From Nitrospirota bacterium (GTDB lineage: Bacteria; Nitrospirota; UBA9217): 64,000 bases of DNA. The translations under genes were made by a program, and so were the position numbers. The number at the start of each line of letters is the position of its first letter. Position 1 is the first letter of the stretch. The notes beneath the pieces were generated by a model that ran no database searches, was not told where the DNA came from, and saw only the letters and a list, made by a program, of their open reading frames with translations. Positions 1 to 64,000 of the stretch are shown here, in pieces. The stretch is taken from the NCBI GenBank assembly GCA_963840455.1, contig CAWIYV010000007.1, positions 1 through 64,000 on the forward strand, read 5' to 3'.

Positions 1-169
1 GTCTTTATATTTGACATTCTTGAATTCCTTGCTCACGCAGGACACCGCGGTGCATGTCTTCGCTCTTGACCCCGCCGCAGCGGCGCTCGCAAGCCCTCCA
101 TGAAAGCATCCTTTCTCTCTATCGACGACTTCTCCCGTTTCAGCTAAGGCTCCTGTATTGCGGAAACCG

Positions 170-276
170 AATTCCGGAGTGAGCGCATTCCCCGCAGCTT
201 GGTGCGGGACCGCGAGCGAATACGATACTGTTCCAGCCTTAAAGACCTGGAGTAGCTTGCTGGAGGGAACGTCAAT
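170..276 (+). repeat. Degenerate single copy of the 111-bp palindromic repeat family
   Basis: attccggagtgagcgcattccccgcagcttggtgcgggaccgcgagcga aligns to the unit aatccaggagcgagcgcattccccgcagcatgctgcggggtcagcgagcga at 38990. Confidence 0.75.
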
Positions 277-426
277 ACCTTCCCGATGCAATTTATCAAA
301 TGTTCCTTGGTTGACCATGGTTACCATAGTCCTGGGCTCCGTCCTTGGGCCCGCTGCTGCGGATATCCATTCCCCCGGGGCCCAATCGTCCGGGCCCGCG
401 CGCGCGGAATGGCCAGTCCTCTCGAC

Positions 427-1422
427 TCAGCGCGCGGGAGGGGGATTCCTGCCGAAGATGATCCTGATCACCTCGTCGGCCTCCATCTCGTTGATCAAGA
501 TATCGTCCACCGGTAGATGGGACGACAGGATCCGGGATGCCGCGCTCTTCACCCGGTCTCGGGGGACCTTGAGAACGGCCTTGCCGGAGGCTGCCGAAAG
601 CACCTCGCCAAAGGGCTCGACGTCCTCCCTCCGGATGGTTCCCGCGGGGAAGGACACGATGAGCAGCTTGTCCGTGGCATAGCGCCTGATCAGGTCGTCC
701 AACGGCCCGTCGTAGACGATCCGCCCCTGGTCAATGATGATTACGCGCCTGCAGAGCCGGCTGATGTCCTCCATGTAGTGGGATGTAAGGATGATGGTCG
801 TTCCCTTCACCTCGTTGTACCGCCTGATGAAATCGCGGATGTTCTGCTGCGCCACCACGTCCAGACCGATCGTGGGCTCGTCCAGGAAGAGGACCTTCGG
901 CTTGTGGATCAGTGCCGCCACGAGCTCGCATTTCATCCGCTGCCCCAGCGAGAGCTTGCGGACCGGGACGTCAAGGATGTTCCGGATGTCGAGCAGTTCA
1001 GCGAACTCGCCCAGACTGCGTTCGAACTCGCTGTCGGGGATCTCGTAGATCTCCTTGTTCAGGAGGAAGCTCTCCCGCGCCGGAAGGTCCCACCAGAGCT
1101 GGTTCTTCTGGCCCATGACGATGGCGAACTGCTTCTGGAACTCCGTCTGCCGCCGGAAGGGAACGTACCCCAGGACGCGGACGTCCCCGGCAGTGGGATG
1201 GAGGATCCCCGACAGCACCTTGAGCGTCGTGGTCTTCCCCGCGCCGTTCGGCCCCAGGAAGCCGACGAGCTCGCCCGCCTCGATCGAGAAGCTGCAGTCT
1301 TTCACCGCCTCGGCGACCAGCCGTTCGCGACGGAACAGCCCCCGCAAAGACCCGGACAGGCCGGGCCGCTTCCGATAATACTCGTAGTTACGCGTGAGAT
1401 GCTTGACGTCGATGACGGGCAT
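427..1422 (-). CDS. ABC-2 type transporter ATP-binding protein
   Basis: Walker A GPNGAGKTT, signature LSLGQ, Walker B LFLDEPT, H-loop TSH. Confidence 0.95.
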   Translation of the reverse strand: MPVIDVKHLTRNYEYYRKRPGLSGSLRGLFRRERLVAEAVKDCSFSIEAGELVGFLGPNGAGKTTTLKVLSGILHPTAGDVRVLGYVPFRRQTEFQKQFAIVMGQKNQLWWDLPARESFLLNKEIYEIPDSEFERSLGEFAELLDIRNILDVPVRKLSLGQRMKCELVAALIHKPKVLFLDEPTIGLDVVAQQNIRDFIRRYNEVKGTTIILTSHYMEDISRLCRRVIIIDQGRIVYDGPLDDLIRRYATDKLLIVSFPAGTIRREDVEPFGEVLSAASGKAVLKVPRDRVKSAASRILSSHLPVDDILINEMEADEVIRIIFGRNPPPAR

Positions 1423-1453
1423 AGGGTCCGCTTTGCCCTCCCGGGCAGGGTGG

Positions 1454-2257
1454 TCAGCTCGATGCGCTGCTGTACACCTTCAGGCTGGCCCGCCACAGAA
1501 GCAGGCTGCATCCGAAGAAGGCGGCGGCGTAGAAGAGGACGAAGAGCGTCCCTTTCCAGTCCAGCAGGCGCAGCGCCGCCTTGGCCGGAAAGGCGACGGC
1601 CAGGATGACCGGAAAGACGAAGGTGAAGACCGCCCGGACGGCCGGCGAGTAGATCTCCGGCGGGAACCGTCCGAGGGTCATCGCTTCCCGGTACAGCCAG
1701 ATCGCGTTCTCGCTCTCAAGTTTCCAGATGGTGATGCCCGCGGTGATGATATGGATCCCCAGGACCACGGTCATCCCTGCCAGCACGAGCAGGGCGTAGT
1801 GGAGGACCTGGACCGGGCCGGGAGGGACCGGCAGCCTCCCCATCACGTAGACGATCAGGCCGGCGATCGGCACCAGGAAGATGATGTCCAGGATGTCGGT
1901 CATGCGGCTCAGCGAATAGAACAGGGGGCTCACGGGCTTGCTCAGGACGAAATCGAAGTTCCCACGCTGGATGTCGAAGCGGAAGGCATAGATGCCCCGG
2001 AAGAGCGCCTGGGACAGGACGTCGATCAGGTTGAAGGTGAGGAAGAACAGGATGACCTCGTACTTCGTGTATCCCGCCAGCGTGTCGGTGTAGGAAAAGA
2101 GGGAGACGATCAGGAGCAGAAAGAAACCGAAACGGACAAGCTTGCCCGCAAGATAGGTCGCGGAATCGATCCGGTTCGACAGGTAGGACCCGATGGCAAG
2201 GCTGGACAGCTGCCTCCAGATGCGGACGTATTTTCGTATGAGGGCCGTCGTTCTCAT
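1454..2257 (-). CDS. ABC-2 family permease (DUF990-like)
   Basis: Six hydrophobic segments, IQRGNFDFVLSKP motif, co-oriented with the ATPase. Confidence 0.9.
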   Translation of the reverse strand: MRTTALIRKYVRIWRQLSSLAIGSYLSNRIDSATYLAGKLVRFGFFLLLIVSLFSYTDTLAGYTKYEVILFFLTFNLIDVLSQALFRGIYAFRFDIQRGNFDFVLSKPVSPLFYSLSRMTDILDIIFLVPIAGLIVYVMGRLPVPPGPVQVLHYALLVLAGMTVVLGIHIITAGITIWKLESENAIWLYREAMTLGRFPPEIYSPAVRAVFTFVFPVILAVAFPAKAALRLLDWKGTLFVLFYAAAFFGCSLLLWRASLKVYSSASS

Positions 2258-2273
2258 CGAAGGAGCGTGTTCG

Positions 2274-3083
2274 CTACATCCCTTCCCCGGTGTATTTCCT
2301 GAGCCCCCGCCGCCAGATCCAGAGCACTGCCGGGCCGAACAGGGCGATCCAGGCGGCCTGGAGCGCTATCCCCCGCAGGGCGGCGTTGAGGTCGGCCCTG
2401 CCGAGGTAGATCTCCATGGGCAGGTACATGACCAGGGCGAAGGGCAGAAGAGCGAAGACCGCGAAGAGTGCCGGAGCGAGGATGTCGAGCGGGAAATAGG
2501 CGCCTGACGCGAACTCCAGGACCCACTCGAACAGGAACTTCGGACCCAGCGCCTCGCGGGACCAGAAGGCGAGCAGGCTGACGGCATAGCTCAGGAGAAA
2601 GTAGAGCGTTGCCGCCAGTGCCACGGAGAGCGCGAAGAGCGCAAGGACCGCGGGATCCCGCTGGACCCAAAGATCGACCTTCAGGAGGAAGAGGAACAGG
2701 AGGACCTCACCCAGCGCGGTCACGGCATAGAGGGCCCGCTGCGCGAACTCCGCAGAGAAGGTCTGGAAAAGATAATTGACCGGCCTGGTGAGATAGGCAG
2801 AGAGCATGCCCTCATTGATATCCGCGGCGACCTGTCTCGACTGTGCGCCGAAGATGACGGAGCGGAGGACGTTGATCCCGAACACATAGGTGACCAGCTC
2901 GGTCTGCGAGTACCCGGCGAACCGTCCGTTCTTCTTCGTGAGCGCGAGCCACACGAAGGTGAGCAGCAGCATGACCAGCACGCTCCGGAGCCGGGCAAGG
3001 AGGAAATTGAACCGGTATTCGAGCTCTTTCTGCCAGCTGATCTTGAAGACGACCCAGTACTTTTTCGCTCCCGCAGCCCGCAT
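2274..3083 (-). CDS. ABC-2 family permease (DUF990-like)
   Basis: DINEGMLSAYLTRP motif, multiple TM segments; start reassigned to ATG 3083 (MRAAGAKKY) because the upstream ORF extension runs over a duplicated cupin fragment. Confidence 0.88.
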   Translation of the reverse strand: MRAAGAKKYWVVFKISWQKELEYRFNFLLARLRSVLVMLLLTFVWLALTKKNGRFAGYSQTELVTYVFGINVLRSVIFGAQSRQVAADINEGMLSAYLTRPVNYLFQTFSAEFAQRALYAVTALGEVLLFLFLLKVDLWVQRDPAVLALFALSVALAATLYFLLSYAVSLLAFWSREALGPKFLFEWVLEFASGAYFPLDILAPALFAVFALLPFALVMYLPMEIYLGRADLNAALRGIALQAAWIALFGPAVLWIWRRGLRKYTGEGM

Positions 3084-3176
3084 AGGGACCCACCCCGCAT
3101 CCGGTAGTGTCCATCTGATTCTAGCATAAAACGGCTCCCCGCGATAAGAAACCTGCAAGGAGGTGCGCTTTCTACA

Positions 3177-3333
3177 CCAGGTCCTGCGTTCTGAAACTTG
3201 CCTTTTCCTGTTGATCATTCCCATAGAGGATATCCTCTGTTCAGAAACCACGATGGACCGGGCCGCGTGAGAGCCTTGGACAAGATAATGAGGAAGACGC
3301 TGGTCCACGGAGCCAAAAGCCGATGACTGGGTT
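3177..3333 (+). pseudogene. Degenerate duplicate of the cupin gene leader and 5' end (source 25629-25787)
   Basis: ttgatcattcccat.gagga and tggacaagataa.gaggaagacgctggtc.acgg.gccaaaa are shared with 25663-25770; start codon lost. Confidence 0.8.
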
Positions 3334-3579
3334 CCGGACCGGAGGACCTTAGGGCAGATTTATTTTGGTGCCGGTCCTTGCAGAAATAGCCGTGAGCAGG
3401 AAGGGAGAAGGGGAGTGATCTTCGTGGAATTGCATCAGAAACGAGACAAACGGGTTGGCCAAACGAGGCCAGGACGACCGGAGGATGTTGTGCAGGAGCA
3501 ATAAATTGGAACTCCCTGTAGCTCGTTGAAGGGAGCTTCAACGATCACGAGCAGGGGAGGATACCTCTCGCGTAGACGG

Positions 3580-3613
3580 AAAAAAAGAGCGGGACAGTGC
3601 AACCTGTCCCGCT
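3580..3613 (-). terminator. Intrinsic terminator of the 124-aa gene, copy A
   Basis: Stem agcgggacag/ctgtcccgct with a T-run on the minus strand. Confidence 0.8.
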
Positions 3614-3637
3614 GCGTCATTTGTCGTTGAGCGTTTG

Positions 3638-4012
3638 TTATTGCTTTTCGCTGCCCTTGTTCTCCTTCTTCGCCCTCGCCGCCTTCCTTGCCTTTTTGCC
3701 GGCCAGGTAAGCCTCGATCGGCCGCCATCCGAAGGACATGCTGCCTGCCGCTGCCGATTCCACGCCCTGCACGAGCTTTTTTCCGACCAGGCTCAGGGTC
3801 ATCACGATCCCGATGAAGGGAAGGAACACCGCGAAGACCAAGCCGATGATTGGTGCCGCCATCAGCATCACTGCAACGTGCGCCTTGATATACCGGGTCG
3901 TTCCGCTGCCCGGAAGCACGCCTTCCTGTTCCATCTGTACCCGGCTGCCGTTCGAAAGGTTCCAGTAGGTCCCTGCCTGTACCGTATGTCCGCCGTTGGT
4001 CAACATGTTCAA
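3638..4012 (-). CDS. Conserved hypothetical membrane protein, copy A (paralog of 16151-16525)
   Basis: RBS AAGGAGG, central hydrophobic segment, basic tail; 97/124 residues identical to copy B by manual alignment. Confidence 0.85.
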   Translation of the reverse strand: MNMLTNGGHTVQAGTYWNLSNGSRVQMEQEGVLPGSGTTRYIKAHVAVMLMAAPIIGLVFAVFLPFIGIVMTLSLVGKKLVQGVESAAAGSMSFGWRPIEAYLAGKKARKAARAKKENKGSEKQ

Positions 4013-4088
4013 TCCCTCCTTAGTGGGTGGTTTTCTCGTTCTGTTGATTAGAGCATACCCCAGGCCGGGGAAAAGCGTAAGTGGTATA

Positions 4089-4134
4089 AGTTCCTATGTC
4101 GGGGGGCAATAGTTCCTAGGAAGAAGTTCGTAGG
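4089..4134 (-). promoter_or_regulatory. Conserved operator upstream of copy A (TAGGAAC repeats)
   Basis: CCTACGAACTTCTTCCTAGGAAC is identical to 16029-16051; second CATAGGAACT site at the same 22-bp spacing. Confidence 0.7.
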
Positions 4135-4369
4135 GTGCCCATCTTCGGGGGCACCTTTCTCGGGGTCGCAAGAAAGGTTGACGGGAAACAACTTGAAATC
4201 GGCATGTGACATGGATAAAACCGGATAGAAGTCGGATAACAGCAGATCTTTGGACCTCTTCGCTTTTATCTAGATGTTGATCCGCATTTTCAGCACCCCC
4301 CATCTTCCATTTGCCGGTGCCAGGATCTCTGACCACATTGAAGATATCTTTGTATCTGAAAGGTAATCG

Positions 4370-4480
4370 CCAATGACGGCAACGGCGGCATCGCCGAGAG
4401 CGATGTCATGACCTTCGCAACGAAATAGACGGTCATGGTTTCAATGCCCGGGGGAGGCTCGCCTCCCCCGGTTTTTATTT
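4370..4480 (+). ncRNA. Candidate small structured RNA ending in an intrinsic terminator
   Basis: Hairpins gcatcgc/gcgatgt and catgacc/ggtcatg followed by a strong terminator, with no substantial plus-strand CDS upstream. Confidence 0.35.
4448..4480 (+). terminator. Intrinsic terminator
   Basis: ccgggggaggc-tc-gcctcccccgg followed by tttttattt. Confidence 0.85.
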
Positions 4481-4948
4481 AAGGAATCTCTCTTCCCCGC
4501 CATCGCCCTTTCAATTCAGACGGATCAACTCCGGCTGCCGCCTGTGTTATACTCTTTTCATGGTATTTTCGTCCCCCATGCTTGGGCATTCTGGTCAGAA
4601 GGTCACGCCGGCATCTTAGGGGCGCATCGCGTATTTAGATATTCGTATTTCAGCCGACGATCGCAATTATTATCATAATGGATGGGTTGCTCAGGAGCGT
4701 GACGTCTTGTGCTTGAACCAGGTCTGATAGAGGCCGAACAACAGGATGCGCCGGCAAGCCCAGGCGGGGCTTCGGGATATCCTCCGTCAGAAGGAGATGG
4801 ACACGGTTTCCCTCGTGACCGAGAAGATGCGCGAGCTTCTCATTGACCTTCGGTCAGGAAAGTTCAAGCTCGTTGTCCGGTTAACGATGCACCGCTAAAT
4901 ATCTGAACAAACGAATTGCCGAAGTATTTCATACAGGGAGGCAGGTTC

Positions 4949-5221
4949 ATGTGCAGGAACATCAAACCGCTCTTTAACTTCGAACCACCAGTAAGGGATG
5001 ACGAAATACGAGGGGCCGCCTTGCAATTCGTGCGGAAGATAAGCGGCTTCAACAAGCCATCGAAGGCCAATGAAGCTGCGTTCCTCGCGGCCGTCGACAA
5101 GATAGCGGCTGCTTCCGGAGACCTTCTGAACGCGCTTGAGACGAATGCGCCGCCGAGGAACCGGACCGAAGAAGCCGCAAAGGCGCGGGAACGCGCCGCT
5201 CGCAGGTTCCCAAGACCCTGA
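4949..5221 (+). CDS. DUF2277 family protein
   Basis: MCRNIKPLFNFEPP...AALQFVRKISG signature; RBS GGAGG. Confidence 0.9.
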   Translation: MCRNIKPLFNFEPPVRDDEIRGAALQFVRKISGFNKPSKANEAAFLAAVDKIAAASGDLLNALETNAPPRNRTEEAAKARERAARRFPRP

Positions 5222-5285
5222 CATCGCCGTGGTGAGAAAAATACAAAAGGTCAACCTTCTATTCAGAGGCGGGTCAGTCCAAGTG
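5216..5285 (+). pseudogene. Short degenerate copy of the patatin gene start
   Basis: ccctgacatcgccgtggtgagaaaaatacaaaaggtc resembles ccctgacattgccatggtgaaaaaaaagcagaagatc at 23487. Confidence 0.55.
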
Positions 5286-5561
5286 CGCCGGGACGGAGCC
5301 CTGCTCATGACTACATCACGAATACGGAAATGTGTATCGGCGAACATTCCTCTGAGGTCTCGATGGCCTCCGGCGGTCCGACAATGACTGCCTTCGCGGG
5401 GTGCGCGATATAGCCCACGCGTGCTTGTAAAGACGGCTTCTCTGGCTTGCCAACAACGCCAAGAGGAGAACAGCCACGTATGGCGCACCAATCCTCTCAC
5501 GTTGTATTCCGTCAGCCGGAGATGTCAGATGAGCCGGTTCTCCTTCGTTCTTGCGGTCCGC

Positions 5562-5969
5562 CTACGGCGTGAATGACCGCGGTCCTGCGACTGCCTGGCC
5601 GTAAGCGTTCTGGGCGATCACCCGCCAGTAGTACAGTGTTGAGGTTAGTGTGCTTGCTGGCACTGTGTAGGTCATGGTTGGCGCGGCAACGACAGCGTTG
5701 ACGACCAGCACCGGCGACGTGAAGGTGTTCACGGTGTCGATCTGTACACGGTAATCGGTAGCATAGAGTGAACCCGTCCAAGTCAAGGTCGGCGTCGTTG
5801 TAGCACCGGTGGCAGCGTCAGCCGGGCTTGACAGGGTGAACGCCGCAGGTGCGAGCCCCGTTCCTCCTCCTCCTCCTCCATATCCTCCGCCGCCGCAGCT
5901 CGTGAGCGTCACTGCCAGGAGCACCAGGACGCTGGCGGTCAAATATCCCATCATTCGTGATCGTTTCAT
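5562..5969 (-). CDS. Putative lipoprotein with a fibronectin-III/Ig-like domain
   Basis: Lipobox LTSC, Gly linker, PTLTW...YRVQI...YYWRVIA motif. Confidence 0.8.
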   Translation of the reverse strand: MKRSRMMGYLTASVLVLLAVTLTSCGGGGYGGGGGGTGLAPAAFTLSSPADAATGATTTPTLTWTGSLYATDYRVQIDTVNTFTSPVLVVNAVVAAPTMTYTVPASTLTSTLYYWRVIAQNAYGQAVAGPRSFTP

Positions 5970-6463
5970 GGAAGCACCTCCTGCACATAACGTTCGCGCA
6001 ACAACCGCCGATGGGCTGCAGGGAGTCTTTTCGGTCGGAATTCCCGCGGCAGGAACAGGATGCTGACGCTCGCCGGAACGGGAACGTCGGAAGTACTATT
6101 GCCGTTGCCGCGTACCTTATTCGAGCTACGCCGCGGTCCACGTCCTTCGGCCTCAGCGCAGCACGGTGTCCGATAGAGGTGCTCTACACCCTTCGCACGT
6201 CCTATCACGCGCCTGATCCGGTAGAGTCTGACATGACCGATCTCCAGATGGGAACTGTCATATCTTCGTCATCCGGCTTATTGTTACTGGCGCTAAATGC
6301 CAGTAAGTCAAATATTCACGGTACCAAATTCTCCGGGCTCAAACGCTTGAGGCCGCTGCTCTCGCAGGTAACCCCTCATTCGCCTCATCGCTTCCCGGTC
6401 CAAAACGTCTGAGAAACATCTTCGGGTCAGCTCTCATTTTACCTTTCCCTGGTACAGCGCCAG

Positions 6464-7126
6464 CTAAGCCGCACGCCCTGACCTGGCAGGTTTCAAGTGC
6501 AATTTATCCCTGATCTCTTTTGCCGAAGCGCTCGTTGCATACACCGCTGTTCCGACATCGAACAATTTTGATGTGTTCAAGCCTCCTACGACGACGGGGT
6601 CAAGACCCGCATGCTCTACTAGCTCGCTGGTAACTTTCAATCCTTCCTGGTCGTTGCTGGCTATCGGGATCCCGATTATTTCGCCTTTTTTGTTCCTTGC
6701 TTTTCGAAGGTCTTCAAAGTAGACCGTATTGAAAGCCCTTACTATTCTTGCACCCGGCAGGAGACGGGACACAAAGGCGCCCATACCGCCCGGGTCTTCT
6801 CTTGCCTGTTCCGCGATCACCCCATCTCTTTCGGGATAGGGATTCGATGTGTCGATCACGATCTTGCCCTTCAGGGCTTCCTTTGTTCCAGCGTCAAGCG
6901 CCGGTAATGCCTTCAAGGGAGTCGAAAGCACGACCACATCTCCAAAAGCGATCGCTTCCGTGATGGTCCCGGCGCGGGCTTTGGGCCCGGCCTTCTTGAC
7001 AAGGTCTTTGAGGGTATCAGGATGTCTTGAACTATAGAGGACCTCGTATCCTGCCTTTGCGAGCAGAATTCCAAGAGTTCCCCCGATACGGCCTGATCCG
7101 ACTATGCCGATCCTAAATATTTTCAT
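6464..7126 (-). CDS. NADP oxidoreductase, F420-dependent family (NpdG-like)
   Basis: Rossmann GSGRIG, DTSNP, VRAFNT motifs. Confidence 0.88.
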   Translation of the reverse strand: MKIFRIGIVGSGRIGGTLGILLAKAGYEVLYSSRHPDTLKDLVKKAGPKARAGTITEAIAFGDVVVLSTPLKALPALDAGTKEALKGKIVIDTSNPYPERDGVIAEQAREDPGGMGAFVSRLLPGARIVRAFNTVYFEDLRKARNKKGEIIGIPIASNDQEGLKVTSELVEHAGLDPVVVGGLNTSKLFDVGTAVYATSASAKEIRDKLHLKPARSGRAA

Positions 7127-7138
7127 GTTGCTACCTCC

Positions 7139-7345
7139 TCAGCCTCTTTTCACGGCCGATCTGCAGGTTCCATCGACTACGGCACTGACCTCTTCCCTGC
7201 TCACGCCGTCAGTCTGATAATAAATATAATCATCGACCATATCGCACAGTTCCCTGCGGGGAATATCCGGCATCATTTCGCGGACTTCCTCGGCAAACAA
7301 CGTTGCAGCGTCGGCGATCATTCCTTTATTCTCTATCCTGTTCAT
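7139..7345 (-). CDS. Small acidic hypothetical protein
   Basis: 68-aa ORF with G-rich RBS, stop 13 bp before the next gene. Confidence 0.6.
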   Translation of the reverse strand: MNRIENKGMIADAATLFAEEVREMMPDIPRRELCDMVDDYIYYQTDGVSREEVSAVVDGTCRSAVKRG

Positions 7346-7479
7346 TGCCCCCCCCTTCGGACCCTGCAACCGGCGACGAGATACAGGCGGCTGCGATATC
7401 CATTCCTCTCCCTGAAGAAAACAGGTCTATTCCTGTCTTAATTATACCACGGAATCGGACCCAGGAGGGCAGCATCAGA

Positions 7480-7526
7480 GGGTCAGGGCTTTCCTGTTTG
7501 ACTTTGCCCTTTTCGTTTGATATTTT
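7480..7526 (+). promoter_or_regulatory. RAYT-end-like motif supplying a -35 (TTGACT-N17-TATTTT)
   Basis: gggtcagggctttcctgtttgacttt resembles the element end at 13709; -35 at 7498-7503, -10 at 7521-7526. Confidence 0.5.
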
Positions 7527-7551
7527 TGTATCTGACAGGGAGGAGTCAACA

Positions 7552-8538
7552 ATGGCGCTACCGCTTGTCTTGATGACCCATCCGTTGCCACAGGACTGGG
7601 TGGCATCCCTGAAGGGCCGCATCCGATTACTGGTCGGCCCGGCGGAGCCGCCCGGATTTGCCCCGCATCTGCTCGAACAGCTCAATGAAGCCGAAGGGAT
7701 CCTGACCATGCTCGTTGACAAGGTCGATGAGGCAATTCTCAGCCGCGCACCGCGCCTGCGCGTTGTCAGCAACTATGCCGTGGGTTACGATAATATCGAC
7801 GTCCCTGCCTGCACCCGCCGCATGGTCCCGGTTGGGAATACCCCCGGCGTTCTGACCGACGCTACCGCGGACCTGACCATGGCGCTCCTGCTTTCGTCCG
7901 CGCGCGGAATAGTGAACGCCGCGATGGATGCGCGCAACGGTCTCTGGCGCACCTGGACGCCCACGGGCTGGCTGGGCGCGGACTTGCGCGGGGCCGTGCT
8001 CGGTATCATCGGCATGGGAAACATCGGCAGGGCCGTGGCTGAGCGGGCAAAAGGGTTCGGGCTGAACATCGTCTACTTCAAGCCGAAACGCGAACCGGAG
8101 ATCGAATCAACGCTCGGCATGCGATACCTCTCGCTTGATGGCCTGCTCCGGGAGAGCGATTTTGTCACCCTGCACTGTCCGCTTACCTCGCAGACACGTG
8201 GTCTGATCAATGAGTCAGCCCTTCAAAAAATGAAGAGCACCGCCATTCTGGTCAACACCGCGCGCGGTCAGGTCGTCGTTACCGAGGCCCTCGTGCGAGC
8301 CTTGCAGGATGGCTGGATTGCAGGCGCCGGGATCGACGTCACCGATCCGGAGCCGCTGCCTGCGGGCCATCCTCTCTTAGATATGCCGAATTGCCTGGTA
8401 AGCCCCCATATCGGCTCGGCCACACACGGTACGCGCCGCCGCATGGCGGAAATGGCCTGCGAAAACCTGCTTGCCGGGCTGGAAGGCCGCATACTCCCGA
8501 ATTGTGTCAACAAGGAAGTCTACGGGCCGAATAACTAG
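7552..8538 (+). CDS. D-glycerate dehydrogenase / glyoxylate reductase (D-2-hydroxyacid dehydrogenase)
   Basis: AVGYDNID, NTPGVLTDATAD, GMGNIG, NTARG, DVTDPEP, PHIGSAT; RBS GGAGGAG. Confidence 0.93.
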   Translation: MALPLVLMTHPLPQDWVASLKGRIRLLVGPAEPPGFAPHLLEQLNEAEGILTMLVDKVDEAILSRAPRLRVVSNYAVGYDNIDVPACTRRMVPVGNTPGVLTDATADLTMALLLSSARGIVNAAMDARNGLWRTWTPTGWLGADLRGAVLGIIGMGNIGRAVAERAKGFGLNIVYFKPKREPEIESTLGMRYLSLDGLLRESDFVTLHCPLTSQTRGLINESALQKMKSTAILVNTARGQVVVTEALVRALQDGWIAGAGIDVTDPEPLPAGHPLLDMPNCLVSPHIGSATHGTRRRMAEMACENLLAGLEGRILPNCVNKEVYGPNN

Positions 8539-8593
8539 GTGCCCTTTATATGATTATCAGGTCTTTACAGGGGAGCGGAACGCAACAGGTGCA

Positions 8594-8685
8594 ACAACGT
8601 CCCCTAAGCCGTCAAGAACTGGGGCTTGGAAATGAGACCAGCAGGATTACACCAAACAAGGCAAGGACGAAAGAGGGGACGTTGT
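8594..8685. repeat. 12-bp perfect inverted repeat pair between convergent genes
   Basis: acaacgtcccct (8594-8605) and aggggacgttgt (8674-8685). Confidence 0.65.
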
Positions 8686-8703
8686 ACAGGGGCTAAAAAA
8701 ATA

Positions 8704-8737
8704 AAGCTCCCTGCAGCTTGCTGCAGGGAGTCTTCGA
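8704..8737. repeat. Half copy (one hairpin) of the 111-bp repeat family
   Basis: aagctccctgcagcttgctgcagggagtcttcga matches 58041-58074. Confidence 0.8.
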
Positions 8738-8764
8738 GCCGGACCGTTTTGGAGTGTGAACGCG

Positions 8765-9004
8765 CTATGCCGCGGAAGTGGGCGACGGCCTTCCCGGCCT
8801 CGGCCCTGATCCGGACTGTCTCGCGCGCCTGAGGGCTTTTCGCCTTCGCTTCTCCGCCTCAAGCTGCTTGTTCTTTTTTTTCACCGAGGGCTTTTCGTAA
8901 TGGCGCCGCTTCTTCAGCTCCCCGAACAGCCCGTCGAGCTGGAGCTTCTTTTTCAGGGTGCGCAGCGCCTTTTCGATGTCCCGGGAAAGGACCTTTATCT
9001 CCAC
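8765..9004 (-). CDS. rpsU: 30S ribosomal protein S21
   Basis: IEKALRTLKKK...KRRHYEKPSVKKK motif; GTG start overlapping the RRM gene end. Confidence 0.9.
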   Translation of the reverse strand: MEIKVLSRDIEKALRTLKKKLQLDGLFGELKKRRHYEKPSVKKKNKQLEAEKRRRKALRRARQSGSGPRPGRPSPTSAA

Positions 9005-9324
9005 GACCTCCCCCCTCCGCCGCCGTAGCCGCCGCGGCCGCCCCTCCCGCCGCCGCCGCCGGAACCCGAGCGCTCGGTCTTCGGCTTGGCCTCGTTCACC
9101 GTGATCGTACGATCCATGAACGTCGTGCCGTTCATAGTAGCGATTGCCTTGGCCGCATCCTCATCGGACGCCATCTCCACGAAACCGAACCCCTTGGACC
9201 TGCCGCTGGCCTGGTCCACGATCAGCGTGGCTGACACTACCTCGCCGATCTTCGAGAATGCCTCCTTCAGGTCCTCCTCCATGGTGTTGTACGACAGATT
9301 TCCCACATACAGTTTCTTCGCCAT
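8995..9324 (-). CDS. RRM RNA-binding protein with a Gly-rich tail
   Basis: RNP2 LYVGNL, RNP1 KGFGFVEM, RGG/Gly tail. Confidence 0.95.
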   Translation of the reverse strand: MAKKLYVGNLSYNTMEEDLKEAFSKIGEVVSATLIVDQASGRSKGFGFVEMASDEDAAKAIATMNGTTFMDRTITVNEAKPKTERSGSGGGGGRGGRGGYGGGGGRSWR

Positions 9325-10024
9325 GTTGCCTCCTCAATGCCTTCCAGGTTCGCCTGTTGGTCAATGCCGGACAGTGCGTTACGTCTTCTCCGCGGAATCC
9401 CGCGTGGGTGTCCGCGAAACCGCATCGCTCGCTAACCAAGCATGCAGTCGCTTTTTTTCGTGGGAAAAAGGGGAGAGCAGGAAGAGTCAGTGATCGATGA
9501 GGAGGCGCCGACCCAGCCCGTTTCCAAACGAGAGGGCTTGCCCCGTTGATGGTATAGGCTTTTATTATACGCCTTTTTCAGCCAATTGCAAGGACCATCC
9601 TTGAAGGTATCACCTTTTTCTCTGACATTCTGGCCCCATGGCCAGCCCGGATCCCTCAATGGTTCACTTGTTGATGATAAAAATTGACCCTAAAAGAGTT
9701 TGACCCAGAAAGTTTGGTCCTCCCGATCACATCTCAGGACGTTCCGCCGAAACGGCACGCCATGCCCGCCTGGTCAGGAACGTATCCTCATTTGTGCCTC
9801 CTCGCAGTGATAGCCAGTGCTATACTTGAATTGAGAAATAAGCTCCCGGGAATCAGCAGAAATGGAGGAGCAGCAGAAAATACGGTTTGGCATAACTATC
9901 TGATATGCCGCAGGTTTCACCTGTCCATGGAAGCCCGAGCATGGAGTGACGCATCAAGGGTCAGCATTCAAACAGGGGGCGCTACCCTCGTAAAAAACGC
10001 TGAACCAGAGAAGAGGTGATGTCT

Positions 10025-10303
10025 ATGAAAGAGGAACTGAAGAAGAAAGGCATCGACATGCTGGTGCCATTCCTTGTAGGTGGTGCAGTAGGGGCAGGAG
10101 TAGCGCTGCTTCTGGCGCCCAAGCCGGGGAAGGAGATTAGAAATGACCTGAAACGGTTTGCCACCACGACGAAGGACAGGGTTACCCTGGCCGTTGATCG
10201 GGGAAAGGTACTCTATGAGGAAGGCAGAGCAGCGGTTGCAAGCGCCGTTGATGCAGGCAAGACCGCGTTTGTCGAGGAGAAGGAAAAGTGGCAGCATGCG
10301 TGA
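10025..10303 (+). CDS. YtxH domain protein
   Basis: FLVGGAVGAGVALLLAPKPGKEIR signature. Confidence 0.9.
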   Translation: MKEELKKKGIDMLVPFLVGGAVGAGVALLLAPKPGKEIRNDLKRFATTTKDRVTLAVDRGKVLYEEGRAAVASAVDAGKTAFVEEKEKWQHA

Positions 10304-10513
10304 GCTGTGGAAATGGGTTGAATAACTTCCGGGTTGCGTGAGGTCAGCGTCCCCTGCGCGATGAAACCGTCCTGGAGACGGTTTTCCAGAAGGAAGGGCA
10401 TGTAGCGGCATCGTTGAACATGCCCTTGTTCTTTTTGTTGTGATACGTCCGTATGGACCGACAGGGTGGTTTCCTGGGAATAGATTCCTGAAAGAGAAAA
10501 CAGCGGCCCTATA

Positions 10514-11422
10514 ATGTCTGATCCCAAAATAAAAAAGCGACACCCTGGCTCGAGGGGGCTGGGCTGGCTCACTAGCTTCCTGATGAGTGTCCTGCGCGAT
10601 TTCAAACGCAATCAGGGGCTGTTGTTATGCGGCGCCGTTGCCTATTACACCCTGTTGTCGATCGTGCCCATGTCGATCCTCGCCGTGATCGGAATGTCCC
10701 ATTTCATCGAGGAGGAGCAGTTATTTCATACTTTGTCGACCTATCTGGAAATGATCATCCCCGGCTATGCCGCAACGCTGACCGAACAGGTGCGGGCATT
10801 TCTTGAGCATCGGGCTGTGGTCGGCGTCATTGGCTTCCTGGTCATGCTGTTTTTCAGTACCATCGCCTTTACGGTCCTTGAGAACGCCATGTCGGTCATT
10901 TTTTTTCACCGGGTCAGGGTAAAACATCGGACCTTTCTGATCTCCACGCTCATCCCCTATGTGTATATCTTCGTGCTGGGGCTGGGCATTCTGCTCGTAT
11001 CCTTCATAACGGGAGCGATCGAGACCGTTGAAAAAAGGCAACTGATCCTGTTCGGATGGAAGCTGGGACTGGAAGGCATATCCGGACTTGCCCTGTATAT
11101 CCTGGGGATCATAGGCGAAGTGCTCCTGCTCACGTCCCTCTATCTGGTCATGCCGGTTGTCCATATCACGTTCCGGCGCGCCTTGATCGGAGGCGTGGCC
11201 GCGACGATCCTCTGGGAGATCACCCGACGCATTCTGGTATGGTACTACTCGGTCATATCCATGGTCAACCTGATCTATGGGTCCTTTGCCACGGCAGTCG
11301 TGGCCCTTCTGAGCACCGAGGCCATAGCACTGATCCTGTTGTTGGGCGCGCAGGTCATCGCGGAACTTGAGCGCAAACCTGACGAGCTGACCGATGAGAA
11401 ACGATCAGGTTTTGAAACATGA
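10514..11422 (+). CDS. YihY/virulence factor BrkB family membrane protein
   Basis: AVAYYTLLSIVP and IYGSFATAVV motifs, six TM segments. Confidence 0.9.
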   Translation: MSDPKIKKRHPGSRGLGWLTSFLMSVLRDFKRNQGLLLCGAVAYYTLLSIVPMSILAVIGMSHFIEEEQLFHTLSTYLEMIIPGYAATLTEQVRAFLEHRAVVGVIGFLVMLFFSTIAFTVLENAMSVIFFHRVRVKHRTFLISTLIPYVYIFVLGLGILLVSFITGAIETVEKRQLILFGWKLGLEGISGLALYILGIIGEVLLLTSLYLVMPVVHITFRRALIGGVAATILWEITRRILVWYYSVISMVNLIYGSFATAVVALLSTEAIALILLLGAQVIAELERKPDELTDEKRSGFET

Positions 11423-11741
11423 AGAAGAGACCATGAGGGGCCACCCGGGAAAAAGGCTGTCCAGTGAGGATGATGAGACCGTCCGCCTCATTGCAAGGCA
11501 GCAAGGGCGACAGTATCATGGAAGCTCTTAGGAAGCCTATGGGGCCGCCCATGGAAAGGGAGCTATCACGTGGACACTCGAGGGGGACATCCTCTGAGGG
11601 AGATGAGAGTACCGCTTTGTTATCCTTGCCATCGCTCCCTTCTCAGGATCCCTGTTGTTGTGCTTGTCCAGCCGGTCGTACGGAAGCGTCCGGTCCATCG
11701 GTGACGCGGCTGCGGATGCCGGCTCCGTGACGGTAGTTGCA

Positions 11742-13544
11742 TTACCCCCGCTCTTTTTTCAACATCTGATAAAAATCACATTTTCTGCAATCTTCATATT
11801 TCTGCGCAAAGGTCCCTTGTACTTTGCCTTCGCAGAACGTGCCTGCCACCGCCCAGCATATCCTGCCGAAGTTAGGATAAGCGGGGCATTTCGTCGTTGC
11901 ATCCTTGTCCCTGCAGCATTGCTTGTATTCCCAGCATTTGATCTTTTGCGATTCTTCCTCGCTCTGCTGCGGGAAATAGAGGCTGAACGCTGCACCTTTT
12001 CCCGGGGCACTCGACGCCTTGATGAATCCGCCGTGCTCTTCGATGATCTTTCTCGTTATAGAAAGGCCGAGGCCGGTGCCGCGGCCTGCCTCTTTTGTCG
12101 TAAAGAAGGGCTCGAAGATCAGCGACAGCTTGTCCTCCTCGATCCCGAACCCCGTGTCGGACACCTGCAGGAAAACATAGCGCACGTCGTTGAGGGATTC
12201 GGTCCCTGCCGTGATCTTCAAGGTCCCGCCGGAGGGCATTGCATCGTGTGCGTTCATGATGAGATTGGTGAGCGCCTGCTTGACCTGGTCCTTGTCGATG
12301 AGGATGGGCGGAAGGTCCTCATCAAGCGCCACCTCGATGGCTATGGTCTGTTCGCTGAATACCTCGGTATGGATGTTCACGACCTCATGCACGATATTCC
12401 CGACAGGGTGCTTTTCCAGATGGGTCCGTGCGTCCCGGGAGAACGTAAGGACATCCCGCAATATTCTCTCCAGCCGGTTGACCTCGGAGACGATGAGGTC
12501 GGCGCGTTCCTTCTCTTTTTCGCCGGTGGCGCGTTTATGGAGCCTGCGGGCAAATCCTCCGATGGCGGTGAGCGGGTTCCGTATTTCGTGAGCCACATCA
12601 GCGGTAAGCCTTCCCAGTGCTGCAAGCTTCTCTGCCTGGATCAGTTTGTCCTGGGAGCTCTTCAATTCGTTCGATTTATTTTTCACCTCCCGTTCGAGGC
12701 TCACGGTCCAATCCTCCATCTTTTCTCTCGCTGTCCTGAGCTCTTCCATCATGCCATTGAAGGTGCGGACGAGGAGGCCGATCTCATCCCGGGAAACCGG
12801 TGTCACCCGGCGGCCCAGGTCCCCCTGCGCAACGGTTGTCATAGCGTTCGAGAGGTTGATCACGGGTTTCAGGACGAATTTCCTGAGGATGATGAAGAGG
12901 ACAACGGAGATCATGCCCATCAGGGCAAGAGCATAAAAGGTCGTATCGATCGTTTGCGTTCTGATGTCCTCATCCACCGAGGCCAGGGAAAAATCGGCCG
13001 CAAGGATGCCGAGCACCCGCTGCTCCGGGGAATGGACGTGGCAGGCGGCCGCAGAGCAGGAAGGTTCGTTGTAGATCGGGGTGATGAACGTCAGCATGTT
13101 GTGTCCGTCTTCGCCCCGGTACGTTGTCCATTGACCTGCTCCGCTCAACGCGTCCGCAGGCTTGGCAAGATCACTATGACAGCCCTGACAGGCGCGGTCG
13201 GTCGTAGCGACGTGATGGCCGACCTCATCCCGATCCGACGAATAATAGATGCGTCCTTTGCTGTCGAAGAGCTTTATCTTTCTGATGTCCTTGGCCGACC
13301 TCAGGTCGTCCATGGTGCGTTGTATGGCTTCCCGGTTGGTCGTGAGCATGCTGTAGCGCACGCTTTTTTTCACGAGATCGGAGGACGAGGCGGCATCCTT
13401 GACAGCTTCGTTCACCAGATTGTTCCTGCCGGTATGGATCAAGGCGTACCAGGATATGCCCCCTCCGAAGACGATGAGCGAGGCGAGAGCGATGATCAGT
13501 TTTGCCGCAAGGGATCTGGATATGAAGGCGGGAAGATTCGTCAT
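11742..13544 (-). CDS. Membrane sensor histidine kinase: heme-c-type periplasmic domain, HAMP, HisKA/HATPase, C-terminal Cys-rich two-CW-like domain
   Basis: CQGCH and CSAAACH; AHEIRNPL H-box; N, G1, F, G2 boxes; tail KCWEYKQC...CPAY...ICWAVAGTFC...CRKCDFY. Confidence 0.92.
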   Translation of the reverse strand: MTNLPAFISRSLAAKLIIALASLIVFGGGISWYALIHTGRNNLVNEAVKDAASSSDLVKKSVRYSMLTTNREAIQRTMDDLRSAKDIRKIKLFDSKGRIYYSSDRDEVGHHVATTDRACQGCHSDLAKPADALSGAGQWTTYRGEDGHNMLTFITPIYNEPSCSAAACHVHSPEQRVLGILAADFSLASVDEDIRTQTIDTTFYALALMGMISVVLFIILRKFVLKPVINLSNAMTTVAQGDLGRRVTPVSRDEIGLLVRTFNGMMEELRTAREKMEDWTVSLEREVKNKSNELKSSQDKLIQAEKLAALGRLTADVAHEIRNPLTAIGGFARRLHKRATGEKEKERADLIVSEVNRLERILRDVLTFSRDARTHLEKHPVGNIVHEVVNIHTEVFSEQTIAIEVALDEDLPPILIDKDQVKQALTNLIMNAHDAMPSGGTLKITAGTESLNDVRYVFLQVSDTGFGIEEDKLSLIFEPFFTTKEAGRGTGLGLSITRKIIEEHGGFIKASSAPGKGAAFSLYFPQQSEEESQKIKCWEYKQCCRDKDATTKCPAYPNFGRICWAVAGTFCEGKVQGTFAQKYEDCRKCDFYQMLKKERG

Positions 13545-13705
13545 GGCGCAACACCTGACGTACTGCTGGATCATGTTACCTCTATCTTCTCCTGAAATCA
13601 TCAACAATCGTATCCTGGGTGCCGGTACTTTGCAGACTGGTAAAATAAATCGTGTTGGCGGTATAATTCTTCATGCCCATGAAACGGGGATCCAGTGGAA
13701 TTCTG

Positions 13706-14173
13706 GGAGGCAGGTCTTTACCGTTGACATTGGCCTCTTTCCTTGCTACGGTTTTGCCATTATGACCCGCCCGCTTCGCATAGAGCATCCCGGCGCTGCT
13801 TATCACCTCACCTCCCGTGGAAATGAGAAGAGACCGGTGTTCAAGACCGACCAAGGTCCGGACCACTTTTCTGAACACCTTCCGGCACGTGAATAAACGC
13901 TATCATTGGATCTGCCATGCCTACTGTCTCATGGGCAATCATTACCATCTGATGATAGAAATTCCCGACAGCAATCTGCAGTCGGCATGCGCCAATTGAA
14001 CGGGGATGTATACCCAGCTTTTTCCATAAACTGCACGGAAGAACGGCCCATCTGTTTCAGGGGAGATGCAAGTCGATCCTCAATCAGAAAGACAGACATC
14101 TCGGACTGTATTATACGAGTGTAAGCAGAATTATCAACGAACGGGGATGATGCTGACTGGGAAGACCTGGCCC
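13706..14173 (+). mobile_element. Internally deleted RAYT/IS200-like HUH element bounded by inverted ends
   Basis: Left end ggcaggtctttaccgttgacatt (13709-13731), right end gaagacctggccc (14161-14173); shared core caggtctt. Confidence 0.7.
13762..14150 (+). pseudogene. REP-associated tyrosine transposase (Y1/HUH) pseudogene
   Basis: MTRPLRIEHPGAAYHLTSRGN; AYCLMGNHYHL (HUH); HLFQGRCKSIL joined directly to HTH-like HLGLYYTSVSRII; several frameshifts. Confidence 0.88.
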
Positions 14174-14253
14174 TTAGTTTCGTTTGATCAACGATCATGT
14201 GCCGGACATCGCCGAGGCATTGCTGTGCCGGAAGCGGCAGGGAGAACAACTCC

Positions 14254-14835
14254 ATGATCCCCCTCTGGATCAAGATCACCTATACGATTTTCACGGTCGT
14301 CACGATCGCGGTCTATTCCTTAAAGTACCCGCTTGGAAACTTTCTCTGGTTCTCAGATATTGCGCTGGTGCTCACGGTGCCTGCGCTCTGGTTTGAAAGC
14401 AGCCTGCTTGCAAGCATGATGGCGGTCGGTATCCTGCTGCCCGAAGTATTCTGGAACATCGGTTTCTTTGGACGGCTCCTGACAGGGAAGCGGCTGTCGG
14501 GATTGACGGATTATATGTTCGACGTGAAAAAACCCCGGTACCTGCGGGCGCTCTCGCTGTTCCATGTGTTCTTGCCCGTGCTCCTGCTCTGGATGATCGC
14601 CCGGCTCGGGTATTCACCAAAGGCACTGATCGCGCAGACAGTTCTTGCCTGGATCGTGCTCCCGCTGACATACGTGATCACTGATAAGGAACAGAACATA
14701 AACGGAGTGTTCGGCCCCCGCTCGGCACAGCGGGACCGGTTGTCCTCGATGCTCTATCTCTGCCTGCTGATGATCGCTTTTCCCGTGCTTGTCTATGTTC
14801 CTACCCATCTGCTGCTGATGTCGCTGTACCCGTGA
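14254..14835 (+). CDS. Conserved integral membrane protein
   Basis: NFLWFSDIAL, GLTDYMFD and LSLFH motifs, many TM segments; RBS GGGAG. Confidence 0.85.
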   Translation: MIPLWIKITYTIFTVVTIAVYSLKYPLGNFLWFSDIALVLTVPALWFESSLLASMMAVGILLPEVFWNIGFFGRLLTGKRLSGLTDYMFDVKKPRYLRALSLFHVFLPVLLLWMIARLGYSPKALIAQTVLAWIVLPLTYVITDKEQNINGVFGPRSAQRDRLSSMLYLCLLMIAFPVLVYVPTHLLLMSLYP

Positions 14836-14977
14836 AGGACAATGTGGGGGAAAACGATGTATTGTCAGGCCTTTAATGTTAGATTTTCTCTCGTTCCTAG
14901 ATCTTCAAGCCGCTCAATTCTGATATAATTTATAAAGAGACTCCCTGCGAAAGGGAACATGGGAAAGGACCACTGTA

Positions 14978-15166
14978 ATGTTGGAAGCGAAAGATTTCGC
15001 CACCGGCTGCCTCACCATACTGCTCTGCGCGCTATTGATCCCCCTCTTTTTTCTGGTCTTCAGGTTGACCCTTTTCTTTGCCGTTTTCCTTGCAATAGCC
15101 ACGGGCATTATCTTGGGGATAACTGTTGTAGGGAGGATCGTGAGACTCTTTATCACGGGGAAATAG
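14978..15166 (+). CDS. Small two-TM hypothetical protein
   Basis: 62-aa hydrophobic ORF, RBS AAGGA. Confidence 0.65.
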   Translation: MLEAKDFATGCLTILLCALLIPLFFLVFRLTLFFAVFLAIATGIILGITVVGRIVRLFITGK

Positions 15167-15268
15167 CCATGGCCCCGAGGGCCAGGCTTCAGAATGGGCA
15201 TTGGTAACGGAAATAACGGGATTCCAGAAAGAAAGGCGTTACATTGTTCCCAGGAGAATCCGCCGGCC

Positions 15269-15838
15269 ATGAAGAAGACAGCGGTCATTGATATCGACAA
15301 CACGCTCTGGCAGTTTTGCGACGCCTTTTATCGTGTGTTGAAAGAACTGCACGCGAACTTCCCGCAGATCGAGCAGTGGACGACCTTCGACTTCTGGAAA
15401 CAATACTGTTCTGAACAGGAATTCATCGCGGCGATCAACTCGATCCATCATGATCAGGACAACGACCGATATCAGCCCTATCCTGAAGCGAGGGACTTCC
15501 TCCAGTCGCTGAAGGAGCGGGGGTTTTACGTCATCATCGCCAGTCACCGTTTCAAGGAGACGAGGCAGCCGACGGAGCGTTGGCTCGCGCGGCATCAGCT
15601 GGCCTATGATGAACTGCATCTCTCGTTCGAAAAGTCCGTTCTCTTCGATCAGGCGGCTGTTGTTGTCGACGATGCTCCGCATACGCTCGAAAAAGCGGTT
15701 GAAAGCGGTGCGCTGGCTGCCGGGCTGTTGTTTCCCTGGAACCGGGCATATGCGGGAAATGGTTTCAGGCTATTCCGTGACCTGAACGATGTCCTTGGCT
15801 ATATTCTCACTTCGACCGCGGGAAGGCGCAACCGATAA
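15269..15838 (+). CDS. HAD-family 5'(3')-deoxyribonucleotidase-like protein
   Basis: DIDNT motif I, IASHR, VDD motif IV, PWN. Confidence 0.85.
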   Translation: MKKTAVIDIDNTLWQFCDAFYRVLKELHANFPQIEQWTTFDFWKQYCSEQEFIAAINSIHHDQDNDRYQPYPEARDFLQSLKERGFYVIIASHRFKETRQPTERWLARHQLAYDELHLSFEKSVLFDQAAVVVDDAPHTLEKAVESGALAAGLLFPWNRAYAGNGFRLFRDLNDVLGYILTSTAGRRNR

Positions 15839-16028
15839 GGTGGGCCGGGTCTTGCGGTTTGACCATTCGCTTTTTTCGAACTTATTTTCGGTTCAACAAA
15901 GCGAACGGAGCCGCCCATATGGTCATCTCTTGCATCTGCTATCGATGCAGCAAGCTTCGGCTGCGAGAGCACGGGCACCCATCCTGTGGCATGTACCCCC
16001 GTCTTACAGACGTGCGATCTACGGTTTA

Positions 16029-16116
16029 CCTACGAACTTCTTCCTAGGAACAAATACCCATCGTCATAGGAACTAATGCCGATTTCCCTTTTTCCCTCCG
16101 CGTAGTATCCTATAAT
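16029..16116 (+). promoter_or_regulatory. Conserved operator and -10 (TATAAT) upstream of copy B
   Basis: CCTACGAACTTCTTCCTAGGAAC 16029-16051, CATAGGAACT 16065-16074, TATAAT 16111-16116. Confidence 0.7.
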
Positions 16117-16150
16117 CAACAAGAGCAAGAAAACCACCCTTAAGGAGGGA

Positions 16151-16525
16151 ATGAACATGTTGAACAAAGGCGGACATAAAGTGGCGGCAGGGACCTACTG
16201 GAATCTGGCGAACGGCAATCGGGTGAACATGGAGCAGGAAGGCGTGCTTCCGGGAGACGGGAAGGCCCGGTACCTCAAGGCCCCGGTGGCGGTCATGCTG
16301 GTGGCGGCCCCGGTCATCGGCCTGGTCTTTGCAGTGTTCCTTCCCTTCATCGGCATCGCGATGACCCTGAGCCTGATCGGCAAGAAGCTGGTCGATGGCG
16401 TGGCATCGGCGGCTGCGGGCAGCATGTCCTTCGGGTGGCGGCCCATCGAGGCGTACCTGGCGGGCCGGAAACAAAAGAAGGCGGCCCGGGAGAAGAAGAT
16501 CAGTAAGAAAGCCGGGAAACAATAG
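16151..16525 (+). CDS. Conserved hypothetical membrane protein, copy B
   Basis: Paralog of 3638-4012; RBS TAAGGAGG. Confidence 0.85.
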   Translation: MNMLNKGGHKVAAGTYWNLANGNRVNMEQEGVLPGDGKARYLKAPVAVMLVAAPVIGLVFAVFLPFIGIAMTLSLIGKKLVDGVASAAAGSMSFGWRPIEAYLAGRKQKKAAREKKISKKAGKQ

Positions 16526-16553
16526 CACGTCAACTCCAGAACAGAGTATTCAA

Positions 16554-16587
16554 GCGGGACAGCACAAACTGTCCCGTTTTTTGTTTT
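16554..16587 (+). terminator. Intrinsic terminator of copy B
   Basis: gcgggacag-cacaaa-ctgtcccgt followed by a T-run; same stem as copy A. Confidence 0.85.
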
Positions 16588-16863
16588 AAGACGTTCTCAT
16601 TGCTCTTAAAGCCCGAACATATCTCCGCGACCTGTGTCCGAAACAGACATTCAATCCTCCGACTTGGCAGGGGTCGGCCTTTTCCTGTTGGCATTCGTGA
16701 CGATCCTTGCTGCTGTATGGACATCATGGCCCGCCGTTTCGTGCGATCGGGGACTCTGCTTCCTCTGCACCCCGGCGAACAATGCTGCTGGACGTACATC
16801 TTCTTCTGCAGGAATCGCAGCTCATGGAAGAATGATGCAATGCAGGAAGCAGCGTTCAGAACG

Positions 16864-17244
16864 TCACGCTGCTCTGTGGGTGGCCTCTCTGTGGGCAGCC
16901 TTTTTTCTGGCCATTTCGAGCTTTTCTATGAACAGATCCGGTTCAAAGTGGCCTATCTTTCTGAATATTTCATTTCCTTCGTGATCAAGAACGATCATTG
17001 CGGGTTTTGCCGTTACGCAGAACCTCGAGAACTGATCCGAATCTATACCCGATTCATATTGAATGGAAATAAAATGATCATGGATATAGTCCTGAACGCG
17101 TTCCGTGATCAGCGTACCGCTGATCATTTTCATGCAAGCCTCGCAGCTCGTGCTGAAAAAGACAGCAAGCACGAGCTTGTTCTCCTTTCTTGCCAGACCC
17201 AGGGCGTTGCGGAGGCTTGTCTCCCAAACAATATCCGGCGACAT
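16864..17244 (-). CDS. Thioredoxin-fold protein
   Basis: W...ALGLARKENKLVL...CEACMKM (CxxC), PAMIVLDHEGNEIFR. Confidence 0.8.
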   Translation of the reverse strand: MSPDIVWETSLRNALGLARKENKLVLAVFFSTSCEACMKMISGTLITERVQDYIHDHFISIQYESGIDSDQFSRFCVTAKPAMIVLDHEGNEIFRKIGHFEPDLFIEKLEMARKKAAHREATHRAA

Positions 17245-17412
17245 ACGAAACCATCACCTCTCTTTATAGAGGCACCATCCTCAGTAAAGAAACGCATAGC
17301 ACGGCGGGCAACTTGTTGTCATCCGTTCCTCGCACGCGCTATCACCCGTTGATCCGCAGGGATGGATCTTGCTGGAGCATCCTTTCCGCATTTTCAAAGG
17401 CCGAGCTGCGCC

Positions 17413-18087
17413 TCAGAAATAGGAGACCTGCAGAAGAGGCGCGAAATTTACTCGATCTCTCCCTGTGGTGTCGTTGATCTCGATAAGGCCAGGGGGAACT
17501 ATCCCCAGATCTTCTAATATTCGTATCTGAAAATCTGGCAGGCCCAAACGCTGTGCTTCCGTCATCAACGAAGTCACATCTATGAATACGTGGTTATCGA
17601 TATCAGATTGGAATATCGAAGTTGCGATCGTCGCCCGCGCCGGCTGGAGATCAAGTCTATAATCCGACTCTATCAACCATGGTGGTTGAAAGAAAACAAG
17701 GTCGATACGAATCGGGATCGTTACGGTCAGCGGGTTTGGAAGGATGCTGTTGATTACTATATCGAGGGTAGCCCATTCTATAATGGCGTCACCGGGGACG
17801 CCGCCCGCGCCTGTCAAGGGAAAGTCCAGGAACGCACGATATTCCGTCCCTGTACTAGGATCTATGCCGGCGAACACACTTTGTACACTTTGAGTCATGC
17901 CCTGTGTTATCGTGAAAAGATCCGAGCCAGGATCATTCGCAATATCACCGTCGTACACAGGGTCGCTCAGGATTTGCGTAACGATCGTCGGAGGTGGAGG
18001 TGGAGGTGCACTACTGCTGCCACCGCCACACCCTGTCAAAGGCAGGCCTACTAACACCATTATTGCGGCAAGAAACGTCCTTTTCAT
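17413..18087 (-). CDS. Putative lipoprotein, beta-rich domain
   Basis: Lipobox LTGC, Pro linker, YRAFLDF and IDVTSL motifs. Confidence 0.8.
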   Translation of the reverse strand: MKRTFLAAIMVLVGLPLTGCGGGSSSAPPPPPPTIVTQILSDPVYDGDIANDPGSDLFTITQGMTQSVQSVFAGIDPSTGTEYRAFLDFPLTGAGGVPGDAIIEWATLDIVINSILPNPLTVTIPIRIDLVFFQPPWLIESDYRLDLQPARATIATSIFQSDIDNHVFIDVTSLMTEAQRLGLPDFQIRILEDLGIVPPGLIEINDTTGRDRVNFAPLLQVSYF

Positions 18088-18170
18088 GGCTGCCTCCGGG
18101 TCTTGCTCTCCTGCCTTATTTCCCTACAAAAAAAACGAGCTGTTCCCCAAGATACGCGTCCGGCCGATCA

Positions 18171-18845
18171 CTAAAAAGCGAACATCGCGCCGAAGATGAA
18201 TCCGGAGAAGGAGTCCTGGATATTTGAATTACTGCCGGTATTCTCTTCGTACTTGTATCCGAACGTACCGGAGAATTCTCTGGTGAAGCCGACCTTAAAT
18301 CCGATCTCGAAGGTCCAGCCCGGACTGTCTTCTTGAAAGCCGCCAAATGCGCCTTCCTCTTTGAATCTGGTAAGGAGATAGTTCAGCTTGCTGTAGAATG
18401 CGGCGTTTACGGCCACCGGTGCGATCACGATCATACCAATGAGCGGTCCATACACCGTTTGTTTGACTCCTGGTTCATTTTGTTTAAAGACAGAGTTTTT
18501 ATATCCAGCCAACACGCCGAACACGGGAGCTATCATATAGCCAATTGCCACGTCGGTATCCTGCCGTTCAACATTGGAGATAACGTTGCTCGAGAAGGTA
18601 TAATCGGACAGGGAAAAAAGATATGACGCGTCCACAAAAACATGATTAGGGAATTTCACCTCGATCGCCGGGCCGAAGAGGACAGTACTGTCCGATGTAA
18701 TACTTCCAAATCTTGGATCGTCCTGTGTCCACTGGTTTATCCACATCTGTACGCCTGCTTCGACTTTGCTCACTTCGGCATGTGCTGCTCCACTGCACGC
18801 GACCAGCAGCAGCGCTGCTATAGCCCCCCTGAGAATACGCTTCAT
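18171..18845 (-). CDS. Putative outer-membrane beta-barrel protein
   Basis: Signal peptide ending AHA, alternating aromatic beta-strands, C-terminal Phe; RBS GGAGG. Confidence 0.78.
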   Translation of the reverse strand: MKRILRGAIAALLLVACSGAAHAEVSKVEAGVQMWINQWTQDDPRFGSITSDSTVLFGPAIEVKFPNHVFVDASYLFSLSDYTFSSNVISNVERQDTDVAIGYMIAPVFGVLAGYKNSVFKQNEPGVKQTVYGPLIGMIVIAPVAVNAAFYSKLNYLLTRFKEEGAFGGFQEDSPGWTFEIGFKVGFTREFSGTFGYKYEENTGSNSNIQDSFSGFIFGAMFAF

Positions 18846-19063
18846 ACCGTGCCCTCCCTGAACAAGGAGAATCATGTTCTTCTCACGATGGATAGAACAA
18901 CCCAACTTCCTTGACGCTGATCTCCACGGAGCTAATGATGAAGGATCATGATGTTTCCGGGGGTTCGATCCTACCTTCTCCGTGTCAAGGACCTTGATCC
19001 GGTCTTTCCCGCTTCCGGCTTGCCAGGATCAGGCTGCCGGTCATTCCCGCTCGCGGATAGCGT

Positions 19064-19477
19064 CTATCTTCCCCCCGCACGGTTCTCATATGCCCGGTGG
19101 AACTCATCTGCGATGTATGCGTCTCGCGAAGGGCCACGGAGGCTCACTTCGAGCCTGATCCTCTCATCAGGTTGTCTTTTGACGCGGATCATGACGGCTG
19201 TTCGGCCGGCCTGGCCCTCGATCGTGCCCGAGGCTTCGTCAGCCGATGTTATCCGGATGCCGACATCTTCCGCTGCGCGTAGGGCGTTCTCCCATGCGAT
19301 CCTGTAAGAACTTACGCGATAGACCGCGGGAGGGGGAGGCGGCGCATAGGCAATGCATGAATGGAGTAAAAAGAGAGAGAACACGGTGAGGACGAGACGT
19401 ACACGCACGTCATGCCGCCGACCGAACCGACAGAGCGAGGATGTGGCTGGAAATTGTTTGGACGCGCTGATCTTCAT
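19064..19477 (-). CDS. Putative lipoprotein
   Basis: Lipobox LHSC, poly-Pro, AWENALRAAEDVGIRI...SGTIEG; start uncertain. Confidence 0.65.
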   Translation of the reverse strand: MKISASKQFPATSSLCRFGRRHDVRVRLVLTVFSLFLLHSCIAYAPPPPPAVYRVSSYRIAWENALRAAEDVGIRITSADEASGTIEGQAGRTAVMIRVKRQPDERIRLEVSLRGPSRDAYIADEFHRAYENRAGGR

Positions 19478-19586
19478 CGCACTATTGTTCGCCCTCCTGA
19501 CCTTCCGGGAAATAAAAAAAGCACTTAAGATTGCAAGGTCTCCCCGATGATAACCAAAGAATCTTCATAAGCCCAGTTCATCGCAT

Positions 19587-19703
19587 ATTGAAGATTCCCT
19601 GCAGCAAGCTGCAGGGAATCTTCGATCCTTAAGGAGGCATCATTATTCTAATCGCTCGCTGAACCCGCAGCAAGCTACGGGGATGCGCTCACTCCTGGGT
19701 TCA
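19587..19703 (-). repeat. Full single copy of the 111-bp repeat family
   Basis: gaagattccctgcagcaagctgcagggaatcttcgatcc...attctaatcgctcgct...cgcagcaagctacgggg..tgcgctcactcctg. Confidence 0.9.
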
Positions 19704-20694
19704 CAACAGCTCTCCTCAGGGCGTCGGGCGTCCATTCCTCCTTTTTCCATGTCTTGTCAGGGTCATACTTCTTCATTGCCTTTGCGATCTTGTCCGTCTT
19801 TGGCCCCAGGTCCTTCTCATACACCATGCCCTCCTGGTTCACGATCAGGGTCATGATCCCTGACTTCCCGTACTCGGCAGGATATGCCACCAGACCGAAT
19901 CCAGCCACCATCCTGCCTTTGATTATGTAGTCGAGCTCGCCGCCAGGGGCATTGCTGCCCTGACCTTTCAGGATCTTGAAATAGTATCCGTGGTAGGGGG
20001 CTGGCTTCTCACCTTTTTTCTTGAATATGTATCCCTCCTCTGTTGCACGGGCGAACAATGGTCCCAGGGGGCTCGCCTCCTCGCCCGGCGCAGCCTCCCA
20101 GTACAAGCCATCCTTCTTTCCCGCATGGCTCACAAATTTCCTGGCGTATTGTAATACCCCGTCGCCATCTCGGTCCTTGCTTGCATATTCATATTGCGCG
20201 TCCACATATGCCAGGGCGACCTGGATGGCGTTCATTTCGTTCCTTCCTATGCCCCGGTTTATGATCTCTTCCTTGCCGTCTTCCGTGAAAAAAACCCATC
20301 CTTGCGGAGATTTCACCAGGGGGACGGGGAAGATTGACTCGTTTTTTCCGAGAAGGACAAGCATTGTCTCATCGTCCAACTTGGAGAACTTGACCGCATC
20401 TCCGGCAGATCTAACGAAATGTTCACGGGCCTCCTTGTCGGCTGCCGCATTACCCGAGGATATGATATCCTTTCCCGAAGGTCCGTAGATGGACAGTAAT
20501 TCCGTGGTATCATTGTTCTTCGTGGCCTCAAGGAGCGCACTGAATGCAGCTTCCGGCGACTTGAACTTTTTCCGCTCTATGTCCTGGGCAAACGCAAGAA
20601 AACTGAAGACGATCACGCCAATAACAGCGGTGAATGCTGCTCGGCCAAAAGGGCCATGAAAAAGATCTCTTGATCTCGTGCTATTTCTATCCAT
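19675..20694 (-). CDS. DUF2950 family protein
   Basis: FKSPEAA, IGRNE, YVDAQYEY, DGLYW, PYHGYYFKIL, AYPAEYGKSGIMT, YEKDLG. Confidence 0.92.
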   Translation of the reverse strand: MDRNSTRSRDLFHGPFGRAAFTAVIGVIVFSFLAFAQDIERKKFKSPEAAFSALLEATKNNDTTELLSIYGPSGKDIISSGNAAADKEAREHFVRSAGDAVKFSKLDDETMLVLLGKNESIFPVPLVKSPQGWVFFTEDGKEEIINRGIGRNEMNAIQVALAYVDAQYEYASKDRDGDGVLQYARKFVSHAGKKDGLYWEAAPGEEASPLGPLFARATEEGYIFKKKGEKPAPYHGYYFKILKGQGSNAPGGELDYIIKGRMVAGFGLVAYPAEYGKSGIMTLIVNQEGMVYEKDLGPKTDKIAKAMKKYDPDKTWKKEEWTPDALRRAVVNPGVSASP

Positions 20695-20791
20695 CGTTCC
20701 TTCCTCCATCTCCGAGTGATCTCATGATGATTTCCCTTCGCTCGATACGGCCAAAAGCAGATGTGCTGGCTGAGGCTTTGCAGAGTTCCCC

Positions 20792-21943
20792 TTAACGACG
20801 CGCTCCACCATGGAAGCCTCCACCATCGCCGCCGGGACCTCCTTGTACGGCACCACGGGTACCACCACTGGCACCTCGTCCACCCTGAGTCTGACGGGGA
20901 GCACTAGGGGAAACCGCACGGCCGCCACGGCCGCCAGGGACTTGATTCGTGATGCGGCCCGCATTGGAACGGCTTTGGAATCCGCGGTCGCTCGCGGCCC
21001 GCTCGAACTGGCTGTTACGCGGGCGCTGATATGCACTTGGACGAGTTCCGGAAGGAGGCCTTTGTCCATAACCTCGAAAAACTCTGCTGGCCCCCGTCGA
21101 TGCACCTCCCTGGCTTCTCTTGAGAATAGCTTGAGCCCCGCTCCGCGCCGAAGGACTGGACAATCCTGCGCCTCTCCTGTCGGGTAGTGTCCCTCCATGA
21201 GCTCTGTTCGCCGGATCGATCCTGGAAATCCCGCCTGTTCTGACATCGCGGTAATGATTGCTGACATATCCGCCATGCTCTCCATGTCCATACCCATACC
21301 CGTGCCCATATCCGTGCCCATACCCGTACCCCCCCACGTGAAAGTCGACCAGTACATAAAATCCGGGGTACCAGAAACTCCACCACCAGAACGGATAGGG
21401 GACCCACGAATACATATACGCATAATCGGGCGGCGGAGCATAGTAGGTCACAACAGGCGGTCCCTCATCATAGTAATAATTATTAATGATGGGAGATTCG
21501 GGATAATTCGTTGCAGGAGCGGTACTGCCTTGCTGGATCGGAGCACCGGTTTTTATTGACAAATTATACCCCGACAGCACCTCCTGTGACGCTTTCATCG
21601 CGGCATCTTTCCCGATCGCTAATTTGCCCGCATTCGCCGCTTCTGCGATGGAGGTCTGCAATTCTCCAACAATATCCGGTGTAACCGGGTAATCGGCAAT
21701 CCACCCATTCCGTGGTTCAATACCAACAGAGCTCAATAAACTCTCGGCTTCAGTTTCACTTGATACCGTGCCAAGTTTAAGCGCATCCGTTAATTTGACG
21801 GCAAAATCGCCTTCACGAACAAGAGGTTGTGCTATCGGCGGTTTTTCGTCTGGTATACCCGCTGGCTGTGCAAATGCCGAACCGGACATCAGGAGCAGAC
21901 CGCTTGCCATGAATATAAAGGATCTATAGAGTAACCTTGTCAT
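20792..21943 (-). CDS. Secreted hypothetical protein with a Tyr/Trp/Pro-rich segment and a Gly/Arg-rich disordered tail
   Basis: Signal peptide ending AFA; RBS AAAGGAG; GYGHGYGH repeats; directly upstream of DUF2950. Confidence 0.8.
   Translation of the reverse strand: MTRLLYRSFIFMASGLLLMSGSAFAQPAGIPDEKPPIAQPLVREGDFAVKLTDALKLGTVSSETEAESLLSSVGIEPRNGWIADYPVTPDIVGELQTSIAEAANAGKLAIGKDAAMKASQEVLSGYNLSIKTGAPIQQGSTAPATNYPESPIINNYYYDEGPPVVTYYAPPPDYAYMYSWVPYPFWWWSFWYPGFYVLVDFHVGGYGYGHGYGHGYGYGHGEHGGYVSNHYRDVRTGGISRIDPANRAHGGTLPDRRGAGLSSPSARSGAQAILKRSQGGASTGASRVFRGYGQRPPSGTRPSAYQRPRNSQFERAASDRGFQSRSNAGRITNQVPGGRGGRAVSPSAPRQTQGGRGASGGTRGAVQGGPGGDGGGFHGGARR
21283..21335 (-). repeat. Hexamer-period coding repeat (GYGH)
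   Basis: ccatacccatacccgtgcccatatccgtgcccatacccgtaccc. Confidence 0.7.
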
Positions 21944-22075
21944 TGTTAACTCCTTTTTCAATACCAAGACCTCACTATATATATTATGCTACTAATTTGA
22001 CCCTGGATTCCCCCTTTTGTTGAAAATATATAAAAAAGCTTTTACCTTAATATTTGTGTAAAATGAGTAAAGATC

Positions 22076-22300
22076 GGTTAGGGTCTTGCTTTTTGACATT
22101 TGATCTTCTTTCTATTAATTCTTCTTTCAGCTACTGATCGACTTCGCTTGTCCGTTCTGCTAACTTATGGCAAGGAGCCCCGAAAACGATCCGGCATCGG
22201 AACATCCTAAGGACGATCATTTGAGCGGGGCACCCTCAGGCCGTTCGACAGCCCCTGATATTGCCATGGTGAAAAAACAGAGGATCGGCCTTGCGCTCGA
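22076..22300 (+). pseudogene. Degenerate duplicate of the patatin promoter and 5' end (source 23312-23537)
   Basis: Colinear blocks: tttgacatt, ct.ctgat.gactt, aacgatccggca, attgccatggtgaaaaaa, gatcggccttgcgctcg. Confidence 0.85.
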
Positions 22301-22492
22301 AACACGATGCATCGGGTTGTACGAAAGCTTTGGACAGGATAAAAGAAGAGGACGCTGGTCCGCAGGGCCAGGACGCTCATTACCGGGTCCCGGCGCCAAC
22401 AGGGGGTACTGCTGCCGAAGGATCCCCTTGGGTCCATGAGAGAACGCACTCCCTGCGGCTTGCTTAGGGTGCTTCAAAAATGGGCGCTTTTC

Positions 22493-22520
22493 TTGACATT
22501 ATCCAAGATCGAGATATAAT
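22493..22520 (+). promoter_or_regulatory. Consensus sigma70 promoter
   Basis: TTGACA (22493-22498), N16, TATAAT (22515-22520). Confidence 0.75.
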
Positions 22521-22616
22521 TGAAAAAATTACTTGTTTTGGACACGATGTTTCGAGGAATCCTCGCAGGTTCATGCGGGAACAGGGGCAACAAGATAGAT
22601 GAGGAAGGAGGAACCC

Positions 22617-23138
22617 ATGCGGCCATTCACAGCAGAAGCGGCAGAACAGGTCATCAGCCTCCTGTGCTTCAGCAGGACCGAGGATAGGCATCATCACGGC
22701 CCGCACGCGAAATCCGCTGCAGGGGCAGGGGCCTTCCGGCTTGCCGTAGCCGTGAACGAGGGTGCACCCCGCCTGGCGCTGTCCGACAACTATGATCCGG
22801 CCAGGTATAGAACGATAACCGTCGAGGCCGCCATGAAGGAGGGATTCCTCGATCCGTCGTGGGAGGACCTTGCCACCAAGCTTTATCTCAACGATCAGGA
22901 CCTTCTCTATCTGTGCCTCTTGAGCAGCAAAGAGCCGGTCCAATTGCGGTTCAGCGATATCGCGCGGGTGAAGGCCTACCGGGACCAGCACACTGACAAG
23001 GCCAGGGCCGCCAAGTTCACCTACATGCCACGGCGGCCCAATGATCATATGCGGTCTGTTCCCCGCACTTCCGGCGGCGGACAGGGGGGCCGGCAAATGA
23101 AGGGTGCGAACCTGCACAAGAGGGCCAAGGCCTCTTAG
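22617..23138 (+). CDS. Hypothetical protein with a basic C-terminal tail
   Basis: RBS AAGGAGG, consensus promoter upstream, genome-like codon usage; no family recognised. Confidence 0.7.
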   Translation: MRPFTAEAAEQVISLLCFSRTEDRHHHGPHAKSAAGAGAFRLAVAVNEGAPRLALSDNYDPARYRTITVEAAMKEGFLDPSWEDLATKLYLNDQDLLYLCLLSSKEPVQLRFSDIARVKAYRDQHTDKARAAKFTYMPRRPNDHMRSVPRTSGGGQGGRQMKGANLHKRAKAS

Positions 23139-23499
23139 GGCAGTGCGAAGAAGGCTCGCTGCTTTCCGGGCACTCCCGACGCGTTCGCATGCTGAAGGGA
23201 TCGATCCTGGTCCTCCCATGTCCCGGGAATCGTCGGGGTCCAATGGATCGTGTTCGAAGAGCCGCACTCTCCCTGACATGCCGCATCTCTTTCATTCCTA
23301 TCGGACCCGCAGGTTCAGGTCTTTCCCTTTGACATTCGCTCTCATGTCTAATGGTTCTTCTATCCGCTGCTGATTGACTTCTCTTGTCCCGCTTGCTACG
23401 TTATTACAAGGAATCCCAGGAACGATCCGGCAGCGAACCATCTCAGGGCCAATCAGGTAAAGGGCGACTTCAAAACGTTCGGCATGCCCTGACATTGCC

Positions 23500-24432
23500 A
23501 TGGTGAAAAAAAAGCAGAAGATCGGCCTTGCGCTCGGAAGCGGGTCTGCCCGGGGCTGGGCGCATATCGGCGTCATCGAAGCGCTGACAGGGGCCGGCGT
23601 TGAGATCGATTGCGTAGCGGGCACCAGCATCGGCGCGGTCGTTGGCGCGGTCTTCGCGTCCGGCAATCTTGACAGCCTGAAAGAGGTCGTCCTGCAATTC
23701 GACTGGAAGCAGATCCTGGGCTTTCTTGATGTTGTCTTCCCCAAATCAGGGCTCATTGACGGCAAGAAGGTGACCGATTTCCTCAGGCATCACATGCGGG
23801 AAAAGGCCATTGAGGACCTTGCCACGCCGTTCTGCGCCGTATCAACGAACCTTGCCGACGGACAGGAAGTGGTCATCAGCAAAGGTGACCTCATAGAAGC
23901 AGTGCGGGCGAGCATATCTCTTCCCGGGATCTTCACGCCCGTAAAGAAAGATGGCATGGTCCTTATTGACGGCGGCCTGGTCGACCCGGTCCCGGTAAGC
24001 GTTGTCCGGGCCATGGGCGCGGATTACGTCATTGCCGTGGACCTCAATTCCGACATTGTGAGCAGGAGAGGTACTGGCAGAATGTCCCAGCCAATTCACG
24101 CCGATGCGGGCTCCGGACGGATCACTCGGAGCAAAGTTCTTGCTGAATTGAACAAGAAGGTCGCGGCGCTCAGGCAGCAGGCTATGACCCAGGCAGGGCA
24201 ATGGCTGTCCCGGGACCCCATGCCGAACATCTTTGAAGTGCTGCAGGAATCGATCCATATCATGGAGGCGAGGATCACGGAGACACGGCTTCGGCTCGAC
24301 CCGCCTGACCTGCTGATACAGCCGAACCTGGGCCACATCAGATTGATGGAGTTCAACCGGGCGCAGGAAGCCATCGATGCGGGATATAAGGAGACCATGA
24401 GAAAGGCCGGAGGCCTGATCGCAAAACAGTGA
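23500..24432 (+). CDS. rssA: Patatin-like phospholipase, RssA type
   Basis: GSGSARGWAHIG, GTSIG nucleophile, DGG motif. Confidence 0.9.
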   Translation: MVKKKQKIGLALGSGSARGWAHIGVIEALTGAGVEIDCVAGTSIGAVVGAVFASGNLDSLKEVVLQFDWKQILGFLDVVFPKSGLIDGKKVTDFLRHHMREKAIEDLATPFCAVSTNLADGQEVVISKGDLIEAVRASISLPGIFTPVKKDGMVLIDGGLVDPVPVSVVRAMGADYVIAVDLNSDIVSRRGTGRMSQPIHADAGSGRITRSKVLAELNKKVAALRQQAMTQAGQWLSRDPMPNIFEVLQESIHIMEARITETRLRLDPPDLLIQPNLGHIRLMEFNRAQEAIDAGYKETMRKAGGLIAKQ

Positions 24433-24562
24433 CCTCCGGGGCCGATGCATTGCCGCAACGACGCGGCGGACAGGTCGCCTGAACTGAGGTGGACGGCCTC
24501 CTGACAAGGCTGTCAAGCCGGTGGCACGTATCGCCCTCGGCCTTTTTCCGCAAAGGGAAACC

Positions 24563-25597
24563 ATGAACGCAGCCTATCTCTACTCCGATGCATTCCACCG
24601 CTTCGATTACGGGGTCAGCCATCCGTTAAAGACCTTCCGCCTCAAGCTTACCCATGAGCTCATCAAGGCCTGCGGCCTGCTCGATCCTGATGATCCGCGG
24701 GTGATCGTGCCTGCTCCTGCGAAGCGGGAGGACCTCCTGGCATTCCATTCCCCGGAGTACATCGACATGCTGGATGCTTCGAACAGCGGGAAGGCAATTC
24801 CCGGCGCCGAGGCGTACGGGCTCGGATACGGCGACAACCCGGTCTTCCCCGGGATGTTCGACTGGTCGCTCCTGGTGGCCGGTGCATCGCTCAAGGCCGC
24901 TGACCTCGTTGATAGCGGGGAAGCAAGGACCGCTTTCAACATCAGCGGCGGCCTGCACCACGCGCTCCCTTTTCGGGCCTCGGGGTTCTGCTACATCAAC
25001 GACCCGGTGCTCGCCATCACGCTGCTTTTGGCACGGGGAAGACGGGTGGCCTATATCGACATCGATGCCCACCACGGCGACGGCGTGCAGGCCGCGTTCT
25101 ACGATACGGACAAGGTCCTGACCATCTCCCTGCACGAGACAGGAACGACGCTCTTTCCGGGCACGGGTTTCGAGCAGGAGACCGGCGAAGGGGCAGGGAA
25201 GGGGTATAGCGTGAACGTTCCGCTGCCGCCGGAGGCAGGGGACGAACTGTTCGTCCGTGCCTTCACCGAGGCAGTTCCGCAGCGCATCGAACGGTTCAGG
25301 CCTGATGTGATCGTTAGCCAGCTCGGCGTGGATACGTTCCGGAGCGATCCGCTGGCGCACCTGAACGTCACGACCGAGGGGTTCTGCACCATGGTGGGGA
25401 TGATCAAGTCGCTTGCCCCGAAATGGGTCGCCCTGGGAGGAGGCGGGTACGACGTAGCGAACGTTGCCCGGGCCTGGACGCTTGCATGGGCCATCATGAA
25501 CGATGTCCAGGCGCCTGATGAGATCCCCCTGTCCTTCCTGCAGCAGTTCAGCGGAGCAGGGTTCCCGGACAGGAACCTCCGTGATGCACGCCGCTAG
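24563..25597 (+). CDS. acuC: Acetoin utilization AcuC / histone deacetylase family protein
   Basis: HPLK...RL, GGLHHA, SGFCY, DIDAHHGDGVQ, FPGTG, GGGGY. Confidence 0.9.
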   Translation: MNAAYLYSDAFHRFDYGVSHPLKTFRLKLTHELIKACGLLDPDDPRVIVPAPAKREDLLAFHSPEYIDMLDASNSGKAIPGAEAYGLGYGDNPVFPGMFDWSLLVAGASLKAADLVDSGEARTAFNISGGLHHALPFRASGFCYINDPVLAITLLLARGRRVAYIDIDAHHGDGVQAAFYDTDKVLTISLHETGTTLFPGTGFEQETGEGAGKGYSVNVPLPPEAGDELFVRAFTEAVPQRIERFRPDVIVSQLGVDTFRSDPLAHLNVTTEGFCTMVGMIKSLAPKWVALGGGGYDVANVARAWTLAWAIMNDVQAPDEIPLSFLQQFSGAGFPDRNLRDARR

Positions 25598-25688
25598 GTT
25601 CTCGGAACAGGGGTCGCGGAACTGAAGGTCAGGTCCTGGGATCGGACATTCGTTTCTTCCTTTTGATCATTCCCATCGAGGAGTTCCC

Positions 25689-26015
25689 ATGTTCAAGAAA
25701 CAGGATGCATTGGGCTACGTGAAAGCCCTGGACAAGATAACGAGGAAGACGCTGGTCTACGGGGCCAAAACACTGATGACCGAGTTTCGGCTCGAGAGGG
25801 GGGCCCTGCTGCCGAAACACAAGCATCCTCATGAACAGACCGGCTACCTCGTGTCCGGCCGCATGGACCTCTCGATCGGCAGCGAAACACATGCGGTCTC
25901 GGCCGGAGACAGCTGGTGCATCCCCGGGGACGTGGAGCACAGCGCAATCGCCCGTGAGGACTCCGTTGCTCTCGAAGTATTCTGCCCGGTCCGGGAGGAC
26001 TATCTGCCCTCGTAG
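25689..26015 (+). CDS. Cupin domain protein
   Basis: HKHPHEQ...GDSWCIPGDVEH, FCPVREDY. Confidence 0.92.
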   Translation: MFKKQDALGYVKALDKITRKTLVYGAKTLMTEFRLERGALLPKHKHPHEQTGYLVSGRMDLSIGSETHAVSAGDSWCIPGDVEHSAIAREDSVALEVFCPVREDYLPS

Positions 26016-26236
26016 GATCATCCACCAGCGGGCCAGATCCTTGCTGTCGGCATGGACGGCGACAGTAATCGTCCGTCCCCAATTACCCCCAGTCAAAAAC
26101 CCTAGACCGATTATAAGGACGAATAGAGATCAAGGACGTGGGTTTTCGCCCCCATCCGCGCCTTGTTGCGCCGGCTTTCCCGTTTGACTTAGCGAGGGGG
26201 ATAGTTTATTATCAGCCCCAAGGAGCGCGATATTTC

Positions 26237-27286
26237 ATGCAGACCATATCATCATTCAAAGAAGGCGACTGGGTCGACGAGACGTACCTCGTCGTGAACA
26301 AACAGATATCCGTATCCAAGACCGGCGGGATGTACCTGTCCATAAAGCTCGCGGACAAGACCGGCGAGGTCGACGGGAAGATGTGGGACAACGCCGAGGA
26401 GGTCGCAGGAAGGTTCGAAAAAGAGGATTTCGTCCGCATCAAGGGCGTTGCCGCCAACTACCAGGGCATGATGCAGGTCAAGATGAAGGCGCTTGAGAAG
26501 GTCGATGATGCGAAGGTGGACCTTGCGAACTTCCTGGAGACCACGCCGAGGAACATCGACGAGATGGTGAAGGACCTGTCCGCGACGGCTGCGGGCATCG
26601 GGAACACCCACCTGCGCCAGCTCATGAACGCCTTCCTCGCTGACAGGGCGTTCATGGACAGCTTCCGGCGCGCCCCGGCCGCAAAGGCGCTGCACCACAA
26701 CTACATCGGCGGCCTGCTGGAGCATGTGGTGGAGCTCATCGCCCTTAGCCGCGATGTGGCGAAGCACTTTTCCGGCATCGACATGGACCTGGTGATCGTC
26801 GGTGCGTTCCTGCATGATATCGGGAAGGTGCGGGAGCTGTCGGTCAGGAAATCCATCGAGTACACGACCGAAGGCCGGCTGCTCGGCCACATCTCCCTGG
26901 GGTACGAAATGCTTGCCGACAAGATCAAGGCCATCCCGGGCTTCCCGGCTGAGCTCACGATGCTGCTGAAGCATATCATGCTGTCCCACCACGGGGAATA
27001 TGAGTTCGGGTCCCCCAAACGGCCCAAGATCCAGGAGGCCATCATCATCAACTATCTCGATGACCTGGCGGCAAAGATCAGCAACTTCCGCTCCACCCTG
27101 AAGAAAGAGAACGTCGAGGCCGGTGACTGGACCCATTACAGCAAGATGCATGACCGCTACCTGTATCGCCAGGCATCCTATGCGGCTGCGGAAGAGGCAG
27201 AGGTCTCCGGGCCCGGACCCGAGAGCGGAAAGAAAGGCAAGAAGACCGCAGCGGACGCTGACGCGACCGGAAAACTGCCGTTATAA
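26237..27286 (+). CDS. yhaM: 3'-5' exoribonuclease YhaM family (OB + HD)
   Basis: DKTG OB fold, PAAKALHHNYIGGLLEH, LHDIGK, SHHG...GSP. Confidence 0.9.
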   Translation: MQTISSFKEGDWVDETYLVVNKQISVSKTGGMYLSIKLADKTGEVDGKMWDNAEEVAGRFEKEDFVRIKGVAANYQGMMQVKMKALEKVDDAKVDLANFLETTPRNIDEMVKDLSATAAGIGNTHLRQLMNAFLADRAFMDSFRRAPAAKALHHNYIGGLLEHVVELIALSRDVAKHFSGIDMDLVIVGAFLHDIGKVRELSVRKSIEYTTEGRLLGHISLGYEMLADKIKAIPGFPAELTMLLKHIMLSHHGEYEFGSPKRPKIQEAIIINYLDDLAAKISNFRSTLKKENVEAGDWTHYSKMHDRYLYRQASYAAAEEAEVSGPGPESGKKGKKTAADADATGKLPL

Positions 27287-27425
27287 AGCAGGGCACAGGA
27301 GTCAGGAGTCAGTAAGGCAAAAGCATCGGGACGGTTTGGGGATGTGCAAATAACAATTGAACATGAAAATGATTTGATTCTTTAGCTAATAACTTCACCT
27401 CTCTTATTAAGAAAGAAACTATATT

Positions 27426-28331
27426 ATGCTGAACGTCATCCATTCCCTCCGTGAAGGCCTGGCAAAGACCCGGAAGAACATCTCCGACAGGATCGGCAGC
27501 ATCATCCTGGGAGAGAAGATCGACGAATCGTTCCTCGAAGAGCTCGAGGAAGCGTTGATCGCATCGGACGTCGGAACGCAGACCACTGCCCTGGTCCTTG
27601 CTGACCTGAAGGAGCGGTTCAAGCGGAACGAACTATCGTCATCCGACCAGGTGCGTGAACGGCTGAAACAGGTCCTGTTCGAGATCGTTTCCCGTGGTCC
27701 CGTGACGCTTTCATTGACCGGAACGCTCTCGGTCATCCTGATGGTGGGCGTCAACGGCACGGGCAAGACCACGACCATCGGCAAGCTGGCGCACCGGCTC
27801 CAGAAGGAAGGGAAGAAGGTCATGTTGGCAGCGGCGGACACGTTCCGGGCTGCGGCAGCGGAGCAGCTTGTGGTCTGGGGCGACAGGAACAACATCCCGG
27901 TGATCAAGCACAAGGAAGGCGCTGACCCGGGGGCCGTGGTGTTCGATGCGCTGGCGGCCGCCAAGGCGCGCGGCATGGAGGTCCTGATCGTGGACACGGC
28001 AGGCCGGCTCCATACGAAGTCGAACCTCATGGAGGAGCTGAAGAAGGTCCAGCGCATCCTTGCCCGTGAACTGCCGGGTGCTCCCCAGGAGACGCTGTTC
28101 GTGCTCGACGCCACAACGGGCCAGAACGCGCTTGCCCAGGCGAAGACGTTCCATCAGGCCATCGGCATCACCGGCATCGTGCTGACGAAGCTCGATGGCA
28201 CGCCCAAGGGCGGCATCGTGTTCGCCATCAACAAGGAGCTCGGCCTTCCCGTGAAGTTCGTCGGCATCGGGGAGGGGATCGAGGACCTGAAGGATTTCGA
28301 TCCGCGGGAGTTCGTGGACGCATTGCTGTAG
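27426..28331 (+). CDS. ftsY: SRP docking protein FtsY
   Basis: [30 protein letters not shown]. Confidence 0.97.
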
Positions 28332-28431
28332 GAGCAGTGAATAGTCATTCGTGATCAGTGATTTAGGGATGGAGCTCTTGAGCATCAGTTTCTAATCGCT
28401 CATTACCAATCACTCAAGTACTGGTGTCCAC

Positions 28432-28713
28432 ATGGAAAGCATCCAGGTAGAGATATTCGGCCAGACCTACAGCATCAAGGCGGGGAACGACCCGGAATAT
28501 ATCCGGGAGCTCGCGGCGTTCGTCGACACGCGGATGAAGGACGTGCAGAAGGGGACCGGCACCGCAGACGGCTACAGGATCGCGATCCTTGCCGCCCTCA
28601 ATATCGCCGATGAACTGAACCGTATCCGGTCCCAGCACGATGCCTTCAGGAGTTCGACAGAGACCTCGCTCGACCGTTTGATCGAGCTGACGGAAAAGGC
28701 AGAGCGAAAATGA
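28432..28713 (+). CDS. zapA: Cell division protein ZapA
   Basis: VEIFGQTYSI...LAAFVD...ILAALNIADEL; precedes the 6S RNA. Confidence 0.93.
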   Translation: MESIQVEIFGQTYSIKAGNDPEYIRELAAFVDTRMKDVQKGTGTADGYRIAILAALNIADELNRIRSQHDAFRSSTETSLDRLIELTEKAERK

Positions 28714-28854
28714 CCCTTTCTGCAGCTGCCGGTAGATTCCATACTTGCCAACTAATTGATAATTAATAATAATGTGTTCCCTGTCGCACGCGTAATTTCA
28801 GAATGCTCTTGCCATTTGGAACGCTTTTTGGTATATATACAGCGTAGAAAAAAA

Positions 28855-29030
28855 GGTCCCCTGCATTGTGCGTGATTGATATAACTTGTGCCTCGTAAAT
28901 AATTTAATCGGGAGCTATCCCCGGGAAAGGGTGAGCACGCCCAGGCAAGACTGGGTAGCCTAACTTTTCCTATGGCGCCCACCTGGCAGAGACCAGGTCC
29001 AAGTTATCAGCACGGCAATAGTGGGGGACT
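28855..29030 (+). ncRNA. ssrS: 6S RNA
   Basis: ~175 nt rod: 5' gtcccc..tgcgtgattgatataacttg pairs with 3' caagttatcagcacg..ggggac; canonical position after zapA; promoter-like TTGCCA-N17-TATATA at 28809-28837. Confidence 0.85.
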
Positions 29031-29481
29031 TCTTTTATTCAGTTCGACCGGGGCATCGGTCCCGGCGGCAAAACGATCATAACGAGAGTAAAACGCGCAA
29101 AAAGGAGCGTCAAGTAAGGAAGGCTCCAGCGCTTTGATAGTGAATCCAGGCAACAGCGGAACCAGAAACGCCGATCATCGAGAGGTCCATCACGAAAGGT
29201 TCAGCGGTACCGCAGAAGACTTGAGTTTGCCGGCAGATACGCATGAATTTTATGGGAATTTTCAACGATACCACCATACACCGCAGGTCTGTATCGCCGG
29301 TGTTCTCGCAGGGATGTGTTGACGGAGCTTCGCGGCAGCGGACCTGTACAACAACATCCGGTGGCTTATTGTATCCGAACCCTGCGCGGTGAGCATTCCC
29401 TAGTTCTGCAGTTGTTCTCCGGCATCGACCGCTCTTGTCCCTTCACTGTCACGAGCTTTTCCAGCCTTCCCGAAGTTCCCC

Positions 29482-30822
29482 TTGGGCATCAAGAAGCACG
29501 CACCGACCATCCCAGTCCAGAGCATTGAACCGTCGTCCCAGGCGCCGCTCGCGTGGCGCATGCGGCCCCGCGACCTGTCCGAGTTCGCCGGCCAGGAGCA
29601 CATCCTTGGCCAGGGCAAGCTGCTGCGCAGGGCCATCGAGGCCGACCGGTTCATGTCGCTCATCCTCTACGGGCCGCCCGGCGCCGGCAAGACCGCGCTC
29701 GCCCATCTCATCGCCGAACGGAGCCAGGCGCACTTCCTGTCCCTGAACGCCGTAACCGCGGGCGTCGCCGACATCCGGCGCGTCGCTCAGGAAGCCGGCG
29801 AGGAGCGGGCGCAAAGCGGCAAACGGACCCTTCTGTTCATCGACGAGATCCACCGGTTCACCCGCGTCCAGCAGGACGCGCTCCTGCCCGATGTGGAGCG
29901 GGGGAACATCACGCTCATCGGCGCATCGACCCAGAACCCCTTTTTCGCCATCATCCCGGCGCTCTCTTCCCGCTCCCAGATCTTCGAGTTCAAGCCGCTC
30001 AGGGACGATGATATCCGCGTCATCATCCTGCGTGCGCTCGCGGACAGGGAACGGGGGCTCGGTGCGATGCGCGTCACCCTGACCGATGAGGCGCGGGAGT
30101 TCATCATCGCCCGCTCGGGCGGCGACGCCCGCAGGGCATTGAACGCGCTGGAACTGGGCGCGCTTTCCACGAAGCCCGGGCCCGACGGCTCCATCGTCTA
30201 CGACCTGCAGGCCGCGGAGGAATCGATCCAGAAAAAGGCCCTGGTCTATGACGAGGACGAGCATTACGACACCATTTCGGCGTTCATCAAGAGCATGCGC
30301 GGCAGCGATCCCGACGCGGCGCTCTACTGGATGGCCAAGATGATCACGGCGGGCGAGGACCCGCTCTTCATCGCGCGGCGGATCGTGATCGCCGCCAGCG
30401 AGGACGTGGGGAACGCAGACCCCCGGGCCATCTTCGTGGCAACGGCCGCGTACCAGGCCGTGGAGCGCATCGGCATGCCGGAAGGATCCATCCCGCTCGC
30501 CCAGGCGGCGACGTACGTGGCATCGGCCCCGAAGAGCAATGCCGCATACCTGGGGATCAAGGCGGCCATGAAGGACATCGAAGAGGGCGCCGTGATGCCG
30601 GTCCCGGACCATTTAAAGGACGCCAGCTACAAGGGGGCGTCGCGGCTCGGACGGGGCAAGGGGTACCGATATCCCCATGACTTTCCGCGCCATTATGTTG
30701 AGCAGGAATATCTCCCGCAGAAGCGGGTATACTACCGGCCCACGGAGCAGGGCGAAGAGAAGCGGATCAAGGAGCGCCTTGCCGGGCTGAAGAACCAACA
30801 TCAGGAGGGGAACAAAGCATGA
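29482..30822 (+). CDS. rarA: Replication-associated recombination protein A
   Basis: [41 protein letters not shown]; start uncertain. Confidence 0.95.
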
Positions 30823-32375
30823 TCGAGTATATCGTCATATTGATCGTAGGGATTGCCCTGGGGGCCGGCGTTGGCCTCATGATCAAGGGCAAGACCGCTG
30901 AGAACAAGGTCAGGGACGCCGAGGCCGAGGCAGCGAAGATCGTCGCCAACGCCGAACGGGAGGCAGAAACCAAGCGCAAGGAGGCCCTGCTCGAGGCGAA
31001 GGACAAGTTCTACCAGGCCCGGACCGATTTCGAGAAGGAAACTCGGGACAAGCGGCAGGATCTCCAGAACCAGGAGCGCCGGCTGACCCAGAAGGAAGAG
31101 AACCTGGAGAAGAAGGTCGACGCCGTGGAGAAGCGCGAGTCCGATACGGCCCGGCGCGAGAAGGAACTGGTCTCCCGGGAGAAGGTCGCCCAGGAGAAGG
31201 AGGAGCGGTATGAGGCGGGGCTCCGGGAGCAGCGCGAGATGCTCGAGAAGATCGCGAGCATGACCGCCGAGGAAGCCAAGCGTCAGCTCATGGTCGCCAT
31301 GGAGGACGAGGCGAAGTTCGAGGCTGCCAAGACCATCAAGCGCATTGAGGACGAGGCCAAGGAAGAAGCGGACAAGAAGGCCAAGCACACTATCAGCCTG
31401 GCCATCCAGCGCTATGCCAGCGACTATGTGGCCGAGGCCACGGTCTCGGTGCTGAACCTCCCGAACGACGAGATGAAGGGCCGCATCATCGGCCGCGAAG
31501 GCCGGAACATCCGGGCCATCGAAGCGGCGACGGGCATCGACCTCATCATTGACGACACGCCGGAGGCGGTGATCCTGTCGTGCTACGATCCCTTCCGCCG
31601 GGAGATCGCGCGGCTCACGATCGAACGGCTCATTCAGGACGGACGCATCCACCCCGCGCGGATCGAGGAGATCGCCGAGAAGGTGAAGAAGGAGCTGGAG
31701 ACCACCATGAAGGAAGAGGGCGAGCGGGCGGCCTTCGACCTGGGCATCCACAACCTCCATCCCGATATCATCAAGCTCGTCGGCAGGCTGAAGTACCGGA
31801 CAAGCTACGGCCAGAACATGCTGATGCATTCGCGCGAGGTCGCCTACTTTGCGGGCATCATGGCTGCCGAGCTCGGCTGCGACCAGAAGTTGGCGCGCCG
31901 GGCGGGGCTGCTGCACGACCTGGGCAAGGCGGTGGACCACGAGGTCGAGGGGACCCACCCCGTCATCGGCGGCGACCTGGCCAAGAAGTACGGCGAGAAC
32001 CCCAAGGTCATCAACGCCATCATGACGCACCACGGCGACGGCGAGCCGAACTGCGTGGAGTCGGTGCTGGTCGCCGCGGCGGACGCCCTTTCGGCGGGCA
32101 GGCCGGGCGTACGGCGCGAGACCCTCGAGAGCTACCTCAAGCGGCTCGAGGCGCTGGAAACAACGGCCAACTCCTTCAAGGGCGTTGAAAAATCCTATGC
32201 CATCCAGGCGGGGCGCGAGATCCGCATCATCGTGAAGCCCGAGGACCTGTCCGACGCCCATGCGGCCCAGCTTTCCCGCGATATCGCCAAGAAGATCGAG
32301 GCCGAGCTTTCCTACCCCGGCCAGATCAAGGTGACCGTGGTGCGCGAGAGCCGGTATGTGGAGTTCGCGAAATAG
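30819..32375 (+). CDS. rny: Ribonuclease Y
   Basis: N-terminal TM, coiled coil, [17 protein letters not shown] domain LLHDLGK. Confidence 0.97.
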
Positions 32376-32382
32376 CTCAGGA

Positions 32383-32461
32383 ACAGGCGTCAGGAGACAG
32401 GAGCCAGAATTCAGGAGAATTGCGGTTTCTCCTGACTCAGACTCCTGACTTCTGAATTCTG
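32383..32461. repeat. Heptamer-period inverted repeat element
   Basis: caggcgtcaggagacaggagccagaattcaggaga facing tctcctgactcagactcctgacttctgaattctg. Confidence 0.7.
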
Positions 32462-32470
32462 GAGGTTTTA

Positions 32471-33250
32471 TTGAAGATCCTTTTCATCGGTGACATCGTC
32501 GGCGAGCCGGGCAGGAAGATGGTGAAGCAGCAGATGCGCGGCCTCCTGCAGGCCCACACGCCCGATCTCGTGATCGCGAACGGCGAGAACGCCGCGGGAG
32601 GGTTCGGCCTCACGCCGGATATCGCCGAGGAACTGTTCTCCCTGGGGGTCCATGTCCTGACGTCAGGCAACCACATCTGGGACAAGAAGGACATCGAACC
32701 CTATATGGGCAAACAGGAGCGGCTCATCCGGCCCGCAAACTATCCCGAGGGGAGCCTCGGGTTCGGGAGCGTTGTCGTTCCTACGACCGATTCCGTCAAG
32801 GTCGCTGTCCTGAACCTGGAAGGCCGGGTATTCATGTCGAACCTCGATGACCCGTTCCGCAAGGCAGTGCAGGAAGTGGAGCGGCTGCAGAAGGAGACCC
32901 GCGTCATCATCGTCGATTTCCACGCCGAGGCAACGTCGGAAAAGTCAGCCCTTGCCTGGTACCTCGACGGGAAGGTGAGCGCCGTGCTCGGCACGCATAC
33001 GCATGTGCAGACCGCGGACGAGCGCGTGCTGCCTGGCGGGACAGCCTTCATGACCGACGTGGGGATGACGGGACCCACGGACTCGGTCATCGGCGTCAGG
33101 AAGGAAGAGGCCATCAACCGGTTCCTGTACCAGCGTCCCCACAAGTTCGAGATCCCGAAAGGTCCGGTCCACCTGGACGCCGCGGTCATCGACATAGATG
33201 CTAAGACGGGAAAAGCGAAGAGCATAGAACGGATCAAGATTAAGTCTTAG
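32471..33250 (+). CDS. ymdB: YmdB-like metallophosphoesterase (TIGR00282 type)
   Basis: GDIVG, NGEN, GNHIWD, DFHAEATSEK, GTHTH; follows rny. Confidence 0.93.
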   Translation: MKILFIGDIVGEPGRKMVKQQMRGLLQAHTPDLVIANGENAAGGFGLTPDIAEELFSLGVHVLTSGNHIWDKKDIEPYMGKQERLIRPANYPEGSLGFGSVVVPTTDSVKVAVLNLEGRVFMSNLDDPFRKAVQEVERLQKETRVIIVDFHAEATSEKSALAWYLDGKVSAVLGTHTHVQTADERVLPGGTAFMTDVGMTGPTDSVIGVRKEEAINRFLYQRPHKFEIPKGPVHLDAAVIDIDAKTGKAKSIERIKIKS

Positions 33251-33256
33251 GACATT

Positions 33257-33432
33257 TTCACCGCAGAGGGCGCAGAGCTCGCAGAGAAAGCCAGAAAAGT
33301 TCAATTATTTAATGAAAAGCAATTACCACTTTTTTCACCGCAGAGGGCGCAGAGGTTGCTGAGAAAAAAGAAAGATCGGTTCTTGTTATTTGAGTCAATA
33401 ACCTCTGCGTTCTCAGCGATCTCTGCGGTAAA
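33257..33432. repeat. Nonamer-period palindromic element (CACCGCAGAG family)
   Basis: Two ttcaccgcagagggcgcagag copies and a facing ctctgcgttctcagcgatctctgcggt. Confidence 0.8.
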
Positions 33433-33441
33433 CTGTATTCC

Positions 33442-34638
33442 ATGCAGACCCACATCCTCACCGTAACGCAGCTCACCTATCAGATCAAGAACCTCCTCGA
33501 GGGGACCTTCCCCGATGTTTGGGTGGAAGGGGAGATCTCGAACCTCACGGTACCCCAGTCAGGACACGCCTATTTCACCCTCAAGGACGAGCAGAGCCAG
33601 GTCAAAGCGGTCCTGTTCCGCTCCGCCCAGCGCCATCTCAAGTTCACGCTCCAGCACGGCATGCAGGTGATCTGCAGGGGCCGTGTCAGCGTGTACGAAC
33701 CGCGCGGTGAATACCAGGTCATCGTCGACTATGTCGAACCCCGAGGCATCGGCGCGCTCCAGAAGGCCTTCGAGGAGCTCAAGGCGAAGCTCGAAAAAGA
33801 AGGGCTTTTCGCCCGCGAGCGAAAGAAGCCCCTGCCGCTCCTGCCCCGCAGGATCGGCATCGTGACGTCGCCGACGGGCGCCGCCATCCGGGACATCCTC
33901 CGCGTCATCAGGCGCAGGCATCCGAGGATGGAGATCCTCATCTACCCCGTGCCGGTACAGGGCGTGGAGGCGGTCCCGGCCATCACCGAAGCAGTGCAGT
34001 ACTTCAACCGGGAGCAGAACGTTGACGTAATGATCGTGGGACGGGGAGGCGGCTCGCTCGAGGACCTCTGGGCCTTCAACGAAGAGGCAGTTGCCCGGGC
34101 GATCTTTGCGTCGCGCATTCCGGTCATTTCCGCGGTGGGTCATGAAACGGACTACACCATTGCCGACTTCGTGGCCGACCTTCGCGCTCCCACGCCCTCG
34201 GCAGCAGCGGAGATGGTCGTGGAGAGCGAGGCCCATCTGCGCGAGACCGTTCTGTCCTTCGAGTCACGGCTGGCCTCCTCGATCCGCCAGGAGCTCGAAC
34301 GACGCACGGCATCGGTGCAGCATGCGCTGCGCCTCCTCGCTGACCCCCGGAAGAGGCTCGAGCAGTTCAGCCAGCGGGTCGATGAGCTGCTGGGCAGGCT
34401 CGGCCTCGGCCTCCGTCACCACGTCCGGCGGGACCGGGCGCTTTTGACGTCCCTCTCGGCGGCCCTCGAACACCTGAACCCCCTCGGCATCCTTTCCCGG
34501 GGCTACAGCGTCACCCGGAGCGTTCCGCAGGGGGACATCATCAAGAGCGCTGCCGAGGTGAGCGAGGGGGACCTCCTGCGAACGACATTGCACCAGGGAG
34601 AGGTCGTATCCCGCGTGGAAAAAAAGGTTTTACCTTGA
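33442..34638 (+). CDS. xseA: Exodeoxyribonuclease VII large subunit
   Basis: VWVEGEISN, SGHAYFTLKD, RGGGSLEDLWAFN, GHETD, PTPSAAAE. Confidence 0.97.
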   Translation: MQTHILTVTQLTYQIKNLLEGTFPDVWVEGEISNLTVPQSGHAYFTLKDEQSQVKAVLFRSAQRHLKFTLQHGMQVICRGRVSVYEPRGEYQVIVDYVEPRGIGALQKAFEELKAKLEKEGLFARERKKPLPLLPRRIGIVTSPTGAAIRDILRVIRRRHPRMEILIYPVPVQGVEAVPAITEAVQYFNREQNVDVMIVGRGGGSLEDLWAFNEEAVARAIFASRIPVISAVGHETDYTIADFVADLRAPTPSAAAEMVVESEAHLRETVLSFESRLASSIRQELERRTASVQHALRLLADPRKRLEQFSQRVDELLGRLGLGLRHHVRRDRALLTSLSAALEHLNPLGILSRGYSVTRSVPQGDIIKSAAEVSEGDLLRTTLHQGEVVSRVEKKVLP

Positions 34639-34714
34639 TTTATCGCACTGCCAGCGTATATAATTGAAACCGAGGGCATCTCATTCATGTCATGATGCAG
34701 GGAGTCTTCAGCGA

Positions 34715-34945
34715 ATGGCGGAGAAAAAGTTCGAAGCAGCATTGGCCAGACTGGAAGAGATCGTTGCGGAGCTCGAGTCGGGCGAGCTTGGGTTGGAGCA
34801 GTCGCTCAAGCTCTTCGAAGAGGGCGTGAAGCTTGCGCGCGTCTGCAATGCCAGGCTCGAGGAAGCCGAGCGCAAGGTGGAGGTCCTGCTGAAGGACAAG
34901 AACGGCAAAATGACCGCAAAGCCCTTCGAGGAAAAGGAAGAATAA
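34715..34945 (+). CDS. xseB: Exodeoxyribonuclease VII small subunit
   Basis: FEAALARLEEIV..LE..LEQSLKLFEEG. Confidence 0.95.
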   Translation: MAEKKFEAALARLEEIVAELESGELGLEQSLKLFEEGVKLARVCNARLEEAERKVEVLLKDKNGKMTAKPFEEKEE

Positions 34946-35010
34946 GACCACGGTCCAAGGTTCTACGTTCATGGGCTAAGGGTAAAACCATTCTTTTGAG
35001 AAGTGCAATC

Positions 35011-35901
35011 ATGGACATCAAGGCCTATCTCCTGAAGAAGCGAACCGTCGTGGACAAGACGCTCGAGGCGCTGGTCCCGCCGGCGAAGACCTATCCGCCC
35101 AAGGTGTTCGAGGCCATGCGGTACAGCCTGTTTGCCGGCGGCAAGCGAGTGCGGCCGATCCTGGCCATCGCAGCGGCCGAGGCGCTCGGAGCCAATGCCG
35201 CCGGTCTGCTTCCTGTTGCCGGCACCCTTGAACTTATCCATACCTATTCCCTCATCCATGACGATCTTCCTGCCATGGATGACGACGATCTGCGGCGCGG
35301 CAGACCGACGTGCCACAAGGTGTACGGCGAGGCCATGGCCATCCTGGCGGGAGACGGTCTTCTGAACCTGGCATTCGAGGTCCTTTCGGACCCCCGGCGG
35401 CTGAGAACGATACCTGCGCAGCGGCTTGTCGCTATTATCCGGGAAGTATCCCTGGCATCCGGCGTATTCGGCATGGTCGGCGGGCAGGCGGTTGACATGG
35501 AATCAGAAGGCAAGGATGTGGACTTCCCGACGCTCGAATATATTCACACCCACAAGACCGGCGCCTTGATCCGGGCATCGGTCAGGGTGGGGGCGCTGTA
35601 TGCCAGGGCAAGCGAGAGACGGCTGAAGGCCCTCACGCGGTACGGGGAGATGGTCGGCCTTGCCTTCCAGATCGCCGACGATATCCTCGATATCGTAGGG
35701 ACGCAGGAAGAGATCGGCAAGGACGTGGGCAGCGACATGAAGAAAGGGAAGAAGACCTTCCCGAGCTTCTACGGACTCACAGAATCACGGCGAAGGGCCA
35801 ATGAGGTCGCAGGCCATGCCGTCGACGCGCTCAAGGACTTCGACCGCAAGGCCGATCCCTTACGAGAACTGGCGAAGTATATTGTGAAGAGGGTCAACTA
35901 A
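35011..35901 (+). CDS. ispA: Farnesyl/geranylgeranyl diphosphate synthase
   Basis: [31 protein letters not shown]. Confidence 0.95.
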
Positions 35902-35902
35902 A

Positions 35903-35976
35903 AGCAGGGTCAAGGGTTCAGGTACAGGGTTCGGTACTTCTCCCTTCTGGCCCCTGGCTGCTGTACCCTGGAACCC
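35903..35976. repeat. Heptamer-period inverted repeat element
   Basis: agggtcaagggttcaggtacagggttc facing gctgtaccctggaaccc. Confidence 0.55.
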
Positions 35977-35995
35977 AAAATCAAGAGGTAATCCC

Positions 35996-37918
35996 ATGAT
36001 ACTCGACACCATCAACAATCCTTCTGACCTGCGCATGGTCGCCGCAGCGGACCTTCCGAAGCTGGTGGATGAGCTCCGGGAAACGATCATCGGGACCGTG
36101 TCCCGGACCGGCGGGCATCTCGCGCCGAGCCTCGGCGTCGTGGACCTTACCGTAGCGCTGCACTATGTCTTTGACACGCCGAAGGACAGGATCATCTGGG
36201 ATGTGGGCCACCAGGCGTATGCTCACAAGCTCCTGACGGGCAGACGGGAGCGGTTCAATACCCTCCGGCAGTTCGGCGGGATCAGCGGCTTTCCCAAGCG
36301 CGAAGAGAGTTCCTTCGACCATTTCAACGTCGGCCACGCCAGTACGTCCATCTCGGCAGCCCTCGGCATGGTGGCGGCGCGGGACATCAAGGGCGAGGAT
36401 TTCAAGGTCATCGCCGTGATCGGCGACGGCTCCATCTCGGCTGGCCTTGCCTTCGAGGGACTGAACCAGGCGGGGCATCTCAAGAAGAACCTGGTGGTCA
36501 TCCTCAACGACAACGAGATGTCCATCTCGCCCAATGTGGGGGCGCTGTCGTCCTATCTCAACCGGATGATGACCGGGAACTTCTACACCAAGCTGAAACT
36601 GGAGACCAAGCAGTTCCTCCAGAACATCCCCCGGGTGGGCGAGTCCATGTTCAATATCGCCAAGAAGGCCGAGGAGTCCATCAAGGGCCTGATGGCGCCG
36701 GGCCTGCTCTTCGAAGAGCTGGGTTTCCAGTACGTCGGCCCCATCGACGGGCACCGCATGGACCATCTTATAGAGACCTTCCGGAACATCAAGGATTTTA
36801 CCTGGCCGGTGCTCATCCACGTCATCACCAAGAAGGGGAAGGGATGCGAGTTCGCAGAATGCAATCCGGCCCAGTTCCACGGCACACCGCCGTTCGACCC
36901 CGAGACGGGCAAAACCTCCGTAAGAAAACAGAAGGTCATGAGCTACACCGAGGTCTTCGGCCAGACCATGGTCAAGCTTGCCGAGGACAACGACAAGGTC
37001 GTTGCCATCACTGCAGCGATGTCCGACGGGACAGGGCTTGAGAAGTTCGCGGCGCAGTTTCCGGACCGCTTCTTTGACGTGGGCATCGCCGAGTCCCACG
37101 GCGTGACCTTCGCCTGCGGCCTTGCCGTGGAAGGCATGCGGCCGGTGGCGGCCATCTACTCGACCTTCATGCAGCGCGCCTACGACCAGGTGATGCACGA
37201 CCTGTGCCTCCAGAACCTTCCGGTGACGCTGGCCCTGGACCGCGCCGGCCTGGTGGGAGAGGACGGTCCGACGCACCACGGCGTGTTCGATCTCGCGTAC
37301 CTCCGCCATCTGCCAAACATGGTCATCATGTCGCCCAAGGATGAGAACGAGCTCCAGCATATGGTCAAGACGGCTGTGGAGCACGACGGTCCGGCTGCGG
37401 TGCGCTATCCCCGCGGGACCGGGCTCGGCGTGCCCATGGACCAGGAAGTGATAAGCCTTCCGATCGGCAAGGGGGAGGTCCTCCGGGAAGGCGAGGACGT
37501 GGTCATCATCGCCATCGGGAACATGGTAAGGCCGTCGCTCGAGGCAGCGGAGCGTCTTAAAACGGCAGGGACCTCCGCAGCGGTGGTGAACGCGCGCTTT
37601 GTGAAGCCCCTGGACGAGGATCTCATCCTCAAGATGGCGAAGAGGACCGGAAGGGTCGTGACGATCGAGGAGCATGCTCTCCAGGGCGGGTTCGGCAGCG
37701 CAGTCCTCGAATGCATTGACGGCAACAGGCTCACCGGCGTCAAGACCCACCGGATCGGCCTTCCCGACCGGTTCATCGAACACGGCACCCAGTCGATGCT
37801 CAGGCAAAAATACGGGCTCGACGCTGACGGCATCTTCGCGTCGGTCAGGGACTTCATGGAAAAGACACGCCTGAAGGCGGTCGCGCCGGTGGCCAGCATC
37901 AAGACGATGGACGCGTAG
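35996..37918 (+). CDS. dxs: 1-deoxy-D-xylulose-5-phosphate synthase
   Basis: [20 protein letters not shown]...[20 protein letters not shown]. Confidence 0.97.
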
Positions 37919-38052
37919 GGTGATCGCGGAACGTCAACGGCAAGGCACTAAGAGCGTTCTTAGTGCCTTTTTCATTAAAGCCAGGAGCGGGCCCGGGCCG
38001 AAAGACCCTCTTTAGTATGTCCTCGCGGACAGCGGATAACGGCGGATCGCCT

Positions 38053-38853
38053 ATGGTCATGAGAAAACGTCCCCCCTCGGGCGCCAGGTTCCTGCAGAAA
38101 GGACTGGCGATACTTTACGAGGACAAGGACATCATTGTGGTGAATAAGCCCGCGGGCCTTTTGACGGTCGCCACGGAGAGGGAGAAGGAGCGCACGGCCC
38201 ATCATATTCTGACCGAACACATCCGCAGGGGGTGCGGCAGGTCCCGGAAGGAGCTGTACGTCGTTCACCGGCTCGACCGGGACACCTCGGGGACGCTCAT
38301 CTTCGCGAAGAGCGAAGAGGTGAAGCTCCGTTTGCAGGACCGGTGGAAAGAGACGAAGAAAACGTACCTCGCCATCGTGCACGGCAGGTGTGAGAAGAGC
38401 TCCGGCACGATCACGTCCTACCTGGCGGAGGACAACGCTTACACCGTGTACTCCACGAATGACCGTGAGAAAGGAAAGCTTTCCCACACTGCATATAAAG
38501 TGGTCAGGAAGACAAGGGGCTTTTCACTTCTGGAAATAGACCTGTTGACGGGCAGGAAGAACCAGATCAGGGTCCATCTCGCCGGGATCGGCCATCCGAT
38601 CGTGGGAGACACGAAGTACGGTAGGGAGAATGACCGTTATGCGCGGCTGGCGCTGCACGCGAGATCGATCTCCTTCAAGCATCCCGTGAGCGGAGAAGAG
38701 CTCACGTTCGAAGCTGAGGTGCCGCTGTTCTTTTCCACGCTTGTCGGCCGCCTGGATCGGCCCGAAGACAAGAAAGGAAATCCGGCTGCGCCGTCAAGGT
38801 CCGCGACGAAGCCGCGGACAGGCTCCGGTCCCATGGGAGCTCCGCGGCCATAA
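38053..38853 (+). CDS. RluA family pseudouridine synthase
   Basis: VNKPAG, VHRLDRDTSG, TGRKNQIR, GDTKYG, LALHA; start uncertain. Confidence 0.92.
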   Translation: MVMRKRPPSGARFLQKGLAILYEDKDIIVVNKPAGLLTVATEREKERTAHHILTEHIRRGCGRSRKELYVVHRLDRDTSGTLIFAKSEEVKLRLQDRWKETKKTYLAIVHGRCEKSSGTITSYLAEDNAYTVYSTNDREKGKLSHTAYKVVRKTRGFSLLEIDLLTGRKNQIRVHLAGIGHPIVGDTKYGRENDRYARLALHARSISFKHPVSGEELTFEAEVPLFFSTLVGRLDRPEDKKGNPAAPSRSATKPRTGSGPMGAPRP

Positions 38854-38944
38854 CTTCATGCGCCTTCCGGAGGTCGAGAGCCTCAGGCAGTCGCTCCGGC
38901 GACGAAATTAATATCCAGGGAAGTATGATACTGGCTGTTATGCT

Positions 38945-38980
38945 ATCAAGGCGCCGGGATATTGGATCCCGGCGCCTGAT
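38945..38980. terminator. GC-rich hairpin between convergent genes
   Basis: ggcgccgggat-attgg-atcccggcgcc. Confidence 0.6.
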
Positions 38981-38989
38981 TTGTTGATG

Positions 38990-39336
38990 AATCCAGGAGC
39001 GAGCGCATTCCCCGCAGCATGCTGCGGGGTCAGCGAGCGATTAGAATAACGATAGTTCCTTGAGGATCGAAGCTCCATGCCGTTATCAGTAGGGAGCTTA
39101 AATCCAGGAGCGAGCGCATTCCCCGCAGCTTTCTGCGGGGTCAGTGAGCGATTAGAATAACGATAGTTCCTTGAGGATTGAAGCTCCATGCATCTTGCTT
39201 CAGGGAGTTTCAATCCAGGAGGGAGCGAATTCCCCGCAGCATGCTGCGGGGTTAGCAAGCGATGAGAATAACGATAGTTCCTTGAGGATCGAAGCTCCGT
39301 GCCGTTATCTTCAGGGAGCTTAAATCAAGGAGCGAG
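38990..39336 (+). repeat. Tandem array of 111-bp two-hairpin units (three units plus a partial), BIME/REP-like
   Basis: Units start at 38990, 39101, 39212 and 39323; each has ccccgcagcatgctgcgggg and a degenerate gaagctcc...ggagct hairpin. Confidence 0.92.
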
Positions 39337-39354
39337 GGAACAGGCAGAGTCGCA

Positions 39355-39948
39355 TCAGCGGCCGTATTGTCCGGTCCTGATGTCCACGACCTTGCCGTTC
39401 CGAAAGGTGATGATGCGCAGGAAGCGCTGCGGGCCGAAGTTGTATGTCCATTCCTCGACCGTCACTACGACCCTCCGGGAATGGATCTCGTCGAACTGCT
39501 CCCGTAGTTCCTCGTCGTAGGAGGTCCGGTAGAACGGCTCGCCGCATTTTGCGAGCACCTCGCCCTTCGTGTCGCCGGTGGAGATGATGCGGTCCCCGCA
39601 TTCGGGCTTGACGGGCTCCCGGTCCTTCGAGGGACCGTATTGCCCGGTCTTGACGCCCGTGACCACGCCGTTCCTGATCGTTACGGTGCGGAGGAGCTGC
39701 TGGGGCCCGAAGTTGTAGGTCCACTGCTCGACGGTGACATAGGTCCTCTGCTTCAGGCCGGGAGCGAGCCGGTCGGTGAACTCTTCCTGGTGCGACTCCT
39801 TCCATGCCGGCTGGCCGCACTTCACCAGGAGGTCAACGACGGAATCACCGTCCGACACAATGCCTCCATCGCAGGAGATCGAATCAGCGCTCGCCTGCGT
39901 CGAGAGGAGGACCGCGGTAAGTATTATGAGAAGAAGGCGGGGAATCAT
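39355..39948 (-). CDS. Secreted tandem DUF2845 domain protein
   Basis: Signal peptide; two repeats C...GD....V..KCG.P...VEEWTYNFGP. Confidence 0.88.
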   Translation of the reverse strand: MIPRLLLIILTAVLLSTQASADSISCDGGIVSDGDSVVDLLVKCGQPAWKESHQEEFTDRLAPGLKQRTYVTVEQWTYNFGPQQLLRTVTIRNGVVTGVKTGQYGPSKDREPVKPECGDRIISTGDTKGEVLAKCGEPFYRTSYDEELREQFDEIHSRRVVVTVEEWTYNFGPQRFLRIITFRNGKVVDIRTGQYGR

Positions 39949-40129
39949 CGCCGCAACCTCCCTGGGAGAAGAAAATCTCGTCTGATCGTCTCGGTGCGGA
40001 CACCGCTTGTGAAGAATAGCATGTTAACTCTGAGAAAAGCAATGCTCACCATGAGCCGCATGAACGCGCAGCGACCGGACCTTCTTGCTGTTGCAGCTAG
40101 CGATATTCGCATTAGCGCGATCGTTGTCT

Positions 40130-42953
<2,824 letters not shown>

Positions 42954-42965
42954 GCCTGCTCTCCC

Positions 42966-44816
42966 TCAGGTGACGAGCGTCGTTTCGGCTGATGCTGTCC
43001 TGTTCCGGAGAAAATCCTGGGTGAACTGGCCCATTGCCTGCACCAGGATCTTTTCCGTATCCTCGGACAGGTCTTTCAGCTCTTGAATGCTGTGCAAGGC
43101 AGCCGGGTACTGGGTCTCCATGAAGGAAAAAAGCGCCTCTTCATAGGTCTTGACCTGGTCGGCCGGCACCGCATCAAGAAGGCCATGGACCGCTGCGTAG
43201 AGGATCACGATCTGCTTCTCCAGCGACAGCGGGTCATGCTGGTCCTGCTTCAGCACCTCCCGTTCCCGCTCACCGCGGGTCAGTTGATCCAAGGTAGCCT
43301 GGTCGACCTCCGCGCCGAACTTGACGAATTGTGCCATCTCCTGGTACTGGGCCAGATCAATGCGCAGGCGGCCGGCCACTTTCTTCATCACCCGGGTCTG
43401 GGCCATGCCGCCGACCCGCGAAACGGACAGCCCCACATCCATCGCCGGACGGAAGCCTTCGTTGAACAGGCCTGTATCAAGGAAGATCTGCCCGTCGCAG
43501 ATGGAAATGACATTGGTCGGGATAAAGGCCGAGATATCTCCTCCCAGGGTCTCGATGATGGGCAGCGCGGTAAGGGAGCCGCCGCCAAGATCTTCCCGGA
43601 GGCAGGCGGCTCGCTCCAGCAGGCGGGCGTGGACATAGAAGATGTCGCCGGGATAGGCTTCGCGCCCGATCGGCCGCTTTAAGAGTGCCGAGATCTCCCG
43701 GTAGGTGACCGCATGCTTGCTCAGGTCATCATAAATGACGAGGGCATGACCGCCGCTGTCCATGATGTCCTCGCCGATGGCGCAGGCCGCATAGGGGACC
43801 AGGTAGCGGAATGCAGGCTCTTCGTGAGAAAAGGCCACGACAATTATGGTGTACCCCATGGCACCTTGTTCTTGGAGCGTGCGGACCACGCGAGCCACGG
43901 TTGACGCTTTCTGGCCGATGGCCGCGTAGATGCATATGATGCCGGCATCCTTCTGGCTCAAAATGGTGTCAATGGCTATCGTCGTCTTGCCGATCTTGCG
44001 GTCGCCGAGGATCAGCTCGCGCTGGCCACGACCCAGGGGAACGAGGGCATCGATGATCTTGATCCCCGTGTGCAGCGGTTCGATCACCGGGTGACGCTCG
44101 ACGACTCCTGGTGCGATCCGTTCAACCGGCCGGACCCGTTCCGAATCGACCGGACCCTTTCCATCGATCGGCTGACCGAGGGCGTTCAGGATGCGGCCCT
44201 TGAGCGCTGGACCCGCGGGGATCTGCAGCAAACGGCCGGTCCTTTCCACCACGCTTCCTTCCTGGATCTCCGCCTCGGGGCCAAGCAGCAGGCACCCCAC
44301 GGAGTCCCGCAGCAGATTGAAGGCAATGCCGTAAACATCGTGCCGGAATCGGACGACCTCCTGAGCGCCCACACTGCGAAGTCCGGAGACGATCGCGATG
44401 CCATCACCGACCTGGATGACCTCCCCGGTGTCTGACAGCTCTTCGACGCGGAGACGCGGCTCGGTCTTCTCGATGATCCTTGCCAGATGAGCGGCCGTCT
44501 CGTCGACCGTCGTCAGCCCTTCCCGCCTCGCCGCTGCGAACTGCGACTCCAGTTCTCCCAGAAGCCTCCGGCGCAGATCGAGGTCGATCTTTTTCTCGCG
44601 CCCCAAGACCAGTCGGGCGCCCACGTCGAGATGAGGATTCACGCTCACCTCGAGGGAGATCTCGCGACCCGCTGCCGCCGACAGCTGTTCCCTGATGCGA
44701 TCGATGAGCTGGGGATCAAGAGGTATCTGGGTCTCCAGGAGCACAACAGGCTCGCGCAGACCTTTGAGAAGGGGGCCCAGATCGGAATCTGCTGGAGTAT
44801 GACGGCTCTCTGTCAT
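42966..44816 (-). CDS. atpA: F1 ATP synthase alpha subunit with an N-terminal delta-C-like domain
   Basis: VGDGIA, GRGQRELILGDRKIGKT, YDDLSKHA, GREAYPGD, PTNVISICDGQ; ~95 extra N-terminal residues; RBS AAGGGA before ATG 44816. Confidence 0.95.
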   Translation of the reverse strand: MTESRHTPADSDLGPLLKGLREPVVLLETQIPLDPQLIDRIREQLSAAAGREISLEVSVNPHLDVGARLVLGREKKIDLDLRRRLLGELESQFAAARREGLTTVDETAAHLARIIEKTEPRLRVEELSDTGEVIQVGDGIAIVSGLRSVGAQEVVRFRHDVYGIAFNLLRDSVGCLLLGPEAEIQEGSVVERTGRLLQIPAGPALKGRILNALGQPIDGKGPVDSERVRPVERIAPGVVERHPVIEPLHTGIKIIDALVPLGRGQRELILGDRKIGKTTIAIDTILSQKDAGIICIYAAIGQKASTVARVVRTLQEQGAMGYTIIVVAFSHEEPAFRYLVPYAACAIGEDIMDSGGHALVIYDDLSKHAVTYREISALLKRPIGREAYPGDIFYVHARLLERAACLREDLGGGSLTALPIIETLGGDISAFIPTNVISICDGQIFLDTGLFNEGFRPAMDVGLSVSRVGGMAQTRVMKKVAGRLRIDLAQYQEMAQFVKFGAEVDQATLDQLTRGEREREVLKQDQHDPLSLEKQIVILYAAVHGLLDAVPADQVKTYEEALFSFMETQYPAALHSIQELKDLSEDTEKILVQAMGQFTQDFLRNRTASAETTLVT

Positions 44817-44828
44817 GGTTGCTGTCCC

Positions 44829-44913
44829 TTGAATCCAGGAGCGAGCGATTAGAATAAATAGTACTACCTTGCGGATCGAAGATTGTCTGCAGCCTGCTGC
44901 AGAGAGCTTCAAT
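44829..44913 (+). repeat. Internally deleted copy of the 111-bp repeat inside the atp operon
   Basis: aatccaggagcgagcgattagaataa...ccttgcggatcgaagattgtctgcagcctgctgcagagagcttcaat; first hairpin lost between two gcgagcg. Confidence 0.85.
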
Positions 44914-44933
44914 CCATAGTGCGCCGGAGATCG

Positions 44934-45473
44934 TCAGGGATGGGATGACGCGTTTTCCATCTCCTTCAGGCTGGCCATGATGAGCTTTTGCGTCACTGTC
45001 CGGCGCTCGCTTTCCGTCAGCGATTCTTCGATGTAGCGGCGGGAGACCAGTGTGATGAGCGTGATCAGCTCTTCCGATGCTTCGCTGCCCACCCTGCTTT
45101 TTTCGGTATCAATGGTCTGCCGGGCCTGGAGAAGGATGGCGTCGGCTTCCTGTTCCGCCTGTTCCAGGCCGGCCTGTCGTTCGGTGTCCGCGGTGATCCT
45201 CGCCGCTTCTACGGTCAGCCGGGCTTCGTCACGGGCCTCGGTCTTCAGCAGGCTGGCCCGGTGCTGGGCCTCGGCATAGGCGGTATCCGCTTGGTCGGCC
45301 TTTTGGACCTCAGCGGCGATGCGGTCGCGTCTCGTTGTCAGATGGGTCCCCACGGACCGGCGCACGAAATACCGGATGATGACGACAAGGAGAACAAATT
45401 GCACGAGCTCGATCGCAAACCGGAGCGGTTCCCCGGTGATCTCGTGGAGCACTTCCTGGATCAGTTCGCTCAT
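44934..45473 (-). CDS. atpF: Fo subunit b
   Basis: Single TM (ELVQFVLLVVIIRYF), RRDRI, Ala/Glu-rich coiled coil. Confidence 0.88.
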   Translation of the reverse strand: MSELIQEVLHEITGEPLRFAIELVQFVLLVVIIRYFVRRSVGTHLTTRRDRIAAEVQKADQADTAYAEAQHRASLLKTEARDEARLTVEAARITADTERQAGLEQAEQEADAILLQARQTIDTEKSRVGSEASEELITLITLVSRRYIEESLTESERRTVTQKLIMASLKEMENASSHP

Positions 45474-45976
45474 GGATATTTCACCGCTCCTCTCGCTGCC
45501 AGGACCCGGTTGACCACGAACCGGAGCGTTTCCTCACTGACCTCAGGGATCATCTTGGCCAGGGTCTGCCTGCTGCATGTCAGGAGACGATCTTTCAGCT
45601 TGGCCTGCTCCTCATCCTTGAGACGGGCGACCTCCTCCCGCCCCGTGGCAAGGATGCTCTCGGCCTCGGCACGGGCCTTGGCACGCCTTGATTCCTGTGT
45701 CCTGGCTAGTTCTCCCTTGACCTCTTCATGCATCTGCTCTGCCGCATGTGATGCCTCGGCCGCTATCCTCCGTGCCTCTTCCTGCGCCTGCTCGGTCACT
45801 GAGCGTGCTTCCTCATACCGCGCTCGCGCCTTCTCCAGTTTGACGGCCCTTTTTTCCATGACAGTAAGCAGGGGCGTGAAGAACACCTTGCGCAGGATGC
45901 CATAGGTCGCAAGAAAGATGAACGCCATCGCGACCATGGTGATCCAATTCAGCTGTTCCAGCGGATTGAGATCCAT
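45470..45976 (-). CDS. Fo subunit b' (second b-type subunit)
   Basis: LNWIT...FLATYGILRKVFFTPLLTVMEKR, coiled coil. Confidence 0.88.
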   Translation of the reverse strand: MDLNPLEQLNWITMVAMAFIFLATYGILRKVFFTPLLTVMEKRAVKLEKARARYEEARSVTEQAQEEARRIAAEASHAAEQMHEEVKGELARTQESRRAKARAEAESILATGREEVARLKDEEQAKLKDRLLTCSRQTLAKMIPEVSEETLRFVVNRVLAARGAVKYP

Positions 45977-46003
45977 ATGCCGACCTCGGTGATCGTGGAG
46001 GGA

Positions 46004-46231
46004 TCAGATCTTTGCCGCCACCATCAGCGCGATGACCAGGCAGTAGATGACCAGCGCCTCGACCAGGGCCATGGCGACCAGCATGGCGGTAAAGAGCTGA
46101 GGCGCTATTTCCGGCTGCCGGGTCATGCCCTCGATGGCAGCATGGGAGATCTTTCTCATGGCAAAGGCGGCAGCGATGGCGGCCGGCACGATGGTGAGTG
46201 TCGGGATGAACACTATGAGGATTGCCTGCAT
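46004..46231 (-). CDS. atpE: Fo subunit c (atypical)
   Basis: Loop EGMTRQPE, ALVEALVIY with the conserved Glu; RBS GGGGG. Confidence 0.93.
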   Translation of the reverse strand: MQAILIVFIPTLTIVPAAIAAAFAMRKISHAAIEGMTRQPEIAPQLFTAMLVAMALVEALVIYCLVIALMVAAKI

Positions 46232-46292
46232 TGATCTTCCCCCTTTCTGCATGTCAGGTTCGCCGCGTAAGCAATCTGTGTCTATGACGGGC

Positions 46293-47009
46293 TCACGTCC
46301 CGGTCCGGGCCGGTTCGGACGACGGCGGTCCGACCGTCGAAGGCTCCTGACGGTTTATGGTGTGAGGTCCTTTCTTTTCGCCATGGACGGCTTCAGCCAG
46401 GAAGTTCGCTGTCAGCAAGGTGAAGACCATCGGCTGGATGAAGGCCGGTATCAGGCCCAGGGCGTGAATGACCAGGGGTATCCCGTAGGGAGCTGCTTTG
46501 GTAACGAGCAGGACGACCAGGAACTCTCCCCCGATATTGCCGAACAACCGAAGGGACAACGAGAGCGTGTCCCCGATCTGCGAGATGATCTGGAGCGGAT
46601 TGGGCCAGAAAAGATGTTTGAGGGAGCCGGCGATCCCTTTGAACCTGGAGCTCAGGACGGTGATCCCGATCATGGCGATCAGGGCCAGCGTCAGGGGGCC
46701 GCTGTAGTAAGCGGTCGGCGGGATGTTGATGACCGGGATTGACAAAATGCACAACAGGTTGGAGAACAAAATGAACAGGAACAGGCTGGCGAGGAACGGC
46801 GCGATTACCGGCACGCCGTCAGGGCGCATGTCCCGGGCAAGCCGCACAAACCATTCGAGGACGAACTCAGCGGCATTCTGCGACCCATCGGGCACCTCAG
46901 TCAGTGCACGCCGGGTCGTCATGAAGGCCAGCGCGATCAGGACCAGCGCCACGAGCGCGAAATTGACGATCACAATGTAGGGGAGCAAGTGCCGTATTGC
47001 CTCAGGCAT
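46293..47009 (-). CDS. atpB: Fo subunit a
   Basis: PDGSQNAAE, LFILFSNL, PPTA, SLSLRLFGN, IQPMVFTLL. Confidence 0.93.
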   Translation of the reverse strand: MPEAIRHLLPYIVIVNFALVALVLIALAFMTTRRALTEVPDGSQNAAEFVLEWFVRLARDMRPDGVPVIAPFLASLFLFILFSNLLCILSIPVINIPPTAYYSGPLTLALIAMIGITVLSSRFKGIAGSLKHLFWPNPLQIISQIGDTLSLSLRLFGNIGGEFLVVLLVTKAAPYGIPLVIHALGLIPAFIQPMVFTLLTANFLAEAVHGEKKGPHTINRQEPSTVGPPSSEPARTGT

Positions 47010-47037
47010 GGCCCACCTCCGGCATTCGATGCCATCT

Positions 47038-47247
47038 TCACCATTCCTTCTTCAGCCGCATCATGTCACGGACAGCCAGGCTGAAGGCGATCAGGATACC
47101 GGCGCTGGTAATGAACGGAAAGGTGGTGAACCACTTGTCCAGGCCGTATCCGATGGCACCGCCCGCAGCTATATAGCTGGGGATCAACGACCAGATGGCG
47201 ACGATCTTAAGCAGCTTTGTCGAGAGCAGGCTTTTCATGGCTCGCAT
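47038..47247 (-). CDS. AtpZ/AtpQ-like (ATPase gene1) small membrane protein
   Basis: GGAIGYGLDKWFTTFP motif upstream of subunit a. Confidence 0.85.
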   Translation of the reverse strand: MRAMKSLLSTKLLKIVAIWSLIPSYIAAGGAIGYGLDKWFTTFPFITSAGILIAFSLAVRDMMRLKKEW

Positions 47248-47746
47248 GCTCCTTCATTTCCGGCGGCACGACCTGGACCGGTCCCTTGGCCTCTTCGACC
47301 GTCGGCACCTTCACCGGCATATGCCGCCAGAACTTCACGAGGAAGAGGGCTCCGATAAGAGCGGCCGTCGCATAGACCACAAATGGCAGCAACGCCGCGC
47401 TCGAGGCTTCAAATGCCCGCGGGTCGCTTCCCGCGAGGAGGGCCAGATACCCTGCCACTCCCGGAAGTATCAATACGCCCAGAAGAAGGGTAATCAAGGC
47501 CCTGTTCTGGAGTGAGGTCACTATTCCTGCTGCAAGGCAGATGCCGGTCAGGAATCCCAGCATGCAGGAAAGAACAAATTTCGACCATCCAAAGAAGCTG
47601 GTCAGGAATAGCAGAACGCCGAGCAATCCTCCGACCGTCACTATGGTCCAGAGCAGTCTGACGATCAAGGCCAGAAGATATCTGTTCCGCGCTTTCGTTC
47701 GTGCTTCTGCACCGGCTTCATCATCAAAAAAATTCGCCTGTTCCAC
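47207..47746 (-). CDS. Four-TM membrane protein, first gene of the atp operon (possibly AtpI-like)
   Basis: GTG start with RBS GGGAG, four hydrophobic segments, overlaps the next gene. Confidence 0.75.
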   Translation of the reverse strand: MEQANFFDDEAGAEARTKARNRYLLALIVRLLWTIVTVGGLLGVLLFLTSFFGWSKFVLSCMLGFLTGICLAAGIVTSLQNRALITLLLGVLILPGVAGYLALLAGSDPRAFEASSAALLPFVVYATAALIGALFLVKFWRHMPVKVPTVEEAKGPVQVVPPEMKEHASHEKPALDKAA

Positions 47747-47949
47747 GATGGTTCTCCCACGTTCTTCCTGGACAGAAAAGAACGCTATCCTATTCTATTG
47801 AGAAAACAAGATGTTGCAGAAAGTACGGGGAGCAGGATGGATGGTAACAGGAAGGGTAGGTGTGCGCCTTTTTCGCTTCGCCTGCCGGTCCGGCAGCTCC
47901 GCCAAATAGCAACACCTTGCTCGAGATAAGAAATGTCGGCTGTACTTAG

Positions 47950-47978
47950 AGTATAGCAAGCGCCTACCGGTCCGTCAA
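47950..47978 (-). promoter_or_regulatory. Sigma70-type promoter for the atp operon
   Basis: TTGACG-N17-TATACT with extended -10 TG, ~200 nt upstream of GTG 47746. Confidence 0.65.
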
Positions 47979-48170
47979 TGAGACTTTCCGAACGACCCCT
48001 CTGTCACGGAGAGTGGAGGGCAGAGCGAAATTTCCGTCGGTATGGCAATCCCGGGAAAACGCAGGTGGGGGGGAAAGCATGATGACCGTTTAGGGGCAAA
48101 TCTCACTTCATAGAACGAAGAATTGCATTTCCGGACGCTCTTCAGATATACTTGATCCATACAAAGGCCC

Positions 48171-48977
48171 ATGATCGCTGATAACAAAATAAAAAGAACA
48201 AGCAAGCTCCGGCTTGATCGATATCTCTTTGAGCGTGGGTTGGTGCAGAGCCGCGAACAGGGACAGGCGCTGATCCTGGCTGGCCAGGTGCTGGTGAACG
48301 GCCAGAAGAAGGACAAGGCCGGCACGCTCGTGGCTGATGATGCCGACATACGGATCCTTGGCGAGCAGATGCCCTATGTCAGCAGAGGCGGGCTGAAGCT
48401 CGAGGCAGCATTGCGGGAATTCAGCATCGATGTCACTGGCACGACGGCCCTTGACGCGGGGGCTTCGACGGGCGGCTTCACCGATTGCCTGCTGCAGCAT
48501 GGAGCGATGAAGGTCTATGCCGTCGATGTCGGATACGGACAGATGGCATGGAAGATCCGGCAGGATCCGCGGATCGTCGTCATCGAACGGACCAATGTTC
48601 GCGATATTGATCCGGCGCTTGTTCCGGAAAAGGTCGATATCATTGTCATCGATGTGTCGTTCATTTCCCTGGAGAAGGTCATTCCGTCGGTCCTGCGGTT
48701 CCTGAAACCGTCGGCCGGGATCGTCGCGCTCATCAAGCCGCAATTCGAGGTAGGAAAAGGACAGGTCGGAAAAGGCGGGATAGTGCGCGACGAGGCGGCC
48801 AGAAACACTGTTGTTGAAAAGGTAAGGACGGCATTTCAGAGCGCCGGACTCGATGTCCAGGGCATTATCCCGTCTCCCATTACCGGACAGGACGGCAACG
48901 TGGAGTATCTTATCTACGCGGTCATGCGGCCGGCGAACTCCTCGCCCAGCACTACGATCGATCCCATGTCCGGATAA
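48171..48977 (+). CDS. tlyA: TlyA family rRNA methyltransferase
   Basis: S4 domain RLD, YVSRGGLKL, GASTGGFTD, DVSFISL, LIKPQFE, DGNVE. Confidence 0.95.
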   Translation: MIADNKIKRTSKLRLDRYLFERGLVQSREQGQALILAGQVLVNGQKKDKAGTLVADDADIRILGEQMPYVSRGGLKLEAALREFSIDVTGTTALDAGASTGGFTDCLLQHGAMKVYAVDVGYGQMAWKIRQDPRIVVIERTNVRDIDPALVPEKVDIIVIDVSFISLEKVIPSVLRFLKPSAGIVALIKPQFEVGKGQVGKGGIVRDEAARNTVVEKVRTAFQSAGLDVQGIIPSPITGQDGNVEYLIYAVMRPANSSPSTTIDPMSG

Positions 48978-49085
48978 TTATCCCCGGGGTCTTATGTTGA
49001 TGCAACTTGCGCTGATCTATATGCGCTATACTTAAGAGAAGAAAAAAGTATTGCTAAAATCGAAAGGATCGTGGAGGAAGTAGCC

Positions 49086-49325
49086 ATGAAAGAATGTCCG
49101 CCTGATCAGGTTCGGATCGCCCGTGAGATACTCGATTATCTGTCCCGTCAACCCGATGCTGAGGATACTCTTGAGGGGATCATGCAGTATCGGTTGCCAG
49201 CTGGAGCAACAAGCAAGCAAACGACGCTTGTAAAGGAAGTCGTGGCCGACCTTGTCACTCAAGGCCTGATCGAGAAAGTAAAGAAGCAGGACCGTACGCT
49301 GTACCGCGTAAAGTCCAGGCCCTAA
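49086..49325 (+). CDS. Small winged-helix-like hypothetical protein
   Basis: EILDYLSRQPDAEDTLEGI...LVTQGLI...LYRV; RBS GGAGG. Confidence 0.7.
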   Translation: MKECPPDQVRIAREILDYLSRQPDAEDTLEGIMQYRLPAGATSKQTTLVKEVVADLVTQGLIEKVKKQDRTLYRVKSRP

Positions 49326-49385
49326 AGAGCACATAAAACTTCATCGCTGTTGCCGTATCGAACTAGCCTTGTGGTCAGGAGTTGC

Positions 49386-50174
49386 CTACCCTGTCATTCT
49401 CCCAGCGAACTCCTCGCCCAGCACCACGATGGACTCGATGTCCAGGTAGCGGTTCACATGCTTGTCCAGCAGGAGCTTGCACTGGGCGGGAAAATCCTCA
49501 GCCGGGACAGCATCATAGAACTGAAGCAGAACAGGATACCGCGGAAAGAACCGGAACTCATAGGCCGCATCATGGTTCCCTTTGACCGTTGACCGCACGC
49601 CGCTCAGCCGCTCGCATGCCTGTTTCAATCCCTCGACATTTCCCGTGAAGTGCCTCGCGATGACCTCCTCGACGTGTCCCGCCCAAGCCTTGTCCTTGGC
49701 GTGGGACGCAGGCACCGAGCTGAAGGTGATCCACTCCCCGGCGGGAACGGGAGGATCAGGCATCAAGAGGTGATTATAGATCAGGATGGAGATGAAGGGG
49801 ACCGGCTCCTTACCGTCCTTATCGGCGATCCGCTCCTTGGTGATCCGGTATTTGTCGCCCAGGAAGGTCAGTTCAATGGTGTCAGGTCCGATGACGTCCG
49901 CACCAAAAAACGTGGCTGTCTTCGCGAAATCGAGGGCTGCGATCTTCGGTTTGAGGCTGATGAGGGCCTGTTCATAGACCGTTCCGCGCGCCGCTGGCTG
50001 CTCCGCCAGTTCTCCTGCGAGGGCCGCCTTTGCTTCTGCGCTCAGGTTCGCGCAGGCGGTGATGGATGCCATGCGGCTGGCGACCTTCGTCGCGAAACCG
50101 AAGCAGGTGGGCATGCCGCAGGTCCCGCAGTTCGTCTTGGGCAGGAGCCTGTAAATGTCAACAGCGGTCTTCAT
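49386..50174 (-). CDS. Fe-S binding domain + DUF3786 protein
   Basis: LPKTNCGTCGMPTCFGFA...C; C-terminal FPRYPV...EDFPAQCKLL. Confidence 0.85.
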   Translation of the reverse strand: MKTAVDIYRLLPKTNCGTCGMPTCFGFATKVASRMASITACANLSAEAKAALAGELAEQPAARGTVYEQALISLKPKIAALDFAKTATFFGADVIGPDTIELTFLGDKYRITKERIADKDGKEPVPFISILIYNHLLMPDPPVPAGEWITFSSVPASHAKDKAWAGHVEEVIARHFTGNVEGLKQACERLSGVRSTVKGNHDAAYEFRFFPRYPVLLQFYDAVPAEDFPAQCKLLLDKHVNRYLDIESIVVLGEEFAGRMTG

Positions 50175-50180
50175 GAGATA

Positions 50181-50209
50181 ACATTACCGCCATTCAGCGT
50201 TCCTGTCAA
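50181..50209 (-). promoter_or_regulatory. Sigma70 promoter, probably leaderless
   Basis: TTGACA-N17-TAATGT, ATG 6 nt downstream, no RBS. Confidence 0.55.
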
Positions 50210-50321
50210 ATGATGCAGATCATAGTGAGGCAGGCGACGAAGCGCAGAGAACAGGGGCTGGAGTGGGGAAAAGGAGACGCGGGGAAAGGACAGGAGACCA
50301 GAGAATAGAGACTGGAAAACA

Positions 50322-51170
50322 TCATCCCTTTGGCCATTGCTCCATCACAGTTCCCTTATCATCGTATTTGCAGGCCGACATGAAAGCATCATGGTAAAAG
50401 GTGAACCATGCGCTTTTTCCCACACCGTACTTGATCCATTGCTCTTTCTGGGCGATAGCATCCAAGGGATAGTTGTCGTACGCCATGACCCAGAGGGGAT
50501 TGGCGTGGGCGTGGGTCGGCAGGAGGTCTGCCAGGTGGAGCGCCATCTCGCCTTGTGACGCAAGCTTCACGATCTGATGGCCGTTGTTGTGCCCGCCTGT
50601 ATGGACGACCGAGATCCCCGGAAGCACCTCCCGCTCTCCCTCGAACAGTTCCAGGTTCGCGCTGCTCCGCATCAACTCGTTGTTGATCGGCCAGTAGGTG
50701 TTGATGTTCCGAATGTTCGGGTTCAGGACGTCCTCCCATTCCTTCTTCTGGAGGATATGCTTCGCCTTCGGGAAGGTAAGGCCGAGGTCCCCATTGTCCT
50801 CCTGCATGATGACGCCCCCGGCATGGTCGAAGTCGTAATGGGTCAGGATGACGTAGCCGATGTCCTCGCGTCCGATGCCGAGCTGCTTGAGCTCCTCGAC
50901 GATCGACCAATCCTCCTTGATCCGGAATATCTTCTTCTGCTTGTCCGTGATCTTGTTCCCGAGCCCCGATTCGATGAGGACGAGCGCGTTTGGCGTCCTG
51001 ACCAGGATGGGCCATGCGGTCAGGGGAATGTAGTTGTCCTCTGTCGGAGGGTACTTCTTCTGCCACAGGACCTTGGGCACGACGCCGAACATGGCGCCGC
51101 CGTCAAGTTCGAACCTGCCGCCGTTCAGCCAGGTCAAATCGAAGTCGCCGATCTTGAACCCGGTTCTCAT
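50322..51170 (-). CDS. MBL-fold metallohydrolase, YtnP-like
   Basis: LDGGAMFGVVPK, THYDFDHAGG, GGHNNGH, ADL, HD. Confidence 0.9.
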   Translation of the reverse strand: MRTGFKIGDFDLTWLNGGRFELDGGAMFGVVPKVLWQKKYPPTEDNYIPLTAWPILVRTPNALVLIESGLGNKITDKQKKIFRIKEDWSIVEELKQLGIGREDIGYVILTHYDFDHAGGVIMQEDNGDLGLTFPKAKHILQKKEWEDVLNPNIRNINTYWPINNELMRSSANLELFEGEREVLPGISVVHTGGHNNGHQIVKLASQGEMALHLADLLPTHAHANPLWVMAYDNYPLDAIAQKEQWIKYGVGKSAWFTFYHDAFMSACKYDDKGTVMEQWPKG

Positions 51171-51215
51171 GGTATTCTCCTTATCCGTCTAAAGGAAAGT
51201 GCGGAAAATTCATTA

Positions 51216-51303
51216 TCGCCAAGGCGCGAAGGATGCGAAGGGAAGTAAGAAAAGAGGTCATCAAGGAGAGGATCCCTTCGCGCTCTTTGCGCCTTCGCGG
51301 TGA
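51216..51303. repeat. Nonamer-period palindromic element (CGCGAAG family)
   Basis: cgccaaggcgcgaaggatgcgaaggg facing cccttcgcgctctttgcgccttcgcggtga. Confidence 0.75.
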
Positions 51304-51328
51304 AGACGTTAATATGTTATCCTACGTG

Positions 51329-51354
51329 AAAAAAATGCGGCCCGAAGGCCGCAT
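51329..51354 (-). terminator. Intrinsic terminator after prpE
   Basis: atgcggcc-ttcg-ggccgcat followed by ttttttt on the minus strand. Confidence 0.8.
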
Positions 51355-51429
51355 CCCGGATAACAACAATTTGAGAATGTGAGAAGGCGCAAAGTTACGC
51401 AAACGAGATCCCTTTCATGCCTGTTCCCG

Positions 51430-53355
51430 TCATCCTGGTGTAATCCCTTCGATATCCGATGGCTTATGCACGTACCCGACCTTCTTCAATGCCTCCTCGA
51501 TCTCGCCCAGGGTCGCCGGATCATCGATGGTCGACGGCATGCTATAGTCCTCTCCGTCCGCGATCTTTCGCATGGTGCCGCGCAGGATCTTGCCGGAGCG
51601 GGTCTTTGGCAGCCGCTTGACCACACAGGTCTCCTTATACGAAGCGATGGGCCCGATCGTGGTCCTGATCATCTCGGAAAGTTCCTTGCGGATCTCCTCG
51701 TTGCTTTTGTTGACGCCCGCCTTCAGGACGCAAAGGCCGAGCGGCACCTGCCCCTTGAGTTGATCGTGCACGCCGATGACCGCGCACTCTGCCACGTCCC
51801 TGTGCGTGGAGACGACCTCTTCCATCTCGCCTGTGGAGAGGCGGTGGCCGGCCACGTTGATCACGTCGTCGACGCGGCCCATGATGAACACATAGCCGTC
51901 CTCATCGATGTACCCGCCGTCGCTGGTGAAATAATAGCCGGGATAGACCTTGAGGTAGGACTCAAGGAAACGGTTGTCCGCCTGCCACAGCGTGGGAAGC
52001 GTGCCGGGGGGGAGGGGGAGCTTCACGGTCACAAGCCCGGTATCGTTCGGCCCGGCCTGCTTCCCGTTCGTGTCCAGGATCTGGACATTGAATCCCGGCA
52101 CCGGTTTGGTGGACGAGCCCGGCTTGATGGGGAACGATTCGATGCCCATGCAGTTCGCGGTGATGGGCCAGCCCGTCTCGGTCTGCCACCAGTGGTCGAT
52201 GACCGGCTTTTTTAAGAGGGTATGCGCCCAGTGGTATGTGTCGGGATCGAGGCGTTCGCCGGCAAGGAAGAGGTATTTGAACCCCGACAGGTCGTACTTC
52301 TTCACGAACTCGCCGTTCGGGTCGTCCCGCTTGATCGCGCGGAACGCCGTTGGCGCGGTGAACATGACCTTGACGTTGTGCTGGGAGATGACCCGCCAGA
52401 AGGCGCCTGCATCAGGCGTGCCGACGGGCTTGCCCTCGTACAGCACCGTAGTGCAGCCGGTCAGGAGCGGGGCATAGACGATGTAGGAGTGGCCCACGAC
52501 CCAGCCCACGTCCGAGGCCGCCCAGTATACATCGCCGGGCTTCACACCATAGATGTGCTCCATGCTCCAGCGAAGCGCGACCGCGTGGCCGCCGTTGTCC
52601 CGCACCACGCCTTTCGGCTTGCCGGTCGTGCCGGAGGTATAGAGGATATAGAGGGGGTCGGTTGCCTTGACCGGCGTGCAACCCACGGGCTTTGCCTTCG
52701 CCATGAGCTCGTCCCAGTCCAGGTCCCGTCCGGCAATGAGAGGGGCTTTCACGATCTGCCGCTGGAAGATGATGCATTTCCCCGGCTTGTATTCGGCCTC
52801 CTCGATCGCCTTGTCGAGGAGGGGCTTGTATTCGAGGAGTTTCTTCCCCTCGACCGCACCGGACGCAGTGATCATGACCTTGGGCCGTGCGTCGTTGATC
52901 CTGATGGCGAGCTCGTGGGGCGCGAAGCCGCCGAAGACCACGGAGTGGACCGCTCCCAGGCGCGCGCAGGCCAGCATGGCAATGACGGCCTGGGGGATCA
53001 TGGGCATGTAGACGATGACCGTTGTGCCTTTTTCGACGCCCTGGTCCTTCAGGACCCCGGCGAACCGGGAAACCTGGTCGAGCAGTTCCCGGTAAGTGAA
53101 CTTCTGGAGAGTGCTCGTCACCGGGCTGTCGTAGATCATCGCCACCTGGTCGGCCCTGCCGCCCTGTACGTGGCGATCGAGGGCGTTATAGCAGGTGTTC
53201 ATCTCACCGCCGGTGAACCAGCGGTAGAACGGCTTCTTCGAATCGTCCAGGACCTTGTCCCACTTCCTGTCCCAATCGATCGCCTGGGCAGCTTCACCCC
53301 AGAAGCCCTCGGGGTCCTTGATGCTTCTCTGAAAGAGTTCATCGTACCTTCCCAT
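51430..53355 (-). CDS. prpE: Propionyl-CoA synthetase
   Basis: YTSGTTGKPKG, DHWWQTETG, GRVDDVINVAGHRL, PKTRSGK; next to the prp genes. Confidence 0.9.
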   Translation of the reverse strand: MGRYDELFQRSIKDPEGFWGEAAQAIDWDRKWDKVLDDSKKPFYRWFTGGEMNTCYNALDRHVQGGRADQVAMIYDSPVTSTLQKFTYRELLDQVSRFAGVLKDQGVEKGTTVIVYMPMIPQAVIAMLACARLGAVHSVVFGGFAPHELAIRINDARPKVMITASGAVEGKKLLEYKPLLDKAIEEAEYKPGKCIIFQRQIVKAPLIAGRDLDWDELMAKAKPVGCTPVKATDPLYILYTSGTTGKPKGVVRDNGGHAVALRWSMEHIYGVKPGDVYWAASDVGWVVGHSYIVYAPLLTGCTTVLYEGKPVGTPDAGAFWRVISQHNVKVMFTAPTAFRAIKRDDPNGEFVKKYDLSGFKYLFLAGERLDPDTYHWAHTLLKKPVIDHWWQTETGWPITANCMGIESFPIKPGSSTKPVPGFNVQILDTNGKQAGPNDTGLVTVKLPLPPGTLPTLWQADNRFLESYLKVYPGYYFTSDGGYIDEDGYVFIMGRVDDVINVAGHRLSTGEMEEVVSTHRDVAECAVIGVHDQLKGQVPLGLCVLKAGVNKSNEEIRKELSEMIRTTIGPIASYKETCVVKRLPKTRSGKILRGTMRKIADGEDYSMPSTIDDPATLGEIEEALKKVGYVHKPSDIEGITPG

Positions 53356-53566
53356 GCAGTTCCTCCCCTGAAGCAGATAAGAATGAGCGGACCAAGCCCC
53401 CCTGAAAGGCACTGTCCGCCGTGTCATGCAGTCCGTGTGTACTCCCGCTGCTGGTGGAGGCCGTCGCCTCCGGCAACGCTCCTACTATAAATAGCCGCGT
53501 GTGCCCCTGTCAAGGGCTATTGCGATGCTTCAACCGAGAATGAGCAAGTGATCGATGCCGTACGTG

Positions 53567-56269
53567 CTACTTCCGTGCAAGCAGTTCCCGCAGTACAAAG
53601 GGGAGAATTCCGCCATGGCGATAGTAGTCGACTTCGATGGGCGTGTCGATTCTTGAGAGAAGCATTACCTGCTGCCTGCTTCCGTCGGCACGCTTCACGA
53701 CCAGGGCTAGCTCCTGCTGCGGCTTGAGGTCGTCCAGTCCCAGGATATCGAACTCCTCATCGCCCCTGATGTCCAGCAACTGCACCGAATCCTTGCCCCT
53801 GAACTGGAGAGGGAGCACGCCCATACCAACGAGATTGGACCGGTGGATCCGCTCGAAGCTTCTTGCAATGACCGCCTTGACGCCAAGGAGCTTCGTTCCT
53901 TTTGCTGCCCAGTCCCGTGACGAGCCGGTGCCGTATTCCTCGCCGCCGAACACGACGGTCGGTATCCCTTTTGCCGTGTATCGCATCGCCGCATCATAGA
54001 TGGACATCCGTTCGCCTGACGGCTGCTCGATCGTGACGCCTCCCTCGACCCGGGCACCGCCGGGACCGGCGGGCACCATAAGGTTCTTGATGCGTACATT
54101 GGCGAAGGTCCCCCGCACCATGACATCGTGATTGCCCCGCCGGGTGCCGTAGCTCTGGAAGTCCGCCTTCGCGACGCCGCTCGAAAGCAGGTATGCTCCC
54201 GCCGGCGTGGTCTCCTTGATGGAGCCGGCAGGGCTGATATGGTCGGTCGTGAGCGAGTCGCCGAAGATTGCAAGCGTTCTGGCGCCGAGGATGTCGCCGT
54301 TCATGCCGGGCTGCATCGGGAAATCCGTGAAGAAGGGAGGCTCGGCGATGTACGTGGACCGCGGCCAGGGATAGACCTGGTCCGGGACCGAGGTAATGCT
54401 GTTCCATAAGGCATGATCATGTGCGGGGTCCGCGTACAGACGACGAAATGTCAAAGGTTCTTCAGCGTACTTCATCACTGCCTGTACGTCGGCGCTGGTC
54501 GGCCAGAGGTCGCGCAGATAGACCGGTCCGCCTGCCTTGTCCGAGCCGAGCGGATCGCTGTCGGGGTCCCAGAGCACGGTACCCGAGAGGGCAAAGGCAA
54601 CAACGAGCGCAGGGCTCATGAGGAAGTTGGCACGCAGGTTCGGGTGGATCCTGGCCTCGAAGTTCCGGTTGCCGGACAGCACGGCAGCGCAGACGAGGTC
54701 GTTCAGAACGATGGCCCGCTCGATCTCCTCGTCCAGCGGTCCGGAGTTCCCGATGCAGGTGGTGCAGCCGTAGGCAGAGACGTAGAATCCCAGCTGTTCG
54801 AGTGAGGCGAGCAGGCCGGCCTTCTTGAGGTACTCGGTCACGACCCGCGAGCCCGGGGCGAGGGAGGTCTTCACCCGCTTGTTCACGGCCAGGCCCTTTT
54901 CCACGGCCTTCTTCGCCAGCAGGCCGGCAGCGAGCAGGACCGAGGGATTGGAGGTGTTGGTGCACGACGTGATGGCCGCGATGATCACGTCGCCGTTCCC
55001 CACGTCGCTCCCGTCCTTGAGCGCGAACCGCTTTCCGAGATCGCGCTCGTCCCGGGAGAAGCCGTTCTCGTTCGCCGGTCTGGCGAACAGGCCGGCGAAC
55101 CTGCCCTTCAGTCGGGGGAGCTCGATGCGGTCCTGGGGCCGCCGCGGACCGGCAACGGAGGGAACAACGGACGAGAGGTCGAACTCCAGGACCCGCGTAT
55201 AGTCGATGTCGCCGGCCCTCGGCATGCCGAACATGCCCTGCGCCCGGAAATACGCGGAAAATGTGGCGATCTCAGCGTCCGTCCTGCCGCTGCGCCGGAA
55301 ATACTCCAGCGTGACGCCATCGACGGGGAAGAAGCCCATCGTGGCTCCGTATTCGGGCGCCATGTTCGCGACCGTTGCCCGGTCAGGCACACTGAGCTCG
55401 GAAGCGCCGGTCCCGAGGAACTCGACGAAGGCGCCGACGACCTTTTCCCGGCGCAGAAGCTCGGTGATTGTCAGCACGAGGTCCGTCGCCGTAACACCTT
55501 CTTTAAGCTCTCCCGTGAGGTTCACGCCTATCACGTCGGGGGTAAGGAAGTAGAGGGGCTGGCCGAGCATGCCGGCCTCGGCCTCGATCCCGCCAACGCC
55601 CCAGCCGACAACGCCCATGCCGTTGATCATGGTGGTGTGGCTGTCCGTGCCCACGAGGGTGTCGGGATAATACAGGCTGTCGCTGCTGTGCACGCCGCGA
55701 GCGAGATATTCGAGGTTGACCTGATGGCAGATGCCGATGCCCGGCGGTACCACGCGGAAGGTGTTGAAGGCGTTCATGCCCCATTTCAGGAACTCGTAGC
55801 GCTCACGGTTCCTGCTGAACTCAATTTCCATGTTCTTCCGGAGCGCATCGGATGCGCCGTAATGGTCGATCTGGACCGAATGGTCAACGACCAGGTCCAC
55901 GGGAACAAGGGGCTCGATGATGCCGGGGTCCTTGCCCATCCTGCGGGCTGCGCCGCGCATGGCCGCGAGGTCGCAGAGCAGGGGGACGCCGGTGAAATCC
56001 TGGAGGAGGATGCGGCTGACGACAAAGGGGATCTCCTCGGTGCGGGGGGCTGCGGGCTTCCAGGACGCGAGCTGCCGGACGTGAACTTCCGTGACTTTCC
56101 TGCCGTCGCAGTTCCTGAGCACCGATTCGAGTACGATCCGGATCGAAACAGGGAGGCGGGAGATCCTGCCGAGCCCGGCCTGTTCCAGCGCGGGGAGGGA
56201 ATAGAACATTCCCTTCCTTCCCGTGCCGGGGTCGAATGCCTGGAGCGTGTTAAAGGGATCGTGAGTCAC
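53567..56269 (-). CDS. acnA: Aconitate hydratase AcnA (probably also 2-methylisocitrate dehydratase)
   Basis: [53 protein letters not shown]. Confidence 0.95.
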
Positions 56270-56295
56270 AGACTCTCCAAACCTTAATAATCTGA

Positions 56296-56535
56296 ACCGC
56301 GAAGGCGCGAAGGTCGCGAAGGACTTCTGAATGTCTCGAAGCAGGTTTTAAAAGAACCCCGCCGTCATTGCGAGGAGCGAATTCTGCGACGAAGCAATCT
56401 GTATTACATTGTTTAAAAGACGAGATTGCTTCGCTTCGCTCGCAATGACCGCTTTCACAAAGACAAACTTCAGTGAGCCAAGTTGCTAACACAAAGAACT
56501 GAAGATTTCCTTCGCGTCCTTCGCGGCTTCGCGGT
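56296..56535. repeat. Nested palindromic elements: CGCGAAG-family outer pair enclosing a GTCATTGCGAG-family pair
   Basis: Outer arms 56296-56323 and 56508-56535 match 26/28; inner gtcattgcgag..gaagcaatct (56364-56400) faces agattgcttcg..ctcgcaatgac (56423-56449). Confidence 0.88.
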
Positions 56536-56552
56536 AATGCTTTTCTACGATC

Positions 56553-58004
56553 TCAAATCACGAACATATCGACGAACTCGCTCACCGGCATCGCTCCCAG
56601 GACCCTGTCGTCGAGGCAGACGTCGAGGATCGTCTTCTGTTGTTTTGCCGGAAAGCGGCGGGCAAGATTCGTCCTGAACTTCTCCACCAGGACGGGCATG
56701 CCTTCCTTGCGGCGGCGGCGGTGGCCGATGGGGTATTCCACCACGATCTCCGGCAGCCTGGCGCCGTCCTTCAGCTCCACGGTCAGCGCGTTCGCGATGG
56801 AGCGTTTCTCGGGATCGTGGTAATCCTTCGTGAACTGCGGGTCCTCGGTGCATACGATCTTGTCCCGCAAGGCGTCGATGGCCGGGTCCACCGCAACGTT
56901 GTCCTCGTAGTCGGCAGCGGTGAGCCGCCCGAAGAGGAGCGGTACGGCGACCATGTACTGGATGCAGTGGTCACGGTCGGCCGGGTTGTTGAGCGGCCCT
57001 TTCTTGTCGATGATGCGGATGGCAGCCTCGTGCGTACGGATCGAGATCTTTTTGATGTCCTCGGCGGTCTTGCCCATCTCCTTCAGCTTCTTGTGCAGGG
57101 TCATGGCGCATTCCACGGCTGTCTGGGAGTGGAACTCGGCGGGGAAGGATATCTTGAACAGCACGTTCTCCATCACGTACGAGCCGTAGGGCCGCTGGAA
57201 CTTGAACTCTTTGCCTTTAAAGAGCACATCATAGAAGCCCCAGGTCTTTGCTGTCAGGGCGGACGGATAGCCCATTTCGCCTTTCATTGCCATCAACCCG
57301 AGACGCACTCCCCGGGCCGTGGCATCGCCGGCTGCCCAGGATTTCCGGGAGCCCGTGTTCGGGGAATGGCGATAGGTCCGGAGGGACTGGCCGTCGATCC
57401 AGGCGTTGGAGACCGCGTTGATGACCTCCTCGCGGCTGCCGCCGAGCATCCTGGTCACCACGGCGGTCGTGGCGACCTTTACCAGGACGACGTGGTCAAG
57501 GCCGACGCGATTATAGGAGTTTTCGAGGGCCAGCACGCCCTGGATCTCGTGGGCCTTGATCATGGCGGTCAGGACGTCCTTCATCACCGGCGGTTTCCTG
57601 CCCTCCGAAACGGCTTTGCGGGAGAGGTGGTCCGCTGTCGCGAGGATGCCCCCCAGGTTGTCCGAGGGATGGCCCCATTCCGCTGCCAGCCAGGTGTCGT
57701 TGAAATCGAGCCAGCGGACCAGGGCGCCGATGTTGAAGGCAGCCTGGACGGGATCGAGCTGGAACTGCGTACCCGGAACTTTCGCTCCGTTCGGGACGAT
57801 GGTGCCGGGGACGATGGGCCCGAGGAGCTTCGTACAGGCCGGATACCCCAGGGCCTCGAGCCCGCAGCCCAGGGTGTCGATGAGACAGTACCGGGCGGTA
57901 TCGTATGCCTCCGGGGAAGAGACCGTGTAACTGCAGACGTAGTCTGCTATGTCGACCAGGACCTTGTCCGGATCAGGCCGGACGTTGGAAATGTGGGAGG
58001 ACAT
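56553..58004 (-). CDS. prpD: 2-methylcitrate dehydratase
   Basis: [52 protein letters not shown]. Confidence 0.97.
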
Positions 58005-58036
58005 TTATTTTCCTTTCATGTAACGACGTATTGCAT

Positions 58037-58155
58037 ATTGAAGCTCCCTGCAGCAAGCTGCAGGGAATCTTCGATCCTCAAGGCAGCACTATTTATTCTA
58101 ATCGCTTGCTAACCCTGCAGCAAGCTACGGGGAATGCGCTCGCTCCTGCATTCAA
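58037..58155 (-). repeat. Full single copy of the 111-bp repeat family
   Basis: Near-identical to 19587-19703; a CACCGCAGAG-family unit follows at ~58234-58266. Confidence 0.9.
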
Positions 58156-58296
58156 CGCCTGTCTCAGAGGTATCCCCGACTGAAGCCCTCGGGGACAGGC
58201 AGAGACACAGAGAAAAGCACCACCACCAACTTTTTCACCGCAGAGGACACAGAGTTCACAGAGAAAGGCTTGTTTCCTGAATTTTGACCCTTGACC

Positions 58297-59469
58297 CTAT
58301 CTTTCCTTTATCGGTACGTACGACCGGTCATCGGGGCCGGTGTAGTTGGCCGACGGACGGATGATCTTGTTGTCCATGCGCTGTTCGATGATGTGCGCCG
58401 CCCAGCCCGTTGTACGGGAGATGACGAAGACCGGCGTGAACAGCGGCGTGGGTATGCCAAGCATGTTGTACGTCACTGCGGAATACCAGTCGAGGTTCGG
58501 GAACATGTTCTTCTCGCGCTTCATGACGACCTCGATCCGGTCGGCGATGTGATGGAGGTTCATGTTGTCCCCGTCCTCGCAGAGGCCCTTCGCGATCGCC
58601 TTGATGACCGGGTTGCGCGGATCGCTCACGGTGTATACCGGGTGGCCGAAGCCGATGACGATCTCTTTCCGGGCGACCCGCGTCATGATGTCTGCCTCCG
58701 CCTCGTCCGGCGTCCGGTAACGGCGCTGGATCTCGTAGGCCGCCTCGTTCGCACCGCCGTGCTTGGGGCCGCGCAGCGCGCCGATGGACCCGGTGACGGC
58801 CGAGTAGATGTCGGAGAGCGTCCCCGCGATAACGCGGGCGGCGAACGTGGATGCCGCGAATTCGTGCTCGGCGTAGAGGATCAGTGACTGGTCCAGCGCC
58901 CGCTCATGGAGGGCCGATGGCTTCCTGCCGTGCATCAGGTTCAGGAAGTGCCCGGCGACGGTCTCGTCGTCCGTTTCGACCTCGATCCGGCGCCCGCTCT
59001 GCGCGAAATGCCACCAGTAGAGCAGGGCGGAGCCGAAGGAGGCGATCAGTCGGTCGGCGATGTCCCGAGCGCCCTGGATGTTCTGGTCCTCTTTTTCCGG
59101 AAGGACCGTGCCGAGGCACGAACAGGCTGTGCGCATGACGTCCATGGGATGGGCCGCAGCCGGGATGTGCTCCAGGACCGTCTTCAGCTGCCCGGGCAGG
59201 CTGCGCAGCTGCTTCAGCTTCTTCTTGTAGCCCTTCAGCTGGGATTCCGTCGGGAGATCGCCGTGGATCAGGAGAAAGGCGGTCTCCTCGAAAGTCGACT
59301 TCCTGGCGAGCTCAACGATGTCATAACCGCGATAGTGCAGGTCGTTCCCGGTCCGTCCTACGGTGCAGACCGCTGAGTTGCCGGCGATCACGCCGGAGAG
59401 GGCGACTGATTTTTTTACCCGTGGAGTTGCCGCTTCTGCCGGAGCCGCCGGTGAGGTTTCGCTGCTCAT
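58297..59469 (-). CDS. prpC: 2-methylcitrate synthase
   Basis: [44 protein letters not shown]. Confidence 0.96.
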
Positions 59470-60356
59470 ATTTTCTCCTCCTTGGAAAAGATCGCATCAA
59501 GCTTCTGTTCGAACGCATGGTAGTCGAGATAATCATAGAGTTCCGCGCGGGTCTGCATCAGGCCGATCACGTTCTTCTGGGATTCCTCCTTGCGGATCGT
59601 GTGGTAGACCGAGAGCGCTGCCTTGCTCATGGCCCGGAACGCGGAAAGGGGATACAGGATGAGGGAGACGTCGGCGCTGCGCAGTTCTTCCACCGTATAG
59701 AGCGGCGTGGAGCCGAACTCCGTGATATTGGCCAGGATCGGGACCTTCACGGCTTGGGCGAACTTGCTGTACATGGCAAGCTCGGTGATGGCCTCGGGAA
59801 AGATCATGTCCGCACCTGCCTCGACGCAGGCGCGGGCACGGTCGATTGCTGCATCAAGCCCCTCGACGGCAAGGGCATCGGTCCGCGCCATAATGACGAA
59901 GTCGGGGTCGGTCTTGGCGTCCACAGCGGCCTTGATCCGGTCCACCATCTCTTCCTTGCTGACGATAGCCTTCCCGGGCCGGTGTCCGCAGCGCTTGGTC
60001 TGGACCTGGTCCTCGATATGCACCGCCGCGGCACCATGCTTGATCATGGACCTTATGGTGCGCGCGATGTTGAAGGCGCTGCCCCATCCAGTGTCGATGT
60101 CCACGAGCACCGGCAGGTCGGTGATATCGGTGATGCGCCGCACATCGGTCAGGACATCTTCCATGGTGGTGATGCCGAGGTCGGGAACGCCCAACGAACC
60201 GGCGGCAACGCCGCCGCCGGAAACGTAGAGCGCCTTGAATCCCGAGCGCTCGGCCAGGCGAGCCGCATAGGCGTTGATAGCGCCTACGACCTGGAGCGGC
60301 TTTTCGTCGCGCACGGCTGTCCGGAAGCGGGCGCCTGGTGACATTGGTCTTGCCAT
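59466..60356 (-). CDS. prpB: Methylisocitrate lyase
   Basis: [31 protein letters not shown]; RBS AGGAGG. Confidence 0.96.
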
Positions 60357-60503
60357 TCCACGATCCTCCTCGGAGCTATCCGGTTGCGCCACTCAGTTCC
60401 TGATGCCGTGGCAGCGTGATATGCATCGGCCGGACAGCTATACCTTGATCTAGGATCTAGCGATATCAGATGCTGATCCCTTGCTCTCTGATGAAGTAAT
60501 AAG

Positions 60504-60519
60504 AGCAATACTTGAGCCA
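60504..60519 (-). promoter_or_regulatory. Sigma54 -24/-12 promoter of prpBCD
   Basis: TGGCTC-AAGTA-TTGCT on the minus strand. Confidence 0.8.
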
Positions 60520-60556
60520 ATATGAATAAAAAACTGATTAATTCTCAATGAAAAAC

Positions 60557-60569
60557 TAACTCATTGATA
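60557..60569 (-). promoter_or_regulatory. IHF site
   Basis: TATCAA-TGAG-TTA matches WATCARNNNNTTR, in AT-rich DNA between the promoter and the putative enhancer. Confidence 0.65.
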
Positions 60570-60636
60570 TGATTTTGTTATTTTATTAATATATACTGAA
60601 AATGATGTGAAGTGCAAGAGAGATAGTGAAAATAAT

Positions 60637-60659
60637 TGCATTTATTGAAAATAAATGCA
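60637..60659. promoter_or_regulatory. Putative enhancer (UAS) for the sigma54 activator
   Basis: Perfect palindrome TGCATTTATT-gaa-AATAAATGCA ~120-140 bp upstream of the -24. Confidence 0.6.
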
Positions 60660-60677
60660 GGCAGGATAATGCATTAC

Positions 60678-62399
<1,722 letters not shown>

Positions 62400-62572
62400 A
62401 GGAAGCAGGGAATCGAAGTGAAGTTCATTCAGAAAGTATGTCGATCTCTTTAAAAAAACTACCTTAATCCAATAAGAATGTAAAGAAGTAACTTGAATGA
62501 TTTTGCAGTATGAACACAACTTATTGAATAAAAATAGATAATACAAGTTTACATCGGGTAATAATGATCATC

Positions 62573-62601
62573 TTGACAGGTGAACAAATGTTCACTATAA
62601 T
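62573..62601 (+). promoter_or_regulatory. Consensus sigma70 promoter with a GAAC-N4-GTTC SOS (LexA) box in the spacer
   Basis: TTGACA 62573-62578, N17, TATAAT 62596-62601; GAACAAATGTTC 62582-62593. Confidence 0.85.
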
Positions 62602-62608
62602 AGGGTCC

Positions 62609-62851
62609 ATGGCAATCGAGATCGATGAGCCGATAAAGGTCGGTGCAGTTTTCTCCCGGGGAGAGGTCCGTCCTGTCTGGTTTTCCTGGAAAGGCAGACA
62701 GGTCAAGATCAAGGAGACTGCCTTTACCTGGAAGAGCCGGGAGGGGAGCGCGGTTATCCTGCACTTCTCGGTTACCGACGGCCAGGGACTTTACGAGGTC
62801 TGTTACAACATGGAAAGCCTCGGGTGGAAAATCAGAAATGCAGAAGGATAA
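62609..62851 (+). CDS. Small beta-rich protein upstream of dinB (DUF6504/ImuB-C-like)
   Basis: 80 aa, P..F.W.GR...I.....W...L.F.V....Y...Y....W pattern; ATG 7 nt after the -10. Confidence 0.75.
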   Translation: MAIEIDEPIKVGAVFSRGEVRPVWFSWKGRQVKIKETAFTWKSREGSAVILHFSVTDGQGLYEVCYNMESLGWKIRNAEG

Positions 62852-62869
62852 TTGCTACACCGAGGATGG

Positions 62870-63376
62870 GCCACGAATTAAGCACGAATTGTATACCGAT
62901 TAAGGTAGAAGCTGCATCGAGGAGACGATGCGATGGATATTGATGCTGCGAATCATGTTTAAGGATGTTTCTTATAAGATCACGGGCTGGCCATGAAGGT
63001 GCATAGATTTCCCGGAATTAGGCCCTGGCTTTTTGGAGAAAGTGTACGAAAATGGAATGATGGTATTGTTTCGCCGAGAGGGAATCGAAGCGATCTCAGG
63101 CAGATGCCCATTATGGTCTCTCTTCTTCGGGTGAACTATCGTGGAGTAGTTATGTGACACCCTTGTCGTGGGAAAGAATGGTCATTCTAGAGTTGAAAGC
63201 TGTAGAAAACTTCACTGATGCTCATGAAGCACAGGCTTTAAATTATTTGAAAGCCACCGGTTGAAACTGGCAATTATTATAAATTTCGGGAACGAAAGTC
63301 TTAAATTTGAAAGATTGGCATATTAGAAATATTATCGAAGTTCGTTTTCTTTGGCAATTCGTGAAAATTGCGTGGC
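62870..63376 (+). mobile_element. Inverted-repeat-bounded GxxExxY insertion
   Basis: gccacgaattaagcacgaattg (62870-62891) facing caattcgtgaaaattgcgtggc (63355-63376); AT-rich interior. Confidence 0.7.
62933..63326 (+). pseudogene. GxxExxY (PD-(D/E)XK-like) pseudogene
   Basis: Fragments SYKITG, MKVHR, LGPGFLEKVYEN, ILELKAVE...HEAQALNYLKATG, INFG...ERL across frameshifts. Confidence 0.88.
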
Positions 63377-63408
63377 TAACGAAAAGGCTACTTCTTTTTG
63401 CAGCTGAA

Positions 63409-64000
63409 ATGAAAAATATCCTTCACATCGATATGAACGCTTTCTTCGCTTCGGTCGAACAGCGCTCCACTCCCGCCCTGCGGGGGCGGCCCATGGCGGT
63501 GGTCGGATCGGAGCGCCGCGGCGTCATCCTGTCCCCCTCATACGAGGCGCGGGCCTTCGGCGTCAAGACCGGCATGATGTACCACGAAGCGAGACGAACG
63601 TGTCCCGACATCGTGCTGGTCCCCGCAGACTCAGCCAAGTATTCCCATGCCTGCAAACAGCTCATCAGGATATGGGAGCGCTTCACGCCCCTGGTCGAAC
63701 TGTTCTCCATCGATGAGGCGTTCCTCGACGTGACAGGCTGCGAGTCGCTCTTCGGCGACCCGGTGCAGATCGCCGTCAGTCTCAAGGAACAGACGTGGGA
63801 GGAGACGAAGCTCACCTGCTCGGTCGGCATCGCCCCCAACAAGCTCCTTGCCAAGCTGGGGAGCGACATGCTGAAACCCGACGGCATCGTGCTCATCCTG
63901 CCTCACGACGTTCCCGAGGTGATGGAAGACCTTCCCGTGAAGGATATCTGCGGAATCGGTCCAAACCTGACAAGGCACCTCGCTGCCATGGGCATCACGA
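63409..64000 (+). CDS. dinB: DNA polymerase IV, Y-family (truncated by the window end)
   Basis: HIDMNAFFASVEQ, SYEARAFGVKTGM, SIDEAFLD, SVGIAPNKLLAKL, KPDG; absent from the ORF track because it runs off the edge. Confidence 0.95.
   Translation, partial: MKNILHIDMNAFFASVEQRSTPALRGRPMAVVGSERRGVILSPSYEARAFGVKTGMMYHEARRTCPDIVLVPADSAKYSHACKQLIRIWERFTPLVELFSIDEAFLDVTGCESLFGDPVQIAVSLKEQTWEETKLTCSVGIAPNKLLAKLGSDMLKPDGIVLILPHDVPEVMEDLPVKDICGIGPNLTRHLAAMGIT

Follow-up and report, generated by a model that had tools for sequence, protein, structure and literature searches.

A second F-type ATPase operon in a Nitrospirota bacterium: an alanine- and arginine-bearing rotor c subunit beside a putative delta-alpha fusion

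The H+/ATP ratio of an ATP synthase sets the lowest membrane potential at which ATP can be synthesised in cells. Two routes to a high ratio are known, namely big c-rings and several stators, and for the second route natural candidates have been named and are so far uncharacterised.

As regards the ring, passages of the study on Bacillus pseudofirmus OF4 (PMC2914638) describe an inner-helix motif in which alanine replaces glycine, relaxing the packing of the inner helices and widening the ring. As regards the stators, the part of the paper by Ueno et al. on which we draw (PMC12229609) reports that an engineered delta(deltaN)-alpha enzyme of Bacillus PS3 carries up to three b2-a stators, with the H+/ATP ratio going from 3.0 to 5.8; the same portion of text names natural delta-alpha fusions in Acidaminococcus fermentans and in two other UniProt entries. 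For the F1Fo of Chloroflexus aurantiacus, two stalks, two a-subunits and a c10 ring are described in excerpts of PMC12002316. More generally, sections of a preprint (bioRxiv 10.64898/2026.10.01.756066) treat delta-alpha fusions and short deltas as multi-stalk candidates, and link short deltas with predicted large rings.

The locus that we compared with these systems lies in a stretch of 64,000 nucleotides from a Nitrospirota bacterium (hereafter the window, meaning the whole stretch of DNA that was analysed). The atpE-like gene studied here codes for a genuine c subunit, part of the rotor of a second F-type ATPase/ATP synthase whose operon is complete, and the features of this operon are collected in Table 1.

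Table 1. Coordinates of the ATPase genes and of the c subunit features in the window
Feature	Position	Strand	Basis or remark
Hydrophobic ORF, 179 aa, at the operon head, possibly AtpI-like	47207..47746	minus	no family match
AtpZ-like small membrane protein, 69 aa	47038..47247	minus	Pfam ATPase_gene1, 31.4 bits, cut-off 26.6
a subunit, 238 aa	46293..47009	minus	Pfam ATP-synt_A, 108 bits; LSLRLFGNI
c subunit, atpE-like, 75 aa	46004..46231	minus	ORF, profile scores, fold model
c inner-helix motif A18xA20xA22xA24xR26; loop R38-Q39-P40; carboxylate E58; Y63			
Codons of c M25 (ATG), R26 (AGA), K27 (AAG)	46151..46159	minus	read from DNA
Codon of c E58 (GAG), ion-carrying carboxylate	46058..46060	minus	20 residues past loop R38
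b subunit, 168 aa	45470..45976	minus	Pfam ATP-synt_B
b' subunit, 179 aa	44934..45473	minus	Pfam ATP-synt_B; start overlaps b stop
alpha subunit, 616 aa	42966..44816	minus	TIGR00962, 688 bits
alpha N-terminal 118 residues: predicted delta/OSCP C-terminal-domain fold, linker, alpha's own N-terminal helix	44463..44816	minus	
gamma subunit, 305 aa	42036..42953	minus	Pfam ATP-synt, 196 bits
beta subunit, Walker A GGAGVGKT	40516..42018	minus	TIGR01039, 708 bits, cut-off 463
epsilon subunit, 129 aa	40130..40519	minus	Pfam ATP-synt_DE_N

The operon runs in the order membrane ORF, AtpZ-like gene, a, c, b, b', alpha, gamma, beta, epsilon. The AtpZ-like ORF is conserved upstream of a in related loci, and the 179-aa ORF has upstream homologues, at 27-65% identity, in Nitrospirota and Gemmatimonadales loci and in some of those from Actinomycetota. 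The start of beta is probably M48 of the listed ORF, and that of alpha is probably M33 of the listed 648-aa ORF, since alpha homologues are 614-623 aa long. As for the c subunit, an upstream ATG at 46252 would add seven residues; we placed its start at the 46231 ATG because the homologues are 75 aa long and begin there, and a purine-rich, Shine-Dalgarno-like run stands 5' of this codon. A delta gene is absent from the operon: the gap between b' and alpha is 117 nt and leaves no room for a separate one.

The c subunit scored above the cut-offs of both family profiles (Pfam ATP-synt_C, PF00137, 50.4 bits against 24; TIGR01260, 48.9 bits against 43.95). Its AlphaFold2 model, built on an alignment of 25 family members, is a two-helix hairpin (helices 2-38 and 40-74, mean pLDDT 90.7) with the R-Q-P loop and the carboxylate in the middle of helix 2, and the a, b, alpha, gamma, beta and epsilon subunits are co-encoded. 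R38-Q39-P40 and E58 are invariant in 119/119 anchored homologues, and the outer helix is near-invariant across phyla. The GxGxGxG motif of the inner helix, typical of F-type c subunits and non-obligatory in them, is not found; A18, A20, A22, A24 and R26 stand there instead.

The genome (100% complete, 14 contigs) holds three rotary ATPases: the operon of the window, a canonical F1Fo and a V/A-type enzyme (contig C9). The canonical F1, on C11, has a beta of 839 bits and a full-length delta adjoining alpha, which is the only full-length OSCP match of the genome, and the c gene of its Fo lies on C10. Compared with their counterparts in this canonical enzyme, the window proteins show 60% identity for beta and 52% for alpha. 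Betas of the same family in other phyla are closer to the window beta (66-87% identity) than the genome's own paralogue is.

Then, we surveyed related loci, taking one genome per species, which gave 80 loci. A Met followed by Arg or Lys at c positions 25-26 was found in 42 of them, coming from Nitrospirota MAGs (c 84-96% identical), one Betaproteobacteria MAG, Gemmatimonadales, Anaeromyxobacter sp. PSR-1 (L022), Myxococcaceae, Kofleriaceae, Actinomycetota, Coriobacteriia and 'Eubacteriales' MAGs. The operon type is thus present in at least one cultured and harmless bacterium, the Anaeromyxobacter strain; our searches of PMC and bioRxiv found nothing specific on a second ATPase of this genus. 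The genes keep their order across these loci; 38 of the 42 extend as far as alpha, and in 38/38 of these the match starts inside the N-terminal extension. In a further group of loci (L048, L054-L064) the alpha fusion is present, but c position 26 is Gly or Ser. The clade with the fusion thus extends beyond the sub-clade with the Arg, and a functional link between the two features is not required.

Among 301 sampled genomes of the window's phylum, nine (the window's own counted) carry the alpha extension; the nine belong to a single family, with 8 carriers among its 63 other genomes and one among the five others of the genus. We also looked for beta in five carrier genomes. In a complete Coriobacteriia chromosome (G001), the window-type operon holds the sole F-type beta, next to two V/A-type sets; a canonical F-type enzyme is also present in Anaeromyxobacter (G002) and in G003 and G005; the fifth genome (G004) showed the window-type beta only, split by a frame break. 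The operon clade is distinct and patchily distributed, and it has probably been laterally transferred. Its marks are the missing delta gene, with a delta C-terminal domain on every alpha instead, and, in a sub-clade, the AxAxAxAx[R/K] motif of c. No compositional island was seen around the operon (GC stays at 0.56-0.64 over 30-58 kb and does not jump where the operon lies), a result that is neutral on recent transfer.

The first-pass annotation of this DNA had read the inner helix as free of glycine, and the protein bears this out: there is no Gly in c residues 1-34, the first being G35, beside the loop. It had also aligned the helix with E. coli c such that positions 23 and 27 become Ala and position 29 becomes Arg. 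Indeed, phmmer against PDB chains placed residues 13-71 on E. coli c 16-74 (ungapped, offset +3), so that A20, A24 and R26 fall on positions 23, 27 and 29, and residues 17-71 on Ilyobacter tartaricus c 24-78 (offset +7, again ungapped), with R26 on position 33. The three E. coli positions are, we take it, all Gly. In the printed phmmer alignments, A20/A22/A24/R26 correspond to A16/A18/A20/A22 of the AxAxAxA motif of B. pseudofirmus OF4 and to G18/G20/G22/G24 of Bacillus PS3 c. When A18 is counted, the motif reads AxAxAxAxR.

A word-indexed protein search returned 271 c homologues at E <= 0.001, and conservation was counted in the best 120 of them, almost all 75 aa long and 67-95% identical. 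Within these best 120, position 26 is Arg in 107, Lys in 12 and Gln in one (R/K in 119/120), and M25 is kept in 119. Glycine is lacking from residues 1-25 in 110/120, the five packing positions read A-A-A-A-R in 67/120, and position 27 is basic in 101 (63 Lys, 38 Arg) and something else in 19. In some members from Actinomycetota and Coriobacteriia, one or two Gly remain at more upstream positions of this helix.

For the rarity of the change, we ran a full HMMER pass over 1.84 billion 50%-identity cluster representatives (562 matches at E <= 0.001) and counted, in the best 150 of the 562, the 157 hairpins with an [RK][QNR]P loop and E/D at +20. There, the equivalent of R26 is Gly in 95, Ser in 29, Ala in 13, Trp in 11, Arg in four and another residue in five. 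Two of the four Arg hairpins belong to the AxAxAxAx[R/K] family itself, and the other two are doubtful ORFs with non-hydrophobic N-termini. The Arg or Lys that replaces the last packing Gly is therefore a conserved rare feature (R/K in 119/120, against Arg in 4/157). The next position is another matter: its equivalent is Lys in 51 and Arg in 29 of the same hairpins (80/157 basic), and judging from these alignments a basic residue at 27 is commonplace, with nothing special to K27. Of the Arg-Lys pair that had been singled out at the zipper position, the Arg thus stands, as the replacement of a packing Gly, and the Lys does not. A family-like Actinomycetota locus (L030) carries Ser-His at positions 26-27, and the Arg is to this extent dispensable, given that L030 does without it. 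No description of an AxAxAxAx[R/K] c subunit was found in our searches of PMC and bioRxiv.

The ion site was considered on the same alignments. M25 aligns with Gln32 of I. tartaricus c, which is a helix-1 ion ligand according to passages of PMC2914638, and E58 is the carboxylate found at position 61 in E. coli and 65 in I. tartaricus. The sequence rule for Na+ sites, as worded in sections of bioRxiv 10.64898/2026.10.01.756066, consists of E/Q in the middle of helix 1 and E[STQ][STQ]xxY in helix 2. The c subunit departs from this rule in both helices, having M25 in helix 1 and E58-A-L-V-I-Y63 in helix 2 (the site is EALVIY in 111/120 of the best 120 homologues). H+ is therefore the likely coupling ion: the ring likely carries protons on a carboxylate site without Na+ ligands, as the first annotation had proposed from the same residues. 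The a subunit retains its stator arginine in the LSLRLFGNI stretch, which aligns with the chloroplast a subunit 6fkf_a.

In the alpha subunit, the first 118 residues stand before the usual N-terminus of alpha. This piece matched Pfam OSCP over profile positions 106-165 of 172 (E 5.7e-4); OSCP was matched by 7 of the 18 aligned members. The best PDB profile match of the piece was residues 379-426 of the mycobacterial b-delta protein (E 0.0076). A six-frame OSCP scan of the genome at E <= 0.1 missed the fused copy. The AlphaFold2 model of the extension is a four-stranded sheet with helices (pLDDT 76). When it was compared with the PDB by Foldseek, delta/OSCP chains ranked first (E 4e-4 to 8e-3; Mycobacteroides, Pseudomonas, yeast, chloroplast, Bacillus PS3 and E. 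coli), and V-ATPase chains of the V1 region came next. The N-terminal helical bundle of delta is absent, about 23 residues standing ahead of the fused domain. On these models alpha begins with the fold of the delta C-terminal domain, a reading that draws mainly on the fold match, sequence homology being weak. The operon belongs to the recently recognised natural class of delta(CTD)-alpha fusions.

A complex prediction, in which the 118-residue piece was the partner of b and b' chains cut to their C-terminal thirds, gave an ipSAE of 0.61, the best of three controls giving 0.00. Of 157 solved complexes 116 scored as high, and of 215 mismatched pairs two did. Because like complexes have already been solved, the pass may reflect memory, and it speaks for likeness, not for binding. 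The docking runs share at least 88% of their contacts, and the partner pLDDT is at least 74. The fused delta domain is thus predicted to dock on the C-termini of b and b'. With the C-terminal half of delta fused to alpha, there would be three docking sites per complex.

Traces of transcription were sought in RNA libraries. Six runs hold 6-14% of the sampled words, and contigs from four of them were compared; parts of the operon left uncovered carry no meaning. Short contigs from three RNA-library studies, of freshwater and wetland, match stretches of the operon at 90-99% identity, two of them on the c gene (46059-46219 with six differences, 46034-46342 with nine). They hint weakly at transcription of the operon in close relatives, and DNA carry-over may also account for them.

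Where R26 lies in the ring was approached through the variability of helix 1. Column entropy over the 119 anchored homologues gives a variable stripe made of positions 17, 23, 27, 30 and 31. The centre of this stripe is 31 degrees away from K27 and 69 degrees away from R26, and M25 falls on the opposite face; the periodicity is weak (moment 0.21). Residues 4-25 form an unbroken hydrophobic run of 22 residues. From the weak periodicity and a helical wheel based on known ring structures, we infer that R26 faces the lumen. It would then lie where the membrane-embedded part of helix 1 ends on the cytoplasmic side, on the edge of a variable, lumen-facing stripe. Against a lumen-facing placement, the residue that R26 replaces is one that normally points to the adjacent inner helix.

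A mechanism can be proposed on this ground. The alanines would loosen the packing of the inner helices, as in the c13 ring of the alkaliphile. R26, together with the often basic residue 27, would form a belt of up to 2n positive charges round the cytoplasmic mouth of the lumen, one residue deeper than the Lys or Arg of many ordinary c subunits and outside the ion path. The belt would most likely hold the head-groups of a lipid plug and set the splay of the inner helices, or force them apart there. More than one b/b'-a stator would be possible because the delta domains are fused to alpha, and through such additional stators the enzyme would most likely be a low-gear machine, with a high H+/ATP ratio. 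Taken as a whole, an H+-coupled Ala/Arg rotor with a belt at the lumen mouth, geared low by a multi-stator design with fused delta domains, is the explanation towards which we lean, by a modest degree of belief. Its boldest form, in which this is a natural F-ATP synthase with two or three stators, a loose Ala/Arg ring whose basic belt clamps an anionic lipid plug, and an H+/ATP ratio well above 5, is tentative and rather doubtful.

A different source for the same high ratio, the one put forward in the first-pass annotation, is the ring itself: the Ala/Arg zipper could enlarge the c-ring well beyond ordinary sizes, and ring size would then give a high H+/ATP ratio and work at low pmf or ATP-driven pumping. 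Passages of PMC2914638 describe a precedent, the AxAxAxA motif of OF4 giving a c13 ring that comes close to a c15 ring in width. Moreover, the sections of the preprint by Mulkidjanian et al. used here (bioRxiv 10.64898/2026.10.01.756066) report that short or fused deltas accompany predicted large rings, and a portion of another (bioRxiv 10.1101/2024.02.27.582367) describes AlphaFold-based predictions reaching about 27 subunits in natural rings. On the other hand, stoichiometry is not fixed by sequence. The model of the c monomer was superposed on protomers of c10, c13, c14 and c15 rings with about equal TM scores (0.73-0.82), and the fold says nothing on ring size, since the monomer fits them all alike. 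Excerpts on Chloroflexus (PMC12002316) also describe a short delta with a c10 ring only. An enlarged ring is compatible with the multi-stator explanation, and we regard it as a real possibility, if an unlikely one. The conclusion of the first-pass annotation, a high H+/ATP ratio suited to low pmf, may be right, and the fused delta C-terminal domain would offer a different and better-precedented route to it than the ring. If the high ratio is real, it may come from extra stalks rather than from ring size, stator number appearing the better-supported cause in this analysis.

A second alternative concerns R26 itself, which could pair with E58 of its own or of a neighbouring subunit, lowering the pKa of E58 or locking the rotor, with a regulated or one-way ATPase or an altered coupling as the outcome. 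R26 is indeed the residue next after M25, the one aligned to the helix-1 ligand of I. tartaricus, and the two are both near-invariant in the best 120 of 271 homologues. Against this, R26 points about 100 degrees round the helix from M25, toward the variable stripe, and ordinary c subunits commonly have a basic residue one step later (80/157). In addition, the a subunit retains the stator arginine, and a second fixed cation at each site would tend to block rotation. We consider such a pairing improbable. That the operon is a decaying or silent paralogue, with an odd c subunit born of relaxed selection, is hardly credible: although it is accessory and missing from most relatives (present in 9/301), its core subunit genes, the separate delta excepted, are intact with their catalytic motifs, the outer helix of c is near-invariant across phyla, a complete Coriobacteriia chromosome has no other F-type beta, and RNA-library contigs from three studies fall on the operon.

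The c subunit with the AxAxAxAx[R/K] motif belongs to the F-type family, and the fusion class was already known. What the operon type brings is the pairing of a delta-alpha fusion, a stator-multiplying design, with a rotor that bears a rare conserved change in ring packing. It thereby offers a tractable system for the existence of natural multi-stalk F-ATPases, for their ring and for the role of the charge that ends the glycine zipper. If the multi-stator explanation and the belt are true, low-energy anaerobes and soil bacteria could make ATP, or hold their membrane potential, at a pmf of about 50-70 mV, and the Arg would count as a structural adaptation to that gear in particular. If the Arg merely shifted the membrane anchor, the c subunit itself would be a modest curiosity.

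Coming to the known systems, the c subunit of B. pseudofirmus OF4 (c13; PDB 2x2v and 4cbj) is the best PDB sequence match of the window c (E 1.6e-7, about 39-40% identity). Both have Ala for Gly in the inner helix and an H+-coupled, Glu-only type of site, which on the window side is the likely reading given above. The first three Ala of the four in the OF4 motif align with Ala, whereas the last one, A22, is replaced by Arg in the window c, which has an extra Ala, A18, ahead of the motif. Unlike OF4, the window c lacks PxxExxP, with no Pro at E-3 or E+3, and reads A55-L-V-E58-A-L-V61. The delta of OF4 is presumably a separate, ordinary gene, and the hosts of the window-type operon are not known to be alkaliphiles.

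The N-type ATPases, such as that of Burkholderia pseudomallei with its c17 ring, resemble the window operon in being accessory second F-like operons without a separate delta, and they too have been discussed as low-gear machines. Membership in this group was considered and rejected. All three N-ATPase models (TIGR03322, TIGR03305 and TIGR03324) scored under their cut-offs, with 27.9 against 130.85 for c, 582 against 752 for beta (TIGR03305) and 589 against 750.5 for alpha. N-ATPase operons have the gene order atpD-C-Q-R-B-E-F-A-G, and that of the window follows the canonical a-c-b-alpha-gamma-beta-epsilon.

The closest likeness in the stator is to the engineered PS3 delta(deltaN)-alpha and to the fusions of A. 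fermentans, where delta's N-terminal domain is likewise missing and its C-terminal domain is attached to alpha's N-terminus. Unlike the engineered PS3 enzyme, the window operon is natural, has a b/b' heterodimer, occurs in other phyla and carries a c subunit with AxAxAxAxR. The F1Fo of Chloroflexus aurantiacus, whose c and a subunits turn up as PDB matches of the window proteins, is similarly a natural F-type enzyme with an altered delta, and that delta permits more than one ion-conducting stator. In Chloroflexus, however, delta is separate, shortened and dimerising, whereas in the window the half of delta that is kept is fused to alpha.

Two prolines, P10 and P16, are near-invariant in helix 1 of the c subunit, being found in 118 and 111, respectively, of the 119 anchored homologues used for per-column conservation. 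Both are placed in the periplasmic half of the helix, and two conserved prolines are unusual for an inner ring helix. The other two proteolipids encoded in the window's genome (G000) are unlike this subunit. The first, of the V/A type, has a site that looks Na+-like, and the second is a canonical Fo c subunit. On the basis of these site differences, H+ and Na+ rotary enzymes may run side by side in the window's organism.

Features and their positions
Feature	Location	Strand	Description
P10 and P16 codons, c subunit helix 1	window 46202-46204 and 46184-46186	(-)	
V/A-type c	G000:C9:27495-27674		Gln in helix 1, P-E-T-M site
Canonical Fo c	G000:C10:267238-267423		long N-terminal extension, I-E-S-L-A-I-Y site
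Hydrophobic ORF, 179 aa	window 47207-47746	(-)	first gene of operon
Tandem delta-C-terminal-domain-like repeats	L024:4091-4756		likewise in L025, L028, L031-L037
Multi-hairpin proteins			P0192, 968 aa; P0194, 1139 aa; P0199, 631 aa; P0195, 434 aa

At the head of the operon, the hydrophobic ORF shares 41 nt with the AtpZ-like gene and gave no family match in profile searches. Its position is kept in Nitrospirota, Gemmatimonadales, and some Actinomycetota loci.

In family members from Actinomycetota and Coriobacteriia, the alpha ORF contains, ahead of alpha itself, two tandem repeats similar to the delta C-terminal domain. When the two repeats of locus L024 were compared with each other, they showed 35% identity (E 7e-12). 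With the repeat doubled in this way, an enzyme would carry up to six stalk-docking modules.

Among the related operon loci, L017 (from a record titled Betaproteobacteria MAG) encodes a c subunit 93% identical to that of the window, within an operon that is entirely Nitrospirota-like; either the operon was transferred very recently or the contig was mis-binned. In addition, matches to alpha, beta, or gamma break up into several frames in the MAG loci L011, L019, L021, L041, and G004:C17. These frame breaks are probably assembly errors, with operon decay in some lineages as a possible alternative.

Lastly, among the cluster-representative proteins matched by the c subunit in the full HMMER pass, the multi-hairpin proteins contain from 5 to 15 c-subunit hairpin repeats within single polypeptides (HMMER stretch count). 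These proteins may represent proteolipid rings, either A/V-like or F-like, whose subunits are covalently joined.
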